Source: Eledone cirrhosa (lineage: Eukaryota). From it: a DNA stretch of 64,000 nt. Below the pieces are notes generated by a model, which had not been told where the DNA came from, searched no databases, and was given only the letters and a program-made list of their open reading frames with translations. The position numbers and the translations under genes were made by a program. The stretch lies in NCBI GenBank assembly GCA_964016885.1, contig OZ024750.1, forward strand, positions 17,670,001-17,734,000, written 5' to 3'. Position 1 is the first letter of the stretch. Each line of letters starts with the position of its first letter. Of this stretch, positions 1-64,000 are shown one piece after another.

Positions 1-111
1 GGATGATAAACAATCTAATGAATAGTTCCTAATTCTTAGCAATTCTTATCTAGAAATTATTGAAATTCAACATTTCTTATCTGTGGAACTAAACTAGCAG
101 CAACCATTTAG

Positions 112-187
<76 letters not shown>

Positions 188-294
188 AACTTTCTAAGAC
201 ACACAAACACTCACTCACAAATGCTCTCACACATATAGAAACCGACATGCACATATACACTGACATGCAAACACATGCACACACTCACAGAGAT

Positions 295-334
<40 letters not shown>

Positions 335-458
335 AAATGCTCACTCACATATAGAGACCAAACATGCACATATGCACTGACATGCAAGCGCATGCACAAC
401 ACTCTCACAGAGACACACAAACATGCATACTCTCACAGACACACTCGCTCATACAAAT

Positions 459-492
<34 letters not shown>

Positions 493-879
493 ACTGACAT
501 GCAAACACAAACACACACATTCACACACACACACACACACATCATTTACTATCCAGTGTTGTATGCTGGCAAGGGTTAGATGAGCTGTCATAGACCAAGT
601 CAGTACTTAATGAGAGCTAGTGACCTCACCAGCAAGCTGGGGTTGACTAGCTCTTATATATGTTCCAGTTTTGGCATGATTTCTACACCTAGATGCCCTT
701 CCTATCAACAACCCCTTTACAGAGTGTGCTGGGTGCGTTTTATCATACCACACATATGAAGGAAATTGTCATGTCCTTGACATGGGCGAAGAGTCTTCCC
801 AACACATATATATGTGTGTGTATATATTCAAGCATGGAAAAATGGATGTAAAAACGATGATGGTCACACATATATATAT

Positions 880-1215
880 GGAGGCACATGGCTTAGTGGT
901 TAGAGCATTGGCCTTGCAATCGAAAGGTTGTGAGTTCAATTCTCAGACCGGGTGATGTGTTGTTTCCTTGAGCAAGACACTTTATTTCACATTGCTCCAG
1001 TTTACTCAGCTGTAGAAATGAGATGATAGGGACTGGAGTCCCTATCATTCCGCTGCAAAGTGGTCGTGGAGGTGCCACAGTAAAAAAGCACCCAGAACTC
1101 ACTGTAAATGAGGTTGGTGTTAGGAAGGGCATCCAGCTGTAAAAATCAAGCCAGAATCAGTTCCCGTTCCACCCTTGCAAGCAGGGAAAAAGCGGACGTA
1201 AAATGATGATGATGA
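880..1215 (+). mobile_element. tRNA-derived SINE family A (CORE-like middle, RTE-type (ATG)n tail)
   Basis: A box tggcttagtgg, B box gagttcaattc, ccttgagcaagacactt; near-identical to 15666-16004. Confidence 0.9.
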
Positions 1216-1306
1216 TATCAAAAGTATATATTGAGTTAAAAACTCACAATAGTCCCTTATAATTAAAATAGCTCAAGGAAAAAAATTTTCCGACCCTTAT
1301 AATATT

Positions 1307-1433
1307 ATTTAATATAATAGAGACAAACACAGATATATACATATATGCATTCAAATCATAAGGGTTTAGGTCCCTTATGATTTGAACGCATATATGTATA
1401 TAGCTGTGTTTGTCTCTCTTTATTATATTAAAT
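1307..1433. repeat. Fold-back with about 58-bp arms next to (TA)n
   Basis: 1307-1364 pairs with 1372-1433 with a few mismatches and a 4-nt indel; no hammerhead core visible. Confidence 0.8.
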
Positions 1434-1449
1434 TATATATATATATATA

Positions 1450-2022
1450 TGATGGCTGCCAACTCGTTTTCGAGTACGGCCACTACTTTATATCCATGTA
1501 GGAGAACTCCTACCGATGCGGTGAACGAGTGTGACTTTTTAGTCCAGCCAGCGACTTGAAAACTCTGGTACAAACACTACACTTGTGACAATTATTGACA
1601 CATAGTGCTGGGCCCATGGTACCATGTGACGACAAGTGCAGAGAGATCTCCAGATATAAAGCAATGCCTGTGCCGTGAAGCTTTTATAGTGAGCAAAGGC
1701 ACTGCACAAAGCCAGTCCCACTCTCTTAACCAAGATGATATTTACCAAAAAGAAGAACAAGTCAACATCATTGGATACCATCAGTGTTGCAGGTGTTACA
1801 TCAGTTTTCCTTCTCCTAGAATTCTGCCTTGACAAAGGCTAAGGGGTCATCTCTCCCGGTGATTTTGGATGGCCATTAACTCTTAAGAGCTCCTTTGCCC
1901 TTTGACAGGTTTTGTTTTTAGTCCTGCAGGATGTCCAAAGTCACCCTCCTCACCAAGAAACCTTGGTGGGGTTGCCAGTTTAGTCGCCAATGGCCCGACG
2001 ATAAAACAGGTTGTACTGACAT
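1450..2022 (-). mobile_element. RTE-like 5' UTR or non-autonomous derivative
   Basis: Minus-strand motif aaggcagaattctaggagaaggaaaactga resembles RTE 5' UTRs (recalled, not searched); GC-richer island between (TA)n. Confidence 0.4.
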
Positions 2023-2052
2023 AATAATATATATATATACACACATACATTA

Positions 2053-2234
2053 TTTAACATCCATTTCCCTGCTAGTTAGGAGTGGATGGGTCTCATTTCT
2101 ACAGCTGAGTAAACTGGAGCAATGTGAAATAAAGTGTCTTGCTCAAGGAAACAACACATCACCCAGTCTGAGAATTGAACTCACAACCTTGCGATTGCAA
2201 GGCCAATGCTCTAACCACTAAGCCATGTGCCTCC
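2053..2234 (-). mobile_element. SINE family A, internally deleted
   Basis: Reverse complement of 880-1022 plus a short tail. Confidence 0.85.
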
Positions 2235-2236
2235 AT

Positions 2237-6830
<4,594 letters not shown>

Positions 6831-6834
6831 TATT

Positions 6835-7760
6835 GCCAAACTGATGAATTGATATGCAGAAAAGACAGGATTATGCTACCATCTTGCCCAATTTGCCGAC
6901 AAGAGGTAGGTAAAAACGCCATACAATCTATCCAGTGTAAATTTTGGATACACAAGAGATGTAGTGGTGTCATAAGCAGGCTAACAGAGAAAAGACATTC
7001 TGTGTGTGGCGGATACATAGGGATAGGTGATAGTAAGAGCACCAGTGAAAAACCTTTTCTAATTCCAAAAAGACTCTATTGAAGTAGTCGATAGCTTCTG
7101 TTATTTATTTAGGCTGCCTAATTAAAAATGGAGTAGGAGGATCTGAAAGTATAGTAGCAACAATAATAACTGTTTCTACGTTAGGCACAAGGCCAGCAAT
7201 TACCCAGTGCATTACTGGTACTTTATTTTATCGACCCCCGTAAGGATGAAAGGCAAAGTCAACCTCGGCGGGATTTGAACTCAGATCGTAAAGGGACGTA
7301 ACTATGCTGGAAAGCATGGCGTCCGACCCTCTACCGATGCTGCCACAATAATAACAAGAGGGAAAATGTTCAGGAGCCATTAGAGATTCTCTATCGAAGA
7401 AAAGGATAGATTGTATCATGCCTATAAGACAAGTGCAATGTTGTATGGTAGTGAGACATGGGTATTGAATGTAGAGGATGTGCAAAAGTTTTTTTTTTTA
7501 AATGTGAGGTAAGCATTCTCTGTTGGATACATAATATCAATGTGCATGAATAATGAAGCACATATGAGTTGAGAGAAAAACTGGATGTAACAAGAATCAG
7601 TTGAAGTGTGCAGAAGAGAAGACTGCACTGAGTAAAGACGTGCCAAGGGTTCCAAGTGGAATAAAACTGCAGTAGAGAATAACTGAGGAAGACCTGGGCA
7701 GATGTGGTTAGAGCTGATCCCAAAATGCTGAAACTCAGAGAAGACAAAACGACATAACAA
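6835..7760 (+). mobile_element. Degraded RTE-clade LINE with PHD-like Cys cluster, split by a SINE
   Basis: [42 protein letters not shown]; many frameshifts. Confidence 0.75.
7170..7345 (-). mobile_element. SINE family B
   Basis: Near-identical to 11489-11672 and 41449-41635. Confidence 0.88.
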
Positions 7761-7850
7761 GGTGGTGGTAGTGTTGGTGTTAGTGGTCATTGTGTCAGTG
7801 TATATGTTTATGCAGGAAAAACATTTTTCATTATTAGATAAGTATATTAA

Positions 7851-8043
7851 GGGCTGTGGATTGGCAGTATAGGTAGAGGGTCGGACGATTTGCTTTGCAG
7901 CAAAGAGTTACGGCCCTTTATGGTCTGAGTTCAAATCCCGCTGAGGTTAACTTTGCCTTTCATCCTTACGGAGTCGATAAAATAAAGTACCAGTAATGTA
8001 TTAGGTAATTGCTGGCCTTGTCCCTATATAAGAAACAATTATT
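7851..8043 (+). mobile_element. SINE family B
   Basis: Same motifs as 11489-11672. Confidence 0.85.
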
Positions 8044-8064
8044 AGATAAGTATATACATGTTAA

Positions 8065-8287
8065 CCCTTTTATTAATATATTTCTAATAAAAGGCCAGTC
8101 TATGATTTTGAAATTAATCAAGAATTTTGTGAGAATAAGTAATATAACACTTTCTCATTATTAAGCTGGTGTTTGGAACATAAAGGTTCTTACATAAAAC
8201 TATGATGGAAGGTTTTTTTGATAAATATAAACACTTTAAAAGAAAGTTTTCTATCATAGAATGAGGTGTTGTTTGGTATGAAATGGG
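8065..8287. mobile_element. piggyBac-like MITE family 2
   Basis: TTAA|ccctttt ... aaatggg|TTAA; homologs at 28385-28553, 43806-44010, 53305-53516, 62340-62565. Confidence 0.65.
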
Positions 8288-10459
8288 TTAAGCAAATAAA
8301 AGATGCCTATCACAGTCTCTAACCAAGGCTTAATTTTAACCGTTTATGAGATTTTGCTATTGTTTATTTTGAGAATAATACCTTAACATCAGTATGAGTG
8401 GCCAGTTATAGCCAGTTTGAACAGAAAGAGGTGAGAGAATTCTTGCCAGATATGGTTGGTTTAAATACTAAAGGGTTAAACTGCTACAGTATGGAATTGA
8501 ACACAGGACCTGATGTTGGCAAAGTGTTCTGCTTAACTACTTAGTCATGTCTGTATCTACAAAGACTTAGCTGACTGGTATTATTCTTATACAGTTTCCA
8601 TCTACCCAATTTCACTCGCAAGGTTTGAGTCAACCCAAAGCTATTGATAAAAGACACTTGTTCAAGATACCAAACAATGGGATCGAACTCACAAGCTCAT
8701 GATTGCAAAACAAACTTATTAGCCACTTAGTCATGATGCATTTAACAGGTAAATCACACAGGAATACAAATGGGGAGAGCAAAAAGTAAAATGGTTTAGT
8801 GCTGTTCATCAAAAGATCTTGTCTCGTTATGTGTTTGTGTGTCTGCCTGTGTATGTGTCAATGTATGTGTTTGTATGCCTGTGTTTTTATGTGTATATGT
8901 ATGCGTGACTGTGTCAATGATCTGAGTGTATGTCTGCCTGTCTGTGTATATGTGTGTATGTCTGTGTGTGTGTGTGTGTGTTTGTATTATAACTATTGTC
9001 TTAACAAGAAACAGCATATTATAAATGTTGAGCAATCTAAAACATCCTTTGTGTCTGTGTGGGTGTACATGTGTGTGTTTGTCTGTGTAGGTGTATGAGT
9101 GTGTGTGTTTGCCTGTGTATGTGCTTGTCTGTGTAGGCGTGTGCCTGTGTGTGTGTGTTTGTCTGTGTAGGTGTATGAGTGTGTGTGTTTGCCTGTGTAT
9201 GTGCTTGTCTGTGTAGGCGTATGCGTGTGCCTGTGTGTGTGTGTGTTTGTCTGTGTAGGTGTATGTGTGTGCCTGTCTGTATGTGGGGGAGTGTTTGCTA
9301 GAGTCTGTATGTGGGTCTGTTTGTGTATTAACTGCCATCTTAACAACAAACAGCATAATATAAATTTGAGCAAAGCAAAGTATTTTGTTGGAGAAGAAAT
9401 ACAGTCATAGGAAAGTGCTTACATAAACGGTGAAGCAGATCAATGGAGATAAAATATTGTTGGGAATTAAAAGCAATCTATGTCTGTTCTAGCTGGCAAC
9501 TAAATCTATGTCTATTCTAACTGGCAACCAAATCTGATATGACGTATAACTTTTTCCATTTTAAGCCAAACTTATCTCTTTTTCTAAATCTCTTACAAAT
9601 CAACTTGGAGCTAAGAACAAAGCCGATCTCTTAAACAATTGTTTGTTTTTACAATCTACTCTCAAAATCAATAAAAATGTTATGAAAATATTAAAAATCC
9701 GAGCAGCTCTGAGAATGTTACATTGAAAGAAATACATGTTGCTAATGTTGTTGTTCATCTTGTAGGTTTGGTTTTTGTGTTTTTCTTTAATTTTATCATC
9801 ATCATCATCACCGTCATCGTCGCCGTCGCTGCTGTCACCGTCGTCATCATAATTCTTCTGCTGGATTCTCTGTCAATTTCAGCAATGAACTTTCAGTGGA
9901 ACATCTGAACATCTTACTGATTAAATTACACATAAGTGGTTGAGTTTTCCACAAACATATGTACCCTTAACTCTTAACACCGTGTATCACATGAAAACTA
10001 CATTAGCAATAGATTCTTGAAAAGCAGAAAACAGTAAGAATAAAAATTTAACATTGTAAATTTTCACAATCTATCCACTAGTAAAGATATTATAAAGATT
10101 TGAATTAACAAACCCATTTTTAGATATTTTCGGCTAAATCATTACAGGATGTTAATTAGTATAATTCTCTGGCAAAATCAGCTTGACACAAAATGTGAAT
10201 TACAGGTACAATCCATTTTGAAACATAAAGATTTATAATGTGGAAAGTGATATAAGGCTAAACAAGGTAAATAGATTGTGAAAAAGGTAAGGTAACAAAG
10301 TAAGTTACCTAGTAATTTTTGTTTCTTTTTGTTGTTGCTGTTATTTCTTTCATCCTAACAAAGATAAGAAAATGATGGAAGGTTTTTAGATAGATATAAA
10401 CCTGAGTTCCCACAGGTATAAGCCAAAGCTGAAGCATATAGGCAATATGCCCCCACGCC

Positions 10460-10741
10460 CTTCCCACTGTAAAGTGATTGTGTAGATGTCACAACAAAAA
10501 GCACCCAGTCCACACTGTAAAGTAGTCGTGTATGTGCCACAGTAAAAAAGCACCCAGTTCTCACTGTAAATGAGGTTGGTGTTTGGAAGGGCATCCAGCT
10601 GTTGAAAAATCAGTCCTGTATGAGCAAGACATGGTCACCTGACCTGGCATTGCCTACAACACGACAACCCGTCTAACCCATGCTAGTGTGGAATGATTGA
10701 CATAAAACGGTGATGATGATGATGGTGATGATGATGATGAT
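10460..10741 (+). mobile_element. SINE-like family C (ggttggtgttaggaagggcatccagctg domain, (ATG)n tail)
   Basis: Internal cactgtaaa repeats; homologs at 35330-35600, 45475-45685, 46627-46920, 63480-63680. Confidence 0.7.
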
Positions 10742-10891
10742 AAAGATAAAGACTATAAAAATAAACAGTTGTGTATCATAGAACAAGGGCTGGTCATCTT
10801 AAAAATAGTAGAAAAATGTACAGTATAAACAAATCTGCAGTATAAACAAACAGTTATTTCATATGAATAAATTTCTTGTTTTCTTTTACAG

Positions 10892-11111
10892 TTGTGCAGC
10901 AGGTGCAGCTGGTGCGGCTCGCATGAGTCTACCACCGGTTCTGACTCAGGGATGTTCACAACGAAAATGTCTTGAGGTTCCAAGCCCATGTTATGGTCAC
11001 ATTCCTAGCAACAGCTCTACAGATACAGAGGCTGATGACTCAACAACTTGTCTCGTACTAAGTGTTCCATCAAAGCTGAACATTGTTGCTCCATGGGAGG
11101 ATACTGATTAA
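10892..11111 (+). CDS. Probable terminal coding exon of an unidentified gene (CAAGAAGAARMSLPPVL...KLNIVAPWEDTD*)
   Basis: Strong acceptor tttcttgttttcttttacAG; 72 open codons of non-repetitive, GC-richer sequence; TAA followed by (ATT)/(GTT) repeats; no upstream exon found in window. Confidence 0.6.
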
Positions 11112-11183
11112 CTTCAACACCATTAATATTATCTGATTATTATTATTATTATTATTATTACTATTATTATTATTATTATTATT

Positions 11184-11252
<69 letters not shown>

Positions 11253-11691
11253 AGTGCGGTGGATTGGCAGTATTGGTAGGGGGCTGGATGCCATGCTTTG
11301 CAGCATAGCGTTACGGCCCTTTATGATCTGAGTTCAAATCCTACCGAGGTTTACTTTGCCTTTCATCCTTACAGGGTCGATAAAATAAAGTACCAGTCAC
11401 ACACTGGGGTCGATTTAATCGACTTTCCCCTCTCCCAAAATTGCTGGCCTTGTGCCTATATAAGAAACCATTATTATTATTATTAGAAGAGGTGGATTGG
11501 CAGTATCGGTAGAGGGTCGGAGGCCATGCTTCCCAGCATAGTTACGTCCCTTTACGATCTGAGTTCAAATCCCGCCGAGGTTGACTTTGCCTTTCATCCT
11601 TACGGGGTCGATAAAATAAAGTACCAGTAATGCACTGGGTAATTGCTGGCCTTGTGCCCAAAGTAGAAACAATTATTATTATTATTTATTA

Positions 11692-11725
<34 letters not shown>
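11253..11725 (+). mobile_element. Two tandem SINE family B copies (Meta/MESC-like middle, (ATT)n tail)
   Basis: ggtggattggcag.., gagttcaaatc B box, gcctttcatccttacggggtcgataaaataaagtacc. Confidence 0.88.
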
Positions 11726-11727
<2 letters not shown>

Positions 11728-12044
11728 ACTGTTGCTGTTGTTGACATCAACCTTTATCTAATATATAATTATTTTTGTCCGTATACTATTTTCCCAGCAC
11801 TTCAATCTTACTGGAGTTGACATTCGCCTTTCATCCCTCCAGTAGTAGTAATGGTAATGTCAATACCGATTCAATATTTTACAATTGATGGTATCAAATA
11901 TACCCACACACCACACCCATAACCCCCCACACACACACCGCACCACGCCCATACCCACACACCCTTCCCAACCCTACCTACGCACAAACTTGCAATGGAT
12001 GTTGTGTAAGAAAAATATTTCAAGTACCACACCCCTGACAAAAA

Positions 12045-12622
12045 AAGTACCCCACTCTGATAGATAGGTACTCCATTCTGACAGAAAGGCACCCCTATTT
12101 TCTGACAGAGAGGTACTCCATTCTGATAGAAGGGGACCCCTATTCTGACAGAGAGGTACTCCATTCTGACAGAAAGGCACCCTTATTCTGACAGAGAGGT
12201 ACTCCATTCTGACAGAAAGGTACCCCTATTCTGACAGAGAGGTACTCCATTCTGACAGAAAGGCACCCTTATTCTGACAGAGAGGTACTCCATTCTGACA
12301 GAAAGGTACCCCTATTCTGACAGAGAGGTACTCCATTCTGACAGAAAGGCACTCCTATTCTGACAGAGAGGTATTCCATTCTGAGAGAAAGGTATGCCTA
12401 TTCTGACAGAGAGGTACTCCATTCTGACAGAAAGGGACCCCTATTCTGACAGAGAGGTACTCCATTCTGACAGAAAGGCACTCCTATTCTGACAGAGAGG
12501 TACTCCATTCTGACAGAAAGGTATGCCTATTCTGACAGAGAGGTATTCCATTCTGAGAGAAAGGTACCTCTATTCTGACAGAGAGGTACTCCATTCTGAC
12601 AGAAAGGCACCCCTATTCTGCC
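12045..12622. repeat. Minisatellite, about 42-bp unit made of two related 21-mers
   Basis: gagaggtactccattctgaca + gaaaggcacccctattctgaca, about 14 units. Confidence 0.95.
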
Positions 12623-13589
12623 AGAAGAAACTTCAAATATTACACCACATTGCTGATGAGTATACACCTGACATTGGTTATACCAGCTACCCTTAACACA
12701 CACACCCAACATGGTTATACCAGCTACCCCTAACATGCGCACACACCTAACATGGTAATACCAGGTACCCTTAACATGTGCACACATGAACATGACACTA
12801 TACCACCCACCCTTAACACAAAAACCCAAAATTCTATGCATTCTTAAAATACTTTTCTGCTTATATAGTTCATATTTGTTCATTTGTTGAAACGATTAAT
12901 TAACATATATACACATATATACAGATATACATACATATATACACACACACATAAATGTAGACATATATACATACAAACATATATATACACAAATATTCAT
13001 AAACACACACATATACGCAGATATATGCTTATACATACACATTTATATACACATATATACACGCATATATACACACATATTCATACATATATTCATACAT
13101 TCATATATACAAACAGGCAAATATAAGCGCGCAAATGTGTGTGTTTTTGCTTGTATTTCTATGTGTAAACTGTGTATGTACTTGCTTGTGCACATGCTTA
13201 ATGTGTGTATGTGTATGTATGTGCTTGCATGTTCATGTATATATAACATATTCATCATCACCAATCTCAATTACATCATCACCAACCTCAATTACATCAC
13301 CATCAACCTCAATTTCACCATCGTCACCTCAATTTCGTCATCATCAACCTCAATCTCACCATCATCAACCTTAATCTCGTTGTCATCAACACTAACCCCA
13401 TCATTGTCAACATCAGTTCTGTCAACCTCAATCTTAACAATTGTCACCATCAATCTCAACATTGTCAACATAAATTACATCATTACTACAGGATAGAGTG
13501 AACTTTGTTATAATTATTATGAAGAGTAAAGCATGACAAGTTTTGTACAAAGAAATTGCTGCACCCAACATTATCATAGATATACATGG

Positions 13590-13929
13590 GTAAAGAACCC
13601 CTTTGGTCCCAAATGACCATAGGATTTGCACCTAAAAAGTTTCCCTCCGAGACACATGTCAAAGCAAGGTTGTTTTGAAAGACCAGCAGTCGCTGTTGCA
13701 TACCAGCCTACCCCCTCTCCATGCCATTGATGATGTCCAAGGGAAAGGTAATGGCCGATACAGCTTGGAACCAATGACGTCACAACTCATTTCTACAGCT
13801 GAGTGAACTGGAGCAACGTGAAATAAAGTATCTTGCTCAAGGACACAATGCATCACCCGGTCTGAGAATCGAACTCACAACCTTCCAATTGCAAGCCCAA
13901 TGCTCTAACCACTAAGACATGCACCTCCA
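13590..13929 (-). mobile_element. SINE family A head with a different 3' body
   Basis: Head matches 880-1020; body differs. Confidence 0.8.
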
Positions 13930-13974
13930 CATATATATAAATATACAAACATTTACATAAAACTACATACTATA

Positions 13975-14250
13975 GAGGTACATGGCCTAGTGGTAAGGGT
14001 GTTGGACTTACGATCATAATGTCGTAGGTTCAATTCCTGGACTGGGTTTACATGTTGTGCTCTTGAGCAAAACACTTCATTTCACGTTGCTCCAGTATAC
14101 TCAACTGAAAATGAGAACCAGCAATAGCTGAGGGTTTAAACTTGTGATGGACTGGCGTCCTATCCAGGTGGGAGTTTTGTACTCTCAGTCACTTCATGCC
14201 ATGAATCACTGCACTAACGAACCTTAAAGATGGCTTCAGACAGACTTTAG
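13975..14250 (+). mobile_element. SINE family A-related subfamily
   Basis: tRNA boxes, cttgagcaaaacactt; reverse copies at 17785-18059, 51850-52060, 54712-54823. Confidence 0.8.
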
Positions 14251-14324
14251 ACTTACTATATACTATATAAAACACAATATGGACAAAAGCAACCTTTAAT
14301 TGGTTATATTTCTTGTCTTTGGTA

Positions 14325-14743
14325 GTGATGATGATGATGGTAGTGGTAGCTCTGATGATGATAGTGGTGCTGGCAGTGATGATGATTGTGGCTGTGATGG
14401 TAACGATGCCGATGATGATGATGATGGGAGTGATGGTAGTGATGATGATGATGATGATGATGAGTGTGATGGTAACGATGATGATGATGATGATGATGAT
14501 GGGAGTGATAGTAGTGATGATGGTGATGGAGGTGATGGAGATGGTGGTAGTGTAGATGATGAGATAATGATGGTGGTGGTGGTGGTGGTGGTGGTGGTGG
14601 TGGTTGTGGTAAGGAACATGATGATTGTGATGGTGATGGTGGTGGTGGTGGTGTCAAAGATGATGATTTTGATGATGGTGACGAGGAAGCTGCTACTGTT
14701 GCTGCTAGTAAGAAAGATAAGGATTGTGAGGGTTGTGATGATA

Positions 14744-14800
<57 letters not shown>

Positions 14801-14900
14801 TTGGTGATGATGATGAAGCGGATTGTGATGATGATGATGACGATGATGATGATGATGGAGATGGTAACAAAGATGAGGATTGTAATGGCAGTGGTGATGA
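14325..14900. repeat. (GAT)/(GGT) compound trinucleotide repeat
   Basis: Direct reading; a (CAT/CAA)-type tract also lies at 13250-13490. Confidence 0.95.
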
Positions 14901-15062
14901 CAGTGCAATTATTACAAAATCACCAAGAGCATACTAAAGTGTTAATTACTAAGAAATGGTTTTCACATAATTAAACTTCACACATCTCAGCCTGAGTTGC
15001 AATGGGACCATCTTATATTTTTACTGACTATACTGTGTGTATGTATATGTACATATACATAC

Positions 15063-15109
<47 letters not shown>

Positions 15110-15190
15110 AACAGACACATATATATATATATATGTATATACACATACATCCATATATATATATATTATATGTGTGTGTATCTCTGTGTG

Positions 15191-15239
<49 letters not shown>

Positions 15240-15665
15240 ATATATATGTGTGTATAAACATATATACATATATACAAATCTATACAATGCACACACACAC
15301 ACACACATATATACACACACATGCACATCTACATATACACACATATATACATTCATACCCATATATACATATACACACATATGCTTATATACACACAGAT
15401 ATGCATATATACATACATACATATATACACATACACATGCACACACTCTCATGCATATATATCCCACATAGAAAGAAATATGGTGTGTATGTTTGTTCTG
15501 ATAATGAAATGAAGACAAGGATGATTTTATTTTGACAGATACACAATACATACACACAAACTTACACATGTGTGTACACACACCTTACACACCCATTGAG
15601 ACATTTAAATATATATATATATATGTTTGTGTATATGTGTGTGTGTGATTATGTTATATATATAT

Positions 15666-16004
15666 GGAGGCACATGGCTTAGTGGTTAGAGCATTGGCCT
15701 TGCAATCGAAAGATTGTGAGTTCAATTCTCAGACCGGGTGATGTGTTGTTTCCTTGAGCAAGACACTTTATTTTTCACATTGCTCCAGTTTACTCAGCTG
15801 TAGAAATGAGATGATAGGGACTGAGGTCCCTATCATTCCACTGCAAAGTGGTCGTGGAGGTGCCACGTCAAAAAAAGCACCCAGCACTCACTGTAAATGA
15901 GGTTGGTGTTAGGAAGGGCATCCAGCTGTAGAAATCAAGCCAGTATCAGTTCCCGTCCCACCCTTGTAAGCAGGGAAAAAGCGGACGTAAAATGAAATGA
16001 TGAT
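15666..16004 (+). mobile_element. SINE family A full copy
   Basis: High identity to 880-1215. Confidence 0.9.
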
Positions 16005-16111
16005 ACATATATATACAGGGTGTCCCCAAAATGTATACACACTTTGTGTGCATGATTATATATATATATATATATATATATAGTTATGTAATAAACAACA
16101 TAAGGCAATTA

Positions 16112-16172
16112 TTTCATTTACCAGTGGTTTCTTAAAAGCAAAAAAATGTTGCTTTCAATCATCAGAATGAAA
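16112..16172 (-). ncRNA. Type I hammerhead ribozyme
   Basis: tttcatt CTGATGA ttgaaagcaa(7 nt)ttgcttttaa GAAA cc act gg TA aatgaaa: 7-bp stem I, 10-bp stem II, short stem III, GUA site. Confidence 0.85.
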
Positions 16173-16247
16173 AAATCCTGGTGTATTTATTGGCGTTGGA
16201 TTTTAAAAACCTTTTAAAATCCAACGCCAATAAATACACCAGGATTT

Positions 16248-16308
16248 TTTCATTCTGATGATTGAAAGCAAAATTTTTTTGATTTTGAGAAACCACTGGT
16301 AAATGAAA
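16248..16308 (+). ncRNA. Type I hammerhead ribozyme (mirror copy)
   Basis: Same fold in the right arm; stem II carries a few mismatches. Confidence 0.75.
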
Positions 16309-16440
16309 TAATTGCCTTATGTTGTTTATTACATAACTATTAAGCTCTGTTACCTACATAGAGCACTCTTTTTCCCCTGGACTTTTCCGACGGAATTACT
16401 TCATTTACACATATATATATATATATATATATATAATAAT

Positions 16441-16657
16441 AAGGGTTGACGGACCCAGCATATTTATCAATGCCAGTACCAGTTGTATCTCAGCGCACTC
16501 AGTGGGCAATGTAAGATACATTACCAGATTATACACATAGTTATTTACCTCAACACAACACACGTAAAACGGGTGCCTATAAGATTCCCGGACTCGAGTT
16601 TCTGCCACACTAATGCAGCAGTAAGGTGCACTGCACCATCTGTCTGCATATATTATG

Positions 16658-16662
<5 letters not shown>
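16441..16662 (-). mobile_element. Penelope-like 3' fragment with hammerhead 3' half
   Basis: Unique island between (TA)n tracts; minus strand GAAA ctcgag TC (palindromic stem III, GUC); CUGANGA core absent. Confidence 0.45.
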
Positions 16663-16706
<44 letters not shown>

Positions 16707-16711
<5 letters not shown>

Positions 16712-16916
16712 AGAAAGTATGACCCCGACGGCAGAGCTCAAGCCATTTCGACAGCTATTTCTGGACTAAAGAGCTTTAGTCCAGAAATAGCCGTCGAAAC
16801 GGCTTGAGCTCTGCCATCGAGGTCATACTTTCTCCTATTACCCACTCTATTACCCGAAGTATTGAGTACTCTGGTGCATTATGGTCCATCTGGTTCCTTA
16901 CCACAACTCCTCCGTT
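16707..16916. mobile_element. Fold-back element with hammerhead 3' half and conserved tail
   Basis: About 65-bp arms 16707-16771 and 16774-16838; gtcGAAAcgg at 16793-16802; tail homologous to 41135-41220. Confidence 0.75.
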
Positions 16917-16967
16917 ATATATATAGATGTTAAATGATGATGATGATGATGATGATATATATATATA

Positions 16968-17189
16968 CAGGGTGTCCCCAAAAATGTATACACACTTTGA
17001 TTAACTGAACAGGCAATATTTATTATAATGTACAGCCTTTCCCCAAAATAAAATGATCTACAGACATTAATTCAATTGTATGTAAACACCCAAAAATGTT
17101 TACATAATTTAAATAATGCATATAAAACAGAATTTATTTTAATGCTTTTTTGCTGTTAAAGTGTGTATACATTTTTTAGGGACACCCTG
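16968..17189. mobile_element. Tc1/mariner-type MITE
   Basis: TA|cagggtgtccccaaaaatgtatacacacttt ... aaagtgtgtatacattttttagggacaccctg|TA; solo TIR at 16016-16046. Confidence 0.9.
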
Positions 17190-17266
17190 TATATATATCG
17201 TGCAAGCAAGGAAAAGAGGACGTAAAATGATGACATAATGAAAAATTTGGGGCCACGTTGGCTGAG

Positions 17267-17346
17267 CTCCTACCGTTTCAACAGCTAGATCTGAACTGAA
17301 TCGCTGGTATTCAGGCGGCGGGAAAATAGCTGGCATCCTCAAGGAG
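17267..17346 (-). ncRNA. Hammerhead-like motif with extended stem II
   Basis: ctcc TTGAGGA ..cagcta(long loop)tagctg.. GAAA cgg TA ggag; U3 variant core; same family as 16707 and 41060. Confidence 0.55.
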
Positions 17347-17784
17347 TAAGGAGGGGGGACAGAGTCCATATATGGGTAGACAGTCTGTACATGTAAATAT
17401 ATATATACATTGATATATATTTTTATCTCGATCTGTTGCCATTGAAGTTTCCAGCAATTTCAACAGATTCAAAATCAAAATATCAATTATTTATTCATAT
17501 ATTCAGGATAAGGATGAAGATCACAGCATCCACTTTAAACTACATGTAACCTCTATTTTCATTGCTTGAATGGGTTAGACACACTGTCACATTATAAGGA
17601 AAGACAGATCAGGTGACCATGTTTTGTTCATATGCTATGATTTTAGTTTGGTTTTCTACAGCTGGATGACCTTCCTTAAAATGCCAACCACTTTAAAGTG
17701 TCTACTTGAAAGTTTATGTCATGGCACCACCACTACCCACTTAGTGGGTGTACTGGGGGGACCTATAGTATCTAAAAGTCTAAA

Positions 17785-18059
17785 GTCTGTCTTAAGCCAG
17801 AAGGCTCATTTGGCCAGTGCTTATCCCGGTTTCATGGCGTGAAGCGACTGAGAGTACAAGACTCCCCCTGGATAGGACGCCAGTCCATCGCAGGGTCAAA
17901 CCTCCAGCTATTGCTGGTGCTCATTTTCAGTATACTGAGTATACTGGAGCAACGTGAAATGAAGTGTTTTGCTCAAGAACACAACACGTAACCCAGGAAT
18001 CGAGCCCACATCATTATGATCGTAAGTCCAACACCCTTACCACTAGGCCACGTGCCTCC
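17785..18059 (-). mobile_element. SINE family A-related subfamily
   Basis: Reverse complement of 13975-14250. Confidence 0.8.
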
Positions 18060-18450
18060 ACCCTATAGTGTAGAGGAAAATTAATAGTGTCTTTGCGACA
18101 ATCTTCTGAAGGCCATGGAGCAGGTCTGCTGCTGGTCCAAGGTCCCAATGGCAAGATGGTGGAATGATATGGTAGATAGGGCCAAAAAAGCAAAGGGACA
18201 CCCCAAAAACTGGAAAAAATTGGAAATTGGAAATTCCTGATAACCAGAAGCAAGGCTAGGTATAGTAATGAATGATAATGATATGTTTGTATAAGAATGT
18301 TATGAGTGTGTTTGTGAGTGTGTAGCGGTGTATGTACAATGTATGTAGCTGTATACATAGATTAACAACACAGGCACACACATACACACACCCAGAAGTA
18401 TATGAACATATGTGCATGTACATGAATGCATATATATATATATATGTATG

Positions 18451-18491
<41 letters not shown>

Positions 18492-19159
18492 TAATCACTG
18501 GAAAAATAAAATAACTTGATGAACATATACCAATACATATACAGGAACACAAACCACAGATACATATGCACACACACATATGTGCATTGCATACACAACA
18601 ATCCTTGTATATATACATATACACAATACAATAATTTGTTTAAACACAATCCCTTGGCCAGTGTTAATACCACCACCTGCCCCTTGGTGCCTTTAATGAG
18701 GACCCTAGGTTTGAAGCTAACATTCTACCTCCCTTCCACTCTCCCGCTAATCTCAGAAACGCATAAATGGATCTAGGACACTGTCCCTCCCTCCTATTAG
18801 TCTGAGACTGTGAAATAGGTCACTTCCTTCCTCCCATCAGTCTGAAGGCCCTAAATTGTGTCAAGTGCACTGCCCCTACCTTCCACCAGTCTTGGAGACC
18901 TTGAAGTGTGTCAGATGACACTGCCCTCTCTTCCACCAGTTTCAAAGACTCTAAAAAGGGCCAGAGGCAATTCCCTTTCTTTCCACCAGTCTCAAAATCT
19001 CTGAATTACCCCGTTCAAAGATCCAGAAAAGAGCCAGAGGTATTGCCCTTCCCCATACTCTAAAAAAGCCAAAAGAAAATATAGTTTTTACACATTAATA
19101 TATACATCCACACAGTCCTACTGAAAGAGACACGTACAGAAATGTATGTTGGTGCAAAT

Positions 19160-21980
19160 ACACCTATTGTTACATACACATGTAAAAATATACAATGTAT
19201 GCAACCAGTGTTACATACACATGTAAAAATATACAATGTATGCAACCAGTGTTACGTACACATGTAAAAATATACAATGTATGCAACTAGTGTTACATAC
19301 ACATGTAAAAATATACAATGTATGCAACCAGTGTTACGTACACATGTAAAAATATACAATGTATACACCTATTGTTACATACACATGTAAAAATATACAA
19401 TGTATACACCTATTGTTACATACACATGTAAAAATATACAATGTATACACCTATTGTTACATACACATGTAAAAATATACAATGTATACACCTATTGTTA
19501 CATACACATGTAAAAATATACAATGTATACACCTATTGTTACATACACATGTAAAAATATACAATGTATGCAACCAGTGTTACGTACACATGTAAAAATA
19601 TACAATGTATACACCTATTGTTACATACACATGTAAAAATATACAATGTATGCAACCAGTGTTACATACACATGTAAAAATATACAATGTATGCAACCAG
19701 TGTTACATACACATGTAAAAATATACAATGTATGCAACCAGTGTTACATACACATGTAAAAATATACAATGTATGCAACCAGTGTTACATACACATGTAA
19801 AAATATACAATGTATGCAACCAGTGTTACATACACATGTAAAAATATACAATGTATGCAACCAGTGTTACATACACATGTAAAAATATACAATGTATGCA
19901 ACCAGTGTTACATACACATGTAAAAATATACAATGTATACACCTATTGTTACATACACATGTAAAAATATACAATGTATGCAACCAGTGTTACATACACA
20001 TGTAAAAATATACAATGTATGCAACCAGTGTTACATACACATGTAAAAATATACAATGTATGCAACCAGTGTTACATACACATGTAAAAATATACAATGT
20101 ATGCAACCAGTGTTACGTACACATGTAAAAATATACAATGTATGCAACCAGTGTTACATACACATGTAAAAATATACAATGTATGCAACTAGTGTTACAT
20201 ACACATGTAAAAATATACAATGTATGCAACCAGTGTTACATACACATGTAAAAATATACAATGTATGCAACTAGTGTTACATACACATGTAAAAATATAC
20301 AATGTATGCAACCAGTGTTACATACACATGTAAAAATATACAATGTATGCAACCAGTGTTACGTACACATGTAAAAATATACAATGTATACACCTATTGT
20401 TACATACACATGTAAAAATATACAATGTATGCAACCAGTGTTACATACACATGTAAAAATATACAATGTATGCAACCAGTGTTACATACACATGTAAAAA
20501 TATACAATGTATGCAACCAGTGTTACATACACATGTAAAAATATACAATGTATGCAACCAGTGTTACATACACATGTAAAAATATACAATGTATGCAACC
20601 AGTGTTACATACACATGTAAAAATATACAATGTATACACCTATTGTTACATACACATGTAAAAATATACAATGTATGCAACCAGTGTTACATACACATGT
20701 AAAAATATACAATGTATACACCTATTGTTACATACACATGTAAAAATATACAATGTATGCAACCAGTGTTACGTACACATGTAAAAATATACAATGTATA
20801 CACCTATTGTTACGTACACATGTAAAAATATACAATGTATGCAACCAGTATTACATACACATGTAAAAATATACAATGTATGCAACCAGTGTTACATACA
20901 CATGTAAAAATATACAATGTATGCAACCAGTGTTACATATACATGTAAAAATATACAATGTATGCAACCAGTGTTACATACACATGTAAAAATATACAAT
21001 GTATGCAACCAGTGTTACATACACATGTAAAAATATAGAATGTATGCAACCAGTGTTACATACACATGTAAAAATATACAATGTATGCAACCAGTGTTAC
21101 ATACACATGTAAAAATATACAATGTATGCAACCAGTGTTACATACACATGTAAAAATATACAATGTATACACCTATTGTTACATACACATGTAAAAATAT
21201 ACAATGTATGCAACCAGTGTTACATACACATGTAAAAATATACAATGTATGCAACCAGTGTTACATACACATGTAAAAATATACAATGTATACACCTATT
21301 GTTACATACACATGTAAAAATATACAATGTATGCAACCAGTGTTATATACACATGTAAAAATATACAATGTATGCAACCAGTGTTACATACACATGTAAA
21401 AATATACAATGTATGCAACCAGTGTTACATACACATGTAAAAATATACAATGTATGCAACCAGTGTTACATACACATGTAAAAATATACAATGTATGCAA
21501 CCAGTGTTACATACACATGTAAAAATATACAATGTATGCAACTAGTGTTACATACACATGTAAAAATATACAATGTATGCAACCAGTGTTACATACACAT
21601 GTAAAAATATACAATGTATGCAACCAGTGTTACATACACATGTAAAAATATACAATGTATACACCTATTGTTACATACACATGTAAAAATATACAATGTA
21701 TGCAACCAGTGTTACATACACATGTAAAAATATACAATGTATGCAACCAGTGTTACATACACATGTAAAAATATACAATGTATGCAACCAGTGTTACATA
21801 CACATGTAAAAATATACAATGTATGCAACCAGTGTTACATACACATGTAAAAATATACAATGTATGCAACTAGTGTTACATACACATGTAAAAATATACA
21901 ATGTATGCAACCAGTGTTACGTACACATGTAAAAATATACAATATATGCAACCAGTGTTACATACACATGTAAAAATAAT
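19160..21980. repeat. 41-bp minisatellite, about 69 units, two main variants
   Basis: catacacatgtaaaaatatacaatgtat[gcaaccagt|acacctatt]gtta; degenerate units continue to about 22140. Confidence 0.98.
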
Positions 21981-22245
21981 ACAACTGCTGTTATATGCAC
22001 ACTAAAATATGCAAATAATGTTACATACAGATGTAAAATATTCAACATATGCAACCCCTGTTACATGCACTTGCAAAATATGCAACATATGCAACTACTC
22101 TTACATACACATGTAAAAATATACAACATATGCAACCAATATTTTTCAACTGCACAAAATGGTTACTTTCTTTATTCCTTCTTCCATTCTAAATAACTGT
22201 TGTAAAAATAACAAATACTAAATCATAATACGCCTTCTATATACA

Positions 22246-22329
<84 letters not shown>

Positions 22330-22374
22330 CTAAATATATATACACCTAAATATATATATATATAAATATATATA

Positions 22375-22451
<77 letters not shown>

Positions 22452-22467
22452 GTAAAAAAAAGAAAAA

Positions 22468-23468
22468 AAAAGCCAGACTGGAAACTTTCTTTAAAATTTC
22501 AATTACTTTAAAACACTATACATATTTCAATGGCACAGTTTCATCATCTGATCATAACAAGACCTAAGTGATTTCATCAGGTGTTAATTGAGAATTAGTT
22601 ATATAAGATAACAGAATTACTGTGAACACAAGCAGAGAATATAAAATAGAGTACAGATTTGATTCAAGGATGGCCTGCCAATTTGGTCTTATAGTAACAA
22701 CAGACTATTTCTGAATGTTGCACAGTCATCAATGCTAAGCATTGTGGGTTGGTAACCGAGATGGAGGAGAGAGGGGGATTGTTAGGTGACAGCATCATAA
22801 ATTCTACTGTTCTACTGAAAATGCCATTCATAAATCACAGCGAAGAATTCAGCTGCTACAGAAGTCTAGGGGTGAAGCCTTAACCTGTTGACTGCCATAT
22901 ATATTTTACACAGCTATAGTTGCTGTGCTTGGTTTATTTTCAGTAAAATGACTATTTTTTTAAACAAACATGTGTTAACAACACATATCTGAATGATTAA
23001 CAAATGTCACATCAATAAACTAGTAACCCATCAGTCTTTGAAGTTATGAACTGTTGTAAATGACTTTATAACTTCGAAGTTATGAACTGTTAGAAAAGAT
23101 TTCAAACATGTTATCTCGTCCATGGCAGTGGAATGTATACATGTTAGGATGAGTTATCTCATCTACGGCACTGAAGAGGTTAAAGGGTTGGAACACTATC
23201 GAGACATTCAATACTATATAAATTATATAAAATAATAAAAAATATTAAGGTTACAAAAATAAGTTTTAAAAAAATTATTAAAAACATATTTTCTATTCTC
23301 TGCTTGTATTCACTGTAATTCTGTTATCTTATATAACTGATTGTGCAATCAACACCTGATGAAATTGCCTAGTCGTGTGTCATGATCGAATGATGAAACT
23401 GGGCTATTGAAATATGTATCGTGTTTTCACAGAATTAAAATTTTAAAGAAAGTTTCCAGTCCGGCTTT
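22468..23468. mobile_element. Old fold-back element, about 180-bp diverged arms, degenerate hammerheads
   Basis: 22468-22645 is the diverged reverse complement of 23290-23468; each arm has CTGATGA..atca/tgat..GAAAC but a decayed stem I. Confidence 0.6.
22884..23179. mobile_element. piggyBac-like MITE family 3, inside the fold-back spacer
   Basis: TTAA|cctgttgactgcc ... ggcactgaagagg|TTAA. Confidence 0.55.
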
Positions 23469-23522
23469 CTGTTGTTTTTAATGTTTATATGTGTATATAT
23501 GAATATATATGAATTATACATA

Positions 23523-23565
<43 letters not shown>

Positions 23566-23566
23566 A

Positions 23567-23657
<91 letters not shown>

Positions 23658-23827
23658 GTACATATATATATATATATATATGCACATATATATTTTTAAT
23701 ATTACACTCAGCATATGAGGGAAATCAACAATAGTTTAACGCCAAATGTGTAACACCAAGCATTAGACTTAAACAGACCCACCTACACATCAAGTGCTCA
23801 AGTTGGTGAACCAACAGTAACATAAAG

Positions 23828-23906
<79 letters not shown>

Positions 23907-24098
23907 TATATATATATATATACATTTGAGATAATAATATTATAAACAAGAGGGAAAGAATTCAATAGAGATTGAGTGTAAATATATTATTGTTGAAGTT
24001 ACACAATCGGTGGCAAACAAGAAAATGACAGTAATGTCAATCACAGCACCCCAATATATATGTATGTGTGTGTTTGTCTGTATGTGTGTGTGTGTGTA

Positions 24099-24130
<32 letters not shown>

Positions 24131-24179
24131 TGTGTGTGTATATATATGCACATATGTCTGTGTGTGCATGTATGTATAC

Positions 24180-24218
<39 letters not shown>

Positions 24219-24355
24219 ATATATATATATTTGATTTATATGTGATATATATATACATCATATATACATATATATATATATATGTATGTATATATATATG
24301 TATATATATATATATATATATACACCATATATACATATATATATATATATGTATG

Positions 24356-24419
<64 letters not shown>

Positions 24420-24461
24420 TATACATATATATACATATATATATATATACATATATATATG

Positions 24462-24505
<44 letters not shown>

Positions 24506-24588
24506 ATATTCTATGCATTCTAATGAATACATTTACAATTCGAATCACGCTCAATTTATTTCATTCTTTTTCGAATTATTCTTCTAAA

Positions 24589-24620
<32 letters not shown>

Positions 24621-25237
24621 CTATTATTATTATTATTATTATTATTATCAACATTATTATTATTATTATTATTGTTGTTGTTGTTGTTGTTGTTGTTGAT
24701 GTTGATTCTGGTTAATTTTAATTGAGATGATTGACTTCTTTCACTTCCAATGACTTCTTCCTATATTTCTATTTATTTCCAATTAAAATTTTAAAAAAAT
24801 CCCAATCAACTCACCCAAAAATAATTACTGCCCCCCCCCCCCTGCCTCTTTGTGATTCTGAACCAAAGAACTTAGTGATAATGTCCCTAATTGTAATTAC
24901 AAGAATGGTCTGTTAACGATCCACATATTAATGTCACAACTGTATCTAAAACCTCAATTATTCAGATGTGAATGTGATAATGACAATTATGGTGATAATG
25001 GGATAATGGCAATTTTAATGTCAGATAATGGGAATTATAATAATAATGGGACCAATAATAATAGAATTTTATTTTTTATTTTATTTTATTTTCAATTTTG
25101 GGATTTGTCTCTCTCAATTTCTTTACTTTGAACCCCTTTTTCTTTTTGCCTCTTTCCCCTCACTCACCCTCCCTCTGTCTCTCTTTCACTTACCTTCTCC
25201 TACCTATCTTTCTCTTCCCAATCCCTTTTTCCTAACT

Positions 25238-25271
25238 TTCTTGATGAAGGACTTCTGTCCGAAATGTTGAA
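25238..25271 (+). ncRNA. Minimal hammerhead ribozyme (U3 variant)
   Basis: ttc TTGATGA a ggac ttct gtcc GAAA tg TT gaa; downstream sequence homologous to 32340-32415 on the minus strand. Confidence 0.6.
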
Positions 25272-25370
25272 CTTCCGTCCACTTCCTCCAAGCGTGAACC
25301 TAATATAACTGTGTATCCCTGTGTTTATTTTGTTCTGTTTCATTTATTAACTATATATACATACATATAC

Positions 25371-25464
<94 letters not shown>

Positions 25465-25504
25465 AAATATATATATATATATATAGATATATATGTATGT
25501 ATAA

Positions 25505-25545
<41 letters not shown>

Positions 25546-25557
25546 TATATATGTATG

Positions 25558-25712
<155 letters not shown>

Positions 25713-25797
25713 AAATATATATATATATATATATATAGATATATATGTATGTATAAATATATACATATATATATATATATATAGATATATATGTATG

Positions 25798-25928
<131 letters not shown>

Positions 25929-26100
25929 GTATATATATATATATAGTAAAAAATTGAACGGGAACAAAACAATAACAATATATATATATATATCATCATC
26001 ATCATCATATACATATATATAGTTCAAGGAGACAACAAACAGAGGTACAAAAAGTCTTATTAGTTTCACGCTTTATATTATATGGAAAAGGGCAAAGAAA

Positions 26101-26136
26101 GTTCAATGTGTTGGGCTTTAGTCCTTCTTCAGGAAT
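26101..26136 (-). ncRNA. Degenerate minimal hammerhead
   Basis: ttc CTGAAGA a ggac taaa gccc aaca ca TT gaa; GAAA core mutated. Confidence 0.4.
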
Positions 26137-26448
26137 AGAAAAATAGAGGCTTGATCACAAAGGAGATACAGAAAATAAAAATAGTCCATATATATATTTA
26201 TGTGTATATATATATATATATACAAAGAGAGAGAGAGAGAGAAAGAAAGAGAGACAGAGCAGAGTTATTTGATGAAATATAATTTTATGGTAAAAACAAG
26301 AGAAAAATGAGAGTAAAATAATTTTTAAAAAAAGCTAAAACCGGATATTCAAAAGAAAATTTTATTTTACTTTTTGTCGTCTCTTTGACTCTCCAAAGAT
26401 CGATATTTTTTTCCTCCAGAAAAAATGTATTACTTTCAAAATATGAAC

Positions 26449-26548
<100 letters not shown>

Positions 26549-26649
26549 GTGTATATATACATATATATATATGTATGTATATATATATATATATATACAT
26601 ATATATAAAAAATACATATATGTATATTTACATGCACACACATATATGT

Positions 26650-26708
<59 letters not shown>

Positions 26709-27082
26709 GACATTTATATACATATATAGAAATATACATATAATTCTTAAAATAATATTTCTTCAAGAATTTGTCTTTTGAGATTTCTATTTTCACATTT
26801 TTTTAATTCTTCTTTTCCTGACTAAGTTAAAAAATGTCTCTCAACAGAAGTTTGTACTTTTTTTGTCAGTGCCATTACCTCGCCTCGCCCCCATTTTCAG
26901 GAAACCAGTCTGCTGCCTGGGCTTAAGTATGTTATGTTACCTTAGTATATTTGGGATAATGTCAGACGTAGTTCCAGGCTGAATATACATTATACACTCA
27001 CACACATACATGATTATGTATGATGTATGGAGTTAGTTTTATATGCTGTATGTCTTCATGTAAATAAGTTAGTGGTTTAGTA

Positions 27083-27597
27083 TAGCGGTTGCCAACCAGT
27101 GGTCCATGGACCACTGATGACCCAAGATGGCCCAAGAGAAAATTTTGGTGGTCCGCAGAAAAATTTAGACATTATTTACTTTTTAAAGGGCGGTGAATTG
27201 GCAGTATCGGTAGAGGGTCGGACGCCATGCTTTGACGCATGGAGTTACGGCCCTTGCCATTCTGAGTTCAAATCCCGTCGAGGTTAACTTTGCCTTTCAT
27301 CCTAACGGGAGTCGATAAAATAAAGTACCAGTAATACACCGGGATAATTGCTGGCCTTGTGCCTATTGTAGAAATAATTATTTACTTTAAAGATTTTGTT
27401 ATGATTACATAAGTATTTATATTTTTGTTATAATTAAATAAGCATTTATAATTTTGTTATAGTTAAAAGGTGCATTTCATATTAATAAAATGGAAGTTTT
27501 CTGATCATTATTTTTTTTTAAATTCATATCAGTGGTTTGCGGGATTTAAAATTATTAATTTAGTGGTCCATGAGGTCCAAAAGGTTGGCGACCGCTG
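27083..27597. mobile_element. hAT (Charlie-like) MITE with nested SINE
   Basis: TIR tagcggttgccaacc / ggttggcgaccgctg; 8-bp TSD gtttagta / ggttagta; SINE at 27189-27381. Confidence 0.8.
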
Positions 27598-27814
27598 GGT
27601 TAGTATATATAGGCCTAAGCAAAGCTAGTATTATGTAGGTCTGTGTAAAGCTAGTAATAAGTAGGCCTGTATAAATCATGCAATAGGTTCAGACCATATT
27701 TTAAAGGTGCCCCCACCACCACGCACCCACCAAGCTGGTAATAGGCTTGCACCAGATGTGAAATGTAGGCCCCATTTCAAGCTGTTCATTAAGTATTTTA
27801 TTAATCAGTGAGGC

Positions 27815-27857
<43 letters not shown>

Positions 27858-28590
27858 CTAATTCAAAATATCATAACATATATATGTATGTTGAATATGT
27901 TTCTCAGCAAAAAAGCTCAATTGACATTTGTTCACAGCGTCAATAATTCAAATTAAAAAATATACATATATAGTCATATATCATTAGAGAAACATAGTAT
28001 TTTGTACATATATATGAAAATTATATAATATTAAGGAAACAGTATATACTTTTAGTTACCTTCCTTACAGCTGTCATTTCATAGTTTGTAGAACCAGAGT
28101 AAAAATCAACCTAAGCAATTAATCATTGACTACCAACTATTGATTTTGGTATAGCTCTGGAAGGTACAGAACCAATCATCAGACGAAATTGTCTTATTTT
28201 AAGTTCGAATAAGGTACAAAATACCTTTATATATGTCATGTTCTGAGAAGTAGTCAATCCATACCTCGTCAATCCATACCTCTTAAGTTTTAACAGTGAT
28301 GGCAGATATATATATAGGACTGGACTTCGCATCCACTAGAAATTCACACCATAAGGTATGGATTCACTAGTAATAGATTAATAAGTTATATTAGTAATAT
28401 AACTTTCTCATTATTAAGTTGGTCTTGAAAACCAAACAAAGATTCTTAGATGAAATGATGACAAAATATTTTGAGATAAATATAAGCACTTTAAAATAAA
28501 CAGTTTGTATCATAGGAGTAGGGACAGTTTCAGGCGGATTGGTATCAGAAGGGTTAAATATAACTTCATGGTGATTAGAGTTGGGTAAGT

Positions 28591-28624
28591 GGCTGCTGAT
28601 GATGTGTGAAACTGTAGTCCAGCC
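28591..28624 (+). ncRNA. Hammerhead minizyme-like motif lacking stem II
   Basis: ggctg CTGATGA tgtgt GAAA ctgtag TC cagcc: perfect 5-bp stem I, intact core, GUC site. Confidence 0.65.
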
Positions 28625-28650
28625 TATACTTCTGTTTCTGTCCACATTAA

Positions 28651-28857
28651 CCATTTAGCATTTAAACTGGCCATATCCAGCCAGAATTCCCTCACCTCTT
28701 TCTGTTCAAACCAGCTATAACCAGCTACTTATACTTATGTTAAGGTATTGTTCTCAAAATAAATAATATCAAAATCTCATAGATTCGATATTATGTGAGA
28801 TAAAGCCTTTTCTGTAAAATACAATAGTAAATATAGAATAATGTAAATGGTAAAGTG
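28651..28857. mobile_element. piggyBac-like MITE family 1
   Basis: TTAA flanks, TIR-like ccatttagcattta/taaatggtaaagtg; homologs at 44085-44210, 56956-57155, 59820. Confidence 0.7.
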
Positions 28858-30043
28858 TTAAAGAATTATAAATATAGGAATAGCCTTTATAACTAGTTAA
28901 TCTATCTAAGTAATCTTAATTTGTTTACATATATAATGACTGCTAAAATCTATAGGTTTATTGAATATCATATACTATAGTAGTATCATGGATGATGGGT
29001 GGTAGATGAATGTTACCTATGTTTTGTATAGGACTAAATCAGGTTTGGTCATGTAGCTATAATCTTTCTTGAGCATATTTCTATATTTCAGATAAACAAT
29101 AAAGAATTTGGAGGGATTTTCTAGAGTTATTAATTATTTAATCATAAGAATAGCTTTTGCAACATAACTTAAAATATTCTTATATCAAATTAGGATTTTT
29201 ATCTATATATGAATGCTTTAAAATGGGTGGTTTTGTTTTTCAAAACCAAGGCTGATTTGGAGTGGGTTGGTGTCAAAAAGGTTAAAGCCAGCTTCTGCAG
29301 AAGTTTTACTGAAAATAATATTAAAAAATCAACAAACCAAAAATATACTTAAAATTGAGATGAGCATTGTAAAACCACTGCTGTCATTTTTCAAAGATCT
29401 TGATACCAAGTTCAATTCTTGATTGAAGAAGCAATTTCACTTCCCTAACATTGCCAACACTATTGAAAGAGTCAAAGAAACAGAGAGAGAAAGGCGGGTA
29501 GTATAATAAGTTGACATGTTCCAATTCCTTTAATTTCCAGAGCTTTCTTGCCTAGATGAAACAGAAGCCAATATTCTTTAATTATAGATGGAGGTGTGGG
29601 GCAGAGCGGAACTGAATCAATGAAGTTCCTGACTAAATATTATACCACAGCATCTAGTTTCAAATCTCGAGATTCTGAGTTTGAGCCCTCACCAGAGTCA
29701 ACTATTGCCTTTTATCATTTTAACCAGTAATACACTGGGACTGATTCAGTACAAAAGAGCAATCCAATTAAGAAACTGTCTTTCTGACTAATTAATGAAT
29801 TAATATATTTTAAATCTAATTTAGTGACAATTAGATCCTGCTTTTTTGGTTTTTCTCTTTCATTCATGTTTTTCTTCTTTTTTTTTTCTTTTTTCAAGTG
29901 AAAAAATTTTATAAAACAAAAATGTAAAAAAGATAAAATAATTTAATGTGATCTACACCTTGTTTGTCTTTATTATTATTGTTATTATTATTATTGTTGT
30001 TATTATTATTATTGTTGTTATTATTATTATTATTATTATTATT

Positions 30044-30198
30044 AGGGCAGTGGATTGGCAGTATCTGTAGAGGGTCGGACCCTTTACGGTCTGAGTTCAA
30101 ATCCCGTTGAGGTTAACTTTTGCCTTTCATCCTTACGGGGTCGATAAAATAAAGTACTAGTAATTCACTGGAGTAATTGCTGGCCTTGTGCCAAAAGA
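30044..30198 (+). mobile_element. SINE family B, internally deleted
   Basis: Same motifs; follows an (ATT)n tract. Confidence 0.8.
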
Positions 30199-30236
30199 AG
30201 GTTGCCATTTTTTTCCCCATTAGAAGTACTTTGCAG

Positions 30237-30550
30237 TTAAATGGAAAAACAATGTTGTCTCTGATCAAGAGGAAGCAAGAGTGTATTTGAATACATTTAA
30301 GAATGAAAAAAACTTATCGCTAGAATAGCTATTAAAACAGCTAAATGCTGTCAAAGACAGCGATCAGTAAAAATGTCTCAGCGGACAGAGACCAGCGGCC
30401 AATGGTCAACTAAGAGACAATCCACAAGATGGGTGACAGGCAGATGAAATATTGAAAAGATTGAAAGATAAGGAAGACAATGAGAAGTGTGTTCATGCAC
30501 AGAAGTTACTGGAAGAGGGAATAAAGAAAGTTGATGTACAAGACAAATTT
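30237..30550 (+). pseudogene. Possible decayed coding segment, charged and helix-like, with three in-frame stops
   Basis: After tttgcAG one frame reads KWKNNVVSDQEEARVYLNTF...EILKRLKDKEDNEK...EEGIKKVDVQDKF with TAG 30326, TAA 30368, TGA 30434. Confidence 0.3.
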
Positions 30551-30818
30551 ACACACACACACATCTTCATCCTCATCAGCTCTCAAACCAGCAAAATGGT
30601 TTCGCACGATTTAATTGAAAGTACCATTTTAAAATGCTGGATTTTGCAACAGAAAAATGAACCTTTCTGCTGGTAAGATGTGTGAGTAATAAAGCAAACA
30701 GCACAGACAGAAGGACAAACTGTTGTTTCTAGTCAAAATCAAATAACATTTTTAACCATGTTTTTGGAATTTGACAATAAAATTTGATTTATATGCATAG
30801 AAGTTGCAGTCAGATAAT

Positions 30819-30849
<31 letters not shown>

Positions 30850-31431
30850 ATATATCTTTCTCTCTCTGTCTCTCTCTCTCCCTCTCTCCATCTCCCTTTC
30901 TCTATCTCTCTCTACTTCTCTCGTTCTCTCCCTATATCTCTCTATCTCTATATTTCTGGGTGTCCATCTCTTTCACACAAACCACCCTCACTTCTCTCTC
31001 CCCCTCTCTCTCTCTCTCTTCTCCTACTACTACTACTCCTTCTCTCTTACCATCTCTCTCATCAGACCAGTCATATACACCAAAGATTATTGTTATCAAC
31101 TTCAAATTTCCAAATGTCTTTGTTTAGTTTTGTTTTGTATTATTTTAAAAACTATTAAACATAATTCTCTCAACTATGAGCTGCTGAAATTATTCTTTGC
31201 AACATTAATTCTCTTATAATCTAATTATATTCTAGTTAATAACTGTTGCTATCAGTTATGAAGATCTCATAAAACATTATGCCATTTGTAGCTTACACAC
31301 ACACACATATATATATATATGTGTGTGTGTGTGTGTATGTATGTATATATATACATATATGTATGTATATATATATGTGTAAGATGTAAAGTTTGTTTTT
31401 AAATGTATTGCTTTCTCCTCCATTCATTGTG

Positions 31432-31473
<42 letters not shown>

Positions 31474-31476
<3 letters not shown>

Positions 31477-31603
31477 GTTATTCCGGGTTGAATCGGAGGT
31501 AACCACAGTAAGTAAGGTACTCAATACATTGCAGAGTATAAAAGTTTTAATATAGATGAGATTCTACAGGACTAGAACTGTTTCATTCTTTAGAAATCAT
31601 CAG

Positions 31604-31607
<4 letters not shown>
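31474..31607 (-). mobile_element. Hammerhead element without fold-back, identical to 37928-38058
   Basis: 131-bp exact reverse-complement match to the right arm plus tail of the 37863 element; flanked by (TA)n. Confidence 0.9.
31561..31607 (-). ncRNA. Type I hammerhead ribozyme
   Basis: attc CTGATGA tttc taaa gaat GAAA cag ttctagtc ctg TA gaat. Confidence 0.8.
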
Positions 31608-31698
<91 letters not shown>

Positions 31699-31846
31699 GA
31701 TATATATACACATAGTAAATGAATGAAGAATAACATGGATTGGCTGTACAATAGGGTTTATTCAAATGTTTATAACAAATGTTCCATTAGTCTGGTGTGT
31801 CTAAAAACCGCTGTTCGTAAAATGCTATATATACATATATATATAA

Positions 31847-31917
<71 letters not shown>

Positions 31918-31920
31918 AAT

Positions 31921-31957
<37 letters not shown>

Positions 31958-32056
31958 AATATATATATATATAAATATATATATATATCATCATATACAC
32001 ACACACATATATATATGCACACATATATATATATATACATATATGCATATATATAT

Positions 32057-32108
<52 letters not shown>

Positions 32109-32156
32109 TTATGTCATAAACAACACAATACAAAATTTAATATGGATTTAATAATT

Positions 32157-32229
32157 TTCCTTTCTAATGAACGACTTCGGACGCCTCTGTTGAGATTGCC
32201 TGTCTTCGTGAAACCTTTGGTAAATGGAA
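32157..32229 (+). ncRNA. Hammerhead with core mutation (CTAATGA), same family as 16080
   Basis: ttccttt CTAATGA acga..tcgt GAAA cc ttt gg TA aatggaa; short inverted arm 32116-32133 / 32233-32250; tail matches 16341-16405. Confidence 0.65.
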
Positions 32230-32413
32230 TAATTGTATTATGTTGTTTATTATATAAATAAATAGCTCTGTTCTATACATAGAGCACTCTTCCTTCCTTT
32301 ACCTTTTCTACGGAAATACTTCATATATAGAGAGTTAATAAATGAAACAAACAAACACAGGAGGTAAATTTACACAGTTATATTAGGTCCACGCTTGGAG
32401 GAAGTGGAGGAGG

Positions 32414-32449
32414 TTTCAACGTTTCAAACAGAAGTCTTTCATCAGGAAT
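32414..32449 (-). ncRNA. Minimal hammerhead ribozyme (dimer type)
   Basis: ttc CTGATGA a agac ttct gttt GAAA cg TT gaa; palindromic AACGTT stem III region. Confidence 0.7.
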
Positions 32450-32451
32450 CC

Positions 32452-32665
32452 CAATGGATGGAAGACACAGTAGAGTAAGACCACGAAAATCATGGGCGAA
32501 GGTGTTGAGAGAGCTGACCTTAGATCACTGAAGCTCACAGAGGAGATGACGAAGGACCTTGACAAATAGAGAGATGCTGTGCTGAATAGGACTCGTCCCA
32601 CCATTGCAAGCAGGGAAAAGCAGATGTAAAATGATGATGATGATGATGATGATGAAGATGATGAT
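32452..32665 (+). mobile_element. RTE LINE 3' end
   Basis: RPRKSW-like remnant, tail cccaccattgcaagcagggaaaagcagatgtaaa(ATG)n; similar to 7680-7750. Confidence 0.7.
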
Positions 32666-33339
32666 ACATATTTGGTTACAGAACCCTTATTAAATTTTCA
32701 AAAAAGCCACAGTAGCTGCACCTATATATAACAGGCAATATATATCACCTCAATTTTAATAAGACATTAAGTGAAACAAAAATTGTTTCAGGGAGAGAAT
32801 TTATTCATATAACAAATAAATTTTCATTAAATTTTATTGAAAGACATCTTATCTTGAGCGTCCCTGGAGATATTTTGTGGAACCTACTTTAAAAAATGCT
32901 ACTTTACTGATATCTTTTGTGCAAAAAAATCTTTTTTCTTTTTTTTAAATAGCATCAAAATTTAATGAAATTCTAAAATCAACATCAATGTGTCTATGCA
33001 ATAAAGACACACAGACAGACAACAGACAGAATATATAGACACAGAGACAGAAATACTGTATTGTTTTCACATTTTGGTTTAATTTTCATGATAAACATTG
33101 TTGACAAGCAGATAGAGGAATTTGAAATACTGAGTTCAATCTTTTTTTTATTTAAATTTAGATGTTACTAATATTAGATATTGAAAATTTCATAAAAAGT
33201 TAATTTATAAAACCAAACAGCTATATTTTTTCAAATAAAGTCTTTACCCAGTTTAACTACACATTGAAATTATATGGAAAGCACACATATTTGGTAGGAA
33301 TATTGTATATATTGGTAATAAAATCTCTAGCTAGTCTCT

Positions 33340-33835
33340 ATAAAATTTTATTAGAATTTCCAAAGTCTTAGCTGCTATGAACAAAATGGAAAGAGTATGG
33401 AAATCAAATCTACCCAGAAAAATCGAAATATCATTCTTCAGAACATCTGTTGAGTCAGTATTGTTGTAGGGATCAAATACATGGACCCTGACACAAGCAC
33501 TTGAGAAGAAACTTGATGGGGGCATACACTAAAATGCTTGGAGTTGTACAAAACATGAAAGTTTATACGGTGACTTGCTAACAACTACAGTTACTTAAAG
33601 ACAGTTACAATTTGCAGGACATTGTTGGAGAAGTAAGTAGGAAGTTATATACAAGCTACTATTGTGGGAACTAACTCATAGGAGACGCAGTAGAGGAAGA
33701 CCTGCTTGAACCTTCATCAATCAACTTTCAGACGATACAAACCTCAGTAGGAAGCAGTTGCCAGGAGCAATGGAAAATCGTGAATTATGGAGAGACTTTG
33801 TCAGGAATATTCGCATGTGGTCGCAATAATGATGA
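33340..33835 (+). mobile_element. Degraded RTE-clade LINE 3' fragment
   Basis: MNKMERVWKSNLP..FFRTSVESVLL*GSNTWTLT..LDG, FAGHCWRS, LLLWE..RRSRGRP. Confidence 0.8.
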
Positions 33836-34771
33836 ATTGTTACATATTGAAACTATATAGAAAAAACACTGACTTGAGAGCAATATTGTATGTGTACAGT
33901 CCCATAACTCCTGGTAGGGGCACCTATTAACATACAGCATTTCTTGAGCATTTTAAGCCTGACGGAGCCCATCTCTCTCCAGGCCTGACTACAGCAGATT
34001 TCTTTCAGAGATAGGAAGAATCGACCCCAGTACTAGACTGGTACATTTTTTATCGACCTCGAAAGGATGAAAGACAAAGTTGACCTTGGCAGGATTTGAA
34101 CTCAGAGAGCAGAGAGTCAGAACAAATATCATAAAGCATTTTATCTGATGTTTTCATGACTCTGCCAATTCGCCAACTATAATAGTGTACATATATTGGT
34201 AAAAACAGTCAAATATGTTACACATTGAAGCTATATAAAAAAATACACTGACATCAAAGGAATATTGCATATTTATTGGTAATGAAACTCTAGTCAGTTA
34301 TGTTACACATTGAAATTATATGGAATACAAACTCACTTGGTAGCAATATTATATATACATTGGCAATATATTCTCTAAAGAGGACAGGCTACATGCCATA
34401 TAAACTGCCATTACAGTCTCTGAGTGTAAATCCCATCTGGGTCACCTTTTGCCTTTCATTCTTCTGGGGTTGATGAAATAAAGTACCAGTCAAGTACTGG
34501 GGTGGATTTAATCAACTTTTCTTTTCTCCCAAATTTGCTGGCCTTGTGCCTAAAATATAAATCAATACTATATGTATTGGTAATACTGTTTCTTGTCAAA
34601 ATTGTTACACACTGAAATCATGAGTTTTATATTGAATAAGGGCAATAACCCAGAAACAGTATTGTCAAATGTTTCTCTCTGTCACTGCTAGAAGAAAAGG
34701 ATGGCAATGGTCATCTAAACAACATATCATAGTGAGGCTGTTTGCTTGCAAACGAATCGAATATCATTATT

Positions 34772-35011
34772 CGGCGGTGCATTGGCAGAATCGGTTGAGC
34801 ATCGGGCGCCCTGCTTTTAAGCATAGTTATGACCCTTTACATTCTGAGTTCAAATCTCGCCAAGGTTAGCTTTGCCTTTCATCCTTATGGGTAATACGCT
34901 GCTATTATCTTATAGGTAATAGCACCAGTAATACACTGGGATCAATTTAATCGACTCTTCCATCCTCCAACTTGCTGACCTTGTGCCTATAGTAGAAATC
35001 ATTATTATTAT
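34772..35011 (+). mobile_element. SINE family B, long variant
   Basis: Similar to 11253-11484; older pieces at 34020-34175 and 34420-34560. Confidence 0.75.
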
Positions 35012-35641
35012 TCGATATAAAACTCACGAATACATTCTGTTATTCTTTTTACACAGAAACACAAGAGATAGCTTTTAAATGTTTCACAGCTGATCGTCAA
35101 TAGAAAATCATCCTTATCTTTCATCAATAGAAAAGCATCCTTATCTTTCATCAATAGAAAAGCATCCTTATGTTTCAACCCACAATAAGAGCGATAATCA
35201 AATGCTATTGACATCAATAACAAACCAGGACTTAACTGAAATGGCTAGTTTAGTTTGTATAATATGCATTAGTCAGTGGCATAATGAACTATAATAATAA
35301 ACCATGTGTTTGTATAGCTGTTTATATCATCCTCATCATCATCATCATCATCGTTTAATGTCCATCTTCCATGCTAGCATGGGTTAGACGGTTTTGTTCC
35401 ATTTAATGCGGGAATGGTCGGGAGACTATGTCTCATTCACACGGAAGCATCTCTGGCATGTTTTTATTTTACAGCTGGATGCCCTTCCTAACACCAACCA
35501 CGTTTACAGTGTGGACTGGGAGCTTTTCCACCGTATCTCCTACACAGCCACCTTACAGTGTGGACTGTTGTGTCATCGACACAGTGGACAGAACAGGAGA
35601 GGGAGGATGGGGTAGGGTGTGGGGATGGGGTGTACATTGGG

Positions 35642-35696
<55 letters not shown>

Positions 35697-37060
35697 ATCT
35701 GTAACTCTTCAGTATTTACATATGCAATGCATTTCCTGCCTGTTTGCATCATGTTGATATGAAGTTCACTTTCAAATCACAAGGTCCTGGGTTCTAACCT
35801 TACATTTCATTTATTCCTGTAAATAGTTATTTCTACATAGATACTGGACATTTATGTAATTATAACCTAAAAATAAATTATCAAAATAACATTCTTATAT
35901 TTAACTTTCAAGTGTCAGTAATCAACATAAACTATAGGGTTTCTTTTATGCAAACCATTAATTTATCAAAACACAAATTTTCCACTTTTTATGATTGTTC
36001 ATATATCAAGTAATCCAGATATATATGATATATAACCTTCCATGGGTCTCTAATCAACATAAGCTATAAGGTTTCTCTTATGCAAATAACTAATTTATTA
36101 AAATACAAATTTCCCAATTTTGATGATTATTTATATATTTGGTTATCATGGTATATATGGCTTTCCAATCAACATAAACAATAAGGTTTCATCATTCATC
36201 ATAATTTCATTTTACGTCCGCTTTTCCCTGCTTGCAAGGGTGGGACGGGAACTGATTCTGGCTTGATTTCTACAGCTGGATGCCCTTCCTAACACCAACC
36301 TCATTTACAGTGAGTGCTGGGTGCTTTTTTGCCGTGGCACCTCCACGACCACTTTGCAGTGGAATGATAGAGACCCCAGCTATATATCTAGTAATGGTGG
36401 GATATATGGTATACCAAAATTGGACTTCCAAAATTAAATATATTCAGAGCCATTGTCACCATTATTGATAACAAGGGTCTACTTCTTCGCCTACTTAATC
36501 CTGACGGGGTGTTGTGAAGGCAGAGTCCTCAAACACTCCTTGCAGTGGGTCCTGTCAGATGCAACCATCTCCAACTGATCTGGCTGGATCATATTCTTTC
36601 AGTCATTACTCAAGATTCATGACCATAAGTAAGGGTTTGCATGAAAACTGAACTGAAGATAGCAAGTTTGAAGACAACAAAGGTTCACTAGTTTATTAAA
36701 TGGTATTTATACATGACAGAGTAAGAGTGTATATTAGAATATCTAAGATAAATTTAATGAAAGTATTACTACAGTTTTGGAGATACTTTCTTTTAGTTTT
36801 AAATAATAATAGCTAATAAATAAAGAAAGAATTAGTTTATCTTCTGCAGCCGAACACAAAGATTTAACATGAGAAAAGAAAGTCAGACTCTAACGATTTA
36901 AGATTAGTTCACTTATTGATTTATGTATTGTTTATAATAAATAGGATTAGATGAATATATGAACAGATGGAGGGCACGAATATATGAATATATTATATTA
37001 TGATATCTCTCCATATATATATATATATGTATGTATATATATATATATATATATGTATAC

Positions 37061-37144
<84 letters not shown>

Positions 37145-37278
37145 ATATACATATATATATATATGTATACATATACATATATATGTATATCTATATGTAT
37201 ACATATATATACATATATACATATACATATATACATATACATATATATGTATATGTATACATATATATATATATGTAT

Positions 37279-37381
<103 letters not shown>

Positions 37382-37450
37382 TAAATATATATATACATGA
37401 CAGCGTGAAAGAACGGACGTAAAACGGTGATGATGATGATGATGATGATG

Positions 37451-37524
<74 letters not shown>

Positions 37525-37527
<3 letters not shown>

Positions 37528-37815
37528 GAAAAAATCAGTGATGCACCTGGACTCAATTTATTGTGTGTTACAATTGTTTCACCGGCAGATAGCTCGAGAC
37601 ACGATCAATGTATAGATCTGTCTGTTCCAGAATCAGACAGATCTATACAATGATCGTGTCTCAAGCTATCTGCCGGTGAAACAATTGTAACACACAATAA
37701 ATTGAATCCAGATGCATCACTGATTTTTCGTTGTATATTTTATCACACTCTGCTCTGTAAGAACATAGAGTTCTCAACTGGCATACCGCCTATGGAAGCA
37801 TCATAGCTACCATTA
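37525..37815. mobile_element. Fold-back element, about 100-bp arms, hammerhead 3' half
   Basis: Arms 37525-37624 and 37634-37732; GAAA caattg TA at 37678-37689; tail gctct..agagt. Confidence 0.8.
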
Positions 37816-37816
37816 A

Positions 37817-37862
<46 letters not shown>

Positions 37863-37866
<4 letters not shown>

Positions 37867-38055
37867 TTAATATAGATGAGATTCTACAGGACTAGAACTG
37901 TTTCATTCTTTAGAAATCATCAGGAATCCTGATGATTTCTAAAGAATGAAACAGTTCTAGTCCTGTAGAATCTCATCTATATTAAAACTTTTATACTCTG
38001 CAATGTATTGAGTACCTTACTTACTGTGGTTACCTCCGATTCAACCCGGAATAAC

Positions 38056-38058
<3 letters not shown>
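37863..38058. mobile_element. Fold-back hammerhead element, perfect 63-bp arms
   Basis: Arms 37863-37925 and 37927-37989 around a single base; tail to 38058; (TA)n both sides. Confidence 0.9.
37879..37929 (-). ncRNA. Type I hammerhead ribozyme (mirror copy on plus strand 37927-37971 has a weaker stem I)
   Basis: ggattc CTGATGA tttctaaagaat GAAA cag ttctagtc ctg TA gaatct: 6-bp stem I. Confidence 0.8.
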
Positions 38059-38096
<38 letters not shown>

Positions 38097-38126
38097 GTGG
38101 TTACACAACAGTTAGTTGACCATATT

Positions 38127-38162
38127 GAGAACAATTGTTTCACCTTAGCGGATCCTCAGCTC
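38127..38162 (-). ncRNA. Minimal hammerhead ribozyme (left arm)
   Basis: Exact mirror of 38220-38255. Confidence 0.75.
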
Positions 38163-38219
38163 GTAATGGGCATGGTTATAGGAACAAGTCCTTACTGTTC
38201 CTATAACCATGCCCATTAC

Positions 38220-38255
38220 GAGCTGAGGATCCGCTAAGGTGAAACAATTGTTCTC
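38220..38255 (+). ncRNA. Minimal hammerhead ribozyme (right arm)
   Basis: gag CTGAGGA tccgctaaggt GAAA caattg TT ctc; palindromic AACAATTGTT stem III region. Confidence 0.75.
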
Positions 38256-38864
38256 AATATGGTCAACTAACTGTTGTGTAACCACTTCTACCTAACTCGT
38301 CCCATGGACTGAGTGCTCTACCACTACGAATATTACCTTCCATTTTTCCAACACTACCTCTCCTCCTCCCCTTTCTTCCCGTTTGACCTGTCCGTAATCC
38401 TTTTCTCGCGGGCACTTGGCCAAGCCGGTATGAATTTTTTTTCTCTCTCGTCTGCGACTTCACAGAACTTATGTTTAACTTATGTTTACCAAATTCGCAG
38501 ACCAGACCCCTTCTTCTTCCCCCCGTTAGACCTGTGCGAAATTCCTTCCTTGCTCACATTTCAACCAGGTTTGATGGTCTTTAGTCTCTCGTTCACGATT
38601 TCACCGAATTTATATTCATAGAAATCTGGGACTTGTTTCCTTCTTCATTACTTTCTGCTGCTTAAACCATTTTGTTCGTTTACCCTAGCGTCCCCTTTAT
38701 TTACATGTCCCAACGACTTTTTTTTAGCCGTTGCTCGCACCAACCTGAGGTATATGGCCTCTAATGCGACGAAATGCCTACGACGGTTGGATGGCCACTG
38801 ATGAAGGACAAACTTTTTCATATGTAACCCATTTTCAGCGCCGCAGCTCCATTATTATCATATT

Positions 38865-38938
<74 letters not shown>

Positions 38939-38939
38939 C

Positions 38940-38972
<33 letters not shown>

Positions 38973-39009
38973 CATATATATATACATATATATATATGTA
39001 TATATATAC

Positions 39010-39056
<47 letters not shown>

Positions 39057-39077
39057 TATATACATATATATATATAC

Positions 39078-39182
<105 letters not shown>

Positions 39183-39780
39183 TACACACACAAAAATGAA
39201 GACACGTGGCTGAGTGGTTAGAGAATTGGATTCGCAATCGTGAGGTTGTGAGTTCGATTCCTGGACCGGGCGATGCGTTATGTCCTTGAGCAAGACACTT
39301 TATTTCACGTTGCTCCTTCTACCTGGAGTTGCGACCGATAGAGACTATTAGCAATTGGAAAGACCAACAGAAACATTGTTTCCTCGGTCCGATTTGACAA
39401 AGGTTAATTGACTGTCAATATATAGACAAGTTTCACGGTCTCAGATCAAGTACAACTCCACTATGTTGAGAAACATATACTAAAGTAAAAGTAAACCAAA
39501 CTATAAAGAAAGAGAGTCTGAATACAGCTTTACAAGAAAAGTGTTTATGCATGTCTTCTCTCTCTTTCTGGATTATTTTATTGATTTGTTTCGTTTGTAA
39601 ACCATAAACATTATAAAATGTAATACACACCATTTATTGGTTGAGATATGATGGAAATATCTAGAGAGAAGACTATGTATAATAGATGGAATATTGAATG
39701 AAATATATTTGAGAATATGGAAGTAATTTGAAGGAAATGTTTATATATATATGTATGTATGTATATATATATATATATAT

Positions 39781-40244
<464 letters not shown>

Positions 40245-40259
40245 TATATACAAAATTTA

Positions 40260-40298
<39 letters not shown>

Positions 40299-40630
40299 GT
40301 ATATATAATATATATATATATATGTACATATATATATATGTACATATATATATATGTATGTGTGTGTACGTGTGTGTGTCTGTTAGACTGAGAATTTGAG
40401 TAAAGTTTAATAAAACATTAACATTTGAGTGTTTATATATGAAAATCTAATAAACAGGTTTTATATTAAAGAATAATTTCATGGAACGCTGTAATAACAG
40501 TATATTGGGTTTATAGAAACATCTTGTAGATATATAAACACAAGTTTAGGAGGAATGCAATTTACAAAAGAATTGAATCAATAAAAATTCATTAAAGGAT
40601 CCCCCAAAAAGTAGAATTTGTGTGTATGTG

Positions 40631-40755
40631 TATAATAATAATAATAATGAAATTATTGTGTACAGTGCTCAGGTGCACTACAACTCATCAAAGGTGCATG
40701 TATAGTACATAGAATAATGTACAAATGTCAGGAAAATAAACAGTGTATGAGTCAT
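40631..40755 (-). mobile_element. CR1 3' end fragment
   Basis: Reverse complement of 58503-58625. Confidence 0.8.
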
Positions 40756-41059
40756 GATATAATAACAATAACAATATATGAGAGTATGTGTGTGGGTATG
40801 TGTGTGTGAGTGTGTGTGTGTGAGTGTGAGTGTTTATATGTGTGTGTATATGTGTGCATATGTGTGTGTGTATGTGTATGATAGTATGTGTGTGGGTATG
40901 TGTGTGTGAGTGTGTGTGTGTGAGTGTGAGTGTTTATATGTGTGTGTATATGTGTGCATATGTGTGTGTGTATGCGTGTGTGTATGTGTATGATAGTATG
41001 TGTGTGGGTATGTGTGTGTATATGTGTACATATGTGTGTATATGTGTGGGTATGTGTGT

Positions 41060-41222
41060 GCTGAGCTCCGGCCATTTCAACAGCTAGATCCAACAGCTGT
41101 CGAAACGGTCAGTGCTCAGCCGTCAGGGTCCTGAATCTTTTCATATTACCCACTCTACTACCCCCAGTATCGAGTACTCTGGTGGGTTATGGTCCACCTG
41201 GTATTTTACCACACCCTATCTG
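41060..41222 (+). mobile_element. Short fold-back element with hammerhead 3' half
   Basis: Imperfect 26-bp arms; gtcGAAAcggTCagtgctcagc; tail homologous to 16838-16910. Confidence 0.65.
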
Positions 41223-41312
41223 ATATATATATATATATTTCCCTGTTTTATTGATGGCACACTCTCTCTCTCTCTCTCTCTCTCTCTAGTGTGTTACCCT
41301 TTCAACATATTG

Positions 41313-41362
<50 letters not shown>

Positions 41363-41448
41363 GTGTGTGTGTGTGTATGTGTGACAGGTTTCTGCAGTTT
41401 CTATCTACCAAATTCCACTCAGAAGGCATTGGTCATTCTTAAGCTATA

Positions 41449-41635
41449 ATTGTTTCTACTTTAGGCACAAGGCCAGCAATTACCCAGTGCATTACTGGTA
41501 CTTTATTTTATCGACCCCGTAAGGATGAAAGGCAAAGTCAACCTCGGCGGGATTTGAACTCAGATCGTAAAGGGACGTAACTATGCTGGAAAGCATGGCG
41601 TCCTACCCTCTACCGATACTGCCAATCCACCGCCC
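41449..41635 (-). mobile_element. SINE family B young copy with target-site duplication
   Basis: attcttaagctataat is repeated on both sides (41435-41450 and 41637-41652). Confidence 0.92.
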
Positions 41636-42154
41636 TATTCTTAAGCTATAATAGAAGACACTTAGTCAAGATCCTACACAGTGGAACTGAACCCAGACGA
41701 CATGTTTGTGAAGTAAATTTCTTCAACACACAGTCATGATGCCTGTGCCTAAATTATCTAAGAGAAATTCCATTAGTTCTAGGAAAGGAGTGAATGTAGT
41801 TCATCATATCTGTGAGGTCAGGTGTTAAGGTGGGATGTGATGAGAAGAGACAGGGGAAAAAATGCAGTTTATTTGAGATTAGTGAAGAGAAAGAAGCTGG
41901 GCAGAGGAAGCTTATGGTTCCAACACATACCAATGTCACGTGCATTCTGGTTGCACATACCAATGTCACGTGCAAGCTGGCTGCTCACACCAATGCCATG
42001 TGTATGCTGCCTGCACATACCAAACCTACGTGCATGCTGGCCATGTTCTACTTAGGAGGCAAAGATCAAACACTTTACAATTATTGATTATCAATAAACA
42101 AACAAACACATTTTTCCACTCACAGTGTTGTAACTGAATGGTAACATTTATTCC

Positions 42155-42545
42155 CATACAACACTGCAGTGTACACTTACACACATACAACACTGCAGTG
42201 TACACTTACACACATACAACAATGAAGTGTACACTTACTTGCATACAGCAATGAAGTGTACACATATTTACATACAATAGTGAGATCTACACTTACATAC
42301 AATACTGCAGTGTACACTTACACACATACAACAATGAAATGTACACTTACTTATATACAGCAATGAAGTGTACACATATTTACATAACAATAGTGAGATG
42401 TACACTTACATACAATACTGCAGTGTACACTTACACACATACAACAATGAAATGTACACTTACTTATATACAGCAATGAAGTGTACACTTATTTACATAC
42501 AATAGTGAGATGTACACTTACATACATACAACACTGCAGTGTTCA
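42155..42545. repeat. About 26-bp degenerate minisatellite with higher-order repeat
   Basis: acatacaacactgcagtgtacactt variants; a 30-bp x4 repeat also lies at 41920-42045. Confidence 0.85.
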
Positions 42546-42587
42546 TTTACATGTAGATATACATATATGTATGTATGTATGTTTGTA

Positions 42588-42680
<93 letters not shown>

Positions 42681-42767
42681 GTAAAAGGTAAACAGAAATA
42701 CCAACACAATCGGTACAGTATATGGAAGGGATATATTAGGTTAATGCTTGATATATCAGGAAGGGGG

Positions 42768-42803
42768 TCTTAACGTTTCAGACGCTAATCCTTCATCAGA
42801 AGA
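42768..42803 (-). ncRNA. Minimal hammerhead ribozyme
   Basis: tctt CTGATGA a ggat tagc gtct GAAA cg TT aaga; lies in a unique island between microsatellites (about 42680-42900). Confidence 0.75.
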
Positions 42804-43067
42804 AAGAATGAGAAATAAGATAAATTGAGGGGACGGGTGATATAGAATTGGAAACAATGTCCTTAGATAAAAATAACAGGTCCATTTATGTTGATATCTC
42901 TTACACACACATATATATCTATATATATCATCATCATACACACACACATATATATATACATACATATATATATATATACACACATATATATATATACACA
43001 CACACACACATATATATACACACACACACATATATATATACACACACACACATATATATATATGTAT

Positions 43068-43102
<35 letters not shown>

Positions 43103-43345
43103 CATTACACGCATACATATATATATATTTGTGTGTATATATATATATATATTTATATATATATAATTACTTTAATGCTGATTTGCCCAAAGCTTTGATA
43201 AGTTAATACATTAATTTGATAATAAATTAATGACTCTTTCATATGTATTTTTATATTTCCTGTATATTTTTATATATATATATGTTTCTCCCTTGATCTT
43301 GCTATTTTATCTAATGAGAATATAAATATATTAATATCTGTGTGA

Positions 43346-43389
<44 letters not shown>

Positions 43390-44717
43390 TTGATTGAATG
43401 TGTCTATGTCTCTCTGTTTTGTGTGGCTGTTTGTGTATGTGTATATTTGTATGTATGTGTGTCTATGATTGCCTATGTATGTTTGTTTGCATATGTATAT
43501 TTATGTATATGTGTGTTAATATGTCTACGCATGTCTAAGAGTATTTGTGAGTATGTCTATGTATCTCTGTGTGTATATATGTATGTGTTATGTTTGCATA
43601 GAAATGTTTAATTCAAAAGTACTTTTATATTCAATGATTACCACAAGATTTAGGTTTCATTAAGAAATCAAAATAACTACATTTTTTTTCTGCATTTATT
43701 AATTTGACTTGGGTTTTCTAGATCTATAAATATAAACATCTACAATAATTCTTTAAGTATTTCTTCCTTGCTATATTTGGAGAAATATTTACAAGAAATC
43801 TTTAACCCTATCGCTCTCATATTTCTAATGAAAAACATTGATAACTTTGATAGGTTTCAGTCAGTATTGGCCCAGGCCATGTCTAACTTAATAGCACCAC
43901 ATGATGACCTATGATATTCAAATAATTTTGAAAATAATCAAGAATTTGGAAAGATTTAACAATTTAACTAACTTTCTCAATATTAAGTTGGTGTTTGAAA
44001 CATTATTTAGTTCATCAAAAATAGATTTCTGGTGAGGTGTATGAAAAACCCATCCAGTGCATGGAAGTAAAACAAGCTGTTTAACCCTTTAGCATTTAAA
44101 CCTGCCATATTTGGCTATAATTCTCTCACCTCTTTCTGTTCAAACTGGCTGTAACTGGCCGCTCATACTGATGTTAAGGTATTGTTCTCAAAATAAATAT
44201 CAAAATCTTAGGAAAGTTTCTAATAAACTACCGTTTGTAAACTCCATTGTATTTTATCAATAATGATAATAATGATAATAATAATTGTTTCTACTTTTGG
44301 CACAAGTCCAGCAATTACCCAGTGCATTACTGGTACTTTATTTTATCGACCCCGTAAGGATGAAAGGCAAAGTTAAAAATATATAAAATATACATACATA
44401 TGTATATATATATATATTTATACATATATATACATATGTATGTATATATTTATATATATATATATATATACGGTAGACAGATGCAATTCAATTCAAGCAC
44501 TCGACGTCATGTTACAATTTTTGTCCATTCTCTTACATCTCTCTATATATATATACATATTAGGTATAAACCAAAGTTGTAGCTGCCACACAGCAAGTAC
44601 TATATATAAGAAATACATATTTCCTAGTCAATCTATGAGGAAAGTTACCGATTAAGTACTGGCTGTCTGAAATGACCTGTTTAACACATTCCAGGCGTAA
44701 AATAGCAACGATGATGA

Positions 44718-44968
44718 AGCTCCATGCTTCCTGGGATTCGCCAACACAGCACCTGATGTCCCTCTTCCATACACACGCACACATGTATTTCATGACTTGT
44801 ACACTGTTCATTTTCCTGACATTTGAACATTAAAGTACCAGTAATGTACTGGGTAATTTTCTGGCCTTGTGCCAATAGTAGAAACAATTATTCTATGTAC
44901 TATACATGCACCTTTGATGAGTTGTAGTGCACATGAGCACTGTACACAATAATTTCATTATTATTATT
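44718..44968 (+). mobile_element. CR1 3' end fragment interrupted by a SINE tail
   Basis: Homologous to 58433-58625. Confidence 0.8.
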
Positions 44969-47367
44969 AATAAAGAAATCATTATTATTATTATTATAGT
45001 AATGGTCACAAAAGCCTGCTGAGCAGGTAATTAAGGTGTTTTACTGATTACCAACATTGGAATGTTGCCACGCTGGGACAAGAGTTTTCAATCAGTTATA
45101 TTAAACTCAGTATTTTCTCTGCAAGAAACGGTACTCTTTAAACCTGGTACGAACAGCGATATAGTGTACTATTGGCAATATAAAATAAACAGATAAATAA
45201 ATAAAATTTCACGGGAGATAACTCTGTCAGTTTTAAAAATCTGCTAAAAAAAAGGTAACTGTGAATTAAATTTGACTGGTACGTTATTTGATCAATCTCA
45301 GTGGTATGTTAACTCAGAATGTAAAGAACTGAAACTAATTACTGCAAGTATTTGTCCAACGTTTTAACTATTTTACCAATTCATCCTCCTTTTACAATTT
45401 CTTTCCACACTGGCACATGTGTTGTCAAAGTCCAATGTCTGAAAGATAAGAGCAACCCACGTTGCTCATTACGTCATCATTGTTTAACGTCCATTTTCCA
45501 CGCTAGCATGGGTTAGTTGGGTTGTCCCATTAGAGTCAAGTTGGATCAGGTGACAATTGGATCTTGCTCATATAGAACTGTTTCAGGCTAGATGTCTACG
45601 GCTGGTTGACCTTCCTAACGCCAACCACATTTACAGTGTGTGCTGGGTGCTTTTTGTCAGGACTCCTACACGACCACTTTACAGTTCCATTCACATTGTT
45701 AATCTGTGAAATTAAAGGAAATTTAAGGGATTGTTAGAGCTGTAGGCAACAAGGGGTTTCTCTCTCCCAGTAAAAGGAACATTTCATAGAAGAACATGAG
45801 TCACACCTTACTGTATCATAGTAAAACTGCTGTGAATTGGCAACATTGTTAGGGCATCATGTAAAATGCTTTTTAGCATTTGTTCTGAGTTCAAACCTCG
45901 CCACAGGGTCAATAAAGTACCAGCCCAGGGATGGTAGATTGGCAGAATTGTTAGAGTGCTAAACAAAATAATCTGTGGTATTTGTTTCCAACATTAAACT
46001 TTTTTTTTTTTGTCCCATTTACCCTGAGGTATCTAAACAAAAGTAAATTTAGTTTACCTCTCTCCAATTGATAAAGAGGAAATTTTACAATACAAATGGA
46101 GGTTGCAGGCTACAGTCCCTCTGTGGGTGCAACATTTTGTCCAACCCATACCAGTATGCAAAGATGGATGTTAAATAATTGTTTCTACTTTAGGCACAAG
46201 GCCAGCAATTACCCAGTGCCTTACTGGTACTTTATTTTATCGACCCCGTAAGGATGAAAGGCAAAGTCAACCTCGGTGGGATTTGAATGTTAAATAATGA
46301 TGGTGATAAATGGAGAGAATGACAGACAACAGTATTTTCCTCAAAATTAGACCCCTATATTGACAATGCAGTAATTAAGAAGCATAAAACACAGATCATT
46401 AAGTCACAAATGATAGAAATCAAACAAATTATTTTAATAAACAAAATAGGCCAACTTCAAATTTTCTTCTCAACTTCAGATTGCTTTTTATTTATAATTG
46501 AAAAAAATATGTACAAATCCAGAATCATCAAATTTACCCCCGTGTAGGATAAATTTCACTCCTGGGGGACATTTAACCCTAGATTGGGAACCCTTGACCA
46601 AAGACATTGGATCGTTTATGTAGAGATCATCATCATCATCATCATCACTGCATTTCATGTTTGTTTTCCATGCTGGCATGGGTTGATATGGTCTAAGGCA
46701 AGCCATGGTCGGAGAACTATGTCTTGCTCATATGTTTCATATTTTGGTAAGGTGTCTACATCGAGACACCCTTCCTAACACCAACCACTTTACAGAGTAT
46801 GTTGGCTGCATTTTATTGTAGTACCAGCACTACCACTTTACAGAATGTACTGTATACATTTTACCATGGCACCAATACCACTTTATAGCATATACAGGGT
46901 GCATTTTATCATGGCACCTGCATAGATAGCTACATTATCTCTATATTAAGATATAATGGTATTAATTTGGACAAGTGGATGGAAGATACATACTAGGTGA
47001 TACCGTGAATTGAAAGTGAGGTTAAGGATTCATTTAGAATTTAAATATTTGTAAAATAAAAGAGAAAAAGAAAATATTGTTAAAAATTGGTAATTTATGA
47101 TAAATAGAAAATAGTTTGTTTTATTCATATAGATTATATCACATAAACACTCATTGAAAGAGAGGATATCTCCTTCCATTTTTATTTCTTAACAACCCCA
47201 GCTATTTTATGTAACAGTTTGGTGGTGGTGGTGTTGGTGATAGGGTTAATTTGGTCATGGTGGTGGTGTTATTTATTTCCAATTTCAACTTTGTTGTTAG
47301 AAATTTTAAGAGGTGTAAGTGTATACATATAGACATATACATATATATATTATATTATATATATATA

Positions 47368-47543
47368 CTGGTAAAATTCTGTTATAAAGAATACCATTAT
47401 AACAAATTTTTCAGCATAACGAAATATTTTTCAATCCCCAGCCACATGCTCCATGTGTTAGGTCGATCTCATTATAAAGAATTTTTCGTTACAACAAATT
47501 TATTTTTAGGCCCCGCGAATTTCATTATAACAGAATTTCACTG
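47368..47543. mobile_element. pogo/Tigger-type MITE
   Basis: TA|ctggtaaaattctgttataa ... ttataacagaatttcactg|TA. Confidence 0.7.
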
Positions 47544-47544
47544 T

Positions 47545-49862
<2,318 letters not shown>

Positions 49863-50444
49863 GTAATTTTCAATTGAAGGAATAATAATAATAAAAATAA
49901 TAGACAGCCCCACCCTCAGAAAAAAACATATCTTTTAATTTGCATATAATGGGTACTGTTTCCATGATGATCTAACAAAATAACAATCATCGTTAAAAAA
50001 TGGAGAATCTTTTTCCATTTCCACAGAAAAGCTTGGCAGGTTTAACACCATCATAACCATGGTAACCAATAATAATCACCTTGTGTCCATGATAGGATTA
50101 AAGGGGTCAAATTTAAGAAAAGAAAGTCTTCTTGGGGTCCCATTGACCCATCATCACTATGAAGAAGATTAATCAATAATTAATATGTTTCTTATGATTA
50201 CAATTATCGTTAATTAATCTGGGGAGAAAATGTTTTTTTTTAATTAATTTATTCATTTTATTTTTTAATTCTGTTTCTTCCTCTTTGTAAACTTTTCCAA
50301 GTTTCATCTCTCCTGTTGCAACAGTGACGACAACAGCAGTAGTAGTAGTAGTAATAGTTTTATTATTATTAGTAGTAGTAGTAGTAGCAGCAGCAGCAGC
50401 AGAGTGAATTAGTGCACAGCTCCAGCTAATACAACCCATGGTCT

Positions 50445-50560
50445 TTAACAACAACCACTAGATCTCTGCTCTGCTGGTTCATCTTCAACAACCATTACAG
50501 TTTTCCTGTTGTTTGTTCCTCTCTTCGTTTGATTATGACTTTCAGCTTTTTCAATCATAC
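50445..50560 (-). CDS. RAB21: Rab21 last coding exon (C-MIEKAESHNQTKRGTNNRKTVMVVEDEPAEQRSSGCC*)
   Basis: cccAG acceptor, phase 1; hypervariable tail ending in the CC geranylgeranylation motif and TAA. Confidence 0.95.
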
Positions 50561-51180
50561 CTGGGATGGTAGATCAGACAGACAGAAGAAAGAAAGAAAG
50601 AAAAAGAATAAATGTGAGTGACAATACAAATAATCAACAAACATAATAATTCTAACATTGAAACAAGGCCAGAAACTTTTGGAGAAGGGAACAGCATCAT
50701 CATTGTTTAATGTCCATCTTCCAAGATGGTCAGGTGACCGTGTCTCGCTCGTATAAAACTGTTTCTGACAGGTTTTCTCTGGCTGGACGCCCTTCCTAAC
50801 GCCAACCACATTTACAGTTGATTATATTAACCCTAGGTCAGCCTTGATAGAATAGACCTAGGAGCAGATGCATAGCAGCCTTGTTCAGAATATGGATAAC
50901 AGAGTGGTAGAATTGGCAGATAGATAGATAGATAGATAGATATACAAAATAAAAAATAGATAGCCGGAAAGACAGACCCTGGAAGGATCAATAGCAAAGT
51001 TGACCTCAGCAAGATCTGAACTTAGAACATAAAGAGATGGCTTATATACTGCTAAGGATTTGTTCAATGCTATAACGACTATATCAATCCACCATATTCT
51101 CTATATTATGTCTGTCTCTCACACACACAAATACACACGCAAGCATAAAAGGGAAGTAAGCGAGAGACAATAAAACCTAC

Positions 51181-51269
51181 ATTTACTGAGGTCTAGAAAC
51201 AGTTCTTCAGTCCCTTTGTTCAGTTTGGCAGAAGTGTGGAAATGTTTGGCACCAACTGATTCAGCATAA
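51181..51269 (-). CDS. RAB21: Rab21 exon (S-YAESVGAKHFHTSAKLNKGTEELFLDLSK)
   Basis: 89-nt phase 2/1 exon, ttttAG/GTagg; G5 box TSAK; phases match both neighbours. Confidence 0.96.
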
Positions 51270-51626
51270 CTAAAAGAGAAAGAAATTTACAACAATAAGA
51301 ACTATAAGAGGAATTTACAACAAGGTTAATAGGAATTTAGAATAGGGAAGGATTATAGGGGAAATTTACAATAAAGATATTTTAAACTATATCTAAGACA
51401 TGGACATACTGGATAATGTAGTCCAAAGTACACTATTCCTACCAGGATAATCATGGATTTTACCTTAAGTCTGCTTGATCAAGGAAGGCCAACTTAGAAG
51501 GCTTAAAGGGTAACAATAATAGCAACAACATTCACTAATTTGTGTAAATAAAGACCTCACTTAGAAAAAGTTAATTTAGAATATTTAATTTTCAACAAGA
51601 AATATTTCATTATCAGCAGTACTTAC

Positions 51627-51745
51627 CTCTCTGCATCAGATACAGAAACATGTCGATCTTTCTCTAAATCTATTTTATTACCAGCAATACACAAACAGAT
51701 GTCGTTCCCTAACATTTTGCGGAGTTCTTTCACCCAATTCTTCAC
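51627..51745 (-). CDS. RAB21: Rab21 exon (VKNWVKELRKMLGNDICLCIAGNKIDLEKDRHVSVSDAE)
   Basis: 119-nt phase 0/2 exon, ctaaAG/GTaagt; G4 box NKID. Confidence 0.96.
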
Positions 51746-52109
51746 CTTTAGAAATAAAGACAAAAATATCAGATAGATACATAAGAATTTATTTTATTTT
51801 CACTATTTTATTAACAGAAGTTAAAGTTAAAAAGTTAAAGCTTGTCCAAAGCCGAGAGTTCACCTCAGTTTCATGTAATGTTAAGTGACAGAGGATACAG
51901 TCTATCACAAGGTTAAACACCAGCTGCCGCTACACATATCTTTTAGCTGAGTGAATGGGAACAATGTGAAATGAAGGACTTTGCTCAAGGACACAATGCG
52001 CAGCTGGGTACAAGAATTGAACCTATGATCTTATGATCGTGAGCTGAACACTCAACCATTACAACGCATTTTTATTTTGAGTTTTGGAAAAGTAAATATA
52101 CAGCAATAC

Positions 52110-52332
52110 TTATTATACAGGGTTTGTTTATAATATATATCAATCAGCTTCTAACACTGGAGATGTATTAGTGTTAGCTGTTCATTACCAGTGAACTGAG
52201 GTAACTCATTTTTCGAGTACTCTCCGAAGTATTCAAGCTGTGCTAATCAATGCTGTTTTTTGTAACTGTTCCATCCGTATTGCAATCCATATTTGTTTAA
52301 TGTACTTCTCAAGATCTCTACCAGTTCCGGTT
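52110..52332 (-). mobile_element. R4/Dong-like (REL endonuclease) LINE 3' fragment
   Basis: Minus strand reads LEKYIKQI..EQLQKTALISTA*ILRRVLE*, typical of the R4-clade C-terminus. Confidence 0.65.
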
Positions 52333-52334
52333 AT

Positions 52335-52890
52335 AAGCTGAATCCATCATTAAGATTGCCACGCTGCCCTCCTTTAACAAGGAAGGGCAGGCAGTTTTTA
52401 TCTGACTGGTGGCCATGGCAAAAGAGGTCATGTGGTTGGCACGTTTGAAAGGGCTGAAGAGAAGCGCTTACCTCTTCGGCAAAGTCCTGATTAACTTTTT
52501 CAAATTTTATTTGAAAAGAAAAATCAGGGTGGAGAGCGAAGTGATCCCTTCCCAGCAGGTTGTTGAAAGATGGGTGAGAGAGGCGAGCATGGCCCGAGTG
52601 AATGGGACAGCTCTGAGTATGCGTCTGTAGATTAGATGTGGAAAACTGGGAGAGGGCACTTGCGCTAGTGGTCAGGGTCACCATGGCTTTTTGTGGGCTC
52701 TCTCCACGAGTAACCCTCGGAAGTCGCCCCATTATTTGTTTCGATTTTTGTTACATCATTTGTATTTGTATACATGCAGAAGCCTATATTTGTAGTCCTA
52801 TGCTGTCCTTAATGTATTTATTTTGTAAAACCTTTTGTGGTTAATAAAGAACACATTATTATTATTATTATCATTATTATTATTATTATT
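52335..52890 (+). mobile_element. Tx1/L1-like LINE 3' fragment
   Basis: LVAMAKEVMWLAR...ERW C-terminus, 3' UTR with AATAAA and (ATT)n. Confidence 0.55.
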
Positions 52891-53304
52891 ACAGTCATAC
52901 ATTCGGCGTATAGGGCGCAGGCAGATTCGGACTCAAATTTCGAGGGTAAAAATAAAAATCTTTTACACACGAGAAAGTTCAGTTTCAGAAAATTAGAAAT
53001 AAGCTAAAAATGAACGTGTGAAGGGAAGTAACTCATCATTAACCAAAAACAAGATTTCATTGATAGGTTGACGGACAGAAATAAACTAGAGGAAGTGAAT
53101 GTGATTGTGTGGCAACAATGCCCTTCCCAACTAATTAAAACCATAAAGGATGTGACATGGTGAGTGAAATAATATAGTATAATAACTGTTTAAGACAAGA
53201 GAGTTTAAATTTTACTGAACCCCAATATGTTTTCTTAATTACAAAATCTCCCTTTTTTTAACCATAAAAAGGGGAGATTTTGTAAATATAATTTGTCATT
53301 ATCA

Positions 53305-53516
53305 ACCCTTTTGTAGCTACATTTCTAATGAAAGACTGCCTATGATCAAGAATTTGGAAGGGTTTAGTAATATAACTAACTTTTTCTTGAAGTTGGTGTT
53401 TGAAACAGAAAAGTTCCTACAGAACATTATGATGGAAAGATTTTAGATAAATATAAACACATTAAAATAAAAGCAACTTATATCTTATAACAAGAGGTTG
53501 TTTGGTAACAAAAGGG
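53305..53516. mobile_element. piggyBac-like MITE family 2 in Rab21 intron
   Basis: cccttttgtagc ... gtaacaaaaggg|TTAA; body similar to 8065-8287. Confidence 0.65.
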
Positions 53517-53530
53517 TTAAACTTTCCTTA

Positions 53531-53865
<335 letters not shown>

Positions 53866-53868
<3 letters not shown>

Positions 53869-54170
53869 TCATCATCATTTCATTTTACGTCCGCTTTTTC
53901 CCTGCTTGCAAGGGTGGGACGGGAACCGATTCTGGCTTCACTTCTACAGCTGGATGCCCTTCCTAACACCAACCACGTTTACAGTGTGGACTGGGAGGTT
54001 TTTACCGTGTTACCTACACGGCCACATTACAGCGTGGACTGTCTGTTTTTTTTCATGACACCTACACGACCTCATTTATTTCGGACTGGATGTTGTGGTA
54101 CCAACATAACTTTACAGTGGATGGGGTGGGGGTGTATTTTTGTTAGAGGTGCCTACTGACTGTAGGTTTC
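53866..54170 (-). mobile_element. SINE-like family C
   Basis: Inverted relative to 62880-63268; tail shared with family A. Confidence 0.8.
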
Positions 54171-54293
54171 GCTTTGTACTTTATACTTATAAACTGTGTG
54201 CTGTACTAGTGTTAAACAGAAGTCAAACTGGATTATTAGACAGCTTGGTACAGAATGATAACAATAACAATGACAATAAAATAACAACAACAA

Positions 54294-54454
54294 TAATTAT
54301 TTCTACTTTTGGCACAAGGCCAGCAATTATTCCAGTGTATTACTGGTACTTTATTTTATCGACCCCGTAAGGATGAAAGGCAAAGTTAACCTCAGCACGA
54401 TTTCAACTCAGACCATAAAGGGCCGTAACTCTTTGCTGCAAAGCATGGCGTCCA
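54294..54454 (-). mobile_element. SINE family B in Rab21 intron
   Basis: Same motifs; 3' fragments also at 44283-44376, 46177-46287, 55370-55530. Confidence 0.85.
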
Positions 54455-54634
54455 ATTTAAAGAATCTAATCTTTTGATTTTTCAATCATTCCTGTTCTAT
54501 TAATTAGGATGTGTGTTTGTGCATATGTGTACGTATGTGTGTTTGTGCGTATTACTTGTATGTGTTGGCATTCACACACAATGGATTCAGCTGAGTCCAA
54601 CTAATGAATCCACAACATTGTGGATTCATTAGTG

Positions 54635-54711
<77 letters not shown>

Positions 54712-55859
54712 TCTAAAATCTGTCTTAATCCATAAGGTTCATTTGGCTGGTGCTTACTCCAGTTTTATGGCATGAAGTGACAGAGTACAAGACACCCCTG
54801 GACAGGACACCAGTCCATCGCAGTATATATATATGTATATATTTGTCTCTCTATATATATATGGATTGAAAATTAAATTTACTGCTCACATCTATGAAGG
54901 TTTAGCTCTAGGGAGGTATCTCTCTCAGTTGATTTAATGATGGGAGCCCCAGTCCTTCCATGAAAACAAAATTTGAAATGAACTGTCTTGCTCAAGTACA
55001 CAACATGCCACTTAGACCTTCAATGGAACCCATGATCTTATGATTATGAGTATAACACCATGAACATATGCCTTTACAATATGTGAACTTGGAGCTATAA
55101 TGAAAGACTCTTGCCCTAGTCAGCACAGAGTGTAATTGAACCTGTAGTCACATGATTGTGAAGTACTCCTTAACCACATGGCAATACCTGCACTTATTTT
55201 TCTCTCTTCATCCCGTGATCCCTGATGGTGTCATAGGGGCGCCGTAGTCACATACGGTGCTTTTTGGGGGTATTTTAAGCCTGGCAGAGCCCATCCTACA
55301 CCAGGTCTGAACACAGCAGATTTCTTCCAGAGAAGGATAGAAAAAAAATGAGAAAGAGATATAGAGAAAGAATTAATCCCAGTACTAGACTGGTACTTTT
55401 TATATCAATCTCAAAAGGATGAACAGCAAAGTCGACCTCAGCGGGATTAGAACTCAGAGAGCAGAGTGCTGGAATGAATACTGTAAATCGTTCTATCCGA
55501 TGTTCTAATGACTCTGCCAATTCATCAACTAAACTGCTCTTATGGAAGCTATGCAGAAACTTTATGGCATGATTTGTTTCAATGCAAACATGACCTGTCT
55601 GAGCAATAAGATAATTTGAAACTGGCCTTAAAAATACTACCACTAGCTACAAATAGGATCTTCCAATTCATGATGGTTACAAAAAGATAGAAAAAACAAT
55701 AGAAACATTACCAGTCTGAGAAAAAAGACATTTTAAAACTGATCTTTAAAAAACTACCATGGTTAGAGGTGAAACAGAATTATTTGACTGTTCTTTGTCT
55801 GTCCTCACCCCCTTTTTTTAGTTTTATTTTCTGTCTTGTTTTTGTTTACACACACATAC

Positions 55860-55924
<65 letters not shown>

Positions 55925-55931
<7 letters not shown>

Positions 55932-56230
55932 GTGAGGTTTTTTTTACAAATTGAAAAATAACCGAGGTGTCCAACACGAGTGAAAGTATAAAGAAAAAGA
56001 GATGAAATCGAAAATGCAACTGGAGTCTTATTTTTTTTTTAAATATATATATTTATTTGGTTCCTTTACCAGTTTCGCAGTTCTTCTGCTTTTCAAAAGG
56101 TGAGTTGAGATGGAGGGTCTGTGGTTTTTCTCACATCAGATGTGAGAAAAACCACAGTAAAGGAACCAAATAAATATATATATTTTTTTTTAAAATAAGA
56201 CTCCAGTTGCATTTTCGATTTCATCTCTTT

Positions 56231-56234
<4 letters not shown>
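55925..56234 (-). mobile_element. Fold-back hammerhead element in Rab21 intron
   Basis: Outer arms 55992-56069 and 56157-56234; inner perfect hairpin 56119-56157; (TA)n both sides. Confidence 0.8.
56063..56100 (-). ncRNA. Hammerhead ribozyme with U3-A8 core
   Basis: cctt TTGAAAA gcag aagaa ctgc GAAA ctgg TA aagg: perfect stems I and II, GUA site. Confidence 0.75.
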
Positions 56235-56281
<47 letters not shown>

Positions 56282-56334
56282 TATATAGTATATTATTTTT
56301 CTACCATCTCATCCCTCAATATTTAGTGGATAGG

Positions 56335-56390
56335 CTTGGCTAATGAACTTCAAGGTGGATATCGTGATGAAACCTATTTGTGGTAACAAG
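56335..56390 (+). ncRNA. Degenerate hammerhead
   Basis: cttgg CTAATGA ... GAAA cc tatttgt gg TA acaag; G5 mutated, weak stem II. Confidence 0.35.
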
Positions 56391-56955
56391 AATCAAAAGG
56401 GTATTAGATACCTTTCTTAGTCTGTTATGGTTGACCAGCTTTACATGGACAGTTAAATTGATTAAATGAATAACCTCATGAAATAAACATTGTGTTAATT
56501 AGGAATAATGAAACATACATAGAGGATTATAGTATGTCAGTTAATATAACATATAACCTACCCAAAGGGTTATATATAGTATTCCAGACAAAGTGTATAA
56601 CCTCATCATCCTGTAGCCTCAGCCATAACAGACTCAACAATTATCTCCATGTGGGTATGTCACTCATTGCATTGCCTAGATCCTAAGCATCAATACCAAA
56701 GTCTCAGGCTATGACAGCTGGAAAGAAGGGCTTGCAGCCTCTGGCTTTTGACAGATGTTGGTTGCCTAAGCACTAAAGGAAACAGCTTCATTTGAGGCAT
56801 GATAGCAATGGCCAGCAAATCACACCCTCCTCCTTCACACAATAACAGAAATACAAGGGAGACCATTGTATATTTCTCTGTCTTATGCTGCTTCCAGCTT
56901 AAATTTGAACAACCTACTCAAAGCGTATGTCAGACAAAGTATATAATTTACTTAA

Positions 56956-57155
56956 TCCTTTAGCATTTAAACCGGCCATATCCGGCCAGAATTCTCTCAC
57001 CTCATTCTGCTCATACTGATGTTAAGATATTGTTCTCAAAATAAATAATATCAAACTCTCATAGATTTGATATTATATGAGATAATTATGTGAAGTAAAG
57101 CCTTTACCATGAAAAATACAATAGCAATTATAGAGTAATGTAAATGCTAAAGGAA
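56956..57155. mobile_element. piggyBac-like MITE family 1, about 30 bp from a Rab21 splice donor
   Basis: TTAA|tcctttagcattta ... taaatgctaaagga(a)|TTAA. Confidence 0.75.
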
Positions 57156-57190
57156 TTAAGGTATGCCAGACAATAAAATATATAACTTAC

Positions 57191-57250
57191 CCATAGAGAT
57201 AAATTCACTCGTTTACCACCAATGTTAATTTTTCTATTTAGACATGAGGC
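57191..57250 (-). CDS. RAB21: Rab21 small GTPase, first coding exon present in window (ASCLNRKINIGGKRVNLSLW)
   Basis: 60-nt phase 0/0 exon, tttgcAG acceptor and GTaagt donor; matches the Rab21 segment ASFLTKKLNIGGKRVNLAIW and joins in frame to the DTAGQE exon. Confidence 0.93.
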
Positions 57251-57540
57251 CTGCAAATGAAATAGAAAAGATCATTCTTTAGATATTTTCAATTTGAATG
57301 AAATAAAAAGAAAACAGAGCAGTGGATTGTTCTAATTTTGTTGAACACAATAGCTGTCACACATGTTCTGACATGAAACGTTTCAGATAGGAGGGTTGAT
57401 GGTTTAATTCTTATATTCATTTATATGGAACAGTTTTAATTAGTCAATAGTAAATGATATAGATTTCTGAACTGAAAATTTAATTTGAAAGATAATAATA
57501 ACAACAACAACAACACAATAATAATAATAATAATGTCAAT

Positions 57541-58625
57541 CCTTGCATGTCATAGACAGCAGCTAAAAGTGCTGGCATCAGGAAAGACCCCCTTTTGTTT
57601 GTGGCATATATTAATGACATAGATGCCAACTTAAAGAATGCCACAGTACTAAAGTATGTAGATGACATCAAGCTGTACCTTGAGATAAAAAGGACAGATC
57701 CTGAACACTATAGATCTTGCTTGCAGTCTGACCTGGACACAATGCAACAATGGATCTCAGACTGGCAACTCAAGCTAGCTGTGGACAAGTGCACCACCAT
57801 GCATTTTGGGAGTAAAAACCCAGCGTCCACATACTCCCTCTACAGCACTAATATCAAGAAGTCTTCTTGTGAACGTGACCTGGGCATTACGGTCAGCAGC
57901 GATTTGCGTTGGACGAAGCACGTCTCTAAAATTGTCAAGAGGGCTGAGGGTGTCTTAGCATCACTCAGCAAGACCTTTGTCAGCCGCTCTCCAGCTATTT
58001 ATTTAAGACTGTACATGGCTATGGTGCGGCCACACTTAGAATTTGCATCACCAGTCTGGAACCCCTATCTTGCTCAGAACCTTGACCGCCTGGAAACTGT
58101 TCAGAGACGTGCAACCAAGCGAATACCCCCCATCAAGCATCTACCATACACTGAGCGCCTTGCTTCCCTGGGCATGGATACATTGAAGCTCCGACGCCTG
58201 GCAACTGACTTGGTAAACACCCACAAAATTGTTAACCATCTTGCCAACAACAACCCTGAGTACCTTTTTGATTTCCATGTGTCTATCAAACTTATGGGCA
58301 TGCCCATAAAGTCAGAAAACAGTACAGTTCCCATGACTTTCTGAAACATTTTTTCACACTCAGAGTTGCTGAAGCATGGAACAAACTACCTGCATCGGTT
58401 GTTAGCTGTCGAGACACTGCATCCTTTAAGGCCTCCATGCTTCCCGAGATTCGCCAACACTACACCTAATGTTCCCCCTCCATACACATACACACATGTA
58501 TATCATGACTCATACACTATTCACTTCCCTGACATTTGTGTATTATTCTATGTACTATACATGCACCTTTGACGAGTTGTAGTGCACCTGAGCTCTTTAC
58601 ACAATAATTTCATTATTATTATTAT
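57541..58625 (+). mobile_element. 5'-truncated CR1-clade LINE (RT C-terminal half plus 3' UTR), antisense in Rab21 intron 1
   Basis: ORF 57595-58344 with FVAYINDI, KYVDD, ERDLG, VRPHLEFASPVWNP, VQRRATK; (ATT)n tail. Confidence 0.93.
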
Positions 58626-58864
58626 AACAAGCAAGATTGGTCACTGATCCATTCAACCCATGCCAAAGTAGAAAGTAGACATAAAATGATTATGGTTGGT
58701 TTAATTCTTCAGATTCTTAGTTCAAATCTCACTAAGATCAACTTTGTCTTTCATCCGCCCTGGGTCGATAAAATAAATACCAGTGAAATACTGAAGTTGA
58801 TATAACTGAATTTAAATCTCAACATTGTGCCCCTATTGTTTGAAATTAATATTACCAGCTAATG

Positions 58865-59200
58865 AAGTGGTCTACATTTCACGTCTGACATGAGCCTTTT
58901 ATCAGCCCGGGGGGGGGGGGGGGGGGGGGTCTACATTTTACATCTGACCTGGGTTTGTTACCTGCTTTGGGACCTACATTTTACATCAGGCTTGGATCTG
59001 TTACAAGTTTTGGGGGCTTACATTTCACATCTGGCCTGAACCTATTACTAGATTTAGAAGCTTATATTTCACATTTGGCCAGACTCTGTTACCATCTCTG
59101 CAGATATACATTTTACCAGTTTTGGGGGCCTATATTTCACATTGGGCCTGGGTCTATTACCAGATTTAGGGTGAAGTAGCAGGGGTGTCTACATTTTACA
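58865..59200. repeat. Degenerate about 36-bp minisatellite with a long poly-G run
   Basis: Recurrent ggtctacattttacatctg..c units; G run at 58909-58929. Confidence 0.7.
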
Positions 59201-59819
59201 TAAAACTGTATACTCCAATTTTTAATATATGAATTAATTGCAGTTATTATCAACTTGATAGTTAAACCTTTTATGAGTAATCTAATACCTAGTGAACTAT
59301 CAAGCATCACCACTACCACCATCATCATCACATACACTACTCACTCTCTCTAAATATCCTCACCACAATTTTCAGAACTACTTCACATTCACTAAAACTA
59401 TACTTCAGCCATCATAATTATATCTTTCTTACAACTTCCTCTGCCATGACAACTGACTCAATCTTTAATCTGCAACAATATTTTTATAATTCCCCTACTC
59501 ACTACCCACTCCAACACTATTTCGCTAAATCTTAAACCAAAGCAGGTTACACCACCTCATATCTCCATCACCATCATCATCATTGTCATCACTATTTTAT
59601 GTCTATCTTCCAAGCTGGCATGGGTTAAATGGGTTACCATATTCTGAGACCTCACAGGTCAGATAACCAGGCATTACTCAGACATTTTGTTATCGTTGGC
59701 CGAGTGGTTAGAACATCAAATTAAATGTTTTGCTGCATCAGTCCTGGATCTCTGTGCCAAGAGTTCAAATTCTACAGAAGCTAATTTTGCCTTTCAGCCT
59801 TTTGAGGTTGATAAATTAA

Positions 59820-60021
59820 CCCTTTCGCATTTAAACCAGTCATATCCAGCCAGAATTCTCTCACCTTTTCCTGTTTAATCTGGCCATAACTGGCCACTCA
59901 TACTAATATTAAGGTATTGTTCTCAAAATAAATAATATCAAAACCTCGTAGATATTATGTGGGATAAAATGTTTACTCGTGAAAATATAATCTTTATATA
60001 TATATATATATAAAAGCGAGG

Positions 60022-60065
<44 letters not shown>

Positions 60066-60614
60066 AACTTGGCATGCATAAGGCTTTCACAATTACCAAC
60101 TGAATTTGACAAAATTTTCTGTGCACGTTGCACAGTTTGCTAAGATTGTTACATCACAAATATTTTTCAAATCGACCCACGTTGAGCAATAAAAAATCGA
60201 TATCAAAATTATCGGTAGAAAAATTGATGTAAGAGAGATAACAAACTTTGACAATCCTTATAAAGAGAGAGATAATCTTTTCACCAAATATGCCCCGTAT
60301 TAACTTTTTGTACTTTAGCAAAACTGCCTGTTTTTTTTTACAGATTTGCAACGTGTATTGTCTTTAATCATTTGTATAGCTACATCCTGTTCAGTGTTTT
60401 CCTTCATTATCAGCATAGTTTTATGTGTACAAAGATTGCACTAAATATTCGTTTACATTAATTATTGAAGACTTCTGCTTATTCTGACAGGTTGGGGACA
60501 AATAATGTTCTTCTTTTACTTCCTAGCTGTATATTCTTAGCATAATTTCAAACCCCGAGCAACGCCGGGTAAATCTGCTAGTAGTCAATATAGAATAATG
60601 TAAATGTTAAAAGG
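59820..60614. mobile_element. piggyBac-like MITE family 1, interrupted by the Helitron
   Basis: TTAA|ccctttcgcattta ... taaatgttaaaagg|TTAA. Confidence 0.75.
59991..60581 (+). mobile_element. Non-autonomous Helitron nested in a piggyBac-like MITE
   Basis: A|TC 5' end, internal (TA)/(GT) repeats, subterminal hairpin cccgagcaacgccggg, CTAG|T 3' end, no TSD; empty site at about 28817-28845. Confidence 0.88.
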
Positions 60615-60944
60615 TTAAGTACTATTCCTGGAGTGGTGGATTCACAGAATTGGTAAAGTGTCAGATGCAATGCCTTACTGTATCTATACCAGTTCTGTGC
60701 TTTTTGAGTTGTTCTTGCCACTTGAGAAGCAGTGGTGTTTATATCAGAGGTTGTTACCAATAGATGCACTGTACACCTGTTGTCACAATAGATACAGTGC
60801 ATCTCACAACATATATTGTATGCCAGATGTCACAACAGCTACACTATGTCCCAGCTGTCTCAACAGGTACACTATGTCCCAGATGTCACAACAGTTACAC
60901 TATGTCCCAGATGTTGCAACGGCTACACAGTACTCTAGATGTCA

Positions 60945-61515
60945 GAACAGATATACTGGATCTCAGATATTACAACTGGTATACTGGATCTCAGATATTA
61001 CAACAGGTATACTGGATCTCAGATATTACAACTGGTATACTGGATCTCAGATATTACAACTGGTATACTGGATCTCAGATATTACAACAGGTATACTGGA
61101 TCTCAGATATTACAACTGGTATACTGGATCTCAGATATTACAACAGATATACTGGATCTCAGATATTACAACTGGTATACTGGATCTCAGATATTACAAC
61201 TGGTATACTGGATCTCAGATATTACAACTGGTATACTGGATCTCAGATATTACAACAGATATACTGGATCTCAGATATTACAACTGGTATACTGGATCTC
61301 AGATATTACAACAGGTATACTGGATCTCAGATATTACAACAGATATACTGGATCTCAGATATTACAACTGGTATACTGGATCTCAGATATTACAACTGGT
61401 ATACTGGATCTCAGATATTACAACAGGTATACTGGATCTCAGATATTACAACAGGTATACTGGATCTCAGATATTACAACAGGTATACTGGATCTCAGAT
61501 ATTACAACTGGTACA
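60945..61515. repeat. 28-bp minisatellite, about 20 units
   Basis: tatactggatctcagatattacaac[tgg|agg|aga]; degenerate units on both flanks. Confidence 0.97.
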
Positions 61516-61890
61516 CTGTATCGTTGGATATCACAAGTATACTGCATCTCTGTTACAATAGGTACATTGCATTCTTGCATGTTGTAAAAGTTGGTGTCTG
61601 AAAGGACACCTGGTGGTAAGATACTGCCTCAGCAAGTCTTGTACAGCCCATGCCATCATGGAGGGGAAGGCATAAAGACTATTATGAATTATGAAAACTA
61701 TGTTCACCATAGTAGTACAATAATTGAAATCAACAATCTCAGTTATGACAAAATTGGTAACCAACACAGAAAGAACAATATATATATATATATATACATA
61801 TATGCAGAGGTTATATTTAATTTGTTGGGATTCAACAAGCTTAAACATTTATTATAAAGCACTCAACAGGTAATGGAGTAAATACACAAT

Positions 61891-62100
61891 ATATTAATAA
61901 ATGGAAACTATATTTATAAAACCATATTTAAGCTCCAACCGTTAAGGTTGTCTTTTTTTCCGGGTATGTCAATATTTATTTATAAAACAAATCTGTATTT
62001 TATCTGATGAAAGCGCACCATAATTTGCCTTGGTGACCCTTGAAATATGTATAATAAAATAAATATGGTTTTATAAATATAGTTTCCATTTATTAATATA
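61891..62100 (+). mobile_element. Fold-back hammerhead element in Rab21 intron 1
   Basis: Perfect 40-bp arms 61891-61930 and 62060-62100 enclosing a hammerhead. Confidence 0.8.
61996..62061 (+). ncRNA. Type I hammerhead ribozyme
   Basis: tattttat CTGATGA aag cg cacca(10 nt)tggtg acc ctt GAAA tatgta TA ataaaata: 8-bp stem I, bipartite stem II, AUA site. Confidence 0.8.
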
Positions 62101-62120
62101 TATGTATGTATGTATGTGTG

Positions 62121-62207
<87 letters not shown>

Positions 62208-62879
62208 AGAGAGCATGCACGTATGTATATATATACAAGTCAGATGATTAATAACAATTGTTACTCATATTTGTATATAGAAACATATTTAAACTACATT
62301 TTTACTTATATTATTGAATCTAATTAAATAGAGAACCACCACCCTCGTTATTAATTTAGTGTTTAGAACTTAACTTTACATGGTTCTTACATAACATTAT
62401 GAAGGTAGGTTTTTAAATATATATAAAAATTTTAACATAAACACATAAACAGTCTTCTATTGTAAAACCAGGGCTGTTTGGGGGCATTTGGTACCAAAAA
62501 AGTTTAAACAAAGTCTTTTATTATAGAACCAAGGGCTGGTTTCAGGTGGTTTGGTATCAAAAGGGTTAAAACAAAGTCTTGTAATGTAGAACCAGCACTC
62601 ATTTCAGATGGTTTGGTATGAAAAGTATTAAACGTATAATAGACTTTGTCAGGTGCAACATAGCACTGACAAAGAGTCATAAATTGTTGTCCTGTTTAAA
62701 TATATTTATGAAAATGCAACTACAAACACTATTATGTTAACAGCTGATTTAATGTTAAGACACAGCTGATAAATTCCGACCTCACACACTTACACCTCTC
62801 CAAGACAATGTCACTGGACCGAGAGCTTTGGCGGTACTCAGTAATAGAGAAGACCCGCGTTACCTAAATACAAAGTAAA

Positions 62880-63268
62880 ACCTACTACAGTCAGTAGGCA
62901 TCTCTAACAAAATACACCCCCGTCCCACCACCCACACCACCCCCACCCCATCCACACCGTCCCTTTCAATGTAAAGTTATGTTGGTGCCACAAAATCCAG
63001 GCCGAAACAAATGAGATCGTGTAGGTGTAGAAAACCTGCCAGACAGTCCACGCTGTAATGTGGCCGTGTAGGCAACACGGTAAAAACCTCCCAGCCCCAC
63101 ACTGTAAATGTGGTTGGTGTTAGGAAGGGCATCCAACTGTAGAAAACCCGCCAGACAGTCCTATGCGAGCAAGACAACCACTCTTGCCTCAAGTGGGAAA
63201 ACTCCCGTCCAAACCCATGCAAGCATGGAACACGGACGTTAAACGATGATGATGATGATGATGATGAC
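62880..63268 (+). mobile_element. SINE-like family C
   Basis: Homologous to the reverse complement of 53866-54170. Confidence 0.8.
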
Positions 63269-64000
63269 ACAGACTAAAGAACTTCAAGTGTAGGAGGCTG
63301 ATTTGGAAGCAATACCAGAAATACTATAAACTACACAATTATGTAATATAATACAGTGTATACACTAGCTTGTACTAAACTATACGATTATGTAATGTGG
63401 CACATTTAGTGGAAAATATTAGCTTGTACTAAATTATAGAATTATATAACACTGTAAATATAGTCTGAAAGACCCTTCTAGTACTGGTGCCATGATAGAA
63501 TGCACCCACTACACTCTGTAAAGTGGTTGACATTAGGAAGGGCATTCAGTTGTAGAAACCATGCCAAATATGGAATGTATGAACAAAAGATGCCCCCGCT
63601 CCCAATACATCTATTCTTAGACCATGGCAACCCATCTAACCTATGCCTGCATGGAAAGCATACGTAAAAGGATGATGATAGTGTAAACACTAACCTCTGT
63701 ACTAATCTATAAAATTGTGTAATGTAGTACATTTAGTGGTAATATAATTTATATAGGGTATATAACTAGGTTGTGCTAAATTATCAAACTACATTTTTGG
63801 TACATATAGTGCATATATTATAGGTTGTACTAAATTCTCAGAGTTCAAATTGGAGGTCAACTTTACCTTTCATGTTTGAGGTTGATAAAAAAGAAAAAAA
63901 AATGCCACTCCAGTACTAGTCAATTCTTCCTCTATCATTTCTAGCACTCTCTCTTTCTCTCCTTCTCTGGAAGACTTTGTGTTCAGACCTGGAGAGGGAT

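What the first reader, a model, noticed from the sequence alone, without database searches (positions are those of the whole stretch)
56063..56100. U3-A8 compensatory hammerhead in the sense strand of a Rab21 intron
Seen: core TTGAAAA instead of CTGANGA, with perfect stem I (cctt/aagg), perfect stem II (gcag/ctgc) and a GUA site. It is on the same strand as Rab21, between exons 57191 and 53671. Established: C3-G8 form a Watson-Crick pair in the active hammerhead, and U3-A8 is a natural covariant. Inference: the double change argues for selection on catalysis in this family, and the ribozyme could nick Rab21 pre-mRNA. The surrounding 78-bp fold-back would sequester the 3' strand of stem I and might regulate this.
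Basis: partly seen in the sequence, partly recalled or inferred. Interest (0 to 1): 0.75.

Follow-up and report, generated by a model that had tools for sequence, protein, structure and literature searches.

The report
Penelope retrotransposon hammerhead in Rab21 intron
This is a leftover end-piece of a young jumping gene that landed in a Rab21 intron; it carries an already described variant of the hammerhead self-cutting RNA, present at over 13,000 places in this genome, and this copy is predicted not to cut the Rab21 RNA by itself.

Summary
The motif is real and as described. It is not a Rab21 feature. It is the hammerhead in the terminal repeat (pLTR) of a young Penelope-like retrotransposon (RT, Zn-finger linker, GIY-YIG), with at least 13,304 motif matches genome-wide. 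U3-A8 is the family state; no C3-G8 subfamily was found. U3-A8 hammerheads in Penelope-like elements are already published (Schistosoma Cercyon). Helix III is a 6-nt palindrome, so the motif is the dimer-dependent type. The 78-bp fold-back is the second, inverted pLTR arm of an ordinary head-to-head insertion into (TA)n. It is transcribed first and is predicted to mask the cleavage site fully (helix I probability 0.000; 11.6 kcal/mol penalty). A CpG change also weakens dimer pairing. Nicking of Rab21 pre-mRNA is therefore unlikely. One side result deserves follow-up: family copies starting exactly at the predicted scissile bond are about 7-fold more frequent than at one control position (14 of 30 versus 4 of 30 inspected). 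Most copies start about 30 nt after a TATA box. This may be a genomic footprint of occasional in vivo cleavage.

The parts
56063..56100 (-). Type I minimal hammerhead with U3-A8 core, 4-bp helices I and II, palindromic helix III; predicted scissile bond 56067/56066
56068..56073 (-). Helix III strand ACTGGT; the family has the perfect palindrome ACCGGT, so this copy carries a CpG-type C>T at 56071
   Evidence: self-duplex -3.2 vs -8.3 kcal/mol; C in 103 of 104 young arms
55926..56137 (-). Long pLTR arm: from the probable transcription start (72 nt upstream of the scissile bond) through the hammerhead to the distal end, 141 nt after it
55926..55988 (-). 'Tail' of about 63 nt, present on the long arm only; in full-length elements it ends 28 nt before the ORF1 ATG
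   Evidence: (27 of 30 loci have one long and one short arm)
56119..56157 (.). Central 19-bp perfect hairpin, the head-to-head junction (centre 56138)
56139..56234 (+). Short, inverted pLTR arm; lacks 50 nt (the second hammerhead from upstream of helix I to helix III) and resumes 2-3 nt before its scissile bond; forms the 78-bp fold-back
55865..55925 (.). (TA)n target flank, left
56235..56272 (.). (TA)n target flank, right
57191..57250 (-). Rab21 exon upstream of the host intron
53564..53671 (-). Rab21 exon downstream of the 3,519-nt host intron

Best explanation
The motif is the U3-A8 hammerhead of a head-to-head pair of terminal repeats from a young, high-copy Penelope-like retrotransposon, inserted in a (TA)n tract of a Rab21 intron, and this copy likely does not cut Rab21 RNA. 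Shown: the family, its RT/GIY-YIG coding copies, the hammerhead about 205 nt upstream of ORF1, the two unequal arms and the (TA)n target. Inferred from the published Penelope mechanism: the element protein nicked both target strands and primed reverse transcription at two fixed sites near the 5' end of its RNA; each cDNA ran to the RNA's 5' end and the two were joined head to head. Inferred: in element RNA the hammerhead works only as a strand-swapped dimer through the palindromic helix III, probably protein-assisted, and cuts a small share of transcripts. Predicted: in Rab21 pre-mRNA the short arm is made first and pairs with G16.2, U16.1, A17 and helix I as they emerge, so no active fold forms.
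For: Copy number: 6,506 plus 6,798 exact-pattern matches, reversed-pattern controls 0. Full-length structure: L033 has two direct pLTR hammerheads 4,915 nt apart flanking ORF1 and RT-EN frames. L032 has an open 770-residue frame with RVT_1 (E 5e-7) and GIY-YIG (E 7.6e-5) and a CX4CxxC linker. 21 of 29 printed ORF1-bearing loci (30 fetched) have the hammerhead 204-213 nt upstream of the ATG, and 20 of 29 have a 400-401 aa ORF1. 27 divergent pairs lie among the first 100 matches; 27 of 30 loci have one long and one short arm. 67 of 144 arms start at -75 to -66, about 30 nt after a TATAAAA box at -102. Folding: helix I probability 0.000 in the whole insertion, partner probabilities 0.74-1.0 for 56069-56063, 11.6 kcal/mol penalty. 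Double-hammerhead energy: -18.9 for the young family and -13.8 for this copy, against -12.8 for two monomers. Literature: PMC4209133 (U3-A8 in about 1,300 S. mansoni PLE motifs; single motif inactive; opposite-strand pairs), PMC11167929 (two RT start sites define the tail; hammerhead protein-assisted and dispensable for insertion in vitro), PMC3846280 and bioRxiv 2021.04.23.441226 (inverted pLTR, tail, microsatellite targets).
Against: No cleavage assay and no RNA data for this copy. Equilibrium folding ignores proteins and kinetics. With 40-nt flanks, competing cofolds (about -40) are far more stable than the double hammerhead even for the family, so the model does not show that the family folds actively either. 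The clade (Neptune vs Nematis) was not placed on a tree. Whether the 50-nt gap arose at insertion or later is unresolved.
Confidence: 0.85

Rival explanations
1. One reading: this copy cleaves Rab21 pre-mRNA in cis and the fold-back is a regulatory switch.
For: Sense orientation; intact core with a Watson-Crick 3-8 pair; the isolated 38-mer forms helices I and II (probabilities about 0.8 and 0.93). An intronic ribozyme affecting its host gene is reported for CPEB3 (PMC10919898, listing and start of abstract only).
Against: Helix III has 2 bp and a 2-nt loop. The only partner hammerhead in this insertion is missing, and was antisense anyway. The masking arm lies upstream in the transcript. Helix I probability falls to 0.085 with short flanks and 0.000 with the arm. 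The copy is about 1% from its nearest relatives, one of thousands, with the family's ordinary geometry. Single PLE minimal motifs showed no cleavage in PMC4209133.
Confidence: 0.05
2. The family hammerhead is vestigial: U3-A8 drifted in an AT-rich element that no longer needs cleavage.
For: Subfamilies with a mismatch in helix I (A2.4 in 31 of 31 'mid' and 32 of 32 'old' arms) and in helix II (no G10.4 in 32 of 32 'old' arms) amplified widely. Most copies start upstream of the hammerhead, so come from uncut RNA. Core conservation between subfamilies is not significant (1 of 11 differences in core; P(0) 0.31). PMC11167929 found cleavage dispensable for insertion in vitro.
Against: The 3-8 pair is Watson-Crick and neither single state has amplified (9 C3-A8 and 3 U3-G8 among 6,506). 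The two motif changes between 'old' and 'young' both create pairs, and dimer energy improves from -9.1 to -15.5 to -18.9. Junctions are in excess at the scissile bond.
Confidence: 0.25
3. The Rab21 intron is cut in trans by pairing with hammerheads of element transcripts, which would supply the catalytic strand.
For: The strand-swapped dimer of this copy with a family motif is -16.7 kcal/mol against -12.8 for two monomers. The family is abundant and has open reading frames.
Against: The substrate strand (56069-56063) is held in a 78-bp intramolecular duplex. Intron RNA is short-lived and published PLE hammerhead rates are low (PMC4209133, PMC6765202).
Confidence: 0.04
4. Any effect on Rab21 comes from the long RNA hairpin (editing, small-RNA production, slowed splicing) and not from catalysis. 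This is compatible with the best explanation.
For: The 266-nt region folds at -135.4 kcal/mol, z -24 against 200 shuffles. Long duplexes are ADAR and Dicer substrates (established knowledge, recalled).
Against: No RNA data. The insertion is over 1 kb from either splice site, and thousands of such hairpins exist genome-wide.
Confidence: 0.15

Closest known systems
U3-A8 minimal hammerheads of Schistosoma mansoni Cercyon PLEs (Cervera and De la Pena 2014, PMC4209133; parts 1-2 of 4 read)
   Same: Type I hammerhead in the pLTR, U3-A8 core, 4-bp helix I, G10.1-C11.1 pair, palindromic helix III region, mostly solo copies, opposite-strand pairs, tandem pairs flanking an RT ORF.
   Different: Here helix II is 4 bp with no extra nucleotide after A9 (theirs 7-8 bp with one); helix III has a 2-nt palindromic insert as in the D. 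virilis-type variant; copies are very uniform and about ten times more numerous.
Neptune/Nematis-type EN+ Penelope-like elements (bioRxiv 2021.04.23.441226 and PMC3846280, passages read)
   Same: RT with C-terminal GIY-YIG, CX2-5CxxC linker, direct and inverted pLTRs, one-sided tail, palindrome at the inverted junction, microsatellite target.
   Different: Tail about 63 nt against the typical 30-40; a separate 400-aa ORF1 overlapping the RT frame at a slippery heptamer; clade not placed by phylogeny.
Poseidon element of Anolis carolinensis, PAc (PMC11167929; passages and part 2 of the main text read)
   Same: Two fixed element ends that define a tail; AT-rich target; hammerhead near the ORF start; mostly uncut RNA used as template.
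   Different: PAc has C3-G8 with the cut site inside the ORF; here U3-A8 with the site 169 nt upstream of the ATG. They saw no RNA-seq reads ending at the site; here genomic junctions are in excess there.
Animal non-LTR retrozymes (bioRxiv 10.64898/2026.07.22.740005; abstract and part 1 of Results read)
   Same: Hammerhead-bearing, pLTR-related repeats, often in introns (about 43% of Xenopus copies).
   Different: Retrozymes are non-coding tandem units; this is a pLTR fragment of a coding element, in inverted form.
Natural U3-A8 core covariants (Perreault et al. 2011, PMC3088659; passages read)
   Same: The same compensatory 3-8 pair, reported as natural and earlier shown active in vitro.
   Different: Those passages do not concern this family or a dimer-dependent U3-A8 motif.

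Membership tests
Type I hammerhead ribozyme | Core U4 G5 A6 N7 . A9, G12 A13 A14, A15.1-U16.1, H17 in type I order | tested here: met
Type I hammerhead ribozyme | Watson-Crick pair between positions 3 and 8 | tested here: met
   U3-A8 in this copy; 100 of 100 listed matches and 99 of 100
Type I hammerhead ribozyme | Helices I and II with G10.1-C11.1 | tested here: met
   4 bp each in sequence; formed in the 38-mer, but helix I is not formed in intron context
Type I hammerhead ribozyme | Helix III able to close in a single molecule | tested here: not met
   2 bp with a 2-nt loop, below the folding model's minimum loop; expected for the dimer-dependent subtype
Type I hammerhead ribozyme | Match to an Rfam hammerhead model | tested here: not met
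   none among 23 matches to E 10
Type I hammerhead ribozyme | Self-cleavage 3' of H17 | not testable with these tools
   indirect only: junction excess at the site in family copies
Type I hammerhead ribozyme | Loop 1-loop 2 tertiary contact | not tested
   not described for PLE minimal motifs in the text read (PMC4209133)
PLE minimal (dimer-dependent) hammerhead | Palindromic helix III/loop 3 | tested here: met
   perfect 6-nt palindrome in the family; two U-G wobbles in this copy's homodimer
PLE minimal (dimer-dependent) hammerhead | Located in the pLTR of a Penelope-like element | tested here: met
PLE minimal (dimer-dependent) hammerhead | Extra nucleotide between 9 and 10.1 and long helix II (typical, not universal) | tested here: not met
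   no extra nucleotide; 4-bp helix II
EN+ Penelope-like element, Neptune/Nematis type | RT followed by C-terminal GIY-YIG endonuclease | tested here: met
   L032: RVT_1 and GIY-YIG above Pfam cut-offs
EN+ Penelope-like element, Neptune/Nematis type | CX2-5CxxC linker between RT and EN; CCHH motif in EN | tested here: met
   CX4CxxC and the Cys/His pairs read by eye in P0001; feature from bioRxiv 2021.04.23.441226
EN+ Penelope-like element, Neptune/Nematis type | Direct and inverted pLTRs with a one-sided tail | tested here: met
EN+ Penelope-like element, Neptune/Nematis type | RT phylogeny placing it in Neptune rather than Nematis | not tested
   no named reference sequences among the 120 homologues listed
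Non-LTR retrozyme | Non-coding unit in head-to-tail tandem | tested here: not met
   the family encodes RT-EN and this copy is an inverted pair
Host-adopted intronic ribozyme (CPEB3-like) | Single or few copies, able to fold alone | tested here: not met
   at least 13,304 motif matches; no monomer fold
Host-adopted intronic ribozyme (CPEB3-like) | Conserved at the orthologous intron position across species | not tested
   no orthologous locus or empty-site data were obtained
MITE / fold-back DNA transposon | Equal terminal inverted repeats and a fixed internal structure | tested here: not met
   unequal arms in 27 of 30 loci; pair spacings 65 to 4,192 nt; RT-coding partner

The most novel reading that the evidence does not exclude
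The genome records in vivo cleavage by a Penelope hammerhead. cDNA arms of this family end where their template RNA began: mostly at the transcription start, and in about 1% of arms exactly at the hammerhead's scissile bond. The ratio of the two junction classes would measure the cut fraction of templates from DNA alone, for any PLE family and core variant. The youngest subfamily has also gained pairs in helices I and II, which would indicate selection on the fold. The short arm of the Rab21 copy may itself come from a cut RNA.
Probability: 0.45. Interest if true: 0.55.

Novelty: new member of a known kind. Interest (0 to 1): 0.27.

Why it matters
As filed it is an ordinary copy of a known kind of ribozyme-bearing retrotransposon and says little about Rab21. 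The family is useful material: the role of hammerheads in endonuclease-bearing Penelope elements is called unclear in the literature read, and the one in vitro system found cleavage dispensable and no RNA ends at the site. A junction excess at the scissile bond across more than 13,000 recent arms would give in vivo evidence of cleavage, and a DNA-only way to compare core variants.

Tried and rejected
1) C3-G8 ancestor within the family: L067 and L068 looked like older C3-G8 relatives. Rejected: none of L067's 29 nearest fetched relatives has C3-G8 (U3 throughout, position 8 mostly A). L067 is one decayed copy that my C3-G8 pattern selected, and L068's motif sits at a rearranged end whose other arm is U3-A8. 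2) Fixed MITE-like unit (suggested): rejected, since that query contained the junction and unbiased matches show variable spacing. 3) Core conservation across subfamilies: inconclusive (26 of 193 arms dropped because they had been picked for rare core states; pattern-picked arms are biased towards intact motifs). 4) Expression: no RNA holder listed. Contigs of four runs covered the pLTR and showed no listed difference at positions 3 or 8, but 34 rows were not shown. 5) Presence or absence of the insertion in other individuals or species: no result obtained. 6) Sister PLE families with C3-G8 by phylogeny: not done; the ORF1 search returned only this family (150 scored of 1,917 candidates). 7) The window's second hammerhead element: no similarity to the RT-EN protein within about 1.5 kb in 12 loci. 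8) Scripts: crashed; the dimer energies had an off-by-one error and were replaced. My early note of a 48-nt gap was wrong; it is 50 nt. 9) Lunse et al. 2016 (PMC5785218) is not held and is known here only through the review PMC6765202. No supplementary files were read; those of PMC4209133 and Lunse et al. may list this family or U3-A8 dimer kinetics. 10) Literature searches that listed no paper describing this family or a junction excess at a PLE hammerhead site: (judged from listings and abstract starts).

Full report
OBSERVATION. The minus strand at 56100-56063 holds a type I hammerhead exactly as described: 4-bp helix I, core U3-U4-G5-A6-A7-A8-A9, 4-bp helix II closed by G10.1-C11.1, G12-A13-A14, and a GUA triplet with the predicted scissile bond at 56067/56066. 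It lies in a 3,519-nt intron between exons 57250-57191 and 53671-53564; the second exon matches human Rab-21 structures at 35 of 36 residues. Rfam does not detect it. A strict descriptor written after seeing the motif gave 1 match in the window and 0 in 200 Markov samples.

FAMILY. The window lies in a 3.0-Gb animal genome; repeats near it resemble octopus SINEs, which is recalled and untested. Exact patterns give 6,506 motifs with one helix I flank and 6,798 with another, reversed-pattern controls 0. These count arms, not insertions. Of the 6,506, 9 have C3 (all with A8) and 10 have a non-A at 8 (3 G, 4 C, 3 T; all with U3); none is C3-G8. G3 and A3 were not counted separately. Of the first 100 listed, 99 are U3-A8 and 1 is G3-A8. 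U3-A8 is therefore the family state.

THE ELEMENT. L033 has two direct repeats with hammerheads 4,915 nt apart, flanking ORF1 and a broken RT-EN frame. [quoted passage not shown] These mark a Neptune- or Nematis-type Penelope-like element (bioRxiv 2021.04.23.441226, passages). Among 30 ORF1-bearing loci (29 printed), 21 have the hammerhead 204-213 nt before the ATG and 20 have a 400-401 aa ORF1, so the family is young. 733 database proteins match at E 1e-50 or better, the best at 74%.

THE INSERTION FORM. Solo copies are two pLTR arms joined head to head within (TA)n. 27 divergent pairs lie among the first 100 matches, spaced 65 to 4,192 nt. 27 of 30 loci have one long and one short arm, ending 141 and 78 nt after the scissile bond. 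This is the published inverted pLTR plus tail form (PMC3846280, passages). In Anolis PAc the tail is the stretch between two internal RT start sites used from both nicked strands (PMC11167929). In 96 pattern-picked loci, 67 of 144 arms begin at -75 to -66, about 30 nt after a TATAAAA box; I infer this is the transcription start, where RT runs off its template. Because such insertions carry a hammerhead on each strand, sense orientation in a gene is uninformative. The window copy differs from close relatives by a few substitutions and a 50-nt gap that removes the second hammerhead. The 78-bp fold-back is what remains of that arm.

CAN THIS COPY CUT RAB21 RNA? Three predictions argue against it. 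First, it cannot close helix III alone; a single S. mansoni minimal motif showed no cleavage, and dimers only low cleavage (PMC4209133, parts 1-2 of 4; review passages). Second, the short arm precedes the motif in the pre-mRNA and pairs with 56069-56063 at probabilities 0.74-1.0; helix I probability is 0.000 and forcing the fold costs 11.6 kcal/mol. Third, the C>T at 56071 lowers the helix III self-duplex from -8.3 to -3.2 and the double hammerhead from -18.9 to -13.8 kcal/mol, against -12.8 for two monomers. These are equilibrium models without protein. With 40-nt flanks other cofolds win even for the family motif, consistent with the protein assistance reported for PAc.

IS THE DOUBLE CHANGE EVIDENCE OF SELECTION? 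Only weakly. U3-A8 is a known natural covariant (PMC3088659, passages) and was reported in about 1,300 Cercyon PLE motifs (PMC4209133). I found no C3-G8 sister subfamily. Of 12 genome-wide C3-G8 matches with a similar helix II, 2 belong to this family, and both are isolated: none of L067's 29 nearest fetched relatives is C3-G8. Among 167 arms kept (26 of 193 dropped as picked for rare states), three subfamilies appear. 'Old' (32 arms) has mismatches at 2.4/1.4 and 10.4/11.4, 'mid' (31) at 2.4/1.4 only, and 'young' (104, including the window's type) at neither. Divergences are 0.047, 0.045 and 0.020, and dimer energies -9.1, -15.5 and -18.9. This reads as repair of the fold if the order is right. 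It also shows that imperfect motifs amplified well. Conservation of the core itself is not significant (P(0 of 11 differences in core) 0.31; 1 observed, a CpG change).

A POSSIBLE FOOTPRINT OF CLEAVAGE. If arms end at template 5' ends, cut RNAs should leave arms starting at nucleotide 1.1. A pattern requiring a non-A before 1.1 gave 267 matches; 14 of the first 30 are junctions and 16 are point changes or one-base losses with the hammerhead upstream. The same design 6 nt upstream gave 125 matches, with 4 of 30 junctions by the script's rule, one of them really a small deletion. Fisher P is 0.010; extrapolated counts are about 125 and 17, ratio about 7 (interval 3-22). The point-change backgrounds are similar (142 and 108). 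Caveats: one control position; the test pattern is 6 nt shorter; the A-run at the site pools starts at +1 and +2 in AT-rich flanks (my estimate: about 1.3-fold inflation); two of the 14 are arms of one insertion, two resemble each other, and two are short duplications that slippage could make. In the 144-arm set only 2 arms start at 0 and 3 each at -6 and +13, though that set was picked for intact hammerheads and included the -6 control loci. The window's short arm resumes 2-3 nt before the site, so it may derive from a cut RNA or from a later deletion. PMC11167929 saw no RNA-seq ends at the PAc site; searches listed no report of such a genomic excess.

EARLIER NOTES. No earlier finding matched by sequence or place. 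AI notes on this genome mention other U3-A8 families with two fixed ends in TA repeats; I did not check those families.

VERDICT. A genuine but ordinary member of a known kind: a U3-A8, dimer-type pLTR hammerhead of a young Penelope-like element, in a Rab21 intron by chance and predicted to be masked. Interest 0.27. The junction excess is the part worth a whole-genome test.

Noticed in passing
window 16080-16345: A second, unrelated head-to-head element with two C3-G8 hammerheads (16169-16115 minus, 16251-16305 plus), long helix II and near-palindromic helix III; 899 first-look candidates, 40 scored at 97-100%; no RT-EN similarity within about 1.5 kb in 12 loci.
   Followed up: partly
window 42803-42768 (minus): A single decayed minimal hammerhead with C3-G8 core and no helix III loop, typical of PLE minimal motifs.
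   Followed up: no
L033 4840-4850 region; L155-L184: ORF1 (400 aa, no Pfam match in the L033 frame) overlaps the RT-EN frame at an in-frame T TTT TTA heptamer, a likely -1 frameshift site; a weak hairpin follows (-8.7 kcal/mol).
   Followed up: partly
L033 about 6220-6255: TATAAAA box 30 nt upstream of the main junction hot spot (67 of 144 arms at -75 to -66): probable pLTR promoter and start site.
   Followed up: partly
L074, L075, L070, L071, L076, L077, L083, L088, L091: At least four other C3-G8 hammerhead repeat families with palindromic helix III, one with a longer palindrome.
   Followed up: no
L050 2220-3611: Fragments of a different RT plus GIY-YIG element next to a copy of this family.
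   Followed up: no
L201, L221, L174: Junctions exactly at the scissile bond: a fold-back centred on it, an antisense arm jumping to it, and ORF2 sequence joined to it.
   Followed up: partly
window 54322-54421 and 55369-55458: Two copies of a SINE-like repeat in the same Rab21 intron; resemblance to octopus SINEs is recalled, not tested.
   Followed up: no
window 51736, 51682, 51235 (minus): Further Rab21 exons downstream; the first coding exon was not found in the window by the P-loop motif.
   Followed up: partly
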